From Podarcis cretensis (Eukaryota), in assembly GCA_951804945.1 (NCBI GenBank), contig OX638153.1, positions 48,856,001 through 48,920,000 on the forward strand: a stretch of 64,000 nt of DNA. The letters run 5' to 3'. Both the position numbers and the translations under genes were made by a program. This document shows positions 1-64,000 of this stretch, piece by piece. How positions within the stretch are numbered: the first letter of the stretch is position 1; every line of letters starts with the position of its first letter. Under the pieces are notes generated by a model, which made no database searches, was not told the origin of the DNA, and was given only the letters and a program-made list of their open reading frames with translations.

Positions 1-2249
1 CTTTCCCTTGTGCGTCTTGCAGGAGTGGCTCACCCAGAGGGGCAGAACCTCAGCAGTAGCCTCCTGGCAGTGGTGAACTGGATCCGCTGGTGCATCTGTG
101 GTGCTGCTCCAGCCTCACCGATGCCTCGCCTCTTGGTAAGAGGTAGCAAGACTGCTACTGGGAGGCTATTGCTGTGCCTCCACTGTTCTCTGGCAAACCA
201 CACCAAGTGCCTTTGCTTTTTTATGTCTGATGTCAGCACCTCTCTTGCCTTTTTCTTGATGGGAATTGCTTTGGGAGATAATTTTCATCTAAAACATGAG
301 GGGTTTGTTTTTTTGTTTGTTTATTCTGCCTGTCTTCTATTTGTACCTCACTTTTCTTCCATCATGGAATCCAAGGCAGTATACATGTGTTTTCCAGGTT
401 GTCTTTCATGCAGGCACTGAGCAGACCTGGAACTGCTTTTTTTAAGCAAGATGGTGACTTTGTGTACCATCAGACCACTCCCTGGACCAAGTGCATACCT
501 TTGATGTGGCTGGCTGCAAGCTAGTGTAGGTGACACCATGTCCTAGACTTGACAGGTGTTCATGGCACTGTTCTCAGATGCATCTGCTGATTCCTGCCAG
601 GAAACTCTCAAAGGTAAGTGATGGATGGGTGAATTGTTCTTCAGCACATTTCTGGTGATGTTCTCAAAATTTCTCTTCTGAGGATCTCTGGCCCAGGAGA
701 CTGCTTGTTCACATTCAGTATCTATTTCGTGGGACACATCTTGACCCTCCTTACAGAATCATTTGCACATCTCCCAGCTCAAATACAACATATCCTGAGT
801 TCTTTGCCAGTTAGCCTTTACAATGTAAACAAAGGCCAAAGTAAACGTGCATAGGCATGGTGTCTATGTTCTACCTCCACTATCAGAGTTGCTAGGAATC
901 ACACAAGGATGAAGATCCAATAGAAGATCCTACCAGCCACTGCAGTAACAAAATGTTGGATTCAGAGCATCGCAGAGTTGGAAGAGACCACAAGGGCCCA
1001 ACCCACTGCAGTGCAGGAATCAAAGCTAAAAAAATCCCCAACAGATGGCTAGCCAACTTCTGTTTAAAAACTTCCACAAATTCCACTAAGAAGAGTCCAT
1101 TACTTTTGAACAGCTCTTACTGTCAGAAAGTTCTTCCTTATGTTCTTATGTAAGCCTGTGCTTGAGAATCAGGGTGGGGGGGCCAAACAAGGCTGCAGAC
1201 AATTCATTACAAACGTAGATAGGAAAAGTATTTCAGATGTATTACATTTACAAAAGAATATGAAGTTTAATGAATGCTAATGATCATGGAGTGACTGAGA
1301 GGTTTTAGAAGGACTGAATAGTCTCAAACTGCACTTCCAGCCTGAGGAAAGCAGGGTCATAAGAGTTTTATGATGCCAGTGAAGGACAGAAATCATTATG
1401 GATAATAAATGGTATTAAGAGGCAGCAGGCATAAGCTACAGCCATGAATATTTAACATTTGGAGTCATCAAGGTGCTGGATTTTGTACAGAAAACAGAAG
1501 CAACATTGCCTCTGCCCTTACAAACCACAATTGGCGGAGGAGATGAGAACAACCTAGTTGGCCTGCACCAGTAATTAATTCATTTTGAATTGTCAGGGCA
1601 GAAGTAAGAGTTCAGAAGTTACTGCAGAAAGTGCAATCAGTAGAAGAATGCAAAGGAACCTAAGTGTATGCATGCTTACTTGAAAATAAGTCCCACTGCA
1701 TTCAACGATGGCTACTCCCAAGAAAGTGTCAATAGGTTTGTAATCTCGGTGACTGAACAATAAATTAGCAGATAAAAAACCAGTGCTGAGAAATCCAACG
1801 TAAAGTGCATTGGTATCGGCATGTGAAGCACATTTCATCAGGGTGCACACCCTAAACAGATATAGAAGAGGAGAGTGCTGCAATTCACATGCTTGTTTAT
1901 GGTCAGGAACAGAAATCAATCAAGTCAATGCTGACTGGCATTTGCTCATTCTTCTTTCTTTCTTTTTAAAAAATGCAAGCGATATGTTGGCCTTAAATAT
2001 CAGCTGCAGGGAATCACAAGAATGTTGCTGTGCTCTGGTACCATAGGCATTTGTTTGTCTGCTGGGGGGAAAGGATGCTGAACCAAATGGAACTTTGGTC
2101 TGACCCAGCAAGGCTATTCTTATGTTCCATGTGCATTTGCCCACCAGGGTTCATGGGCCCCAAATGTTATTCAAACAGTGACAAGTCTGTCACTGAAGAC
2201 TTGTAGGTTAGAAAGTTGCACACTGACAGAAGCTGAGATTTTCAGGATA

Positions 2250-2491
2250 CAGTGGTACCTCGGATTACAGAAGTTTCAGGTTACAGACGCTTCAGGTTAC
2301 AGACTCCGCTAACCCAGAAATAGTACCTCGGGTTAAGAACTTTGCTTCAGGATGAGAACAGAAATCGTGCTCCGGCGGCACGGCGGCAGCAGGAGGCCCC
2401 ATTAGCTAAAGTGGTGCTTCAGGTTAAGAACAGTTTCAGGTTAAGAACAGACCTCAGGAACGAATTAAGTTCTTAACCCGAGGTACCACTG
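2250..2491. mobile_element. Tc1/mariner (Tigger/pogo-like) MITE
   Basis: TIR CAGTGGTACCTCGG...CCGAGGTACCACTG; TA TSD. Confidence 0.9.
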
Positions 2492-3498
2492 TACTGACTG
2501 ACTTCTACATGTGATCAGATCACAGAATCCAGCAGTGCTGTTTCTAGACAGTTTATCTCTAAGCAGGGCTGTCTGCATTCGCTACAATGATGTTTTCAGT
2601 GCTGTTGCTTGCCTTGTATAATAATATATCTCGAGGGTTACTTCAGCAATGTTTTGCAGTCTGTTCATTAATGGTCCATCAGCATTCTCACCCACCAATC
2701 CTTTTTTCTACATGGAAAAGAACCAGAATTGTATGCTGAAACAGCTGCAGGCACCAGGTTGTAGCACTTTCAAAACAAGTTGGATTTGTGTGCGTGCATG
2801 CGCATGAATCATACACAGGGGAATATGTTTGCCTCCTTAGGCTTACCCGCATTGCAGATCTCTGAAGGAAGGCATGAGCTTAAGGTCAATGTGGGGACTG
2901 CGAAGATCCACAGAGGATCACTTCTGGAAGAATGGCCGCTAACAGAACTGACCTTTCAAGAAGACCCCAGTTCACCTCTATAGGAGCCAGGGTCGCACCA
3001 GAGTCAAGCCAGCCAAGAGAAGGGTGAGGCAGGGAACAGCTGCTCCACCTAAGACTCTTGGAGTTTAATAAACAGTCAAAAGGCATCTGCTAAAGGCCAA
3101 GGGTGACTGGCTCATGGCTTCTAAACCTTCTCTTGCCAGCAGGGAAGTACAGGGGAAATAGGCTTCCCATAACTCCAGCTGAAGCATTTTTTTAAAGTAT
3201 AAGTCTGATGTGACAGCCATGAAAAGAACGTGAGATGAGGCCCCACTAACTGCATGAATGGCATTTTGTCTGGGGTCCCTCTAGTCCAACATCCTAACAC
3301 TAGCCAAATGTGCCTCAGGAGCCCATAAACAAGCCAATAGCCCTTCCCTGTCGCTTGCCTCACTTTCAAAGCACACGTCTTCTCCTCAAGAATCACAGGA
3401 GCTGTAGTTTGTAAAGGGTGCTGGGAATGGCATTTCCATGACAGAGTAAACTATAGTTCCAAGGATTCCTTGGGGGAAGCCATAGCTGTTACAGTGAT

Positions 3499-3864
3499 GT
3501 AAAGGTAAAGGTAAAGGTACCCCTGCCCATACGGGCCAGTCTTGACAGACTCTGGGGTTGTGCGCCCATCTCACTTAAGAGGCCAGGGGCCAGCGCTGTC
3601 CGGAGACACTTCCGGGTCACGTGGCCAGCGTGACATCGCTGCTCTGGCGAGCCAGAGCCGCACACGGAAACGCCGTTTACCTTCCCGCTGGTAAGCGGTC
3701 CCTATTTATCTACTTGCACCCGGAGGTGCTTTCGAACTGCTAGGTTGGCAGGCGCTGGGACCGAGCAGCGGGAGCGCACCCCGCCGCAGGGATTCGAACC
3801 ACCGACCTTTCGATCGGCAAGTCCTAGGCGCTGAGGCTTTAACCCACAGCGCCACCTGCGTCCC
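3499..3864 (-). mobile_element. Sauria SINE, full length, young
   Basis: (ACCTTT)n tail; tRNA-like head with B box GGTTCGAATCC; direct repeat CTGTTACAGTGATGTAAAGGT at 3486-3506 and 3865-3885. Confidence 0.9.
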
Positions 3865-4646
3865 CTGTTACAGTGATGTAAAGGTGCTTAAATGTATGGT
3901 TTGGGTACTGAATCCCTCTTCAGAGGAATATTGCCTCTGAATCTCAAGGACATACCCTTTGTTAATGTGTGGGTTGCGAAAATATATGATAGCAGCTCGG
4001 GAAATGATAGTTTTTGTGATAAGAACGAAAATTCAGATGAGAATCTGCTAACGCATTTACTAAAAAGAAGAAATCGTATATGTTCTGGTAACCTTTCCTC
4101 TTCCTTATTTTTTATTGTGTATGCTAGATGTGAGTGGACTATAGATGCTTGATACTGGACTTATTTGCATTTCCAGGCAAAGGAATGAATGAAATGAGAA
4201 ATAAAACAGTAATTTAAAAAGTACAATAGGCCAGCAGTAGAGTGTGTGCTTTGCATTCAGAAGGTCCCAATTTTCTGTCTCTGTCTTATCCTCTTCCATT
4301 CTGTGTTATGGTCCCAAATCTATGATCTTGATTTGTTGTTCCCATGGCTGCTATTTTTAAAATGCAAATATGAATGCATAAATGACCAAACATTCAATGT
4401 AGTTTGGCCCTAAGATATAAGGTTGGTCATGACTCATTTCTGAGTACCTAAATCAAGTGTCAGGAATTTAGCAAACTCACAGTCTGCCAGGAATGAGTCA
4501 TGACCAACCTTGGGGTGGTATGCTCTCCATCCCCTCTCTTCCTCACTAAACTCATCATAAAAAAGAGGCCAAGAGACAGAGTTTTGCATAAAATTTGCAT
4601 GTGCTAATTTATATGTATAAATGCAAAATTAGAAACAATGACTGTA

Positions 4647-4865
4647 CAGTGGTACCTCGGGTTAAGTACTTAATTCATTCTGGAGGTCCGTTCTGAAGCA
4701 CCACTTTAGCTAATGGGGCCTCCTGCTGCTGCCACGCCGCAAGAGCACAATTGCTGTTCTCATCCTGAAGCAAAGTTCTTAACCCGAGGTACTATTTCTG
4801 GGTTAGCGAAGTCTGTAACCTGAAGCGTATGTAACCTGAAGTGTATGTAGCCTGAGGTACCACTG
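4647..4865. mobile_element. Same MITE family, opposite orientation
   Basis: TIR CAGTGGTACCTC; TA TSD; internal sequence is the reverse complement of 2250-2491. Confidence 0.9.
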
Positions 4866-5157
4866 TAGTATAAATATAATACATCTCACCACAGTGGGGA
4901 AGACTGAAGACTGAAGAAGGCATACCACTTCCTACTCAGTTTGCCATTCATGTATTCACTGTTGATGGTCAACTTCTTGGTCCGTGCTCTTCCTTCTTAG
5001 GTTTATCCTTAACCTGAGATTGGTTTAGACAGTCCTTCAAATAGAAGCCACCTTCAAATAAAGGACACTCCCCTAACAACCCTTCAAATAGAAGATAGTC
5101 TTCTGTTACATGGAACAAATGGTCAGTCAATTCTTCATATGCAAGAGGAGTAGAGTT

Positions 5158-5290
5158 TTTCTTTTTTTATATAACTTTTATTAGTTTTTCAGATTTTACC
5201 AATTCTTTTAAATAATCTTCAGAACATATATCTCTTCTCCGTTGACTTCCCATCCACCCTTCCATGGTTTAATTTTTTTCCTTATAAAGT
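5158..5290 (-). mobile_element. Short L1-type 3' end
   Basis: A tail, AATAAA, and G-rich tract followed by GGAAGTC, as in the other L1-type tails. Confidence 0.55.
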
Positions 5291-5876
5291 CACTTTCTAA
5301 CAAACCACAGTTTTGCTTTGCATTCAACCTTGGGGAACTGTGGACTGTTGTGACCAAAGTTAGTTAATGCCAACAAGGATCAAACCACTGATTTAGTTTC
5401 AAGTTTGCTTATGTAGATGTGATGTCATCATAGGGTCATTCAATATGAAAAAAAAACCAGTTTTGTTGACACAATGGAACACACTCACACTCTGAAATGC
5501 TTTGAACAACATATCCCACCCTCCAGTCAGTGCTTTCTCCTAATGAAACCAAATGGTTTTGTTCCCACTTGAAAAACAAGCACCTCTGGCATTTCTTTTA
5601 GTTGGAATACATTGTTTTGTTACTCCTGAAAAGTTGGAATGCTTTTAAGAGAAATTGTATAACAGCTAAACACCAAAAGTATCACATTGATTCATCACAA
5701 AACATACCATTATTATCTGTCAATCCTCCCCCCCCCCATAATCTCATCAGTTCATTTCAGCAAAAATTGACTGATAATAAGGACACGCTAGGCTATGTGA
5801 TCGTTAAAAGGCAGATGTAATGAAGGTGTGTATAGTTTGCTGATGGATTTATTTATATAGCTGGAGCCAGTCAAAG

Positions 5877-6108
5877 CCATAGCGGAGCAAGGTGGGTACG
5901 GTGGATGCGGTTTGCCCCAGGTTTGATCCCTGAGGGGGGTGACATTGCCACAGGTGGCGCCCCCCGGACTCTCCCCGTCACCGCCACACTCCCCTGGGAT
6001 GCGTGCCAATGCAGGCTCATCCCCATGGGTGGCTAGCCCCGCCCCTGCGGATGGCTAGCCAGGCCCCCGCAGCCTCTCTGGGTGCCGGAGCAGCTAGCTC
6101 CACCTCTG
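5877..6108. mobile_element. hAT-type MITE related to 49977-50338
   Basis: Degenerate TIR (gcggagc...gctccacctctg); 8-bp TSD AGTCAAAG/AGTCACAG; shared gcggtttgccccagg segment. Confidence 0.65.
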
Positions 6109-6524
6109 AGTCACAGAGTGTGTGAAGATCATTCTTAAAGTAAGCCAGTAGTTTCATTTTTTGTAAATAGCCTGAATTCAGCATAGATTGATCAAATCAC
6201 CCCCATCAGCTTTTAGTATCCATTTTTAGGTGAACAGGGTAGTTTGCAGCTCTACATTATTTGTTTAGGCTACTGGTGGGGAACCCATTGTTAGTTTCTG
6301 TTTGCCACTGTGCAGCTGCTTAGAGTCACAGGACTCTGTTTACATTCCACACATTCCATACTGTTGAAAGTCTCACGGAGACGGATGTGACGTTAGTGGT
6401 TTTCTGTTCCTTTGTTCCTTTGTTTGTTCCAGTTGCTCTCTGCTTTCATAGAGAGAGTCTGTATATTTCTTTGCTGTCTGCGTAGTAAGAAATAAAACTC
6501 TTTAGCGATGTAGCCATAAATCTC

Positions 6525-8367
6525 TCTTTTTTTTAAAGTAATTTTTATTGGGTTTTCACATTTTAAAAACACACACAGATGAAAACAAAAACAAAACATG
6601 TATAATTTCATAACCTTACTTTCTTAACCCCACTCCCTGACTTCCCCCCACCCCCCCTTCATACATCCCAAATCCAATAATTAGCTCAGCAGGTTCTTAT
6701 CTCTCTTCTTTAACATATTATTGTTATTTTTAAAATTAATTCTTATTACTTGGCCAAATTTTACTTGTCCAATTTTCTTATAAATATTAAGTCCTTTTCT
6801 AAGGTCGACCCAAATTCCCTTCCACGAATTTCCCCCTTTTTATATTGATGTAGGTCATAATAGCCAAACACAAAAGTCATAAAAGTTTTAAGATTCTGTT
6901 CTCCCCTCCCTCCCTACCCCGGTTTCTGTCCCTTCCCAAATAAATGTCCACAAAACAGTTCTTAGCCTGGATTCCTCACATCAGAGGCCTTCAAATCTCT
7001 GTCAGTCTCTCTCTGCCGGTTTTGTTGGTAGCCCTCTTTGTTGGTCCTCAGTTCTCGAAGGAGCTCTGGCACAGTCTCATCAAATTTTCTTCCATCCAAA
7101 ATACTTGGTAACAGCTGCTGCAACAAGCCAACTGATCTCCCATACTCAAAGAGGAAGCCCCAATCATATTTCTTGTTTCTTTTAAGTTCCAGTATTCCAA
7201 GTGTTCCATGGGCTTCCTCTTTCCACTTTCGCATCTTTCGCAGATTGGTAATTCCAAGATCTTCTTCTTTATGTTCTAGCAGTGTAGGCTTCAGATTGGT
7301 ACTCTCCTGTAGTTTCTTAACTCCTTCTTCCCTCTCCTCCAGTTCCAAAAAAGTCTCCTCTGGTTCAGCTGCAGATTTTGTTTCAGTCAGATCCTTTATG
7401 CATTCAGCAGGGTTGCTTGTTTTAGAGTTCAAGGTTATAAGTTGTTTGTTCATAGCCATGCTTTGCTCTTGCAGTATTCCCACGAGAAGAAACATTCTTT
7501 CTATCTCTGCCTGTAATTTTCCATCTGTAGCCATTGTAATGTTTCAAAGTTTCCCCTAGGGGGATTCTAGTTACTTAATAGTCCTTTCCCAACAATCTGT
7601 TGTTTTGTTATTTGTAACTACTTTGTTCCCAAGCACTTTAATTCAAATATAGCAAATTTAGTCCAGAGAGATGTTAAATAATAAAATTTTTTAACTTTAA
7701 CTGCCCGTTTGACAGCTCCTTTGACAGCTGTCAAACTCCTTGTTCCTTTTCCTCCAGCTCACACACAGGGGCACTCCCGGGTCGGGGGGGGGGGGGTTAG
7801 ACAAAAGCCTCTAAAGTTCAACTCTTACTCTCCAGCACAAATCTTCTTCTGTCAAATTCGTGGAATTAATGTCTTTTAACTCGTACCAAAAAAAAAAAAA
7901 AAAAAAGATCTCTCCACCTTAGTTCTCCGATCCTTGCTTTAAATCTTTTGTAAATAGAGGGGGTGCGGACTTCCCTTTAGCACATTTCCCGATTGTACCG
8001 AATTTAAAGGTAAAAATTTTAAAGTCCAAATTCCATTCTACTCACGGGTTATTTCAAGTCCAAATTTCAGGGAAAAAAGTCAGCGCTCTCCGGCCATGGC
8101 TCGCGGCTTCGCTCCACTGCAGTAGCGGTCTACTCACAGCACCACGCCACTCTCCGTACCCTCTCCGTAGCCTTTAAAAAGGCTCTTCGTGGGTCGGGGG
8201 GGTGCTTGAGGTGCCCACCGAGTCACCAAGTCTGCAGGCTTCCGCGCCTGCGGTTTCTAAGGGTCCCCGCGTCGCCGTCGCGATGAGACCCGTCTGCAGC
8301 AGAGCCGATTCCCTCCGGAGCTCGGAGGGAATCCGCCATTAGCCGATCGCGCTAACCCGGAAGTCCT
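6525..8367 (-). mobile_element. Full-length non-autonomous L1-type retroposon (HAL1-like), copy A, ~1.84 kb
   Basis: 18-bp TSD GATGTAGCCATAAATCTC at 6507-6524 and 8368-8385. CpG-rich 5' end AGGACTTCCGG...AATGGCGG; single ORF; G-rich 3' tract; AATAAA plus A tail; no ORF2. Confidence 0.85.
6962..7534 (-). CDS. 190-aa ORF of retroposon copy A, probably a shortened L1 ORF1p derivative
   Basis: Intact from ATG to TAA and homologous end to end with 43143-43787. Heptad-like N-terminus. NLK...EEDL and GFLFEYG recall the ORF1p RRM start and CTD (inference). Confidence 0.6.
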   Translation of the reverse strand: MATDGKLQAEIERMFLLVGILQEQSMAMNKQLITLNSKTSNPAECIKDLTETKSAAEPEETFLELEEREEGVKKLQESTNLKPTLLEHKEEDLGITNLRKMRKWKEEAHGTLGILELKRNKKYDWGFLFEYGRSVGLLQQLLPSILDGRKFDETVPELLRELRTNKEGYQQNRQRETDRDLKASDVRNPG

Positions 8368-8539
8368 GATGTAGCCATAAATCTCATCACTTCCATGTGC
8401 TGCTTTGATTATCTGCTGGATGGGAATGTGCCTGAGGCCTTATCAGAGGCTCAGGTCGTTAATTATTGTCGGAGGCGATTCCGAAGGCTTGGCCGGAGGA
8501 AAATGAGCTTTATCAGCTTGGCCGAGCAGAGATCCCGAC

Positions 8540-8660
8540 ACCCATGACCCTCCAGATGATGTTGGACTACAACTCCCATCATGCCTAAACATTGGCCATG
8601 ATGGCTGGGTTTCATAGGAGTTAGAGTTCAACGTCTGGAGCGCCACAGATTTCCTTCTAC
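8540..8660. repeat. Short palindromic MITE-like repeat; other copies near 20350-20490, 26945-27075, 33700-33795 and 34905-34980
   Basis: gatgttggactacaactcccatc...ggagtt.agttcaac with internal inverted symmetry. Confidence 0.6.
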
Positions 8661-8829
8661 TGGTTTAGGCCTACGGATTTTGGTAACCATGCAACTTTAT
8701 ATTTCTATTTAATTTAATTTACTGTCATCAACAAAATGTGGCCCGTTTTGTCAGCAGTTTTGACTAATGTACAATTTTTCCTAATAAAATACCATGTTTG
8801 TATGGTATTTTGCACTAATACATGGGAAA

Positions 8830-8979
8830 TTGTGGGCTCTATTTTTCTTGAGGTTTTTAAGCAGAGGTTGGACTGCCATTTGTCATGGATGCTTTAGCTG
8901 AGATCCCTGCATTGCTGGGGGTTGGACTAGATGACCCTTGGGTCTCTTCCATCTCTATGGTTCTATAATTCTATGATTC
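8830..8979 (+). mobile_element. CR1 LINE 3' end
   Basis: gggttggactagatgaccctt...ttcc followed by (ATTCTRTG)-like tail. Confidence 0.8.
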
Positions 8980-9024
8980 ATTTTTGTAAATATTGCCCTC
9001 AAAATTTGCATTTTTGTCACGAAA

Positions 9025-9569
9025 TTCAAAGAGGCCTGCTTCTTGGGAGAAAAGCAATGACAAACCTAGACAGCATCTTAAAAAGCAGAGACATCACCTT
9101 GCCAACAAAGGTCCGTATAGTTAAAGCTATGGTTTTCCCAGTAGTGATGTATGGAAGTGAGAGCTGGACCATAAAGAAGGCTGATCGCCGAAGAATTGAT
9201 GCTTTTGAATTATGGTGCTGGAGGAGACTTGAGAGTCCCATGGACTGCAAGAAGATCAAACCTATCCATTCTTAAGGAAATCAGCCCTGAGTGCTCACTG
9301 GAAGGACAGATCCTGAAGCTGAGACTCCAATACTTTGGCCACCTCATGAGGAGAGAAGACTCCCTGGAAAAGACCCTGATGTTGGGAAAGACTGAGGGCA
9401 CAAGGAGAAGGGGATGAGAGACGACGAGATGGTTGGACAGTGTTCTTGAAGCTACCAGCATGAGTCTGACCAAACTGCGGGAGGCAGTGGAAGACAGAAG
9501 TGCCTGGCGTTCTCTGGTCCATGGGGTCACGAAGAGTCGGACACGACTAAACGACTAAACAACAACAAA
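9025..9569 (+). mobile_element. BovB (RTE) LINE 3' fragment
   Basis: LLLGRKAMTNLDSILKSRDITLPTKVRIVKAMVFPVVMYG.ESWTIKKA and SLEKTLMLGK; tail gtcacgaagagtcggacacgactaaacgactaaacaacaac. Confidence 0.95.
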
Positions 9570-10354
9570 ACATTGGTTGGAAAACTGCATCACAAAATTA
9601 GGAAAAGTGCAAATATTGATGGATGGCTGTGTTCTGGTTCTCATTTTGTTTTGAAAAATGAAAATTCCATAGATTAAACTCTAAATGCAAACTGAATTGA
9701 ATTTCTCCCCATCCTTATTAAGAAACATATTTAACCATTTGCCCCCACTGCAATCAGAGCTAGACCTATCCAGATGCTTGCTATTTGCATGAGAGGAAAT
9801 CTCTCATTGGTGCCAATGGGAGGTTTCATCCCACTGGGAATAGCAGATGTTTTCGGGAAGGTCTGATTGGAGAATTGCAAACAGGACAAAGATTTAAAGC
9901 ACCCCCCTTTCCCTTTGCCAATGCCATGCCTTTTATTTAGGTTTCCCACCACCTCCATGCTGGCTCCCCACCTGTTACAGTTGCAGAACACTTAAATTCA
10001 AATCCAAAATTCCTTTTTCTTTTCCTTGTTTAAAAGAAAAAAAGACTTTTGAAAACATTTGCTTAGAAAAACCACAAATACCTCTCCTAACCTCCCTGAA
10101 TCATTGTTCAATTGTATGCCATGCTTTTAGATATAGAAGAAGAAGAAAAGCAATTTGGGTGTCAAAGTGTTTTCTTTTTAGAGTTTTGCTATTGTTAAGT
10201 GAGCCATTTGGCGGAATGTATTTAACTGGTGCTTTAATGCTCTGCTCCTTGACATTTCACTAATCTACTTGCAATCATCTCCAAGTTGTTTATTGGATTT
10301 CTAGCCTTTTGGTAGGATGTAATTATTCCATTGTGCTTCGAATATTAAAATGTA

Positions 10355-10356
<2 letters not shown>

Positions 10357-10390
<34 letters not shown>

Positions 10391-10448
10391 ATCAGACTGA
10401 AATCCAAAGTCTCTTGTTGCTGGTGTGATTCAGATTGGTGTTTAAACT

Positions 10449-10484
<36 letters not shown>
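10357..10484. repeat. (CG)n(CA)n and (CT)n microsatellites
   Basis: Directly visible. Confidence 0.95.
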
Positions 10485-10489
<5 letters not shown>

Positions 10490-10727
10490 GGGCTACAAAG
10501 CAGTGAGTGCTACCTATTGATGCCACTGGTAGGAGAATGGAGAAAAGTACATCTTATACTACATTTGGCTTCTTCTTCCTTCTCCATTGAAAAGGACACT
10601 CAGCAAAACGGGTGGAAGCACTGTGTACTGGTAATGGTGCACAGTGCTAGGAACCGTGACATGATAGGAATCTTAAGATGGCTGTGTGAACATCTTGCAA
10701 ATGAATTGGATCTGTGAATTGACTCTA

Positions 10728-10820
10728 AGGCTGTGATCCCAACCCCACCTACCTGGGAGTAAGACCCACCAAATTCAGTGGGACTTCCTTCTAAGTAGAC
10801 ATGCTTATGATTGCAGCCCT
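10728..10820. repeat. Short palindromic MITE-like repeat; other copies near 22245-22330 and 52512-52575
   Basis: AGGCTG.GATC...acctgggagtaag...GATTGCAGCCCT. Confidence 0.6.
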
Positions 10821-13382
10821 AGCCAGGAATTCCTTTTACAGTCCTTTGGTGCAGTAGCAACTTTGCTGGAAGGAAAACTGAAACTAAACCAGATCTCTAT
10901 TGATTTAGGGCAGTGGGAAATGTTTGGACACTGTTTTCTAGAAAACCCATATCTCTGGTCGGTGGTCCCCTCAACGCGGGGGACGAGGTACAGTACCTCC
11001 CACTCCATCTCTGTCTTTTACTTTTGGTGTTTTAACTTTGTGTCATGGTGTTCTGGAACTTTAAGAAATAGTCAGACTTCCTGGCAAGGTATCTATGTCT
11101 TTCTTCAACTTTGGAGACTCTGTAAACTTTCCCCAGCCATATGAAAGCTGTTGATCTATGAGCCGTCCTCAGATGACCTGTAGAATGCTAAAATGAGACC
11201 ACTGTATATGTGAGGTCCCAGCAATATCTTCTCCCATAGAACTGACCGTGCATCAGGAACAAGGTGGTCCCAATTCCATGGGAAAGAGTCACATGACGGG
11301 GGCTTGCCCATCTGGTTTGGCACCAAAATATTGTTGAGAACAGTTAAGCAGCTCCTGCAGGACTTAGAAAATGTTTATACCTCTCAGTTATATTCCTACT
11401 CCAAACACAGTTTTGGCCCAAGTGTTTTTACTGTTTGGAAGTACCTTGATGCATGAAAGCATGAGCTCCTGCTTAACTGCAGGAATATATTTGCAAGACC
11501 GTTGAGGGATTAAGGAAAAAGGAGGGAAATCAATTGAATTCTTGAAACAGGTGTATCAGTTTCAGATCTATACTTTCTTTTTGATTCCCTGTTACAATGC
11601 AAGCAAAGTGGCTTGGCCAGAAGTAAGGGGTTTTTCTTATGCGCCCCAGCCATCAGATCTGCTGTGTTCCTACACTTGCGTTCCTCTCCAGCAAGAGAAG
11701 CTGTACATGTACAGTTACACAGAAGATTCATCTCTTCTGAGAAGGAAGTCAGATGGATGCAGAATTATGAAATCAGTGTGCTTCAGGTAAGGTAACCTTA
11801 GCATTTTATGCCTTCCTAGAAATCAGAGTCATATAACCCTTTAGAGCTAAAGTCCCCAAAACAGCACTCAAGAAAACCACAGCGCCTTCAGACATCCCTC
11901 TTGGTGTCCCCCAAGCACTCTACCCTTTCCAATTAAAGAGAGAGAGATATTATTGTTTTTTGGAGGTAGACTGTGTCTGTTTCTTTGGAAGTGTTGCCTG
12001 CCTTTGTTTTGGTGTGTGTTCTATTTTTTGTGGGGGAGGGTAGGTGTTTTTCCTGTCTGGGGTGTTCTTGTTCCTGAGTATTGATGGATTTTTCTATTTG
12101 AAATGGGTATTTTTGTAGCCTTTGTGTGCTTACATTACTGAAGTACCCGCATAGGAAAGAAGGTGATCAAGAAAAAATAAAGCTTTGTATAAATAATAGT
12201 GTGACTCATGAATATATAGGTGCAACTAAATTTTATGAAGTTGATCCATGAAGAAACTTTATGGTTTGAGGCAAACTTCTTTGGCTGTTTCGATAGTAGG
12301 AACAAATGCAGAGAACATTATCAGGCTTCTTCTTCTTTGTTTTGACAAATATGTCAAATATTTGTTCTGTCAAATCAATCTTCCTTTAAAGCATTGCAAA
12401 CCAGACAGCTTTTACTTTGATATATTGGCTTGTTGTCTTCCCTGTAACTATTTCTCAGCTTTGCAGGTCACACTATAATGAACACATGCAGCTGTTTATC
12501 TCAAAGTTAAATGTGAGTCTCTTCACATGACTCATGATTGGCCACCCTATGCAAGGAATTATTTGAGTGCTTTTCCATTTGCTTCCTCTCTCCTTCAGGT
12601 CCCTTCTTGCACTTCATCTTCAATGAAGTGCCCTTCCCATCCTTCTGCATCACCATGGGAGCTGCTCTTCCATAGGTGTATCTGTTTGCAGACCTTTTGG
12701 CATGGGTGAATTAAATTGAAGTAATCACTTACAGTTCCTGGAGTTCAAAGGCTTTATTCATGCAGTAACTATTTACAAGATGAATACAGACAGAAGGGGA
12801 AAAATAGCAGATGTCTTGTCTGGATAGAACAGCAAACAAAATGGCTTTTTAAAGCCATCTATGTTGGTGGCCATCACTGCCTCCTGTGGGAGTGAATTCC
12901 ATAGTTTAACTATGCACTCCATGAAGTAAGGTTAAGATCCAAAGGTAGGCTTCCTCGGACAGAATGAGTCTTCTTCCTTCACTCCTTGCAGCCAGAAGAA
13001 GGGAACCTTTGGATCCATAATGTCTAAAGGACACTTGAAACTTCTTTGATGGGCTTACTCCCTTTATCCTTAGTAAGCTTAGTAAGTAAGCTTAAGTATG
13101 AAGGTACATCTGTACCTTTATGTATGAAGTACATTTGCTCATATTCATCATTTGTCTCTCTCTCCAGCCCCTCCTCCCACTTTGTTATTCTTCACACACA
13201 CACACAGCTGCAATTTAGATTGTGATCTCAGCAGGTGATAGGTACTCATGAACTCTGCATATGAAGCCCTGTAAGTACCTTGTTCTCCATAGCTAAATAA
13301 AACCAGTTGCTTTCTTTTTTAGGTCTAGCATGGATAGTGCTGTGGCCAATGAGGAACTCATAAGATGCATAATGCTTCAAAA

Positions 13383-13383
<1 letters not shown>

Positions 13384-13423
<40 letters not shown>
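13384..13423. repeat. (AAT)n microsatellite
   Basis: Directly visible. Confidence 0.95.
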
Positions 13424-13424
<1 letters not shown>

Positions 13425-14139
13425 ATTTTTAAACATGTGTTTAAGGTCAAGACATAAAGCTAAAGCTGGAATTCAGGAAATGGCCTAATTGGCACATAAT
13501 ATCTCAGTGGTAATATGAACTGAACATGGATTGTTATTTTATGTTAGTTCTGTTTGTTTCAGAAGAATCCCAACTGAGTAATATTGTGGCATTGTTTACA
13601 GGTATCAAATTAATGTCTGAAGATTGAAATCATGTGGTAGGAGTGAATGACTCATCTCAATGAAGGTATCACAATCACAGTTACTTTGCAAATGAGTATA
13701 AAGACCTTGGGTGAGGAGTTACATAAACTTGACTGTCATTTTTTAAAAACTTCATTTTATTGGAAAATGTACTGAGCCTAAACAATGAGTCTTTTGGCAC
13801 CTTGAAGAATAATAGACTTATTATGGCATAAGACTCATGCTCTGCTCTGCTAGTCTTTAAGGTGACACACAAGCACAGTTATCCCTTTGAAAGTTATTTA
13901 ATATAATTACTTTAAATTTTATCTAATATCTGTTTTATCTGTTTTTCTTTCTACACATTTGCCTGGTAACTGCAATGAGACCTTCTTAATGGAGTGTAGT
14001 GAGTCCTGCTATTTGAAACACCCCTCCTCTGGAAATAAAGAGTGTGCCAATGACTATGTGTACCTCTACTGTCAGAGGCAGTATGTTCCTGAGTACCAGT
14101 TGGTGAAAACCACAGAAGGTGAGAGCACTGTTGCAGGCT

Positions 14140-14232
14140 TCTCATAGGCATCTGGGAGGCCACATTGAGAACAGGATGTGGGACTAGATGGGCCATTCCC
14201 CTGATCCAGCAGGCTTTTATTATGTTCTTATG
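14140..14232 (+). repeat. CR1-like 3' end repeat; other copies near 2050-2130, 28310-28390, 35940-36030 and 49648-50375
   Basis: ggactagatgggcc...tgatccagcagg...ttatgttcttatg. Confidence 0.65.
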
Positions 14233-14353
14233 TGCCTTCAGCACATGTTAAAAACCCAGATTTTTTTCAGATTATTCTGGTGGATATCTGAAATTATGGT
14301 AATTCATACTAGTTTCATGCTACTTGCCATTGCTCTTATCTTTCGCACACCAG

Positions 14354-14356
<3 letters not shown>

Positions 14357-14403
<47 letters not shown>
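14357..14403. repeat. (TA)n microsatellite
   Basis: Directly visible. Confidence 0.95.
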
Positions 14404-14406
<3 letters not shown>

Positions 14407-14596
14407 ATGCTAGCCTGTTCATACATTTCTTCAAAAGAAATTTAAAACATGTGACATTTTCTTGCTAGGTTTGTGGAGGTAGAGAGTTCTTTCCCCACCA
14501 ATATTGATCCTTTTTTGTAGAGCCAGTAATATATTGGGCACTGGGCAGAACATGGAGAGGACACAGTCCCAGACCAGAATGCTTGCCATTTACAAG

Positions 14597-14898
14597 GAAG
14601 GTCGGCGGTTCAAATCACCGTGATGGGGTGAGCTCCCATTGCTTGGTCCCTGCTCCTGCCAACCTAGCAGTTCGAAAGCATGTCAAAGTGCAAGTAGATA
14701 AATAGGTACTGCTCTGGTGGGAAGGTAAACAGCATTTCCATGCGCTGCTCTGGTTCGCCAGAAGTGGCTTAGTCCTGCTGGACACATGACCTGGAAGCTG
14801 TATGCCACCTCCCTCAGCCAATAAAGCGAGATGAGCGCCGCAACCACAGAATCGTCTGTGAGTGGACCTAATGGTCATGGGTCCCTTTACCTTTACCT
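14597..14898 (+). mobile_element. Sauria SINE, 5'-truncated, different subfamily
   Basis: gccaacctagcagttcgaaagca core; cctttacctttacct tail. Confidence 0.85.
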
Positions 14899-17355
14899 AA
14901 ACTATTCAAGACTGAGATGAGAGGGGAAAACCCATGGATTAGGGGCACAATAGGTGAGGTGAGGCTAAGTTGGTTAAGGAAGATATCTTTTTTTTAAAAA
15001 AAAAAACAATCAAAGGTTTATGTCCTTCCTAAAGGACACATAAGGAGACAAAGATGACACTAAAGGAGTGTGAGTTGGGGTGGCCACTTTTGCACGCATC
15101 AACAGAAAAAGAGGGAATGAGTCATGGAAAAGAGGGCACAGATTTGCATGCAATTCACATGTGCTAATTTAAATAGAAATTCAAGACATCTCCCCACAGT
15201 GGGAAAGACTGTGACTGGGTGACCTTTGTGCTTTCCTGTTCAGCCTGCTGTCCATGTACTAACTGTCCCAAGTGATGGTTCTCTATCTTTAATCTGTACT
15301 TAGAATGTAAAGTAGAACCAAACCCTAGTTTAGTCCATCACAGAAAAAAGAAATGAAAGAAGGCTTAAGGCGTAGAAGACTGTTATCATCCCCAGTTCCT
15401 GCTGTTGTGAATAGCATCTGTGCTTATCTTCTGCGTATTTGAGCTTTGCATAAACTGACACAGCCAGTACTTGGACATTTCAAGGCCTTTTGAGCTCACT
15501 GTTTGCAATTCTCTGTGCATATAAATCTCCCAGCTGATGATACACTTTATCCATGAAATGTCTACCAACACTTGTCCCATAAATTTATTATTTGTCTTGC
15601 ACAGCAGCCAAATCAGGCTCATTTGCTAGGTGGGAAGCAGTGGGAATATATATAATCAAAGACTTCCACACTAATCAAAAGCCCCTTACAGCTCCAGAAA
15701 TAAATTTTATATTGGGAGACATACCATGTGTCTGCTTAGAGATACACCAGTTCATATGTTTTCTAAATCAGCACTACAGAGTTTAAATGGTTTTGAGCAG
15801 CGACTCAACTCAACCAACCTAGCTATATAAAATCCTCACATGACTGGCTACCCTTTTTCTCACTTCACTAATACCAAAGTGGGGAAAATATTTTGGAAAA
15901 GAATTAGAGGAACAACTCTAGGAACTGTGGGAATGTTAATGATAGTAGGAAAGGATATATTGAATAAGTATTATCCTTCCTTCACTCAGGCTAGTAAGTG
16001 ATGTAGCAGAGCAGATTCACATGCAGGGGGAGAAAGCTCCATACCAGTGGAACAGGAAGTTACACTGACTGGATGTCCCCCTGCCTGTGCCCACTCTAGG
16101 GAAATAAGGAATGTTGCATTTGACTGTACCAATGGATTACATCACACAGGAACAAATTTGGAACAAACTACCATTCTGATCCATCTCAACTGAGCTTGAG
16201 AAAACGCTTTCTTGGAATGTCCAAAACTACAACCATCAGCTGCCATTTTACTTTCTTTCTTGTACAACTACTAAGGAATGCAACTACTAAGCAACACAAC
16301 TACTCTGTATTCCTTGTATAGGTATGTTTCATTACTTGAAATTGAACATCTATTTATAGGCAGCCTCCCCACGTTCCTGTGCTTCTAGGGAAAGCTAGCT
16401 AATGATGCCCTGCATTTTTTTAGGCACCTAGGAAGGCTGCAGAGTGCAGACCATGAGATATTATTTGAGAACTAAAAGAATGAACATTCACAAACACCCC
16501 GGGCCATATTTAAAGCAAGGTGAATGCAAAAAACAAACAAGAATCCCATCCTGCACCCCACTTATGAGGAACAAAATTTGATTTCTCCTTTCCTAATTTT
16601 TCAAATTCAGTTTCTTTTATGATGGAGAATGGTAAATAAATAAGTGACTGTGCAAGAGGGATGTTTTCGCATAGCGCTACCTGATACCATCAGTCTCTCT
16701 TGAGAATAGGAGAAAGAACAATGAGCTTTTAAGAGAAAATGTATGGAAACTGATGTGATTCCAGACAACTACCGATAAGTGTATCTTTGATAAACAAGAA
16801 GCTGGTGGGGGTCTCCACAGATTTCCCTTTATGCTCAATCTGATGGAGAGAGAGAGCAAATGTTACAAAGCTACAGGCAGGATTTTGTTAAACTGTCTGT
16901 AAACACAATTTCCGTGAGCAACACAGCAACAGTTCTCCATCTGGAAAACATCACAGTTGCTGAGATATTACTGTATGTGTGCTGCAGTGCTTGGACTCTG
17001 AAAACATTTCTTGTTTGCCTGGATGGAGGACGGAGAGTTTTGTTTGCAAGTGGGTGTAGAGACTTGGGCCCAGATTCAACATTCTCTGACCACCAACACG
17101 AGGGCTGTTGTACTAGTGTAAAGGTGAGAATTATGGTTAAGCAATCAAAATCCAATGTAACCATTGCACTAGTGGAAGCTTGTTTTGCAGCAGAGCTACA
17201 GCAAATTGTTGCATACCCTCCAACGTTTCTCCAATGAAATAAGGACACCTTATTCCATAGTATTATTATTAATATTATTGTTATTGTTATTTATACTCTG
17301 CCGATCTGACTGGGTTGTCCCACTCTGGGTGGCTTCCAACACATATAAAAATGTA

Positions 17356-17707
17356 GTAAAGGTAAAGGTAAAGGTACCCCTGCCCGTACGGGCCAGTCTA
17401 GACAGACTCTGGGGTTGTGCGCCCATCTCACTGAAGAGGCCAGGGGCCAGCGCTGTCCGAAGATACTTCCGGGTCACGTGGCCAGCGTGACATCGCTGCT
17501 CTGGCGAGCCAGAGCCGCACACGGAAACGCCGTTTACCTTCCCGCTGGTAAGCGGTCCCTATTTATCTACTTGCACCCGGAGGTGCTTTCGAACTGCTAG
17601 GTTGGCAGGCGCTGGGACCGAGCAGCGGGAGCGCACCCCGCCGCAGGGATTCGAACCGCCGACCTTTCGATTGGCAAGCCCTAGGCGTTGAGGCTTTAAC
17701 CCACAGC
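17356..17707 (-). mobile_element. Sauria SINE, nearly identical to 3499-3864, head cut by the gap
   Basis: Collinear sequence and (ACCTTT)n tail. Confidence 0.9.
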
Positions 17708-17846
17708 NNNNNNNNNNNNNNNNNNNNNNNNNNNNNNNNNNNNNNNNNNNNNNNNNNNNNNNNNNNNNNNNNNNNNNNNNNNNNNNNNNNNNNNNNNNNN
17801 NNNNNNNNNNNNNNNNNNNNNNNNNNNNNNNNNNNNNNNNNNNNNN
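17708..17846. other. Assembly gap (139 N)
   Basis: Run of N. Confidence 1.
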
Positions 17847-18591
17847 CCAGGTCCCAGCTCACAGAGGACCAACGCTAGGCTGTAGTTATGTACAAAAGTC
17901 TTTATTGAGATTCAGTCTCCATTTTAAAGCCGCAGCGTGCAGCTCTACGTCCCGACCTTAGACCGGCGAAGTCCCGTCTGAGTCTCCTCCCCCACCACAC
18001 CAGTTTAAGACTCTCGCTTTGCTCCACCTCTTCCTAAGTTCCTTTCTCCTCTGGGCCCTCCTGCCCGCTAGGGTCTCATCCTTCCTGGACTCCTCTGACG
18101 CTGACCCTGACGATTCTTGCCCCTCCTTCCGGCGGGCTTTAGGACCTGGTTCCCTATCCGGGCTACCTTCTGTGCCGCTCTCCTGTACCTTTGAACTTGG
18201 CGCGCGCGCCCAGCCTGCAACTTTCCTCTTAACCGTTAACTCGCTCTCCGATGGAGGCGTGGTCAACCCTGACTCATCTTCTCTCGCTGGTGGTGCATAT
18301 GTGGGCTCTGACACCTGGGACTCCTCCCCCCCACTACGCTCTGGTGGGGAAGCTGTTCCTGATTTCCAACTGCTGCTCTGGGAGTCCCCGCTGGCCCCTT
18401 GCTTCTGGGGTGTCCCCCTTGGGTCGCCCCTTGCCCTGCCCATCGGCGCCCCCTTCTGTGAATCTTCCGATTCGCTGGAGAGGCTCATGGAATCTATCGG
18501 GCTGCTGTCATATTCTCCTACGCTGCCCTCGGATTGCTCCCCCTCGCTTTCCATCTCCTCTCCTCCCTGCGCTCCCGCTGAGTCCCTGACA
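17847..18591 (-). mobile_element. Second LTR of the same family, 3' end lost in the assembly gap
   Basis: Starts TGTCAGGG at 18591; collinear with 25718-26545; contains the 198-aa ORF 17958-18554 and AATAAA. Confidence 0.85.
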
Positions 18592-21500
18592 TAAAATATA
18601 TAAAATATATATAAAAATGTAATAAAACATTAAAAAAACTTCCCTATACAGGGCTGCCTTCAGACGTCTTCTAAATGTTGTATAGTTACTTAACTCCTTG
18701 GCTTGGGGGTCACATAATTCCATACCCTCCAATGAAAATAGGGGCATCCTAAGGAAAAGTGGGACATTCTATGATTAAATCAGAAACCAGGATGGCTTTT
18801 GCTAATCTGGAAAATAGGAACACTTGGAGGGTCTGTTGTTGTACAATCAGGCACACAAATCATGCTATTTTCCTGCACCTGCTTTTGTTCAGGAGCCATT
18901 CTGTCTGCACAGACTGTAATTTAGCACTGTTGAATTCTTTCCTAGATCTGTGCAAGTCCTCTGCATTTGGTTTGTGGCCTGATTTGGTATCCTGATTGGG
19001 TCCAAATCTGGGCTAGTCCAATCTGGACTCTCCAAACCAAAATGGGAGCCTTGCACAGCTATAATGCTTAGTTAGGTTTTCAAACCCCAAGTGGGTCCAG
19101 GTTAAGAGAGGGAGCAGGAAACTTCCTTAAGATTTTCAGAACCAAGCCACTTGTAGGTGGAAGATTTATCATCCCCAACCCCTCCACTCCCCAACCCTTG
19201 AGTCTGCTACTGAGGCTGAGTATATTCTCCCATTTACTCTGCATCCAATATACTCCCACTGCTGGTTTGGCTAGTGATGTCATCCACAATCCATATCTTT
19301 CCTTGTATCTGATCTGTCAAGTATTATGAAATGTTGCAGTTTGACACATTTCCCCCTGAAACAGGTTTGATCCGAATTGAGAAAAAGAACAACCTGCCCT
19401 CATTTCAAGCCAGTAATGTGTGTATCGGATGCACCTACTTACTTAGCCCCTGAGAGGTACTAATGACATACTAATTATTCCTTTCCTGTGCCAAGATTAA
19501 GCAAACCCTAGGACTCTCCATATTGATTTCTCTAATCACATGAGTTTTTTGATATAGGACTGGCCCTGAGGAGATGGAGTACAGTCTGAGATATCAGTGA
19601 ATGTGCTTTTCTTCTGAGCAGAGCTAAATCAATGAAGGTTACTTGACATCACTTAAGACATTCCTCTCTCCGTGCTGAAACTTTACCAATATTCTGTGAA
19701 AGTACAAGAGTGCTTTTTTTCCATTTTGGAATACTGTTCAGACATTGAATCATGCTAAAGAATGGTTTACCAATTACAACTAATTCTTCCTCCTCCTTCT
19801 TTTGCCTTTGTGATTAATCAAAATTTAGGATAGATTTAGAGGTTGCATCCCTATAAACATAATCCACTTTATTCTGTTTTGAACTGTCACCCTGCCCTGC
19901 AGAAGGGCCCCCTGGAGTTTAAGAAGCTAAACCACCTCTATAAAAGGTTTCATTTTGGTGTGCTCTCTGTGTGTTATTTCCTGTGATTGGAAAAATGGTA
20001 ACTTGCTATTCCAAACACTGCAGACAGAAAGCATCTCCCTGAGAGAGTACTTGCTTTGCGCAGTGTGATTTCATTTGACAGGCCATCAGATTATCATGGT
20101 GTTGGTTGTGATGCAAAAGAGGATTTGGATCAAGGTTGCTTTTTCTTTTGTGTACTAACATGAACAACCAAGAGAAGTGGAGAAGTTTATACACAGACGT
20201 TTAAATAAAATATATGCAGCCAATGGCTGTTTATCAGCTGAACTTAAGCAATAAGCATGCTTAGGTTTTCAGTCTTAGATTTTATTCCGGAGACAGAAAA
20301 ATAATGATTTCACTGTGATTTTTTTATGTGAAGCAAGAATGATGCTTTAAACTAGGGATGAGGAAACAGTGGCCCTTCAGATATTGTTAGGTTCCAACTT
20401 CTGTCAGCCCCAGCCAGCATGCCAATAATAAGGGGTGATAGGAATTGGAGTTTAGAAACATCCAGAAGGCCATACGTTCCTCAGTCCTGCTATAATGACA
20501 GAGCTATGGTATAAACAAATTTCACAGAGAAGCAATTCCCCAAGGTATAGATACATCAATATTCATGATGCAAATGGCTTTTCACAAAGCAAAACAGATT
20601 GTCGAAGGCTGTGTGGTCACATCTGATTTAATCAGACTACATTCTTTATGAGTAGCTGTTGATAATGTTTTCTTCACCATTGTTGGTTAGTGATTGCATT
20701 TTTTAGTGTCAGCTCTTCTCCTGATAACTGTTGCTCTTTATTGTTAACTAAACTGTGGGACAAGAATGAAAGTGGCTTTGTAATTATGAAACAGAATGTT
20801 TTTCCTCCATAGCCATTATAAAGAACACCTTTGTATTCTTCCTCTAGAGAATAACTTGACGCTGCCTCAAAGAAGTAAAATAAACATTACTAAAACTGAG
20901 TCAATTTCTGGGTTTCTTTCTTTTCTTTTAACCTCAAAGCCAAACAATATGTGATGCTAGGTGTAAATAAATTCCACATATGGAATGCTGAGAGGATGAG
21001 CTATTAGGATTGGGACTGTGAGATGGCAGAAGGATGAATTTACCTTTCTGTCACACACTGTGATCCTGATAAAAATGGTCCCTTCTAAGTTGCAATTTCA
21101 CTCAGGCTTCGGACATCTGCTCAGACCCCAAAGCATTGCAAGGGATCACTCCCCCCCCATTTCAACTAATATCTTGTGACCTGGTGCTCTGAGCATCATC
21201 AGGTAGCTGCCATTATCACTCTCCCTAATGCTCCCAATGTAGTATCACTATGAAGCATGGTGGAAAATAAAAATATCAAGCCCAGCCACTCAATACTTAT
21301 TTCTTCCTGAAGACTGAATATTGTGGTTTAGTGAATTCGTTTACTTTAGACAGGGTTGTCATACGTCCAGAATTCCCTGGACATAGATGGAATATGGCAG
21401 TCTGAAACAGGGTTTGTACAGAAATTGCTGAAATGTCAACAACTCCCAGCATCCTTAACAAACTACAGTTCCCAGAATTCTTCAGAGGAAGCCACAGCTG

Positions 21501-23814
21501 TTTAGAGTGATATCATGGTGCTTTAAATGTATGGTGTGGATGTAGCCCAAGTGTCATAGGTGTTTATGAGGAACCACATCTTCACCAGGGCCCAACTCTA
21601 ATGAAAGATGCTCATTAACACCTTATAAGCAGAAGGAAGCTGGCTCAGTCACATCAATATTGGCAACTACATTTATCTTTTCTTGTCTGCAATGGTACCT
21701 AAAGACCATGGTGATATAAAACTGGTGTTATAAAAATATGTCAGAGCATTAGCCAGATTCAAATCAGTCTCTGAATTGTGAATGAATGTCATCAACTCTA
21801 ATGATATTAACAAGAACATAATTTCTTTCATTATTCACTATAAGCGAGGGGGTTCCTTTTAATTGCTTTCTTTGCACTCTAGATCAAGGGCTCTTCACTG
21901 CCAGTCAGTTTTATGATTAACTGCCACACCTCCAAACAACCCTTCAGCTTTCTGCTCATGTAGTCATGCAAAAGGAAATACTTTATGGGATTCCAAGGTA
22001 GTGTTGGAACTATGGGATTAAGTCCTTACTTTATGGGGATCATAGACATTTGGGTGGAGTGTCTATTGGGATAGATGTATGTTGCTCTTATTAAGTCTAG
22101 CCAACTTGACAGTTTGTTCATCCCACAGGAAAGAGGAAGAGGAAATTAATTACCACTTATTTGGTTAGTTCTTGGTGTTTGTTCCATCCAGCCTAAACAC
22201 TAAGAGTAGGCAAAGGCATGTTAGATGGGGATTGCTGGTCCCCAAGGCTTGCCATCCTATACTCACCTGGGAGTAAGACCCATTGATGTGAGTGAGCATT
22301 ACTTTTAAATAGGCATGTCAATTTCACTGTAGATAAGTCATATGTTATTTATTCTTATTATTTATTTCTATTTAATTAAATTCCTTTTGTCATTGTTCTC
22401 AGAGTAGGAGAATATCTCCTGAACCTAGATATTATACCTCTTAAGTAACTATGCACCCCCAATGTTATTTTATCTGATGCTCTTTCCATTGTGCTATTTG
22501 CATATTATTTTTGATTCACATTTTTATTGTAAGCTATCTCTTGAGGATTTGCCTTAAAATGTGGGGTAGAAATAAGCTGAATAAATCCATTTGATGGCAA
22601 CACTTCATGCACTCAGTGAAGTGGTAAACTGCTGCTGATTTAAATTTATTATCTGCCCTTCATCATAAGGCAGATTACAACCATTTAAAATGCAATATTA
22701 AATCGGTCTACAAAACCCCACATTCACAATAATTGGGTACACAGAAACATACAAGCTGTTATAAGTTTTATAGCCTTTAAGGTGCTGCAAGATTTCTTTT
22801 TTTTGCTGCAACAGACTGCAATTTTTAAAGAAACTGAATGCATTTTCTCTTACACACCTGGAAATATGGATGGATTAATCTCCCTGGGGAGAACATTCCA
22901 CAAACAGGGAGCCACCACAGAAAAGGCCTGTTCTTGTCTTCGTATATGAATTTTTGCACACATTTTTTGGTTGAAGAACTTTATTTCAAGAGTCAGAAAA
23001 TGCAAATTGAGTGTGCTTTCCCACCAGGTGTGTGTGTGTGGGGGGGAGGAAATCCAGTTTCTTGCTACATCCTTTCCCCTCCCATAACTGCCTCTGTACA
23101 AGGAGAGTTCCACACTTGTTGCCCCACTGCATGTAGAGAGCTGCATCGATTTGCAGGCTTGGGCACCCAAATTTTCATGTGCAGGGGACTGACTGCATCA
23201 ACTCTTCACAACCTTTTTTCTACTTACATAAATAAGAAACTGTACAACGCCTAGAAAGTCAGTATTCATATCTTGTACTAATCACATCAGCTTAAGAAAA
23301 TACCAGAACATGTATCTATTTGAAAAATATCCTTGTTGGCATATATCAAGGGTATGAGAAAAAGTCTCTTCTGTGACTATGCCAGACCAAGCCCTTTTTG
23401 ATATTCAGTACCTGTTGAAATGGAAGCAGGAGGATGGTGCTTTTCCACACGTGGAATGCTAATAGTGCTTTAATCAAGCATCACATGCTTGGCCATGCAG
23501 CTCCTGGACTAGTCTGTAGGATTTATTAGCACCCATTTCATATTAATTCTAAGTCTCCAGTCACTCAGCTGCTTTTCTGTGTTCCCTGATATGCCTCTCT
23601 CTGTGTGTGTGTAAAGTGCCTTTGCCAAAATGATGATGAAGGCAAATCTCAGAATGGGGATAGTTTGGAAATGAACTTGCCGGGTTCAATTTTTTTTGGA
23701 CCATTATGTACCAGACCTAAGTCTCCTTTGCTTCAAAGTCCAGAGCTGACTCAAAATGGGCCTACTGACCCAAAGGCCTGTCCTGCTAGCCTTCTCTCCT
23801 TCTATTCCACCCCC

Positions 23815-24245
23815 CAATAATATTTATTGAGTTTCATACAAACACAAAAAATAAAAAACAATAATAAAAGAAAAGAAAAAGAGATAACATATTACAAACC
23901 TCTCAGATACTACCCACAAATAACACCACATACACAAATACAATAAGACTTAATTAATCAGTTAAACTCCAACTTCATAAACATATTACTTGACTTCCTC
24001 AAATCTCTTGCATCTGAATTTCCTTGTAATTGGATATAGCAGTTTCCAATATCATTATTCCCTTAAAAAAACAATATTCAGGTTATAATCAAATTTTCTA
24101 ACTTTTCTTATCATTCTATTTCTCATTTATTTATTTAATCCTAATTTAATCCTAGGCCTAATTGGTTCTTTCAAGTAATTACAAATCTTTAATATTAGAA
24201 TATTTATTCAAATAGTCTTTAAATTTCTTCCACTCTTCTTCTAAA
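23815..24245 (-). mobile_element. L1 3' fragment including the ORF2 C-terminus
   Basis: Minus frame EEWKKFKDYLNKY; AT-rich 3'UTR with GGAAGTC motif and AATAAA. Confidence 0.7.
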
Positions 24246-25717
24246 GCAAGTTTGCTCTTACAATGAGAGGTACAAGTGGCAGGTAGTGCAAGAATCCTGA
24301 GACATCAGTGCTGCTGGCCATGCTTAGGACCTTTATTTCCTACCAAAGTTCATGGGAGTTGAATTGGGAGGCATTGGAATCAACAGCACCCAAGAAGCCC
24401 AGCAGCAAGGGACACTTCTGAGCAAACATGTTCAGGTATTCAGTCTACGCCTTACTAAGCTCCATTTGTTGACAGTCAGGCTTCCTTGCCACTGTCTCTC
24501 CCCAACTTTGCAAGGGTATGCTTGCTTTCGAAGGACGAGAGTGGCAGAGAAAGTTGGGTTCAGAGAAGCCTTGGAAAGAACCTGAGTCTTATGGAGAGTT
24601 CTCTGAAAAATCTTGCAGGAAATAAGGTCATCCTAGGGCAAGTCCAGAAGTGCTTTTCCATGCTAGTTAGCAAGGCATCACAAATCAGATCAGGGCCCCC
24701 CTCGGCTTCTGAGCTTTTAATCAAAGGTAATTATTTCCCCAAGGCATTCCAATCACAGCAGTCTAGGGGAGTGATGGACATTTTTGAAGTGGATCTATGC
24801 CTTCCCCTGTGCAAGTCAATGGAGAAATCTCAATTGTATCCCTGAAAATTTGTAGGGGCTGAAACCTTTCCTCATCACTACCTCAGGATAAGAGGATCTT
24901 TGCTAGGACAGTGACATTTTCTCCATCCTGGTCTTTCCTGGGCATTTATGTGACTGCCCCTCCTCCAACAATTCCTATTGCACATACTCCCAAACGGTAA
25001 GTTCAGCCCTTGCAAGAAAACTAATGCAGCTGTCATTCTGAAATTGGTCGTTTCATCCCATCAGTAGGGGTGACTATGCCTGAAAATCTAAATACTGCTT
25101 TTGTAAGGAAATAAAGATGAATGCTCAAACAATATGTCATCTGGAAAAGCCCCTTGAAGAACTGGGTGCTATTTCTTTTCTTTTTTAAAAAAATACCATT
25201 ACATTCTCCCCCTCCTAAATTTCTTGCTTTACTGACTTTACTGAGTCCCAGTTTTCCCAAATGGAAAAGGTCATTGTACAATGACTACATGTGGAGTAAT
25301 AAGCCTCTCTTGCATGCATAGCCCTTTTCAGTAGTCAAATTGATGATTTTTGTATCAGAAGATGCAATGTAAATAAGATATGCAGCAGCTTGCAGAATAA
25401 AGCTAACAATAGCTATGTGAGTAAATTTTCCATGTGGGCTATCATCTTTGGCTCTTAAATTAAAGTTTGGACAGATTTATAAGGATAGAGTTAACTGACA
25501 CCACCACCACCCCTTACTGCTGTAGAAAAACACTGTTGATTGCTCTAAACAGGATGTTCAACCAGTTCTGGTTTTAGTAGTGCTTAAGCATACTCACATT
25601 ACTGCTGTTGTCAGGAATGCAGGCATCTTTAATTGACATTGGATTGCAAATGTTTTGTTGCTGGGATTCAGGAGAAGTTCCCTTGTTTCACTGTGGTTGC
25701 TGTGCAAACTTGAAATG

Positions 25718-26545
25718 TGTCAGGGGTTCGGGAGCAGAGGCACAGGGGAGAGAGGAGGCGGAGAGCGAAGGGGAACAATCCGAGGGCAGCGTAGGAGAAT
25801 ATGACAGTGGGCCGAGAGATTCCATGAGCTTCTCCAGCGATTCGGAAGATTCCCAGAAGGGGGCACCGATGGCCAGGGCAAGGGGGGTCCCGGGAGGGAC
25901 GCACCAGAAGCAAGGGGCCAGCGGCGACTCCCAAAGCAGCAGCTGGAGATCGGGACCAGCTTCCCCACCAGAGCGTAGCGGGGGGGGGGGGAAGAGTCCC
26001 ACGTGTCAGGGCCGGCTTCCCCTCCATTGGGGAGAGAAGATGAGTCAGGGCTGACCACGCCCCTATCGCTGAGTGAGGGAACGGGGGGGAAGTCAGACCC
26101 AGCTAGCCCCCCCGAAGGGGGAAGCAGTGACAGGAGCAGTGTAACGGTCAGGAGGAAGGTTGCCGGCTGGGTGCGCGCGCCAAGTTCAAATGTACAGACG
26201 CGCGGGACAGCAGGGAGCTCGGATTGGGAGCCAGGTCCTAAAGCACGCCGGAAGCAGGGGGAAGAATCCGGGGAATCAGCATCAGAAGAGTCCAGAAAGG
26301 GCGACACCCCAGCGGGCAGAAGGACCCAGAGGAGAAAGGAGCAAAGGAGGAGGTGGAGCAAGGCTAGGGTCTTGAACTGGTGTCGAGGGGGAGGAGATTC
26401 AGATGGAGCTTCAGCGGTCTAGGGTTGGGACGTAGAGCTGCACGCCGCGGCTTTGAAATGGAAACTGAACCTTAATAAAGACTTTTGTATATAGCAAGAA
26501 CTGGCGTTGGTCCTTTGTGAGCTGGGACCTTGGGCAGCTCTGACA
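25718..26545 (+). mobile_element. Solo LTR (828 bp) of an LTR retrotransposon or ERV
   Basis: TGTCAG...CTGACA termini; 5-bp TSD AAATG (25713-25717 and 26546-26550); AATAAA at 26474-26479; homologous to 17847-18591. Confidence 0.9.
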
Positions 26546-29500
26546 AAATGGAAGATAGTATTAAAAGAAAGAAAGAATACAAGGTGAAATGGCTGCTCTG
26601 GAGATTGTGAGCACTGGGGTAACGTCATCTTTATTCAGTACTCATGATTGCCACAGGTGCATTATATAATTTTGCAAAAAGAAAAAGAAAATATTCCAAC
26701 GACTGCAGGCCAAAGGAAACAAATCAGGATGAAGAAAACTGCACAAAGAAAAAGGGAAAGTGTGGTATTCCAAATAGGAATGGTCACAGATGAACAGGCT
26801 GTGATATTGGACCAGTCTGAACATGTATGCTCATGAAGTGATTCTCATGGTCAAATCAACACTGGATCATACACTACATGTTCATCGGAGTCAGTTCACA
26901 CATTCAGCTGCAATACATCAAGGATTCAGTAGCCAGGTCAAGGTTAGCCAACATGGCACCCTCTGGATGCTGCTGGAACACAACTCCCACCATCCCTGAT
27001 CCACTGGTCATGCTAGCTGGGCTGGATGGGAGATATAGTTCAACATCATATGGGGGGTTCCACATTGGCTTTCCCTGAGTTAAGTGGCATGTCTTTTGGG
27101 CAACTGCACAACCCATGTTTTGATTGCTCCCCTCCTTGGCCACTTCCATCTGATCTTACCTGCATTGGCTTATGCACAGGTCCCTTTGGAGTGAAACATC
27201 CCTATGCGAATGTCTGGTTGCATCAGAGGCAAGTCACACCTCCTGCTTCCCACCACACATAAAGGAGAATTCAGACCCAATATGAGGCAAAAATACAATG
27301 ACTTATTGGAATAGAAAATGAAATTATTGTATAAAAGCTTCAAAATTTTTCCTCCCCATCTTGGCTCATGAGAATTAAAAACATGAGAATCAATTCAAGT
27401 TTTCCTAACGTTACATAGAATAGCAACAAGGATTGCATCCAATAAGTACATTTCCCTGTCGTCTGAGACAGCACTTCTCCCAAGGGACATAAAATCCCAA
27501 CTTAATTTGCTGATGCAGTTTCATTAACATCAGAATGATTCACAAATCCAAAATCAATATACATATGTTAGTGGAACCTGCCTATTCTGTGAAGCAATTT
27601 CTTCCACTAATCTGCTCATAAACACTGGGGATTTGACTCGGTCATTACTGTTCACCTAAGTGTGAAACAGCTCTGCTGGGATATGTGAAATGATCTGTAC
27701 CATTGTATGCTTCTTTCTGTAAAATGATATCATTACTCTGGATTTACGTTGACATAAACTGAAAGTAACTCACGGCCCTCTTTCTATTGTATTTGTCCCT
27801 TTCCCCCTCCATATTAACACACATTTGCTTTGCTAAATCAAGCAGCTGATGGAAGTATACAGAGTTCTATAGACAGGGTTCAGAATGCAATCTTTGTATC
27901 ATGAAGTGTATCTGTATAGAATGGTAACAAGAAGCTTTTATGAATAAAACAAAGGCAATTAAAGCTGATACAACAGGGGGATATGGGAATGAACAAAAAC
28001 TGCGATAGAAGTATTATAATCTTGTCTGTTTGATGGATGTGTATCTAAATGGACTAGACATGCTTAGCTTTTATTATTGCCCAGTTTCTTTAAAGTCAAT
28101 GAGAGTGTCATTTCTCTTTGGTCATAAGCAGTGACCTTTATAACTCTGCCAAGTGCTGGAGATAGAGGTTTTTAGTATATGAACTTCTGCCACAGGAGTA
28201 GTTACCATCCTCGAGCCATGGATAGATCAAGGCCAGAGTGAATTATAGCATTCTGCCTAATTCTGGGGTTTTTGTGTGTGATGATACACAGGCTCCCATT
28301 AATGCCTTAGGAACATAGGAACACAGGAAGCTGCTCTATACTGAGTCTGACCACTAGGCCATGTAGTTCAGTATTGTCTACAGTATTTGTCAGTAATTTC
28401 ATACGTCTAGTGGAGGGAACTGGAAACTAAGGTTGTGGGGTGAAATGACAAAGCTTCTAAAAATGTGCAAGCAATTATACACACCACTTGACCACCTCTT
28501 CATTATATTAAGGAATGAAAAAGCAAGCGAATGCTGCCCCCCCCCACAAAAAACCATTTGGCAGAAATTTGGTAGGCTTAATCCACTCTGAAGAGACTCC
28601 TGTGCCTGCAAATTTTAAACAATTTGGCCAAAAAGGGGAAAAGTTAGGGCTATTTCTAGATTTCACTTTGTAGTGAATTGGGCAACACAGAGCTTCATTT
28701 TATATAGAATGGCTCAGGAACAGAATAGCAGATCAAAGTGGAGAATGTGGGAGGGGGGTTATTGGTTTGTTTTTCTTCTTGTTTTTATCATGTATTTTGT
28801 GTTCTAATTTTGTATTTTTTTGTTGTGAACCATCCTGTAATCTTCAGATGAAGGACAGTATATAAAATAATAAATAAATAAATAAATAGGATTTTGTTTA
28901 TTTAAAAAATTGCTCCTCACATACAGATATAAGGTGCCATACGCACCCCTACATCTGCATTACTGAGAGACAAAGGGAGTAAGCTAAAAGGCATGTACTC
29001 TTCTTTGCTGTGGGTAAAGCTTTACTGTACTGTGTACCAATATATATTTGCCAGAATTCACAAAATGCTCATTTTCTTCTGTCTGAAAGAATTTTGTGCA
29101 GTATAGAAATTTTTGGACTCCAAGCCACTAACAGCAATGAATTCAATTAAAACTTTCGTCTGAGTTTCTGGACCACCTTGATTGATTGATTATTTATTTA
29201 TTGCTGCTGTTGCTGTTGGTTGGATATTTATTGTTTGATGTGAGCCACTTTGAAACTTTGGTTTGAAGTAAAATATAAAATAACAAGAGTAATGACATAT
29301 GACCAGTGGATCTGGTGATGTTTGAAAGAGTGAATGTTATGATTCCAGAGTACAATTAGGTTCCTATTGTTGTTAGCCATGATGAAATTACCCTTCCAAA
29401 GTTTTAGTTATTAACCAGTTTGGAGACAATGTTAAAAGTCATGGAAAAACCTTATACTATTATCCATCCTATGGGAGTACTGAGGTGAGGGGTGGGAAGT

Positions 29501-29657
29501 ATCTTTAGTTACTTATTAAAACATAGTTTCTATAATAACAATATAACAATTCCAACTAAGGGGGTGCTTTAAAGTAGCTGTGGACAGGTGATTCAGCATA
29601 TATTTGTCGGAACCTCTCTTGGAAGCATGGAACATTCTGAACTAGCTCACTGGTTGT

Positions 29658-29678
29658 TTCAGCACCATGGAGAGCACC
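29658..29678 (+). promoter_or_regulatory. RE1/NRSE (REST-binding) element upstream of PRLHR
   Basis: TTCAGCACCATGGAGAGCACC versus consensus TTCAGCACCACGGACAGCGCC (18/21, canonical 2-nt spacer). Mammalian GPR10 is a known REST target. Confidence 0.8.
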
Positions 29679-32410
29679 CACAGCTTGTGCATCCTGAATC
29701 TGTCAATGCGGGATTTGACAAAGCAGAGACACTGACTTACCTCTCCATTGTACTATCAGCTCTAATGCCTCTATGATATTTCTACCTTCTCTGAAAACTG
29801 GCAGATAAAAACGAGTTCCCTAAAGCATGTGTGCTTAGTAACCCTCAGTATATGAAATGTTTTAAGGATTCTAATTAAATATTTCTAAATAGTTTTAGGT
29901 CTTTCAGTACCCAGAATCATGCATTTGGGGATGGGGGATAGATGAGAGAATACACTGAGGATTAATTAATATAGAAATTCTATTACATGCATATATTTCC
30001 CCCCAAGAAAATGAAGTATTGGAATAAAACGTGAGAGATTGCTGAAATCAAGAGGTATTGCAGTGGGGGAAAGAGTCTCAGCGCTCCAGCCAATGAACTC
30101 TTACCATTTGAAAAGTAAACAGAAAAGGGGGAGGGGAATGACATGATATGCCAGCAAAATCAACCTCTGTCCCTTTAAACTCTTGCTCATCAAACAGTTT
30201 GGCTGGTTTCACAAGCCAGGCAAAGCATATTGACTCGGGAAGACAGTGATACCAGTTCCTGGACTGCCTCTTCTTTGCAGTGAATAAGACAGCTTACCCA
30301 AGCAAAGGTAGGGTAAAAGATGTAGAAGCTGTGAATCCCACTTAGTTGATTTCTTCTGCTGACTAGTAGTAAGTGCATATTATTATTGCCTGTTTCTCAG
30401 CATCAGTTGCATGCAGCTTATTGTGTATGGTGCTCTTGCTCAGAGGCACTGAGATCTTGTTCAGCTCTTTTTGAACAGAGAGGCATATATAAGTGATCAA
30501 TAAATATCCCCTTAGTTCATGAGCTTCTCTAAACCTGCATTCACTTGTGTTGCTCTTGTAATCAACAGTGTGTTCTCTTTATCTAATTACCTCATTGTCT
30601 CTGCAATCCCCAGTAAAAACTTAAATTATATTATCACCACCTTTCCCCACATTTCTCCTCTGAGAGACAAATGTCCCCCCTCCCATAATTTCAGCTGTCT
30701 GTTAAATGCATGTGCCTCAGAAGGTGGAGGTTGCACTTCTGCTTGTAGAAGAGCTATCACAATTTTGGAGGGCTGTTTATTTATATATATATTTTACCCA
30801 AAGTGTTCATCTTATTTCACTTTGAGGGATATGGAGACTTGGGTAGGGTGATGAGAAGTGGACTCCAGAATGTGTGAAGGACCAGCTTAAAAAAGAATGA
30901 TGAGGGAAGACGTGTCCAGTGGTTAGTCCCACAGAACCTGTATGGATTATATCTGGTGTGATACAGACTGTGTAGGACTCCCTGATGTACGAAGAGTTCA
31001 GTCTGAACTTCCTCATTCTCTCTGATGAGAAAGAAAACTACACAAATACAAGGTATTTCCATGCAAGTTTTTATTAGTGGGATCACTTCAGCTCATGTAA
31101 GCAACCACACAACTCTGCAGGCATAAAAATGCCAACCCATATTTCCCCCTATTTATTCCAGATTTATCCTTTCTGCAGAACAGCCAATCAATTTTAAAAA
31201 CAGACAAACCCTTCTTGCCAATCACCTGTTTTTGATATCTGATTAACTCATTTGCAATATTGAGCCCTAGTCAAAAACCAACTATTTTCAAATAGGCAGC
31301 CTCATCATTCTTCCTGCAAGGCATTTCAGACTTCCCCCCATCACTTATTGGACATTAGGAACATGGCGTGAGTTCTCTCTACTAGGGAAAGAACATGTAT
31401 CAGGCATGCACATGCCAATCAGAAATATCGTCACAGTCCAGTTTAATTCCTAATCAGTTCTGTCTGGAAGTTCTGTAGTGTATTCAAACAGCTTTTTGCA
31501 TGATAGTGCTTTATGTACTGGAGGTGATTAAATTATTTTCTCCCCAGCAGTGAAGAATTTACAGGATTTGGCTTGGCAGGCATGGAGGTTTGGCACATTT
31601 TTCATCAGTCCATTTTGTAGATGGCTCAGCCAGAAGGTGCGTAATGATTAGCAGCAGTTGCAAAGAGACCTGTCTTGGGGAAGGTGACCTCAGTGCCCAT
31701 GGTTTCAGAATCTGTAGCTAAAGTCTATTAGCTATTTTTCCAGATAGTCCAGCATTTCATCAACTAGAAGAAAGACAGCTGGTGAAGTTGCAGAAGATAT
31801 CTGTGTGGAGATTCCAGAGGCAAAAAGATCCAGCAAGAGGAGGGTAACTGAAATTGTATTCTAAATTCCACCTCCACCTAATGTGAGCCAGTTTCTTGGG
31901 CCTAGTTATTTGTCCCCGATTTCCTTCTAATCTTGTCCACCCACCCTGTCTTCTACATTATCAGTTTTGGGCCCAAAATAATTGAATATATAGCAAGGAA
32001 AGGGGAGATGATTGTGCCTGCCACATCTAATACAGCAACTGCATTTTTTGTGTGACTCTCATGCCTTCCCTCATTTTAAATAAAGTTTGTAGCTCCTAGG
32101 GATCTATAGAAATCCTTTGAAATATGTGGGTGTTTGCTTGCTAAAGGCTCAGAAATCAGAGGATGAAAAATGTTTTATTATGCTGAAATGTGCATGCTGT
32201 TTTTCATCTTTTTCCAAAGCCTAGAATTTTTATAGCCTCTTTTATATGGAAAAGCGTATTCACCCAGGGTTCTTCATATCCCTTCCCCTTCTGCTCTCCC
32301 TTGTTCCTGACAAAAAATGGCAATAATCAAATGACAAAATTAAATCAATTTCTATACATTTCTCCCTATTACATTAATATTAATGACATTATTGAGGTTG
32401 TAAATATAGA

Positions 32411-32445
32411 TGTACTATTTTGAATTACAGATGGTCTTTAACTAA
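32411..32445 (+). promoter_or_regulatory. Putative 5'UTR splice acceptor of PRLHR followed by a 4-codon uORF
   Basis: tattttgaattacag|ATG GTC TTT AAC TAA (32431-32445), ending 11 nt before the main ATG. Confidence 0.5.
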
Positions 32446-32456
32446 AGACTGTAACA

Positions 32457-33560
32457 ATGGGTACAGAGAACTCACTAATATCTATGGTTTATCATCCTGC
32501 AGGCCAAATGTCTGAGCTCTTTGAAGGTTCGGGTACCATTCCAACCAACTTCACTCCCGTGGCTTACAACATTGCTATGAATGGGACCTTGATGGTTTTC
32601 CATGGTTTGCAGCTAGTGCAACGGTTGAAGCTGTTGATCATTCTGATGTACACAGGTGTGGTCATTATTGGGATGGTAGGCAACTGCCTTCTGGTTCATG
32701 TCATACTGCGTGTGAAGAAGATGCACAATGTCACCAACTTCCTCATTGGGAACTTGGCCCTTTCGGATGTGGCCATGTGCACAACCTGTGTCCCCCTGAC
32801 TCTCGCCTACATTTTCGAGCCACGCGGCTGGATATTTGGCAGTGCAATGTGCTACTTTGTCTACTTCATGCAGCCGGTCACAGTCTATATCTCCATCTTC
32901 ACCTTGGCCACCATCGCCGTCGACCGGTACATAGTCATCATGCACCCCCTGCGACGCCGGATCTCTCTGCAGCTCAGTGCGTACATGGTCCTCTTCATCT
33001 GGATTCTCTCTTGCTGCTTGGCGTTACCAGCCATGGCCCACACCTATTATGTGGAGCTGCATCAACAGGGTGTCATCCTGTGCGAGGAATTCTGGGGGGA
33101 GCAAGAGCGCCAGCGACAAGCCTATGCGTTGTGCCTGCTGCTGATCACTTACCTCTTCCCCTTGCTAGCCATTCTGATCTCTTACTTCAAGATCTTTCTC
33201 AAGCTGAAGAACAGGGTTGTGCCAGGGTGTGTTACTCAGACTCAGGCAGACTGGGACAGAGCCAGGCGGAAGAGGACATTCTGCCTGCTGGTCATGGTAG
33301 TAGTGGTGTTTGGGGTGTGCTGGCTTCCTCTCCACACTTTCAATCTCATCCGGGACATTAACATAAATGCAATTGATCCTTATTATTTCAGCCTGGTCCA
33401 GCTGGTTTGCCATTGGTTTGCCATGAGTTCAGCATGCTACAACCCCTTCATATATGCCTGGCTCCATGATAGCTTTAGAGAAGAGCTTAAGAAATTAGTG
33501 GTCTGGCATAGAAAAGTAGCTCCTTCTGGGCAAAGTGTAACTGTAAGTGTTGTGATCTGA
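32457..33560 (+). CDS. PRLHR: Prolactin-releasing peptide receptor (GPR10), mammalian-type PRLHR; 367 aa class A GPCR with one coding exon
   Basis: Seven hydrophobic segments; GN in TM1, NLALSD in TM2, DRY, CEEFW, CWLP, NPFIY. PRLHR signatures [47 protein letters not shown] and the C-terminal PDZ ligand VSVVI match human PRLHR as I recall it. N-glycosylation sequons NFT and NGT. Confidence 0.95.
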
Positions 33561-36500
33561 TCACTTCTCCTACAGCTGATTTTGCAGCTGATCTTGGGTC
33601 TATCATCCCGAGCCTCTAAGGTCTAGGTGCAAAATAAAAGTTTCAAATAACAGCACGCTGTATGCTGGCAAAATCCATGACTCCATGCAATGTGACATGT
33701 GTTGGTATCCAACTCCTATCAGCCCCTGCCAGCAAGGCTAATGATCAGAGGTAATGGAGGCTGGAGAGCTAGAGGGCACCATGTTGGCTGCCACTGATGT
33801 AAAGTAAATTCATAGCGTACTCTGCAGATGGATGGATTGGGGAGAAAGGAACACTGAAAGGGGGAGAATAGAAATTAAGAGTTGGCTTTTTTAAAAACAA
33901 CAAGAACATTGCACCTTAAATCAGTATCAGTGAAAGTGTGTGGGTGTAGGAATTTCACTTCTTGCTTTGTCACGGTGTAGCAAAACATTGTTTATAAGGG
34001 ATGTGAATGTCATTGATATCTAGTTTATGCATGTATATCTAGTTCTGCATGTATAATACATAGCTTATAACTAATTATGACAATGGAGTCGTATTCAGAC
34101 TGCAGGGAAATGCCAGCATTTCAAGCTACACTTGCAGAGGTTTCTGCACTTTATACTGTTTTCATGATTTGCGATTGCCTGGAGATATTAAATGCTGAAT
34201 TCTGTCTCTCACGCTTATCAAATTTGCACATCAGATCTGAGCAGCGTAGACATGGTTTACTGAACATTAGACTTCAAGCAAGACTCTCTTGATCACATTA
34301 TCTTGGAATACACATGTTGTTTGTGTGATTGTGAAATAAAAAGGACAATGGTGGTGATTTCTACCTGATAAAATGACACCTTATTGAAACACATACCAGA
34401 AGTTAAACTGGATGTTTACATGAACTTTAAGATGACATAGAAGACCAGGACAGAATGTGATACAAGACCTGCATCCAGGTCTCATTGTCAGATATATATT
34501 TGAACAGTGAGAAATCAACTGGATTTGCATTGAGTGATAATAGATTTCAGTGTGACAAGTGCCAGAAAAGCAAGTTTCTCTTACCCTTGCACTCTACATT
34601 AAAACAAAACACCCTTTTGATTTCTAAGAGTGTGCAAATTTTATTAGAAATTTGCCATAAGCCAAGAGAAAAGTGCCCTCTGGCAGAGGTGTCTGTATGA
34701 TTTTGTTAACAAACATGCAAATAACCTCAGGGCATGCATGACATACAGTTATGGGAAGACATACTTCTCTTACAGTTCAGAAAGTAATGCATATTCTTAA
34801 CTGCTTTCTGGATTACTGAGTTACTATTAAGCACTGGCAATGTTCCCTGTGAATGGTAGACACTTTCAATAGACGTTAATGACATTTGGTGCTGTATCTA
34901 AGGCAGAGATGGGGAATATTTGGCCCTATAGATGTTGCTGCTGCCTAACTCAGCAGTCCCAGCCAGCATGAACAATGATCAAGGATTTGTTTTTGGTGGG
35001 GTGGGGGTGGTACTCCAACCTTGATCTAAGGTGTTGCTAAGGTGAAGTATTATTGGATGGGCAAGAATGGGAATTTAATATTTCATATTAAATTAGTATG
35101 GTTATGAAACATACTCTAGGCTATCCTCAATCAGGGTCATTTATTATAGCAGGACCTTTGAGATGTGAATCACAGATCTCCCATGTCAGGTCAAGTAGTC
35201 CTCTCAACATTTTCATACCCACAAACCACTTCTGTGGCTGCTAAATTCGTTATCAAATCACTGGTTATTGAATTATTATGTCAGGCAAACTCTTGACATC
35301 AGCCTGAACCCTCTTGGATGTGGGAGCTTGTTACGCAGGTGGATAAGAGGGGGAATTGGTTTTGCTGGGATAGGGAAGTGGATTTTAAAGCTAACACAAC
35401 TCTATCCCCAAGGTTCTCTCTCACTCTGGTTCATTTTCTCCATGAGTTTATAGAACAGTCATTATAATCCTTAGTAAAACCTTTCCCCCAGTCTTCTTTG
35501 TTTCAAACTCCTATTATAGGATTTTTTAAAAGGGGAAATATTTAGAGCTGGCTTTTAAGTCTTACCACAAGGCACACAGGAAAGGCAGGCTTTTTGTAGC
35601 CTAATTGTGATAAAGGAAAGAAGAGCAGCTTCATCAGATTGGGCCGTGTTTAGGGGGCACAGAAGCTGAAAAAAGCCAAAGGTATTCCCATGTTTTGCTC
35701 TTCCCTGGTGGAAATCATGTCTATCTGGGTTCAGCTACTTGTGAGAAACAGACAACACTTTAAAACGACACTGGCAACATCAACAAAACTTTCCCTCAGA
35801 CATTCATGGATAAGTGGATAGGTGTGCCCTTAATGCATAGGCTCTATGCCATGAATAAATGCCTCAGTTGGAAGCAGTAAGATTTCTGAATACCAGTTGC
35901 TGTAACCCACAGAAAGGGAGACTGCTCTTATACTTTCTCACAGGCATCTGGTTGGCCACTGGGAGAACAGGATGCTGGACTAGATGGGTCACTGACATGA
36001 CCTAGCAGGCTCTCCTTCTCTTCTTATGTTGACATGGAGAATGGACACTTCCTTCCTGAACCTCCTGAGGACTGCTGGGCTCACTCACTCAAAGGAGCAA
36101 GGGGTTGTGATAGACATGGGTTGTCCTCCTGTGAGACATGTGCAGCTATGAGGAGCCCAAACTAGTTCTTAAACTGATCCTGGAATCCCAGCGAGGATGA
36201 GTTTCTCTTTTAGCTGGAGGTCAGTGGTGGCAGAGCATTTGCTGCCTCAGACTAAGAGTGTATGCCTGCAGTAACCATTTTAGCTCTTGTGCATGCTACC
36301 TTTCTCTCTGCTGCAAGTCTTTACTATCAGTAATGTTGTGGCCCTCACTGGAACCGAGGCCTGGAGGGGTGTCTCTTTATTCTTTGGTGTCCAGGAAACA
36401 TTGGAAATGAGTGAGTCACCCACTTATCCTGGATTTAGCAAGCCCTTTCTGATAGCCTGAATGAAAAGTGCAAACCACACTTAGCACATGTCTGGGATGG

Positions 36501-36826
36501 AGAAAGTGGCCTGTCTTCCTGTTACAAAATGAAATATTGATTTTTAAATCCTGATGAATAGCACACATCTCTGTTCCATGGTGTTAAAAGCAAAGAAAAC
36601 CTTCAAATCACACTGGATATCACAGCAGGTGGTTGGGAAGATGTGATGCCTCTCTGCATTTTTGTGAATATCAGCCTTCCAGCCTTTTCCTTCAGGCAGG
36701 CTGACATGCAAAGCCATGAGCAAATACAGGGGAAATTGAAGGCACAAGGTCTTTGGCATACTGTAAAGGTCAGTATAAGAGGCTCACAAAAGGGAGGCAG
36801 GAGTTGACTATAATAGCCCATAGTTC

Positions 36827-37245
36827 CTCTCCTGCGTGTGAGTGTCTGAGGGCCCTGCTCCTTCCTGCCACTCACCATCTGGCCTGGGGTGGGGCCTGAA
36901 GCCTCATAAGGACTGCTGCGCTCTGCTGCCCAGGAGGACTCTCCTGTATGTGAGTGTCTGAGGGCCCTGCTCCTTCCTGCCACTCACCATCTGGCCTGGG
37001 GTGGGGCCTGAAGCCTCACAGGGACTGCTGCGCTCTGCTGCCCAGGAGGACTCTCCTGCGTGTGAGTGTCTGAGGGCCCTGCTCCTTCCTGCCACTCACC
37101 ATCTGGCCTGGGGCGGGGCCTGAAGCCTCATAAGGACTGCTGCACTCCGCTGCCCAGGAGGACTCTCCTGTGTGAGTGTCTGGGGGCCCTGCTCCTTCCT
37201 GCCACTTACCACCTGGCCCAGGGCAGGGCCTGACGGGCCTCACTA
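36827..37245 (+). repeat. 112-bp tandem repeat, ~3.7 units, at the LINE 5' end
   Basis: Units start with ctctcctg at 36827, 36939, 37051 and 37163. Confidence 0.9.
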
Positions 37246-40151
37246 GGACAGTTGCTGTTACTGCTGGAGGGGTGCAGAGTGCTTTTAAAATGTTTTAAAA
37301 ATTTTATTTTGAATTTTTTGTATGTGGGGGTGGGGTGGATGTTTATTGGGCCTGGGAATTTGTTTGATTTTATGTTTTTGTAATTTTTATTGTTTTTTGT
37401 TTGTATTGTTTTATTTGTGTTGTTGTTGTTGTTGTTGTTGTTTTTTAAAGGTGTTATTTTGTTCTTAAGGGGAGGGGTCAGGGCTGCTGGGGAGTTGGTC
37501 CCAGCCAACAAAATGGCTGGGACATGTTTCACAGGGGGGAATGCACTGGGACAACCGATCTCAGTGATCACAGGTAGGAGGAGGAGTTACGCTAAGACCA
37601 GACCATGTCATTACAGAGGAGGCAGGTTTAGTCGTTGTCTGAGGACTATCCCTGCCTCCGGGTCTGGTCCTGACCGGATGGATACTAGAATCAGCAAGGG
37701 ATACCCACATGACCTGAAAGTGTTGCTGTGCAATGCCAGGTCAATGATTCATAAGACCACTGCCATCCATGACTTGATCATGGATGGAGGACTTGACCTG
37801 GCCTGGATGAAGCAGATGGGCCTGTCCTTGCCGCTGCTTGTCCACCAGGTTTCTCTTACGCACAGCAACCCAGGTCATGTGGGCGGGGAGGGGGGGTTGC
37901 AGTGATTTTTAGGAAGTCATTAGTTTGCACCAGGCGTCCTATTGGGAAGACCCAATTTTCCGAGTGCATGTTCTGGAAGTTGGGCAATAGGGGCAGTACA
38001 GGATTCCTTTTGGTGTACCGACCTCCCCGCTGCACCAAGGATTCCCTGCCCGAGCTGCTTCAGGTTGTGGCGGATGTTCTCCTGGAGACACCTAGCTTGG
38101 TTGTCCTAGGGGATTTTAACATCCATGCCGACATGACCTTACAAGGGGCCGCTCGGGACTTTGTGGAAAGCATGGCCTCCATGGGGCTGTCCCTGAATAA
38201 GTCTGGCCCAACCCATAGCCGCGGACATGCCTTGGACCTGGTGTTTACCTCTATGGATGTTGGTGATCTGACACTAAGTAAAAGTGAAACGAAAGAAGTG
38301 CCATGGTCAGATCACTTCCTGGTGCAACTGGACTTCTCTGCGACCCTTCCCCTCTGCAGGTAGGTGGGACCAATTCAGATGGTCCGCCCCCGCCACTTAA
38401 TGGATCCAAATGGTTTCCAGAGAGTGGTAGGGGATGCTTTATCCCATGTTGATGGCCTTTCAGCCGATTCCCTGGTGGCCCACTGGAATGTGGAGTTAAC
38501 CAGGGCTATTGACTGTTTGGCTCGAAGTGCCCTCTCCGATTGCATGGAGCCCGGAGAGCCCCGTGGTTTTCCACGGATCTGAGGGCAATGAAACAATCGT
38601 TGAGACGGCTAGAGCGCCGGTGGCGGATAACTCATTCCGAATCTGACCGGACACAGGTTAGAGCTCAACGTCAAGCCTACCAAGTGGCGATAGCGACGGC
38701 GAAGAAGACTTTCTTCACTGCCTCTATTGCATCTGCAGAAAACAGCAGCAGGAGACTCTTTCAGGTGGTTCACAATTTAGCGGAACCACCTGTAACATCG
38801 GCGCCCAGTACGGGCCATATGTTCTCCTGCAATGATTTTGCAATTTTTTTTGCAGATAAAATCGCTCAGATTCGGGAAGAAGTAGACTCCACCATGGGAG
38901 CAGGGCCGGGGCGGGAGAGTGCTAGAGTCCTGTCTGGTCAAGTTGTGTGGGATCAATTCCAATCTGTTACCTCCGAGGATGTGCACAGGCTGCTTGGACG
39001 AGTGAAGCCAACCACCTGTCTCCTGGATCCTTGCCCATCCTGGCTTATAAAAGCTAGCCGGGAAGGACTGGGCGATGGGCTTCGTGGGGTGGTGAATGCT
39101 TCCCTTCGTGAGGGAGCCTTCCCAGACCCGCTGAAAGAGGCGGTTATTAAACCGCTTCTTAAAAAACCATCTTTAGATGCGGCCACGATGGCCAATTATC
39201 GCCCAGTCTCAAACCTTCCATTCTTGGGCAAGGTGATTGAGCGAGTGGTTGCTGAACAACTCCAGGCACACCTGGAAGAAGCGGACCATTTGGATCCCTT
39301 CCAGTCGGGATTCAGGCCTCATCATGGGACTGAAACTGCCTTGGTCGCACTGGTTGATGATCTCCGGCGGGCTAGGGACAAAGGTGAGAGCTGTTTCCTA
39401 GTTCTGCTGAATGGGGTAACTGTGCCCCTGAAGGACCAGGTGTGCAGCTTGGGAGTCATTTTGGACTCACAGGTGTCCATGGAGGCACAGGTCAAATCTG
39501 TATCCAGGGCAGCTGTTTACCAGTTCCATCTGGTACGTAGGCTGAGACCCTATCTGCCTGCAGACTGTCTCGCCAGAGTGGTACATGCTCTGGTTATCTC
39601 CCGCTTGGACTACTGCAATGCGCTCTACGTGGGGCTACCTTTGAAGGTGACCCGGAAACTACAACTAATCCAGAATGCGGCAGCTAGACTGGTGACTGGG
39701 AGCGGCCGCCGAGACCATATAACACCGGTCTTGAAAGACCTACATTGGCTCCCAGTACGTTTCCGAGCACAATTCAAAGTGTTGGTGCTGACCTTTAAAG
39801 CCCTAAATGGCCTCGGTCCAGTATATCTGAAGGAGCGTCTCCTCCCCCATCGTTCTGCTCGGACACTGAGGTCCAGCTCCGAGGGCCTTCTGGCGGTTCC
39901 CTCACTGCGAGAGGTCAGGTTACAGGGAACCAGGCAGAGGGCCTTCTCAGTAGTGGCGCCCACCCTGTGGAATGCCCTCCCATCAGATGTCAAAGCGATA
40001 AACAACTACCTGACATTCAGAAGACATCTGAAGGCAGCCCTGTTCAGGGAAGTTTTTAATATGTGACATTTTAGTGTATTTTTCATCCTTGTTGGAAGCC
40101 GCCCAGAGTGGCTGAGGAAACCCAGCCAGATGGGCGGGGTACAAATAATAA

Positions 40152-40193
<42 letters not shown>
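36827..40193 (+). mobile_element. Near full-length L2/CR1-group LINE, defective
   Basis: 5' tandem repeats; ORF from ~37513 with APE motifs (LLCNARS, VYRPP, LGDFN, GHALDLVF, SDH) and RT-flanking motifs (NYRPVSNLPFLGK, QSGFR, HGTETAL, SRLDYCN, LHWLPV). Frameshifts, stop at 38361, RT core deleted near 39409; 3' stem-loop plus (TTA)n tail. Confidence 0.9.
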
Positions 40194-40195
<2 letters not shown>

Positions 40196-40212
40196 AGGTT
40201 AGCAGAAAGCAA

Positions 40213-40619
40213 GCACCTACATTGGCTCCCAGTACGTTTCCGAGCACAATTCAAAGTGTTGGTGTTGACCTTTAAAGCCCTAAATGGCCTTGGCCCACTA
40301 TACCAGAAGGAGTGTCTCCACCCCCATCGTTCTGCCCGGACGCTGAGGTCCAGCGCCGAGGGCCTTCTGGCGGTTCCCTCATTGCGAGAAGCAAAGCTAC
40401 AGGGAACCAGGCAGAGGGCCTTCTCAGTAGTGGCGCCCGCCCTGTGGAACGCCCTCCCATCAGATGTCAAAGAGATAAACCTGACATTCAGAAGACATCT
40501 GAAGGCAGCCCTGTTCAAGGAAGTTTCTAATGTGTGACATCTTAGTGTATTTTTGGTCTTTGTTGGAAGCCACCCAGAGTGGCTGGAGAAACCCAGCCAG
40601 ATGGGCGGGGTACAAATAA

Positions 40620-40655
<36 letters not shown>
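40213..40655 (+). mobile_element. 5'-truncated second copy of the same L2-type LINE
   Basis: Repeats LHWLPVRFRAQFK...FKEV, the 3' stem-loop and the (TTA)n tail. Confidence 0.9.
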
Positions 40656-42309
40656 GGCTAATGGTTTGTTGTGATGCAGAGGTGGGCTCTATCACTGATG
40701 ATGCTGTGGAATGCACTCCCTGTTGATATATGAAAAGCCCTATCTATATTGGCATTCTGCTGTCTTTTGAAGACACACCTGTTTATGCAGGCATTCCCCT
40801 GAGCTCTCAGACTGGGTCGCCTGTTTTAATTACTGTGTTGTTTTAAAAGGGATTGTTTTATTGTATATTCTAAAACTGGGTGCTTACAATTCTCACTGGA
40901 TGACTTTGGGCCAATCACTAACCCTGGTCATAGCCTACCCCAAAGGTTTACTGTGCCAGGAGCATGTGAGCTCCCCTGTGGATTTGGGAGAAAAGATGAG
41001 ATAAAGAAATCATCACTGTCATCATCTTTAAAAGTCTGATGTATCAAGGCAACATTTTGTAGCCTGCCAAGCAACAGCAGATTCGTTCATTTATTTTTAG
41101 AGGCAGGAGACGGAGTTTGTGTGAATTCAGCTCAGTAGTTGGAGGAATAAAGCACCCTATCTCCCGGCCACCTAAAGATTGCCATCTTGTCTAATACACT
41201 ATCAGTAGCTTCACTAGCAGCCAGAGAGGAACAGACCTGTGATGCTTTAATTGTGTCAGTCAACAGGGGAGAATTGCCAGTCTCTCTCCAGAGTTTCAGT
41301 TTGCAGCCAATTTAGAGAACATTTTCACAACAGCTACAGCAGTGATTCTTTTTTCTTACGGTTGTTGACTAACTAATTGATGACAGACACCAGAATCTGA
41401 GAATACCTATTTGGTGAAGTCTTTCGCTAATCTAAACTTTAAATAATATGCAGGAATTGTTTGGTAGTCTCACAATACATTGGATTCACAAAACGGGTAA
41501 GCAGGGAGGGTTTGCACATGCTGGTTGGCTGTTTATGTTCTCTGTGGGACCCCTTCTGCATAAAGAGGTTTCAGTATGTAGAAGGTGGGAAGCAAATACA
41601 GTCCAAATCAGCCTTGATTACATTGGCTGGAGGGGAAAAAATGCTGCTGTGATCACAGAAACGGCCCACAGTCTAATCCGGAATCCAGTTACAGAGTATT
41701 GTATTTAAGTCAATTTATTCTAATTGAACTAAAATCAGCTTAAAGCCAAAATCCTCTAGTTTACTGGTAGGTGGCCCACAGCCAGAGGTTCAGATAATGT
41801 CAGGAAGAGTTAATAAGTATTTTGTGAGGAAGAGAGGGCAGAAACATTACAGACACTGCTTGGAGTCAGAAGGATGGTGACGGTCTGGAACATGATTAGA
41901 AATTAAACAATGTTCTGATATTTTATTTTTCCTGTTGAATTCCTGACTCCTCACTACTAAGTATTTGTGCTAATCTGCTGCATCAAAATGCCACATTTGT
42001 GCCTGCAGTGTTAAGCTAATCCAATATTTAGCACCACTTTGGCAACATTGCTACTGAAACATTCTATAGTGAGTATGGACAGACTACCTCTCAGGCCTTA
42101 TTGTTAATTCTGTAATATGTCCCCATACAGTGGTGATCTGAATGCTATTAGCATGGATTAGCCCAGCAAATGAGTAAATCCCAACTTTCTCATGAAGAGA
42201 ATGCACCAGCTTCCACGAGTTTGAATCGGGCAATCATTTTGTATTAAGTTTTAATTTATATAAAGAATTCAAGAGAGAAAAAGCCCTGAACAGCTATTTT
42301 ACCTGCATT

Positions 42310-42500
42310 ATGTTTTAGTAGTCATTGACTACACCAAATGGGCTGAGGCCTTTGTCCTTCCAGACCAGGAAACCATTGCTGTGTCCTGGTTTTTGTTGAG
42401 AAATGCATTGTATGCATGGCACACCTAGATGCATACAGACCAGAATGCAAGTTTTGAGTCAAAACTTTCGCAAGATTTGTGAGCTGCTAGAAATCCACAC
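42310..42500 (+). mobile_element. Gypsy-type integrase core relic
   Basis: Frameshifted translation YVLVVIDY.TKWAEAFVLPDQE...MHTDQNASFESKL. Confidence 0.7.
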
Positions 42501-42563
42501 AGTGGTTGCACTAGCACGTCCTTTAACAATGTCAGGACCACTTTCTCTCTAAAAGGACTTCTG

Positions 42564-44612
42564 TTTTTTTTTTAATGAATATTTATTAGCATTTTTAAAA
42601 ACAAAACAACAACAAAAATAGACAAAAATACAAAAATCCAAAACTTACAAACAATTAAAAATACCCAAACACATAAAGTTTCAATTACTTATTTTCATTT
42701 AACTTGTTTCTCAGACCTCCTCACACCTCCCCTTCTTGTATTCCAGTTTAAATTATTAGCTCAGCAAGTCCTTATTGCTTATTTCTCAGCTTTAACTTAA
42801 TAATTTATTTTAGCATGTTGTTATTTCACTTTTCCTCCTTTCTTCCATATTCTCAATTTATTTTTGCAAGCCTTATTTTCATTTAATTTAAACCATTTTA
42901 AAAACCAATTTCAGGTTATCCAAACTTAAACATCAATATTTATACATCATCACTCATTCTAAACATTTTTCTAAAGTCGACCAAAATTTCCCTTCCACGG
43001 CTTTCCCCATTTTCATACAAATAGCGAAACAAAAATAAAAACAGAACATATTATAATTATATACCCTTTGGATTCCCAAACTCCACCCTCCCCCTTCCCG
43101 GTTTCAGTCCCCAACAAGTGTCCATCAGTCCCAATATACTGTTTAGCCTGGAGATCTCACATCCGAGGCTCTTAATTCTCTCTCAGTTCCTCTCTGCCGG
43201 TCTTTTTGATAGTCCTTAATGTTGAACCCCAAATCTCGGAGAGGCTCTGGCCCAACAGGATCCATGTTTCTTCCAGCCAGTCCTCCATATTTAAAAGTAA
43301 GGCCTATGGGGTACTCCAAATCTTGTTTCATACTCCTTTCAAGTCCAAATGTCCCCAAAGCTCCAACTTCCTTGACCAAATTTCTAATCCTTCGATCTTC
43401 AGATCTCCACATAAGAAGATCTCTCAATTTTCCACTCTCCAATTCAGGCCAGACTTTCCACATCAGGTTTTTGTTTTGCTTTGTTTCCATCATGTCAGGC
43501 CTCAAGTTACAGTTTTCCTTTAACATCTGCGAAATTACAGCTCCTCCTTCCTTTTGTTCAGGGGCAACATATGTCTCCTTCTCCATAATCTCAAAGCTCT
43601 CAAGTTTCTCTGTTGGTCCAATTGAATAGGCTTCCTGTTTCAAATCCTTATCAGTTTCAACAAGGTTGTTTACTGTTAAGTCCAGAGTTGTAACATTTAT
43701 AGCCAAAACATTGATTTGGCCTTGTAACTTTCCCAAGAGAATGAAGGCTCTGTCCAATTCAACCTGGATTTTCCCTCCTCCAGCCATTCTTGTAGTGTCC
43801 CTAAACCCCCTCTAGAGGGATTTTAGTTCCTTACTATTCCTTTCAGCTCAAATCCAAAAATCAAGTTAGTTTGTATCAGCCCTTCCTTATTTTCAACAAA
43901 TTGTAACAAATATAACCAGCAGAAGCAACAAAAACAAGTTCTCTTTTTCCGTCTTGACAGCTAACTTGACAGCTGTCAAACTCTTCAGAACTTCATCAAC
44001 AGGCTCTCTCGTGGGACGCTCCCAGATCCGGGGGGGGGGGGGGGGTGAAAGTTCAGCTCCCAAATTTTTTTTATCCTCCAGTAAAATTCCTTATAATGTC
44101 AAACCGTGAAATTAAAATCTTTTTACAAAAAGAAAAGAAGAGGTTTTCTCGACCTTAGTTAGCAGGTCCTTTGCTTTAAATTATTTACAAAGGGGGGGGG
44201 GGCGACTTCCTTTTTAAACCTTCCCCGCTCGTTCCTAATTCATCAAAAATTTTCTTTAAAGTTCCAATTTCCGTACTACTCACGGGTTGTTGCTTTTAAG
44301 TCCAATTGTTCAAAGGAAAAAGTCAGCGCTCTACGACAATGGCTTGCGGCTTCACTCCACAGAAGAAGCGGTCTACTCTCAGCACCATGCCGCACCCCGT
44401 CCCCGTTCCGGAGCCTTTAAAAAGGCTCCTTCGCAGATTGGGGGGGGGCACAAATGGTGCCCGCCGAGTCACCAAGCTCACAGGCTTCCGCGCCTGTGAT
44501 TTTTAAGGGTCCCCGCGTCGTCGCCGCGGCTGGACCCGATCCTGCAGAGCCGATTCCCTCCAGAGCTCGGAGGGAATCCGCCATTAGCCGATGACGCTAA
44601 CCTGGAAGTCCT
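42564..44612 (-). mobile_element. Full-length non-autonomous L1-type retroposon (HAL1-like), copy B, ~2.05 kb
   Basis: 16-bp TSD TCTAAAAGGACTTCTG at 42548-42563 and 44651-44666. 5' ~330 nt clearly homologous to copy A; AATAAA plus A tail at the left end. Confidence 0.85.
43143..43787 (-). CDS. 214-aa ORF of retroposon copy B, probably a shortened L1 ORF1p derivative
   Basis: MAGGGKIQVELDRAFILLGKLQGQ aligns with MATDGKLQAEIERMFLLVGILQEQ; YQKDRQRGTERELRASDVRSPG* aligns with YQQNRQRETDRDLKASDVRNPG*. Confidence 0.6.
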   Translation of the reverse strand: MAGGGKIQVELDRAFILLGKLQGQINVLAINVTTLDLTVNNLVETDKDLKQEAYSIGPTEKLESFEIMEKETYVAPEQKEGGAVISQMLKENCNLRPDMMETKQNKNLMWKVWPELESGKLRDLLMWRSEDRRIRNLVKEVGALGTFGLERSMKQDLEYPIGLTFKYGGLAGRNMDPVGPEPLRDLGFNIKDYQKDRQRGTERELRASDVRSPG

Positions 44613-44650
44613 CTGGTTTCTCTTCAGATCGTATAAATCTTTCACCTTTT
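44611..44650 (+). pseudogene. RNU5: U5 snRNA 5' fragment (about nt 4-43), retro-captured antisense to the adjacent retroposon
   Basis: CTCTGGTTTCTCTTCAGATCGTATAAATCTTTCACCTTTT matches the vertebrate U5 5' end (ATACTCTGGTTTCTCTTCAGATCGYATAAATCTTTCGCCTTTTACTAAAG) and stops in loop I. It lies inside the element's TSD. Confidence 0.9.
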
Positions 44651-46099
44651 TCTAAAAGGACTTCTGGACCTATTCATTTTCTCCCTACTAGAGGCTATAA
44701 GTCGTGAAAGGCAAAGATCCAGTGAACATGTGGTTCCATGAACCTGATAAAGCACCTTGCCCACATATGTGGGCCTCATAAACAAAGATAATTCAGTAAT
44801 ATACAACCAGCCAATGCTCTGGGCAGCTTCATGGACTGGCCTACCATAATTGGCTACAAGCAATTTTACCCTCAAAATGCCTCACAGCAAAAACCTCTCC
44901 TAGCAGGCCACCACTGGACCTACTGCATCATGTTTAAAAGGCCATAAGCCACTCTGAAAAAACTCCATAATTCATACAAGTATTCAGCTGGATTCTTCAT
45001 AAGTCTTCCTCCACTTGTGTCCTGCACATGGACAGGCAAAGTTTGTGATGTTTGCTTGTTTAGTTTTCAGTTTGCTCAATTCACTGTAAATGTCAGCCTG
45101 GAAAAATACATAGAGGTAAGGGAGGATGTGGGTGTTGCAGATATTAATATTGCTCAGTTTGAAGCGACTGGAAAAATAAGAACGGACTTCTTTTGAAATA
45201 AATGTACTATCCATAAAAATGTTATCCAAACTTTTACTGGAGCAGCGCCATCTTAAACATATCTGATGCTGTGGTGCAAAGATCCCTCCAGCGCCCCACC
45301 CCCCGTTTCCCAGAGTTGGCGATCTTTTCCCAAGCCTCTGCAGGAATCGCTCTCCTCCCGCGGGGGCTTGGGAAGGTTGCTGAACATCCGCCAGTCATAT
45401 GGTTGACAGGGTGCAGCTTGCAGGAGTGCAGGAGGGAAAGGGGAGGCCGCCGGCAAAACCACGCAGCTCCCCAACTCGCTGGGGCGCCCCTGAGAGGATG
45501 GCACCCTGGTGCAACGCGCCAGTAAACCCAATGGGAAAGATGGCTCTGACTGGCAGAACTCTTTAAAATAAAGCAGAATATATCAAATGTTAGAGCCAAA
45601 ATATCCATACAGTGTCTTGTGCTGCCCAGCACAGGCTCAGCATTTTAGAAAATATGAAATAATCCAGGCAGACGTATAAGCAAAGGTTTCTCTATCTCCA
45701 CAGCCTGCATTCCAGCCTCCAGACTTTACTTTCATTTCAGGAGAGCTTTGTTTACAACCTCACTCCATTAACTTTGGTAGACAAAGACTAAAAGGCAACT
45801 TCCTTTGTGATCTGAGCTGCTTATTATTGTGTCCATGGGCATGGGATCATAAGGTGAACTCTGAACTACAATAAATCAAATTACTGGTTCTTGTTTTTTT
45901 CTATTTTGTAAAGCAAATAATGGCATGGCCATCTAAGTACTTTGGTGAGCAGATGACGAGCATAGAGTTTGGAGGGAATATCCAGCAGGCTAATGGGGGG
46001 GGGGGTAGTTTTGGGGGAGGGTTTTATTTCCTTTTTTGTAGATTGGCACAATGATGTTCAATTTCCAACCAGCTGTCATTTGAGCTGTATTATTTATGT

Positions 46100-46400
46100 A
46101 GGTGTAGAGCTTAGCCAAGATGGGTTGCCACCAGTCCATATGTGTCATAAATTAGCTCTGGTGGCATCATGTCTTCACCTTGCACTTTATTTAGTTTTAA
46201 GCTCTCTATCAGAGATTTTATCCCTGCAGGGGTCACCCCTTGCCACTCTGGAAAATTTGACTGATCATTGATCACCTCGGCATCGGGTGATTGCCCTGTC
46301 TGTTTTCCAAAAAGTTCAGCGTAGTAATCCGTCCAATGTTGTGCTGATACGGTGGCGTCTAGTGTTGATCTTGATTCATTCATGCCCTGAGATACCAAAT
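46100..46400 (-). mobile_element. Degraded LINE ORF2 fragment (region just before the RT)
   Basis: HWTDYYAELF...VT..IKSLIESLKLNKVQGEDMMPPEL resembles the KAPGxD region. Confidence 0.6.
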
Positions 46401-46743
46401 ACGAAACAAGAAGAGGTGGGAGAAAATGGGAGGACTTACTTTGATAATTATAATATCTGTGAGATTTAAGAAAGACATCACGGCCATGGTTTATCACTTG
46501 GTAAAAACAATCAAACATTAAAACACATTTTCCCCTTTGTTCTACAGAGGAGGGGAAGTATTCTGTTCTACAGAATACTTTGTTCTAGAGGGGAGGGGGC
46601 AAAGTATTCTACTGGGATCATTTGATCTGGAAGTCTTTTACGGGGATCATTTTCAGACAAATGAATGATAGCAATGGATAACAGGCAGAAAGAGTAATAG
46701 CGTGAATACAAAAGTCAAACTAATCCACAGTTAAGTTTTGCCT

Positions 46744-46996
46744 CATGCTTTCCAGGCACTGACCTGTGCTTTGCAGCTCTGTGTCCGAGCTCTCTTCCCC
46801 CCTGCCCTAGAGCTTTCCACATGAAAACTCCTCTCTTTAAAGCTGAAGCACAATAAACTGCAATTCAAGTTTTCCACAAGTTACTGTTTCCTCCAGATCA
46901 GCAGCAGAGAGTGGGTTTTTCATGGGGAATGCTCCAGAACAACAAAAAAGTGCTGAGACACTGAACTTTAAGCATGGGTCATGCCCGGAAAGCATG
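46744..46996. repeat. ~250-bp imperfect palindrome (MITE-like) about 1 kb upstream of the second receptor
   Basis: catgctttccaggcactgacctgtgctt pairs with aagcatgggtcatgcccggaaagcatg; inner arms are also complementary. Confidence 0.6.
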
Positions 46997-47617
46997 GAGT
47001 TAAAGGAAGGGTGGACAAGCCCTTAATGCTGAAATACTAAATAAGGAATAAATGAACTACTAGACTCCCTAGCACGATGCAACCGAACATCTTTTGAAAA
47101 CAAAAATATCATCCCACTTTGAGAATTGACAATCCATCAGATTCAAAATATACTTTGCTTATTTTCTTTTGCACTACAGCTGGGCTGAATATATGAAAAC
47201 AACCCAGAGGTTAGAATTCTGGTTTTACAGAACGCCTAGTAATGAGAGAAACTGACACTCACTCATAATTAAATATTCTTCAATATTCATGAGCCGCAGA
47301 CCAGATTTCCCAACTTTCATGTAGCTGAGTCCCTCTAGTGGTAGCAGCATGGATAGCTCTTCAGCCTTTTAGTATTATTTCCACTCATTTAAAGTCAGCA
47401 GGTCTATTTATTTTTTGTAAAATGATAATGCACCAGAGGATGAGTAGAAAAACTTGGACTTCACAAACTATAACTGATTGAATGATGGCACATAAGGAAC
47501 AACGTAATGCTGTGGCTGGCCAATGGGGATATACCCTGCAGAAATGTGTGATGAGTAAGTACTGAAAGCTGCTAAAAGCATTGCTCTCTAGCTTTATGAT
47601 ATATCACACAGCTCACT

Positions 47618-47621
<4 letters not shown>

Positions 47622-47658
<37 letters not shown>
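47622..47658. repeat. (CT)n microsatellite at the putative promoter of the second receptor
   Basis: Directly visible, about 120 nt upstream of the donor at 47779. Confidence 0.95.
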
Positions 47659-47661
<3 letters not shown>

Positions 47662-47778
47662 CACACGCACATGCACACACTTTCTGCTGGCCATGGATTC
47701 GCGGGGGAGATAAATCGGAAGCAGTAGTTGCAAACTGACATGTACGAGAAAATCAAATGACTTCTGGAGACAACAGCT

Positions 47779-47930
47779 GTAAGTACCCTCATTTTTTTAC
47801 CTATTAAACTGCATGCTTGTGAAGTTACTGGGTTAACGTGCAATGAAAGAGAGAACATCAGTAATCGAATTGCACTTGGGAGAAAAAGAAAACACACCCA
47901 GCTGTCAAGGCTTTTTCTTTTCTTTTGCAG
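47779..47930 (+). other. Putative 5'UTR intron of the PRLHR2-like gene
   Basis: Donor GTAAGT at 47779; strong acceptor ctttttcttttcttttgcag ending at 47930; alternative acceptor tttgtgctctag ending at 48022. Confidence 0.55.
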
Positions 47931-48051
47931 ATGAGCATATATTCCCTATGGGGGCAACTCTATTATTCATTCAAGCCGACCCAAAGTGAATGAGTGTGAG
48001 TGCGTGTATGTTTGTGCTCTAGTCAACCCAAAACTGCAAAGGAAAAAGACA

Positions 48052-49083
48052 ATGAATCTGGAGAATCTGACTTCCCAGAGCTTTCTTTCAGCAACCCACA
48101 GCAACACCAGCAATCTCTTCCTGGGGCTCCAGCTGGTTCAGTTCTTCAAGCCGCTTATCATCCCTTGCTACTCCCTTGTGGTTTTTGTGGGCATCATTGG
48201 GAATTACCTCCTCATCTACGTTATCTGCAAGACCAAAAAGATGCACAATGTCACCAACTTCCTGGTAGGCAACCTGGCCTTTTCGGACATGCTCATGTGT
48301 GCCACCTGCGTCCCCCTGACCCTGGCGTATGCCTTTGAGCCTCGAGGCTGGGTCTATGGGCACTTCATGTGCTACTTTGTGTTCCTGATGCAGCCGGTCA
48401 CGGTGTTTGTGTCTGTCTTCACCCTGACTGTCATTGCTGTGGACAGATACTACACCATGGTGTATCCCCTCCGCAGGAGGCTCACGATACCAATCTGCAC
48501 CTATATCCTGGCTGGCATTTGGCTGCTGAGCTGCATGCTGGCTGCCCCAGCCCTGCTGCGCACGTACTATGCCGAGTTTCCAGAGCTGGACTTCTCCATC
48601 TGCGAAGAATTTTGGTTTGACAGGAAGAGAGATCGCTTAGCTTATGCCTACAACACCCTCATTTTCACCTACGTCCTGCCCTTGGCAGTCATCTCTGTCT
48701 CCTACCTGAGGATATCTGTCAAGCTGAAAAACAGAGTTGTCCCTGGCAACGTCACCCAGAACCAAGCGGAGTGCGACCGAGCCCGGAGGAGGAAGACCTT
48801 TCGCCTGCTGGTCCTGGTGGTGGTTGCTTTCGGGGTTTGCTGGCTGCCTTTGCACATCTTTAATGTGATCAAGGACATCGATATCAAGCTGATAGACAAG
48901 AAGTATTTCAATCTCATCCAGCTGCTTTGCCACTGGTTTGCTATGATGTCTGCCTGCACAAATGCATTCCTTTATGCCTGGCTGCACGACAGCTTCAGGG
49001 GGGAGCTGAAGAAAATGTTCGCCTGGCCGAGGAAAAAAATAGGACCAGCCACCAATTGCATTGTGGCAAGCGTGGTGCTGTAA
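48052..49083 (+). CDS. PRLHR2: Prolactin-releasing peptide receptor-like paralogue (PRLHR2 type); 343 aa class A GPCR
   Basis: Same family motifs ([32 protein letters not shown]-terminal SVVL). [18 protein letters not shown] and [13 protein letters not shown] resemble the non-mammalian prlhr2 type; the symbol is tentative. The first in-frame ATG is 48052; the ORF track start at 47986 is a GTG. Confidence 0.9.
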
Positions 49084-49334
49084 ATATGGGCTTTTCCCGG
49101 CTACTGTGGCCTCTTTCATGATAAATGTCGAAAGTTTCTCTTTGTACTGTAATTAACATGTGAGCATGTGCAAGGGGTATTGGATGCTAAGTTTAATGAA
49201 ACCCAAATGATGGCACCTAAAACTTGTAGCCAGAATTAATTATATGAATGAAGGCAAACAGCACACAATTTCTTTCCTATCGCAATATAGCTTGCTTTCA
49301 AGTACTGTTGCTGCTTTGCAAATGGTGGATTCCT

Positions 49335-49540
49335 TATTTATTTCTTTATTGCATATGCATCCCACTTTTCCTCAAGGCAGTGTACGGGGTTCTCATCATT
49401 TAATCCCCACAGCAACCCTGTGAAGTACATTAGGCTGAGAGGCAGTGGCTGGATCAGGGTCACCCAGTGAGCTTTGTGGCTGAGTGGGGATTTGAACCCT
49501 GGTCAAGCAGGTCCTTAGTCTGATACCACACACCACTGGC
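49335..49540 (-). mobile_element. Older tRNA-derived (MIR/core-like) SINE
   Basis: Minus-strand GGTTCAAATCC B box, ctgggtgacc core, A-rich tail. Confidence 0.7.
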
Positions 49541-49668
49541 TAGAATTGGAGTAGGGTAGGAAAGGAATGGAGAAAGAGTTGTGTGAGTTTTATTAAGCAG
49601 TGAGAGGAGGTCAAAGAGAAACACTGCAGTGAGGGAGAAGTGGAGAAGAACATAAGAAGAGCCTGTGT

Positions 49669-49925
49669 GAGAGCCAGTGTGGTGTAGTGGTTAAGAGCGG
49701 TGGGCTCGTAATCTGGTGAACCGGGTTCACGTCTCCGCTCCTCCACATGCAGCTGCTGGGTGACCTTGGGCTAGTCACACTTCTCTGAAGTATTTCAGCC
49801 CCACTCACCTCACAGAGTGTTTGTTGTAGGGGAGGAAGGGAAAGGAGAATGTTAGCTGCTTTGAGACTCCTTTGGGTAGTGATAAAGCGGGATATCAAAT
49901 CCAAAATCCTCTTCTCTTCTTCTTC
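49669..49925 (+). mobile_element. tRNA-derived SINE with (TTC)n tail
   Basis: A box TGGTGTAGTGG; degenerate B box; core gctgggtgaccttgggctagtcac. Confidence 0.8.
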
Positions 49926-49976
49926 CTGCTGGATCAGGCCAATGGCTTATGCAGTCCAGCATCCTGTTCTCACCGC

Positions 49977-50338
49977 CAGGGGCGTAGATAGCTGCTCTGG
50001 CACCTGGAGCAGCAGGGACGGGGCGTTCTGCTCATGGGGTGAGGTGATCCACCAATGGGGGTTGGGCGATCTGTCCACGGGGGTGCCATGGCAATCCGCC
50101 CAGGGGGGGTGCCGCAGAGAGCTGCCCACGGAGTCCGCCTGGTGAATGCAAGCCCCACACTGCCATTTTGAGCAGCGCGGGGCCCTGAGCCACCGTGTCA
50201 CTCCCAGGAGAGACACGTGGCTTGGGCGCACTGCAGGCCAGGCCCCGCAGTAAGTGCCACCCCCCACAGTGTGCGTTCCCCCTGAAGGAAGACACCTGGG
50301 GCAAACCACACACCCCGCACCCCCTTCCTACGCCCCTG
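49977..50338. mobile_element. hAT-type MITE
   Basis: TIR CAGGGGCGTAG...CTACGCCCCTG; 8-bp TSD CTCACCGC/CTCACCAC. Confidence 0.85.
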
Positions 50339-52689
50339 CTCACCACAGCCAACCAGTTGCCTCCAGAAAGCCCATAGGTCAGACCTGAGTTCAAAAGCTT
50401 TCTCTTCATGCTGTATATCTGCAGTATAATTTTATAATGATCTCAAAACATACGTATCTTTATACAGTTGTAAGCATTGTTGTAAGTATCTCGCTATGTG
50501 GTGGCTGTTTTAAGAAACATGAAGTGTATATGCAGATAACAGGCAGATAATATTAAACATATAAGAATGTGTACTATAGGCAAGCATTGCATCAGTGGGT
50601 GGGGTGGAGATAATTAATGAGAACAAAGCAGGCCTGGAGGAGAAAAGTTAACCCTTTTGTCCCCTGCCATGTTTCTCAGGAAAATGAGCTTTCTGAGGCT
50701 GGTATCTGTTTTTTGGGGGAGGGAGGATCCTTCCCAATGGTGCCACCCTAAGCCACAGTGCCCCTCCATTTCCCATCCATGTCCCATTTCCCAAACTTGA
50801 GAATTCAGTTCACATTACCTGATGATCATTTTCTCATTGTTACATGCGAAAAACAAACCTAGGCCGGGATATTTCCCCTTCTTTTTTGATCCAATGTTTT
50901 CGTCTGAAAAAGTTGGAAACATCATAATGCTAATGCATGAGACAGAGGGATATGTTTGTTTTAAAATGAAATCAAATAAAATGTTCATTGTTGCCAGGGC
51001 AGTTTTTTTTTTAATTCTGCACCAGGAAAAGTCAAATGAACAATGACTCTCCTCTTCCTCCCACTGTTAAGCATAACTTGTGAAACTGCTTCTAGATTGA
51101 CCTGCTTTGACAAAATGTGAGACCTTCTGGCTCTTGTACAGGCCTTTTCCTTACATCTGTACAACTCCAAACTGAGGTGACTTGGCATTTAGATATGAAG
51201 AGGGAGGCTGGGCTGTACCCTCTATTTCTACCACTTCAAGAGAAGTGGAGATAATTTGGACAATTTGGACAAAGCGGAGATACAGGAACAAGCTGAGATT
51301 GGCTTCTTTTGTTTGGGACACCCTCAGGAGATTCTCTTCCTCCAAACACACTCAAGGACCCCTGAAATCAATAAACCTCCCCAGCCCACTTTAATAATGT
51401 CAGGCGTTGGGTCTCTGGAAACATATTGTCCTTGCTATTTTCATTTTCTTAACAAAATAATGCCCTAGCATTTAAAAAATCTGTCTGCTACGTTGATGTA
51501 AGTTGCTTCAATTGGCTTAGTAAAGCGGGATGTAATTTCTTTTAAAATGAACAAACCATTCAGTAGAAAGGTCAGTGAAACATACTGTGCAGGGAAAGTG
51601 CCAGCATACAACACAAAGATGCCTTCTCTGCCCCCTAGCCTGGCAGATGCTGACCTTGCTCCACATTTCATCCCACCTGAATCAAGAGCCTATTGTCCTC
51701 CGGAGTGACAAGTAATTTGATAACTCTGATTCGTGATGATGGCCACCTTGAAAGCGAATTAAACTCCTCAAGGCTATTGTGGGGCCTGGGCAATTGAAGC
51801 CTCTGCCATTAAGCTTCATGTGTCCATTGATTGGGGCTTCAAATATGGGCTTTCATATTCTAAATGAGAAGTGGATCTAGTAGAAGAGTTTTTGATGCTT
51901 TATGAAAGTATACACTTTTTCACACTTCCAATTGGGGGGAAAAACCCCAGAAAGCCCTATTTATTTCCTCCATGTTCTGAGCCACTTCTCCCTGAGCCAT
52001 TTGATTCCTGCCTGAGTTTGGAACAAGCCAACCTCCCTCCTCCCTCCCCGGCTTACTATAATTTGCCATATGAAGCTACCTTTTGCAGAAACAGGATGTT
52101 CATCAGCCTTGCATGACAGCTGCCCAAAGAAACACATTAAGTAAACACAACCATGATGCCACAGGGACATCTGAAGTGGCAGCTGCTGAAAAGGGAATTT
52201 AGATGCAACGAGCATTTTTCCGAGCAGAGGCCTCAAAATTAAAATATTTTCTGCATTAATGAGTCAGTTGATTACAGTGCTTTATTGAGATAAATACCAA
52301 AAGAAGGATAGTCCATTTTTTTGTAACTGGACATTATGACTGAGAATTAATTGCCCAATGGCTGGAGTGGTTGCTACATCCATTGAAAAGATCAATGGGC
52401 AAAGCTCTTGGAGCAGGGAGAATGAACATGCAGGCACTTGAATTGTCTCAAGTGGTGGGTGTTGATGGTTTGTTTTGAAACATAGATCTCGAAAGACTCC
52501 TGAGTAGCATTTTAAGGCTGCAGTTCTTGCCTCCCTTACCTGGAAGTAAGCCCACTGAATTCAATACAACTTCTTATGGACCGGACTAAAACGGTTTGCT
52601 GCCTTTCTCTCTCTGAAAGGAAAAAAATGAATGTGATTGTTGAAAAGCCATCCTCGCTACAAATGCAAGCATCCAGTCCATTGACGGCA

Positions 52690-53670
52690 TAATAGACATG
52701 AATGAATGAAACTTTATTTGCGTCAGCCATCGGCCATAGCAACAAAAAAACATTGCGATATACACAGAATAAAAGAAAAAGTCACTTATATAAAACACAG
52801 TTTAAGGTTCTGAATCAGCAGTCAAATAGCGGACCTTATTCTGATTGCCCCAGCTAGAAACCTTGCAACCTTTGCAGTCATCTGCTCCTCTTGATCTGCC
52901 AGGAGAAACAACACTATGGCAGTGGTTGGGCGACCCAGAATGGTCAATAAAAGAGGCGTGATAATCTCGTTCCTCAGGTCTTTGTAGAGAGTGCACGCGA
53001 GGAGGGCATGAGCCACTGATTTGGTGCCGCCATCTCCACAGGGACATAAGCATTTTTCATAAGGAATCTGTTGGAATCAACCCTCAAGTACAGCCAACAT
53101 TCAGTCTTGCGAGGGTGAAGGCATGTCTATATTTTGGAATTGCTAGATTATACAGATAGGGTGGCAGAGAGTCAAAGTGGGAGGATGGAAAATGATCATA
53201 CCATGGGCAAAATTTCCTTATGGTGGCCAAGTTGGTCTGACACTCGATATCATTTAGGCGTTGGCAAATTAGACTGTTTGCTTTGCTGTAACCCATGGTG
53301 AGTAGCTGTTGTGGGGATAAATCACAAGAGTGTAGATTTTGATAGACAATTTTAGACCAGGCACTCTTATGACAGTCTTGTTGCACTAGGGATATTAGAC
53401 CGGGGGGATTTGAAGTTGAATGTCCTGCACCAGATCTGTATTTCTACAAAGGAGAGATTGGCCTCTAGGCTCAATGATGCATTTGGGACATAGGGTGGTA
53501 CAGAGAAAATTAGCCCGTGGATCCATGATAAGTGCCAGATGGATGTGAGGGTGATCTGGCTGCGACATCTGTCACCCCATTGATCACCAGAGTTGATTTG
53601 GCATAACTGACATAATCTGAAACACTCTTTCTGTATCCAGTTTTTCACCAGAAATAGTGTTTCCAAGAAA
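52690..53670 (-). mobile_element. Degraded LINE 3' portion (RTE-X-like) with C-terminal zinc knuckle
   Basis: Fragments KYRHAFTLARLNV and CPCGDG...VAHALLACTLYKDLR; AATAAA followed by (TTCA)n tail. Confidence 0.7.
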
Positions 53671-56141
53671 CCCTAACATGACTTTATTTTATATAAAGAT
53701 ATTATATAAAATGGTATAAAAGCAGTTTAACCAAACGGTTCTTGGGAAGCTGAAGGGTTGTGGGCTTTTCTTCCCTGTCGCCAGCCGATTGCAAGAAAAC
53801 TATGGATGTCAGGTATGAGAAACTACACAGAATTCAACCTTCCTGCTAGAGACAATGTATTGCATCCTACAGATGAAGAGGAATGAATAACCTCAAAGCT
53901 ATGAGTTGGACTGTCTATTGGAAAAAGGAAGGAGTCTATATGTGACAATGAGATCGCCCAGCACTCCTTCCACTTGCTTTCGTCAATAACTTTAACAAGC
54001 TAGCCAGGGGGTGTAGTAGGTGCAAGATTACAAATGAATCACATACACTGTATTCAGTGGGCCAACCATTACTTCGCAGTACACTGCTCCAAACTAGAGG
54101 TAACTTACAACACGTGCATTTAACTTGTGCACGTTCAGCTTTACACACCTGGCAATTTTATTATTAGTAGTATTAAAAGGGGGGCATTAAACCTAATGTG
54201 CGATTTTGACTTTACACACCATTCATGGAACATAACTCCAGCATAAGTTGAGAATCACCTGTATATATATACAAAAACTGAAACTAGCCAGATCTTCTTA
54301 CCTCCTTTTCCTTGCTTGGGTCACCCAGAACTGATTCCCCCTATGCAGACATTTCTAAATGACTTTAATTCCTGCTCACATTACAAGGGGCATTATCAGG
54401 AGGATCTGAGCCCCAAGTTATTATTATTTTTGCACTTTGTCCTGGATCTCCTGCCCTTACCCCCCCTTAAAAAAAAACACCTCTGGAATTTGACCTCAAT
54501 TTGCATCTAGGCATATAAATTAGCATATGAAAAAATGTGCTTTTTTTTTAAATTTCATAAAATTTACACACCACTTGATTGCAAGGGAGGGTCCCTCAAA
54601 GGAGTTTACAAAAAAGGATAAAAAAATGAAATTATCAGTAGAAGCAGCTAATAACCACTATTTAAAACATTAAAAAATTGTTTTATGGGTCTGTGAACCG
54701 AGTCTTCTAAGGGCCCAGCTAATGTCCCTGAAGCTGGCCAATGAAAAGCATAATTAAATCTGCACATTTGCTACAAGGGGCCAAGCCCACCTCTCATCTG
54801 CCATGCAAACAAGCAAGAGGCTTTGCCACACATTCCAGCCAGGCCAAAGCATCTAAGCAAGGCTAGTGATAGGTGAGGTCTTGGGAGAGTCTCAGGGGCT
54901 GAATAGAGAGGCTTAGGATGCCATATTTGAACCTGAGCCTTATGTTCCTCACTCCTGGTCTACAGGAAGGGAGGGAAATGAATGAGAAAAGGGAAGTGGG
55001 CCCACATCTTCCCAAAGTTTCTCCCAAACCTGCAGCCAACACTGTAACAAAACAATATTGTTCTCAATTCCCCTTTGCTTGCTCCACAGACAGACCTGCA
55101 GTTCATCCATTGTACTTGGCACGTCTGTATAAGATTTGCCACATATGCCTGAGCTTCCTCTGAATTATCGTTTCCTAGTTTCTCACAGACATCTTCTTTG
55201 TTCTTAATCATACCACCATTCCTCGGTGGCTTTGTCTGGGGGCATCAGAGTTTACCTTCTTGCCATGATATTTATCACAATCCTAGCAGGCTGAAGTGAC
55301 TTCCAGCTGAGAAGCCCTGCGCTCCTGAAGAGCAGATAGACTTCTGTAAATATGCTATGGATGGGTCCTCAGTTCAGGTGGAAATAAACTTCTCTCACAC
55401 AATCATGCTATGGTTATTTGACCCAATTTGTAGCCATGCAGAGAAGTTTGTATCTTCTCAGGGGTAAGCTTTTATTTCCAATTCACTCAAACCACAGGCT
55501 TCAAAAATGATGTCTTTCCATACAATTGCCCACAGATAACACTATTCTCTGGGATGGAATATTTACACTTCTGTGCCCCTCATAGAAGTCCTCTAGGAAG
55601 TTCAGCAATCGTGTCAGAACATGACTATATAGTCCAGCTCAGGAGCTCAGAACAAGCATGTTTTGCCCTCCAATAATTTTATAGAAGTCCATTCACAACC
55701 ACTTTAGAGTCCCCAAAAAAGCAAAAGTCAGTTTTTAAATCCTGAATATGACTGGCCTCTCAATCAAATCACTAGCAGAAAATATAATGAATCAAGTTGT
55801 ACATTATAGGAAGCATTGTGAAATCAGTGCTCAAATTACACAGACAATGTATGGCAGGGGTTGCTTTAATGAAATTTAAAAGTCCCACCCTGACTTCCCC
55901 TAAATTTAGTTATATATTACACCCCTTCACAAGCCTCCCCGAAGCAGTAGCTAAGGGAGCAGGCACAAAAGGGAGAGACCAGGCGATTGCTGCCCACAAC
56001 TGTAATTTGGGGTTTTGTGGGAAGCCTCCACATAAATGACAGGACTTTCTCAGAGTTTCTCAGACTTTCTCAGAGTCCACTTTCTCAGAAAAAAAGTTGG
56101 AGAATTCTCTGCAGTGGCATTTGAGATGATGTAAGGAACTG

Positions 56142-56450
56142 TGGGTGGCGCTGTGGTCTAAACCACTGAGCCTCGTGGGCTGCCGATGGGGTGAGCTCCA
56201 GTTGTTTGGTCCCAGCTCCTGCCAACCTAGCAGTTCGAAAGCACTCCAAAAAGTAAAAGCAGATAAATAGGTACTGCTCCAGCGGGAAGGTAAATGGTGT
56301 TTCCGTACGCTGCTCTGGTTTCGCCAGAAGCAGCTTAGTCATGCTGGCCACATGACCCAGAAAAAATGTCTGCAGACAAACGCTGGCAAGATGAGTGCCG
56401 CAACCCGAGTCGTTCGTGACTGGACTTAACTGTCAGGGGTCCTTTACCTT
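56142..56450 (+). mobile_element. Sauria SINE
   Basis: Same core and tail; TSD TAAGGAACTG at 56132-56141 and 56451-56460. Confidence 0.85.
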
Positions 56451-56534
56451 TAAGGAACTGCAGTTAGGGTTGCCATATTCCAAACAGGGAAATTCTGGAC
56501 AGAAAAGTTCTTGAGCTTTTGTGGGAAAATCGCA

Positions 56535-56572
56535 ACAAACAAACAAACAAACAAACAAACAAACAAACAAAC
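56535..56572. repeat. (AAAC)n microsatellite
   Basis: Directly visible. Confidence 0.95.
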
Positions 56573-57439
56573 CCCCAACTTGCCGCTTTTGAGCTATTTT
56601 TATGGCTAATCGGCAAAAATTACATTGCCAACATGGGATTTTCCCGGACATTTTTTAAACAATTTCCAGCCAGACACGGCTGCTGACTGCACTATTCCAA
56701 TATGCCCAGGAAATTGTGGACATATGGCAACCCTAGATATGGATGGCCATCTAGTCAATATTATCTACACTGATAGGCAGCGTCTCTCCAGTGGTTCAGA
56801 GAGGAATCACTCCTGCCTGGAGACACCAGCATTTAACCCGGGCTCTTTTGAGACTCTGCCACTGAGCTGTGGCCTTTTCCCAAGTGGAAGAGGAAAGGAA
56901 GAGCTCCCTGCTGCATGCATGGCTTCAGCACATTTATTACACCATTTTGGCATCAGGCTTCAATGCAGATTGGCTGAAGTGTCTTTTAGCTTCACTCTTC
57001 AAATAAGTGGGGAAAACAGCAGGATTGAGGGGGGGGGGGCATAACTCAGTTATGCACCATTTCCTACTTAAGATTCTGTTCATTCATACCTGACTCATCT
57101 CTGCTTCTTCACACGAGGCATTTTTTAATTAAATGGATGGAGATTTTAAAATTTATGACTGGTGCTTTATAGCAGCCTCCCCCAACAAGGTGCCCTCCAG
57201 ATGTTTTGTTTATAGCTCCCATCAGCCTCAGGCAGCTCTGTGGTTGAATTGATATTAGCCACTTATTATTTTGTCCTTATTCCAAGAATACTGAATGATA
57301 GAATCATAGTATTTTAGAGTTGGAGGTGACCCAAGTGTCATCTAATCCAACCCCCTGAAATGCAGGAATGATGCTGTGGTCTCTCTAGGGCTAAGTAGGA
57401 TTTGTAGAGACAAGTGCAAAAAACCAAACACATGCACCA

Positions 57440-57565
57440 ATTCATCATTATCATCATCATCACCACCACCACCATTATCAATACTCTGCCCATCTGGCTG
57501 GGTTGTCCCAGCCACTCTAGGCAGCTCCCAACACCTATAAAAACATAATAAAACATCAAACATTA
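57440..57565 (-). mobile_element. L2-type 3' tail fragment
   Basis: gcccatctggctgggttgtcccagccactctaggcagctccca matches the LINE stem-loop. Confidence 0.7.
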
Positions 57566-59340
57566 ATAGTAACAATCTGACCCAATATAAAAAGTCACAA
57601 TAACTTTAAAATAAACAACTCTTATCAAATAAAGCAATATTCAATTAAGCATCAGCATATAATAAACATTTACACTTATCAATTACAATAAAGAATGACT
57701 AATCTATAATCTGTTGAAATTGCAGTAGCCCGTGCACAGCGGAATGATGAGGAGTACGTGCCACATACTCTATATTACTTTATTTACACTTCAAAGCTGG
57801 TAGATTACAGAAAAACATCTTGCCTCTGCCGGAGCAGAGAAAGCATCCTCTCTCCTCTGAAGCACGGAGAGAACTGTGAGAACAGTGAAAAACAGGAAAC
57901 CAGTGTACGTCACATCCAGTCTCCTTTCCCGTGAGAAACTCCAACAGCAATTGACTGTGGAATGTAAACACCTGTCTCGTGACAAGCACTTTCGCTGCAC
58001 AGTGAAGGAAGCAGAAACCAACATAATCAATAATAATTCTTTATTCAATGACAAAGCCTAAACATTATCCTTATCCATTCACACTTACTCAAGTTGATTA
58101 CTCCAGCAGTCAACCTTGAGTGCAGCTGGTTGGAATTCAAGTGAGGTCAGAGTTTTGGTGACACCCAATCACTGCCTTGCCATTTTCCTTGTCAACCTCC
58201 AAAGTCCTAGGTACACAAGCCATTGGTTTATACCGTTGAGGTTTTTCTTGAACTCACGACTGAGAAGCTTTAATCGCAGAGCTGAGATCATTAGGTTAGT
58301 TTCACGGACTGTGAGTCTGTTTGTTCCAACATATGGTATTCTGAGATAAGTTGTTTCCAGCTTGCTGGTCCATTGAAACACATCAACCAGGCAGGATTCA
58401 CAGAAGCTCACCTGGAACACTTCTTCAGCTGTACAGGAGCTGCACTGATTTGCATTATTAGAACATATACTGAGTTACTGTAAGAGTCACCTTTGCTGCT
58501 CCACCCATATTGCATTGTGGCACCGCCCACTGCCATGAGGGTCTCCTGCCCCAGCTGTAGCCCCAATCCCTACTGGCTGTCAAGAGGCAGAGCCTGAGGC
58601 AAAGGGAGACTGCTTCTGCTGCTCTTCTCTGGTGTGCATGCATGGCGAGGAAAGGGTGTATAGCCAAGCACTATGTAGTTTACTGATGAGAAGTCCATGG
58701 GATGCTTTTGTAGGGAGAGGATTGGGGCCTCTAATGTCCAAAGTGGCTTCCACCAAAAATAAAGTAACATTTCACATTTCCCACAAACAGGTTCACTTTG
58801 CAAACAGCCTCAAACAGTTACAGTAGTTTATGAATACAGCTTTGATCCCTTTTTCCTTTTCAGGTACCATTTCATGGGTAAGATTTCAAGGATAAGAAGA
58901 ACTCAGCCACCCCCTTCTACGTATAATGGAGAGGGATCTGTCTCTTTTCCAACAATCGTTCCTCCAACCATCATAGTTAAGAGGTTCTTTTTCCAGCACT
59001 ATATGTGCTTTGGCTGCCACTTTGTGGCCATGAGTAGCAATTACATTGAGGAACTGGTTCTAAAGTAAAAAAAAAACAAACCTAAATACTAATACAACTT
59101 CACATGAAGATAAAATTATAAGGCTCAACAGTTTTTAGTGTGATATGTTGCACTTGCTGCAGAGTTAGCCTTTACTGTGCTTTCATGACCACAGACCTAT
59201 TTTTTAAAAATTGTCTTGGCTCAGTTTACATGTGCGGTGCTTCAGTACTTTGAGCATCTTCAAGCTATGGAGTTATGGAGAAAGGCTTTAACCAAGTTTT
59301 GTCCCTCTGATGTTATTGTTCCATGTATACAGAGCCAGTT

Positions 59341-60124
59341 CGAACTAATACCAGTGTACAGGAAGAAGCAAAGATCACCAGCGTTGAAACAATGATTCTT
59401 CAACATCAGCTTCGTTGGACTGATCATGTTGTGCAGATGCCTGATTATTGTCTTCCAAAGCAACTACAGTGGTACCTCTGGTTGTGGGTGGGATCTGTTC
59501 CGGAGCTCTGGTCAGATCCCAAGGTTTCTGCAACTGAAGGGACCACTTCTGCACATGCGTGTGGTGTGGTAGAGCGCTTCTGCACATGTACGCGCAGCAA
59601 AACCTGGAAAAATACTTCTGGGTTTGACGCCTTTGCATCCTGAAGGATACACAACCAGAGGTGTGCGTATCCAGATGTACCACTGTACTCTATTCCGAAC
59701 TTAAAAATAGAAAGCGTAATGCTGGTGGTCAGCACAAGAGGTTAAAAGACTGTCTCAAGGCAAATTTTTAAAAATGTAGTATAAACACCAACAATTGGGA
59801 AACACTTGTCTACAAGCGCTCCAATTGGAGAACAGCCTTTACCAAAGGTGTCATGGACTTTGAAGATGCTCGAACTCAGGATGCAAGGGAGAAACATGCT
59901 AAGAGGAAGGCACGCTTGGCAAATCCACACCGTGATCAACTCCTGCCTGGAAACCAATGTCCCCACTGTGGAAGGACGTGTGGATCCAGAATTGCCCCCC
60001 ACAGTCACTGACAGATTCATTGTTAAAACCGTGTTTATGGAAGGCAATCTTACTTGGCTACAAGTGCTAGAAGAAGAAGAAGAAGAAGAAGAAGAAGAAG
60101 AAGAAGAAGAAGAAGAAGAAGAAG
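59341..60124 (+). mobile_element. RTE-clade LINE 3' fragment with (GAA)n tail
   Basis: EEAKITSVETMILQHQLRWTDHVVQMPD..LPKQL, then GGQHKRLKDCLK, a C-terminal CPHCGR, and (GAA)n at ~60070-60124. Confidence 0.85.
59467..59685. mobile_element. Related Tigger-like MITE nested in an RTE LINE
   Basis: TA-CAGTGGTAC...GTACCACTG-TA; splits the LINE frame LPKQL|LYSEL. Confidence 0.85.
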
Positions 60125-63100
60125 ACAGGGCCAGTGTCAGCACCTGGCATCCTCTGGTAGTTGTCAGGTCCCGAGCATCCCAGAAGGCAGGGGAAGATCT
60201 ACCATGAAACTAATGAAGCTTAAGCTTCAAGGCCCCTAATCCCAGATTAGTCCACATTGCTTTAAAATGTTGGGTCTAGTAGACCCAATATATATAAACA
60301 ATCCCAAAATTTGTGAGTCAGTAGCACAGCTGTTGTAAAGGTGTGGTGATTTCTTGTGGAACAACCCCACTGAAGAAGATAGCAGTGGTTACCCAGACCA
60401 TGTTGCAAAGGGGCCCCTCATAAGAGTTCAGGGCCCCCAAAATTTAGGTCCACCACTGCCAAGAGGGGTCCAATTATAGTGAAGTATGTTTTGCCTTTCT
60501 ATCCATCAGTTGCTTTCCTGGTAGCAGCAGCTAGGTTTGAGAAGTTGCCCAAGAATATCCATGTAATGTGCTCCTGGCCAGTATGTGTAGGGATCATTTT
60601 CAAAGGGGAGCATTCCAGCACACTCCTAACACAGCCCAGATGCTGGGAAAGTGTTTAGAAAAATAGGGTTGAGACCAACAGCAAAAGCACTCAAAACCAA
60701 TTATCCACTACACTGAATGGTCAGCACTGGTAAAATGCTTGGGGCTTTTGAACAACAGGCCAACAGGTCTATCAACAAGATACCACGCACTCCCCGCCCC
60801 CCGCCAGCTCCATCCAGGAAAACAGTAGTGACTTTGGTGTCAGGAGGATGGTTCCTCCTGATGACATGCACTGCTAAAGCATTTTATTCCACGGGACATT
60901 TGAGGGACCGGGCTAGGCAGCTGTGTCAGTCAGTTGCTGTAAATTGTCCAGTGTTACCCCTTGAATTGCTGAACTTATTTAGAGCAATGGAGATACTTTG
61001 CACTTGTATGTATCTGTGTATATCTGTATCTGCAAAAGCTTGCAAGCTATGTCCCGAACTGCTTTACTGAGTCTTATCTTCTGCAACGGTAAACAATTCG
61101 GACCTTGAACTCCTTCTGTGTGGTGATTGGCACAGGGAGAAACTTTCATTACACGTGTATCTCACTCCATATTCCCAACATAAACTACACAAATTATTAA
61201 GCAGGGCATTGAAAGTATGGAAAGAAGGCAGTCACAATAATAGCTGTACGGTTTGATCAGTGTGAAGTGGGGTGCAGCTCTAGTTGAAAAGCATCCAGCT
61301 CTCCCATCCCATTTAGGAATCTAGGCCAAGGCACTGCTGTCTCTTCTTTGGGAACTGATGTTAACTGAACTCATCTTATGAGGAATAAAATCTTTCTCTG
61401 TCCAGCAGATGTCAGTGAAAGCTCTAGAACAGAAAAATAATAATCTATTTATACATGAAATGCCACTGTAATTTGTGGAAATATGCAACAGGCCCATGGG
61501 CTTCGTAATTCTTGGCATTTAGAAAACAAATACTTCATTAAGTTGAATAAATTGCCTTTCCATGGAGGAAGTGTTCAGTAATTTTCAGATGTTTACATTT
61601 GAATGCTTTAAATATTATTGCCATTAAATCATGTTTCGTTTAATTCTAATTATTATAATAACAAAATGTTGAAATGAAAATGTGAACACAAGACTGTTTT
61701 TATGCAACATAGAAAAAAAAGGCGTGCCATTTGGCATCTCTGTTAAGTGCTAACCATTCAGAAGAGCCCAATCCATCATTAGTCCAAATATGGAAACAAG
61801 TCTTAATGATTTTAACAGGGCTTAGTTCCAAATATGGATATTTAGGACTGTGGTCTTAAGATGTTATTAATCTCCAGTGGTTCTGGAGATTATGGGGCCC
61901 ACTGGGACTGCTAGCGTGCAAGGCATGGAGCCCAAATAGCAATTGGATTCATAGAACCAGCAATTTCTGTTTTATTCCCACCCTTCTCCCTGCTGAGTTT
62001 TACAAGGATAACACTGAGACTATAGAGGAGGAAGCTGACAGGCAGTGTGGAAAGAAAGAAAGCAGGTAGGTGGGGGTCGACTGAGAGCAGCTTGAGGTTG
62101 GTGGGTCAGTGCCCCCTTGCCCAAATGAAGCAGCCACTGCTGCTAATTGTATGAGCTGTAAATCCGTAGACTAACCCTTACATGAGATCATGCGCAAGAG
62201 CAATTGACTGAAGCTTTGCAACAAACATTGGTTTTGAGGAGTGTTAGAGAGATGCATATAGCAGTTATCAAAAGCTACCTAAGTGGGTCTTTTACTCAAA
62301 TTTCCAGGCACATCTTGTTTCACCGAGTGAGTTCCCTTGAGGGCCTGAGCATGCTTCTGCTCACACAATGGAAACAGTAGGAAGAAAAGGAGATGAGATT
62401 TAGAAATACTCAAGAATGCATCTACATTTCTCCCTGATTTGGTGGGGACAAAGGCAGCCAACAGCCATTTCTTTATCCTTCCCCAAAACATCTGGTGTAG
62501 GAGCTCCAACATTAGTTGTGCCCAAATTTGCCCTATGGGCGACAGTTCATGGTTTGTCAGGGAGAGCTAAACCATGAGCCTGGATTCAGGTGACACACTA
62601 ATGCAAACCATGAGTTAGCTCAGTGCAGCAGCAAAACAAAATGAAAGAAGCAAAGCAGCCACAATCTCCTTTTCATGTTCATGCTAAACTATGGTTTGGC
62701 TTGGCCTTACATGTGAATGAAGCTTCTATCTTGCAATTAGAATGCTGTTTTGTAAATGGTGTTTTTATTATTGTTATTGTTATTAAAAACAACAACTTCT
62801 GTTTTCCTTTTAAACGTTTCTGTAGAACAGTGATAGCAGATAGCATTTGAAGAAACCTTCTTGGTGGAACATCAGTGAAATGAACTTGTTCAAGGTGCAT
62901 TTATCTGATTTGAGTGGTTTCTCCCCTGTTTCCTGCAGACACAGCTTGGGTTCTTCAGGGAGGGTCTTTTCAGACTGCCTGAAGATTTTCAGAGAGCATA
63001 GGGCATTAAGGGGGAGAGATTTTTTGTACCAGTGGTCTTCGACTTGCACAACCATTGGATACATCCCATGGAAAATAGCAGAAAGTGCAAATGATCAACT

Positions 63101-64000
63101 TTCATTTACCTAGTTGTTCTTGAAGGTGAGGAAAATATTAGATTATTAGCATATGGTTTCCGCATTTAATAACTTACTATGCTTAGATTTCCACTGGAAA
63201 TATAAGGCAGAAAATGAGGTTTCATTTGGAATATTTCACCCAATTGCCCCCTCCCCCAGGAGAGAAAAAAACATCTCAATATTTTATTTTGAAGTTGGAA
63301 AGTTTTGATCAGCTGAAATACATTCAGAATCTAATTTTTAAGTTACTGCATTTGCTCATGCCAAATGTGATTTCATTTATTTAAGTGCTAAAGAGTTCAA
63401 GAGAGAAGAGATGCAATCTAGATGAAGTTTCTTTTAGAAACAGAAGTTATGGATTTCTTGAAAGTTTTGACTTATTTTATTTTTAAAGGGTTCTGATTTC
63501 TTTTTGGTTCAATTTCTAGATTGGGAGAAATCTTCCATATGTAGATAAATGTGTGATTTCTTCCTAATAAGCACATCCACACCCTATTGTAAATCTTTTT
63601 TGTGGTCGTCTATCAGTTAATCCATTTAATTTTTCAAGTAAAGCAAATTTTATTGAAAAGATGGTTCCATTATTAAATATTTTAGGTACCTGTGATTGTA
63701 TAGAAAGTTTCTTATTAACATAATTTCTTAAGGGGGAAATGTGATTGCCTCTAACTATCATGAATATCTGAATTTTTCATTTGCATTGTCCCACTCTTCT
63801 TTTTGATCTCTGTAATGAATAGCTCTACTGTGAAGTATCCAAGATCAGATATTTCTCTTTCTATTTTCTGTTGGAGGGACAAAACCTGAAATTGCAAGGA
63901 GCATCCAAGATAATTGTGCCTTTTGGGGACACTCTCATGTGTTTGTGCTATTTCATGTTTCAGCAATTCCCTCCCTCGTCACCAATATCGGCAGTTTCTA

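What the first reader, a model, noticed from the sequence alone, without database searches (positions are those of the whole stretch)
6525..8367. Complete protein-coding non-autonomous retroposon family (two diverged full-length copies)
Seen: two elements (6525-8367 and 42564-44612) each have a long TSD (18 and 16 bp), the same 5' terminus (AGGACTTCC), a CpG-rich leader with ETS-like (ACTTCC) and YY1-like (AATGGCGG) motifs, one intact short ORF, a G-rich tract, AATAAA and an A tail. Neither has an endonuclease or RT. The two copies share the same architecture despite heavy divergence, so these are not random L1 deletions but two subfamilies of a lineage that transposes as a ~2 kb unit. Known: HAL1 elements encode only ORF1 and borrow L1 ORF2. 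Inference: this is a squamate HAL1-like parasite with a much shorter ORF plus extra RNA and splicing signals. I cannot tell whether it is already in Repbase or Dfam.
Basis: partly seen in the sequence, partly recalled or inferred. Interest (0 to 1): 0.8.

Follow-up and report, generated by a model that had tools for sequence, protein, structure and literature searches.

The report
Lizard RT-less coding retroposon, two lineages
These are two complete copies of an abundant lizard jumping element that has an L1-style promoter head and poly(A) tail but no copying enzyme, so it must borrow one, and that carries a gene for a small fast-evolving protein with no recognisable relatives, including L1 ORF1p.

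Summary
Window 6527-8367 and 42564-44612 (both minus strand) are homologous over their whole length. Each is flanked by a perfect target-site duplication of 18 or 16 bp. Each has the same layout: a leader of about 830 nt starting AGGACTTCC, one ORF of 190 or 214 aa, a G-rich 3'UTR, AATAAA and a short A tail. Neither encodes an endonuclease or reverse transcriptase.

The leader is CpG-rich and starts like the published 5' terminus of Anolis L1 clade 1. The ORF belongs to a closed family of about 20 proteins of 129-215 aa, nearly all full-length. The family splits into two well-supported clades, and each window copy sits in a different one.

A profile search of 1.84 billion proteins, Pfam and PDB found no relative outside the family, and no match to L1 ORF1p. 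Reads from a public run suggest roughly a thousand or more copies.

Best reading: a non-autonomous retroposon mobilised in trans by an L1-type enzyme. It works like mammalian HAL1, but its protein has no RRM or CTD, so HAL1 membership is not shown.

The "RNA and splicing signals" are unsupported. Dfam and Repbase could not be queried. The scan has already noted this family many times on other DNA of this genome.

The parts
6507..6524 (.). Copy A, target-site duplication, 3'-side copy (18 bp)
   Evidence: Identical 18/18 to 8368-8385
6527..6961 (-). Copy A 3'UTR (435 nt). Contains an A8 tail at 6527-6534, AATAAA at 6544-6549, and G-quadruplex-type G tracts on the sense strand at 6903-6920 and near 6628-6657.
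   Evidence: Homologous to the copy B 3'UTR at 65-67% identity.
6962..7534 (-). Copy A ORF, 190 aa. Start context ACAATGG.
   Evidence: 38-63% identical to the other family proteins. Lies in clade 1 of the family tree.
7535..8367 (-). Copy A leader (833 nt). Starts AGGACTTCCGGG, with ATGGCGG 17 nt further on. CpG island over the first ~400 nt. Poly-C and poly-T tracts. Palindrome TTGACAGCTGTCAA at 7721-7734. Conserved GTGAGT.
   Evidence: The terminus motif matches the lizard L1 clade-1 consensus in PMC5381506. 4 upstream ATGs against 8.4 expected.
8306..8332 (-). Conserved 11-bp stem with 5-nt loop hairpin/palindrome in the copy A leader (sense nt 36-62). The counterpart in copy B is at 44551-44577.
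   Evidence: Copy B keeps the stem, with one G-C changed to G-U.
8368..8385 (.). Copy A, target-site duplication, 5'-side copy (18 bp)
42548..42563 (.). Copy B, target-site duplication, 3'-side copy (16 bp)
   Evidence: Identical 16/16 to 44651-44666
42564..43142 (-). Copy B 3'UTR (579 nt). A10 tail at 42564-42573 and AATAAA at 42582-42587.
43143..43787 (-). Copy B ORF, 214 aa. Start context AGAATGG.
   Evidence: 33% identical to the copy A ORF, with shared N and C termini. Lies in clade 2 of the family tree.
43788..44612 (-). Copy B leader (825 nt). Same terminus, hairpin, poly-C tract and palindrome (43966-43979) as copy A.
44613..44650 (+). 38 nt of foreign sequence between the copy B 5' end and its TSD. 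It resembles the 5' stem-loop of U5 snRNA and is inverted relative to the element.
Evidence: The U5 resemblance rests on my own recollection of vertebrate U5. Rfam gave no U5 match at E<=1.
44651..44666 (.). Copy B, target-site duplication, 5'-side copy (16 bp)

Best explanation
Both intervals are full-length insertions of one abundant, non-autonomous, polyadenylated retroposon family of a lizard genome.

The unit has three parts. First, an L1-type internal promoter and leader of about 830 nt: a CpG island that starts AGGACTTCC, with an ATGGCGG box 17 nt after GACTTCCGG. Second, one ORF of 190-215 aa. Third, a 3'UTR of 430-580 nt with G-rich tracts, AATAAA and an A tail.

Inferred cycle:
1. 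RNA polymerase II starts at the conserved terminus and the transcript is polyadenylated.
2. The ORF is translated from a good Kozak ATG that follows a leader poor in upstream ATGs.
3. The small protein coats its own RNA. It has an N-terminal heptad helix for oligomerisation, a disordered acidic middle and a basic C-terminal helix.
4. An ORF2 protein from an autonomous L1, supplied in trans, uses the poly(A) end for target-primed reverse transcription. This leaves 16-18-bp duplications.

Shown here: the anatomy, the shared origin of the two copies, the absence of RT and EN, the abundance, and the persistence of the ORF. Inferred: the transcription start, translation, the role of the protein, and the identity of the helper enzyme.
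For: - Perfect TSDs, a shared 5' terminus, AATAAA 14-17 nt before the A tail, and no second ORF.
- The two copies are homologous end to end. This includes the ORF's C-terminus and the 3'UTR just after it, so the ORF2-less layout predates their split.
- The leader start is of the same kind as the published Anolis L1 clade-1 terminus, GACTTCCGGTG-N8-ATGGCG. That paper also describes a long CpG-rich 5'UTR that is more conserved than the ORFs (PMC5381506). The same pattern is seen here: leader 80%, ORF 59%.
- The ORF is open in about 20 diverged family proteins at 30-63% identity. Nearly all cover it end to end, with conserved N and C termini.
- All ORF length differences between A and B are in frame, and dN/dS is about 0.48.
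- Both ORFs are longer than any ORF in 1000 shuffles.
- AlphaFold gives a confident helix at residues 3-39, a disordered middle and a weaker helix at 157-187.
- In run X1 the summed contig depth on the element is 1.3e5-7e5, against 60-90 for single-copy contigs of the flanks. The 5' end is as deep as the 3' end.
- Leads only, not support: unchecked scan notes report many other complete copies of 1.6-2.2 kb in this genome.
Against: - No autonomous L1 lies in this window, so the helper and the L1 origin of the 3' end could not be compared directly.
- Both target sites (AT/GAGA and TC/CAGA on the sense strand) differ from the mammalian L1 TT/AAAA preference.
- The A tails are short, at 8 and 10 nt.
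- The leader motif matches the published consensus in content but not in spacing (17 nt against 10 nt).
- dN/dS of 0.48 is weak constraint, measured on a saturated and partly uncertain alignment.
- The protein database holds only open frames, so it cannot show what share of copies keep the ORF.
- No RNA evidence: all runs laid were contigs, and the one possible RNA run covers only leader-like sequence.
Confidence: 0.8

Rival explanations
1. True HAL1. The ORF is a cut-down L1 ORF1p that keeps the coiled-coil stalk of the lizard L1 protein and has lost the RRM and CTD through an internal deletion. The family would then be an ordinary half-L1 with a crippled ORF1.
For: - L1-type leader terminus.
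- An N-terminal heptad helix where ORF1p has its coiled coil.
- By eye, a weak resemblance between the family's (E/K)D(L)(W/R)I..NL block and the NLRIxGxPE start of the L1 RRM. This comparison rests on my recollection and was not tested.
- An earlier follow-up of the scan reached this reading (s1-842333).
Against: - No L1 ORF1p Pfam model is hit by any of 22 members, even at E<=10.
- The family profile hits no L1 ORF1p chain in PDB at E<=10.
- It hits no protein longer than 215 aa among 1.84 billion representatives.
- Three other follow-ups of the scan found no relatives for the protein; one of them names L1 ORF1p explicitly.
- Coiled coils evolve fast, so a negative result is weak here.
Confidence: 0.35
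2. The short ORF is the normal first ORF of an autonomous L1-like lineage. These two copies are then just ORF2-deleted offshoots of no special standing.
For: The protein database would list such an ORF1 as a separate protein of about 200 aa either way. The contigs behind the hits are only about 0.9-1.9 kb, so they cannot show what follows the ORF.
Against: - Both diverged window copies share the same junction between ORF end and 3'UTR.
- Depth just downstream of the stop codon is of the same order as over the ORF.
- The published survey found a coiled coil, RRM and CTD in the ORF1 of every vertebrate L1 it examined, lizard L1 included (PMC5381506).
- Many scan notes report complete 1.6-2.2-kb copies (unchecked).
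Confidence: 0.07
3. Independent internal deletions of two different L1 copies, or processed pseudogenes of a host gene family. Either way, not a transposing family.
For: HAL1 elements arose several times independently in mammals (PMC5753468). Processed pseudogenes also carry a poly(A) tail and TSDs.
Against: - The layout and junctions are identical in both copies.
- A conserved internal promoter-like terminus sits exactly at the 5' end of both.
- The family has two deep clades.
- Depth is roughly 1000-fold or more above single-copy sequence.
Confidence: 0.03

Closest known systems
HAL1 (half-L1) elements of mammals
   Same: A non-autonomous L1 derivative that keeps a promoter-bearing 5' end and one ORF, has lost ORF2, and is mobilised in trans, leaving a poly(A) tail and TSDs (PMC5753468).
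   Different: HAL1 encodes a recognisable ORF1p. Here the protein is 190-215 aa, has no RRM or CTD, and has no detectable similarity to ORF1p. The host is a lizard, not a mammal.
Anolis L1 clade 1 (autonomous L1 families L1_AC*)
   Same: The 5' terminus is of the type GACTTCCGG...ATGGCG. The 5'UTR is long, CpG-rich and more conserved across lineages than the coding sequence (PMC5381506).
   Different: No ORF2 and no ORF1 RRM or CTD. Spacing between the two terminal motifs is 17 nt rather than 10 nt. There is one CpG island rather than two.
HeT-A of Drosophila (from my own knowledge; not tested here)
   Same: A poly(A) non-LTR element that encodes only a Gag-like protein and depends on another element's reverse transcriptase.
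   Different: Telomere-specific, unrelated in sequence, and much longer.
Short internally deleted elements (SIDEs) of LINEs
   Same: A LINE-derived element that keeps the LINE ends and lacks the enzyme. Such elements are described as rare for non-LTR elements (PMC6740152, abstract).
   Different: SIDEs are usually non-coding. This family keeps an ORF under some constraint.

Membership tests
HAL1 (half-L1) | Lacks ORF2 (endonuclease and reverse transcriptase) | tested here: met
   Elements are 1.84 and 2.05 kb. The only long sense ORF is 190/214 aa. No EN or RT Pfam hit.
HAL1 (half-L1) | Encodes a protein homologous to L1 ORF1p | tested here: not met
   None of 22 members hits an L1 ORF1p Pfam model at E<=10. 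No L1 ORF1p chain in PDB at E<=10. No relatives outside the family among 1.84e9 proteins.
HAL1 (half-L1) | L1-derived ends | tested here: inconclusive
   The 5' terminus matches the published lizard L1 clade-1 motif in content but not in spacing. No L1 in the window was available for comparison with the 3' end.
HAL1 (half-L1) | L1-type insertion signature (poly(A) tail, variable-length TSD) | tested here: met
   A8 and A10 tails after AATAAA. Perfect TSDs of 18 and 16 bp.
L1 ORF1p (coiled coil + RRM + CTD) | N-terminal coiled coil | tested here: inconclusive
   Confident helix at residues 3-39. Hydrophobic residues at heptad a/d positions, read by eye. Oligomerisation was not tested.
L1 ORF1p (coiled coil + RRM + CTD) | RRM and C-terminal domain, conserved in the ORF1 of all vertebrate L1 examined (PMC5381506) | tested here: not met
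   No Pfam match. The middle of the protein is predicted disordered. The protein is too short to hold both domains.
2A ribosome-skipping peptide | C-terminal D(V/I)ExNPG followed by P | tested here: not met
   The family ends ...ASD(V/L)(R/I)(N/S/D)PG followed by a stop codon. That is one residue fewer than the motif, the N varies, and a stop replaces the P. Consensus taken from the abstract of 10.64898/2026.09.24.754024.
SINE | Pol III head derived from a small RNA (tRNA, 7SL or 5S); short and non-coding | tested here: not met
   No tRNA found. No Rfam family reaches its threshold. The element is about 2 kb and coding.
Processed pseudogene or retrogene | Low copy number, derived from a host gene's mRNA | tested here: not met
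   Summed depth is 1e5-7e5 against 60-90 for single-copy contigs. The family has two deep clades.

The most novel reading that the evidence does not exclude
The ORF is not a remnant of ORF1p. It is a new kind of retroelement protein, either arisen de novo or captured, that lets an RT-less element build its own RNP and hijack L1 ORF2p. One possible route is co-assembly with, or competition against, L1 ORF1p through its N-terminal helix. The invariant C-terminal ...ASDVRxPG-stop would then be a functional signal of unknown kind. This would make the family a protein-coding L1 parasite of a type not described in the mammalian HAL1 literature.
Probability: 0.25. Interest if true: 0.7.

Novelty: new variant of a known kind. 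Interest (0 to 1): 0.45.

Why it matters
Published work describes lizard genomes as holding many low-copy autonomous L1 families. A non-autonomous element that outnumbers them, copies their promoter head and keeps a small protein of its own would bear on an open question: does a LINE parasite gain from coding for an RNA-coating protein?

It would also give a natural minimal version of such a protein for study: a coiled coil plus a basic tail, with no RRM.

In practice, the family should be masked and named in squamate genome annotation. Otherwise its ORF will be called as an orphan gene many times over.

Tried and rejected
1. 2A-like reading of the conserved ...DVRNPG-stop end. Rejected: wrong spacing, variable N, and no following proline.
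2. Known RNA in the leader. Rfam at gathering thresholds and at E<=1 gave only noise. No tRNA was found.
3. U5 snRNA call for 44613-44650. Rfam did not report U5, so the resemblance rests on my memory only.
4. ESM Atlas. No usable neighbours.
5. AlphaFold. Mean pLDDT was 50, so no fold search was run.
6. More DNA copies from public collections. An exact leader pattern found nothing in metagenome contigs. The protein-pattern scan gave one locus, L001, which looks like a fungal contig with a 32-residue chance match. I discarded it.
The Logan contigs behind P0001-P0020 could not be read, and cluster look-up gave no accessions or names.
8. Other long ORFs in the window as relatives. The 198-aa ORF at 17958-18554 is unrelated (hhalign probability 0.2%).
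9. The only LINE in the window (37.4-40.6 kb) has an (ATT)n tail and is not an L1-type partner.
10. Literature. Term searches found no description of a lizard half-L1 in the held library. Bao & Jurka 2010 on HAL1 was not held.
11. Read laying returned contigs only. It therefore gives no transcript start, strand or expression, and no empty site was shown.

Full report
**Observation**

Both elements lie on the minus strand.

Copy A runs from 8367 (5' end, AGGACTTCC) to 6527. It is flanked by a perfect 18-bp duplication at 6507-6524 and 8368-8385. A GA separates its 8-nt A tail from the duplication.

Copy B runs from 44612 to 42564. It has a perfect 16-bp duplication at 42548-42563 and 44651-44666 and a 10-nt A tail. 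In B the upstream duplication does not touch the family terminus. 38 foreign nucleotides (44613-44650) lie between them.

The two copies align over their whole length. BLAST within the window finds only these two copies.

Each copy has this layout:
- a leader of 833 or 825 nt;
- one ORF of 190 or 214 aa;
- a 3'UTR of 435 or 579 nt.

AATAAA sits 14-17 nt before the tail. In copy A the sense strand also carries G-quadruplex-type G tracts.

CpG observed/expected is about 1.0-1.2 over the first 400 nt, against 0.27 in nearby DNA.

The terminus motif and a 14-nt palindrome in the leader each occur exactly twice in 64 kb, once per element. Chance expectation is 0.03-0.04.

An 11-bp hairpin or palindrome at leader positions 36-62 is kept in both copies, with one G-C changed to G-U.

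No endonuclease or reverse-transcriptase domain and no second long ORF are present.

**The ORF**

The two proteins are 33% identical but share their N and C termini.

Word-indexed searches found 11 further proteins of 176-215 aa. All came from Logan assemblies, all are unnamed, and all cover the query end to end.

A profile of 13 members was scored against every one of 1.84 billion representative proteins. It returned 11 proteins of 129-215 aa, all from this family, and nothing else at E<=0.001.

Negative results against known families:
- None of 22 members hits any L1 ORF1p Pfam model, even at E<=10.
- The profile hits no L1 ORF1p chain in PDB at E<=10.
- The ESM Atlas gave no usable neighbour.

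AlphaFold predicts a confident helix at residues 3-39, a disordered acidic middle and a weaker basic helix at 157-187. Read by eye from the alignment, hydrophobic residues sit at heptad a/d positions in the first helix.

Nearly all members end ...RASD(V/L)(R/I)(N/S/D)PG followed by a stop. This resembles a 2A peptide but fails its definition. The motif is one residue short, the N varies, and a stop replaces the proline (consensus).

A maximum-likelihood tree splits the family into two clades with 99/98 support. Copy A falls in one and copy B in the other.

**Is the ORF maintained?**

- Both ORFs exceed the longest ORF in all 1000 shuffles.
- All six length differences between the two proteins are in frame, whereas gaps in the UTRs have arbitrary lengths.
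- Nei-Gojobori dN/dS is about 0.48 overall.
- The leaders hold 4 upstream ATGs against about 8.5 expected (3-4% of shuffles have as few), and the start codons have A at -3 and G at +4.

The constraint is therefore real but weak. The ORF is also the fastest-evolving part of the element: 59% nucleotide identity, against 80% for the first 400 nt of the leader.

**Link to L1**

Boissinot and Sookdeo (2016, PMC5381506) report that Anolis L1 clade 1 has long, CpG-rich 5'UTRs. [quoted passage not shown]

The elements here begin A-GGACTTCCGG, and 17 nt after GACTTCCGG comes ATGGCGG. They show the same pattern of leader conservation. This supports an L1-derived head, although the spacing differs.

The same paper states that the ORF1 of every vertebrate L1 it examined has a coiled coil, an RRM and a CTD. 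This protein lacks the last two.

HAL1 is defined as a non-autonomous L1 derivative that encodes only ORF1p (PMC5753468). The family therefore works like HAL1, but membership is not shown.

**Abundance**

I laid contigs of four public runs on 5900-9000. In run X1 the summed depth on the element is 1.3e5-7e5. Single-copy contigs of the flanks have depths of 60-90.

This suggests roughly a thousand or more copy equivalents at 85% identity or better. The tool warns that this figure is not a copy number.

The 5' leader is as deep as, or deeper than, the 3' end. This fits mostly full-length copies, or a leader shared with L1.

Two other coded organisms hold stretches of the element with 0-3 differences. 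They also hold an identical flank, so they may be very close relatives of the source.

All runs were contigs, so nothing can be said about transcript starts or expression. The one possible RNA run covers only leader-like sequence.

**Mechanism**

I commit to the following reading, at about 0.8 for the family-level reading overall.
1. Pol II transcribes from the internal leader.
2. The transcript is polyadenylated.
3. The small protein is translated and probably oligomerises and binds its own RNA.
4. An L1 ORF2p supplied in trans carries out target-primed reverse transcription.

The foreign 38 nt at the 5' junction of copy B look like an inverted piece of U5 snRNA. If so, they fit priming or template switching on an snRNA during integration. 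The U5 identification rests on my recollection only, because Rfam did not report U5.

The two target sites do not match the mammalian TT/AAAA preference. That is a mild point against L1 as the helper, or may simply reflect a sample of two.

**Earlier scan notes**

The scan has met this family many times on other DNA of this genome. 23 notes matched 'HAL1' and 70 matched 'autonomous partner leader'; some of the latter are unrelated.

Four follow-ups bear on it. Three call the protein an orphan or novel coiled-coil protein. One calls it a crippled ORF1. I treated these as leads only.

**Limits**

- No tool here queries Dfam, Repbase or the rest of this genome.
- No L1 lies in the window.
- The stretch of N near 17.7-17.9 kb was left as it is.

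Noticed in passing
window 44613-44650: 38 nt sit between the 5' end of copy B and its TSD. They read, on the + strand, like the 5' stem-loop I region of U5 snRNA, so they are inverted relative to the element. The TSD's first bases also resemble the next bases of U5. This suggests second-strand priming or template switching on an snRNA. Rfam did not call U5.
   Followed up: partly
window 32457-33560 (+) and 47986-49083 (+): Two intact single-exon rhodopsin-family GPCR ORFs of 367 and 365 aa (7tm_1, E 1e-53 to 1e-57). They look like tandem paralogues. Copy B lies between them.
   Followed up: no
window 36800-40650: A plus-strand LINE with endonuclease and reverse-transcriptase fragments (37902-38363, 38540-40066) ending in an (ATT)n tail at about 40620-40655. 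Tandem repeats of about 120 bp precede it at 36800-37260. It looks like the BovB/RTE type, not an L1-type partner for the poly(A) family.
   Followed up: partly
window 17958-18554 (-): A GC-rich 198-aa ORF, rich in Ser, Gly and Glu, followed by AATAAA. It lies next to an N stretch and inside SINE-like sequence. It has no Pfam hit and is unrelated to the family studied here.
   Followed up: partly
window 8306-8332 and 44551-44577; 7721-7734 and 43966-43979: Two conserved palindromic elements in the leader: an 11-bp-stem hairpin near the 5' end, and TTGACAGCTGTCAA with a second AGCTGTCAA just downstream. They may be protein-binding sites or RNA structure. Function unknown.
   Followed up: partly
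window 6316-6523 and 8396-8499; 8500-8603 and 8812-9000: The DNA into which copy A inserted is itself repetitive (summed depth about 3e4). Just beyond it lie very high-copy SINE/CR1-tail-like repeats (depth 1e6 or more) in all four runs.
   Followed up: no
L001 (metagenome contig Ga0153999_1001246): The only metagenome hit to the family's C-terminal pattern. By its other ORFs it looks like a fungal contig, and the 32-residue match is most likely chance.
   Followed up: partly

Follow-up and report, generated by a model that had tools for sequence, protein, structure and literature searches.

An antisense U5 snRNA fragment and a retroelement within one TSD in Podarcis cretensis, and the recurrence of such captures in the genome

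Inverted chimeras of U5 snRNA and retroelements are known from the human genome, where Doucet et al. 2015 (PMC4476161), in the sections available to us, described four U5 copies, each antisense to an L1 or SVA element inside one TSD, whose truncation points in loop I are nt 36, 43, 46 and 48; twin priming was proposed for them. Inverted U1, U2 and U6 cases are also listed in these sections, and the passages on lizards contained in them concern U6 only. According to the accessible parts of Law and Burns 2026 (PMC13174262), human U5 chimeras are all 3'-truncated and 80% of them are antisense, while antisense 5S rRNA and tRNA halves are ascribed to twin priming. The original prediction for the locus studied here mentioned snRNA-L1 chimeras in mammals and described them as mostly sense U6; since only these were considered, the novelty of the structure was overrated. 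A further paper (PMC13295347) contained no passage on snRNA or inversions in the portion available. A search of the literature, with most subscription journals outside its coverage, did not find inverted U5 chimeras described for any reptile. To our knowledge, the priming at the second nick and the closure of the 5' junction in non-LTR integration are still poorly resolved.

The window, by which we mean the whole stretch of 64 kb analysed here, contains an exact 16-nt repeat at positions 42548-42563 and 44651-44666, which is the longest repeat of the segment 44600-44720 within the window. This single TSD encloses both a U5 piece and a retroelement, which are located on opposite strands such that the snRNA is antisense to the element. 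The retroelement, a putative non-autonomous L1-type element of 2.05 kb that is complete at its 5' end, occupies positions 42564-44611 on the minus strand, with its poly(A) at 42564-42573, next to the first TSD copy (42548-42563, plus strand), and its 5' end at 44611. The U5 piece, at 44611-44650 on the plus strand, corresponds to U5 nt 4-43 (window coordinate = 44607 + U5 position) and is identical to the U5 genes of the genome at 39 of 40 positions. The single substitution, a G to A change of the CpG type at U5 nt 37, was identified by comparison with the U5 genes L001, L002, L003 and L005. The 3' truncation falls in the single-stranded loop I, with nt 43 located in the loop that is closed by nt 28-35/47-54 in the folded U5 gene. 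The prediction of 40 nt of antisense U5 between the element 5' end and the TSD, ending in loop I, thus agrees with the alignment to the U5 genes of the species. The identity of the piece was established by this direct comparison; an Rfam cmscan of positions 40000-50000 reported four chance-level matches and not the U5 piece, probably because the fragment is short. An 18-nt part of the piece gave 176 exact matches in the 1.5 Gb genome, as compared to 0 for a reversed control. Elsewhere, the window contains a tandem array of 3.6 copies of a unit of about 112 nt (36827-37233) and, on the plus strand at 37700-40655, a LINE-like element; this element has a (TTA)n tail, downstream of which its 3' 450 nt occur once more.

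At the 5' side of the insertion, the first base of the TSD copy (44651-44666, plus strand) differs from U5 nt 44 and the following five bases (44652-44656) match nt 45-49, corresponding to a complementarity of 5/7 at the second nick and in line with the resemblance between the TSD start and the continuing U5 that had been pointed out previously. At the junction between the element and U5, the overlap is shorter than originally thought: one or two G precede ACTTC at the 5' end in the majority of the family copies, so that only the C at 44611, rather than CT, is securely common to both. Likewise, the TSD contains the first 7 nt of the element (44658-44664) and not 8 nt, since the eighth base is explained by U5.

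We consider it likely that the U5 piece and the element derive from one insertion, in which two different RNAs served as templates of twin priming, a single event that we infer from two observations, the TSD and the recurrence of the structure in the genome. In the first step, L1 ORF2p acting in trans would have nicked the plus strand after position 44666 and copied the element RNA from the poly(A) to the first base. A second nick, for which the TSD gives a stagger of 16 nt, would have generated a 3' overhang of 16 nt in the minus strand. Apart from its mismatched terminal base, the end of the overhang is complementary to U5 nt 45-50, adjacent to loop I, and may have primed there and been extended toward the U5 5' end, presumably by the reverse transcriptase of the element. 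Finally, the two cDNAs would have been joined via a microhomology of about 1 nt, with the loss of U5 nt 1-3. The capture of U5 is likely due to its abundance and its open loop, and not to binding at the donor of the element. The product in the window is a dead by-product and no function is expected of it.

To quantify the recurrence of such structures, 100 of the 176 matches to the 18-nt pattern were listed, of which 4 were full genes. The other 96, among them the window and three that are copies of one locus, were analysed together with their upstream DNA, which covered 1.5 kb for 18 loci, 3 kb for 17 loci and 7 kb for 61 loci, and were scored as inverted chimeras if they had a distant TSD of at least 10 nt and an AATAAA within the last 60 nt of the partner. 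Among the matches listed, 26/96 fragments were inverted chimeras and 18/96 were solo, tailless copies, while 52/96 were unclassified. Each of the 26 inverted chimeras has its own TSD, which begins at U5 nt 39-46 in 24 of them. Twenty of the partners belong to one similarity cluster and 15 encode pieces of ORF2, with a reverse-transcriptase domain (PF00078) present in one of the 26; membership in the L1 clade was judged by similarity and known motifs rather than from a tree. Four partners were 5'-complete elements of about 2 kb (the window, L137, L150 and L157), and the element-type 5' end is absent in the remaining 22. The partners in L150 and L157 are 94% identical, but the TSDs and the U5 ends are different, indicating independent captures. 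The window aside, no fewer than 25 independent U5 cases were present among the 95 examined, in addition to U1 and U2 cases, versus four in the human study, and a set of this size is sufficient to reveal the mode of priming at the second nick and of closure of the 5' junction.

The alternative that a tailless U5 pseudogene and the element were inserted successively at the same spot draws on the abundance of solo copies and on L137, in which the U5 piece is flanked on both sides by a 7-nt direct repeat, as a later insertion would be. However, there is no second TSD at the window locus, and a link between the U5 5' end and the partner 5' end inside one TSD, as seen in 26 cases, is not expected of independent insertions into 1.5 Gb. 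We regard two insertions as highly improbable.

Single insertion by twin priming is also consistent with the sequences at the second nick. In the inverted chimeras, the TSD start agreed with the continuing U5 sequence at an average of 3.5 of 7 positions, versus 2.19 +/- 0.25 for a null that allows leftward extension of the TSD, and the observed match was reached in 0 of 5000 null rounds; the 26 loci in this test were picked by hand and differ at one locus from the rule-based set (L144 for L065). The solo tailless copies have a similar match of 3.6 of 7 positions, and 10/18 of them end at nt 39-45. A different source of the U5 piece would be host repair at the second nick, by RNA- or cDNA-templated end joining rather than by the reverse transcriptase of the element. 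The terminal mismatch of the primer, which among the 26 is present in just the window and L157, is in favour of such repair, as are the 7-12 filler bases between the partner 5' end and U5 in L137, L157 and L162, which copy part of the TSD (permutation p = 0.023) and resemble end-joining products. However, filler bases can also arise through template jumps of reverse transcriptase. Moreover, the end points and microhomologies of the inverted chimeras are like those of the solo tailless copies, which are ascribed to L1 ORF2p in the accessible text of PMC4476161, and it is very unlikely that host repair added U5. The filler suggests that contact between the first cDNA and the overhang sometimes preceded the priming on U5.

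The U5 piece is not a head shared by the element family. We analysed 40 family copies, located both ends in 35 and identified a TSD of at least 10 nt in 32. None of the 35 copies has U5 upstream of the element, as expected from the original view of a one-off capture. A pattern that combined the element start and the U5 start had 69 matches versus 110 for the control, and in the 53 of 69 that were inspected U5 was present in the window alone; the pattern missed L137, L150 and L157 and therefore excludes only identical heads. An snRNA-headed SINE (SINEU-like) was rejected, as it needs a sense head common to many copies, whereas U5 is antisense here, is found in 0/35 copies, and the U5 ends and TSDs differ among the chimeras. 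A family head, a 5' transduction and an assembly artefact were ruled out by the unique TSD and U5 end point of each chimera.

The family consists of many full-length copies of 2.05 kb with 87-95% identity, and the 3' end is 67-77% similar to the 3' ends of the ORF2-bearing partners. The element has L1-derived ends, a poly(A) and a TSD, and no reverse transcriptase. Its single open frame of 222 codons (P0001; 43143-43811, minus strand) had no Pfam match, including none to L1 ORF1p, and is 28-40% identical to the ORFs of the related 2 kb elements L137, L150 and L157. The frame has at least 150 genomic matches, most of them open, and may be under selection. None of the retrieved loci with a length of at least 5 kb contained an autonomous L1 with the 5' UTR of this element. 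The first nick in the window deviates from the L1 endonuclease consensus TTTT/A, and the TSD starts of the 32 family copies do not follow a strict TTTT/AA rule, the nick being mostly non-canonical, so that the odd nick in the window is ordinary for the family. The non-canonical nick is a property of the L1-type elements of this genome rather than of the window insertion.

We also examined the match between the overhang and the 5' end of the element. The 7-nt match in the window has a chance probability of about 0.003. It recurs in L157 and is absent in L137 and L150 (1/3 independent cases, p ~0.009), and a 6-nt match of the same polarity was found in 0/32 plain family copies. Over all 26 chimeras, there was no significant excess of pairing between the TSD and the partner 5' end (p = 0.16). 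As judged from these sequences, the match is suggestive of a possible pairing between the overhang and the 5' end of the element RNA. It is conceivable, albeit doubtful, that non-LTR integration in this genome regularly takes a route in which the second-strand overhang is primed on a foreign small RNA: such priming exceeds the solo U5 pseudogenes (26 to 18, in human 4 to 49), occurs even after a complete first strand, is seen with more than one type of LINE and may be favoured in full-length elements where the 5' end of the element RNA pairs with the overhang and thereby blocks normal joining.

Captures of other small RNAs bear on how U5 was delivered. With a reach of 1.5 kb, inverted chimeras accounted for 6/23 of the U1 fragments (30 of 61 matches examined) and 4/28 of the U2 fragments (30 of 142 matches examined), and 20/96 of the U5 fragments had partners within the same reach; the capture is therefore not specific to U5. 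The non-spliceosomal control U3 yielded only 3 fragments, of which 0 were inverted and 2 were solo. In the original prediction, U5 was delivered to the same twin priming by a spliceosome assembled on a donor in the 5' UTR of the element RNA. A splice-donor-like hexamer is indeed located in the 5' UTR (44278-44283, minus strand), conserved in 19/21 aligned copies and present at the same place (element position 314-343) in L137, L150 and L157, which are only about 70% identical. In addition, all the captured snRNAs (U1, U2 and U5) belong to the spliceosome, and according to the passages available from PMC4476161 exons are bound by loop I. However, partnerless solo U5 fragments end in the same loop, the element-type 5' end is missing from 22/26 partners, the four U2 partners all differ from the element family by their microsatellite tails, and human 5S rRNA and tRNA are also captured antisense, as described in the accessible parts of PMC13174262. 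Furthermore, 0 of 20 aligned copies were spliced, although these were chosen as full-length matches and represent a biased sample. The solo fragments, the partners without the element-type 5' end and the human 5S rRNA and tRNA cases together imply that the spliceosome step is not needed. We consider delivery by the spliceosome unlikely rather than refuted, since U1, U2 and U5 are all spliceosomal and the U3 control consists of 3 fragments only. Of the original interpretation, twin priming on U5 loop I is supported, and for this the available text of PMC4476161 gives a model of exactly the same structure.

Several loci differed in the type of partner. Four inverted U2 fragments and one inverted U5 fragment (L214, L235, L239, L242 and L065) are joined to partners in which AATAAA precedes a microsatellite tail and which represent a LINE type unlike the poly(A) elements. 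Outside the 26, an inverted U5 fragment in L163 (G000:C9:78788370-78795687) ends near nt 30 and has a SINE-like partner of 376 nt, a hexamer-repeat tail and a 12-nt TSD. This partner resembles what we take to be a Sauria SINE, and if so, non-L1 machinery captures U5 too. The 4.8 kb partner of the inverted U5 in L178 holds an internal inverted ORF2 segment, reflecting either an insertion nested in the partner or an additional inversion. Finally, a 5' fragment of U2 that carries short repeats of the U2 start and a solo U5 fragment are separated by about 1.6 kb (L223 and L055, G000:C1 near 106813200).

The structure in the window is already explained in print, and the only novelty lies in how often such captures occur in this genome and in partners that are 5'-complete. 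With tailless snRNA retropseudogenes, as presented in the accessible sections of PMC4476161 and PMC2912911, it shares the internal priming at a single-stranded loop via short complementarity to the target; however, those copies are primed at the first nick and have no partner, whereas the window case would be primed at the second nick. The element resembles HAL1 (half-L1), described in the available part of PMC5753468, in its size of about 2 kb, its L1-like ends on both the 5' and the 3' side and its single short ORF, as well as in lacking a reverse transcriptase. It differs in that HAL1 encodes ORF1p alone, while the ORF here has no Pfam match to L1 ORF1p, and in that the related elements L150 and L157 retain a 44-codon remnant of the ORF2 C-terminus; we regard it as a non-autonomous, HAL1-like element of the L1 type and as a candidate member of HAL1. 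The catalogue of Law and Burns 2026 (PMC13174262), in the parts consulted, covers mammalian genomes, whereas the chimeras here are from Podarcis cretensis. The closest likeness is to the inverted U5/L1 and U5/SVA copies in the accessible text of Doucet et al. 2015 (PMC4476161), with which the window shares a 3'-truncated antisense U5, one TSD, an end in loop I (here nt 43) and complementarity between U5 and the target. Inverted U5 capture seems to be several times more common in this genome than in human, with 26/96 copies here versus 4/67 characterised U5 copies in that text (Fisher p = 4.5e-4), under selection rules that differ between the two datasets. Unlike in the human cases, the element family here has no TTTT/AA preference, and the published model involves a 5'-truncated L1, whereas the partner in the window is non-autonomous and not truncated, extending to its very first base.
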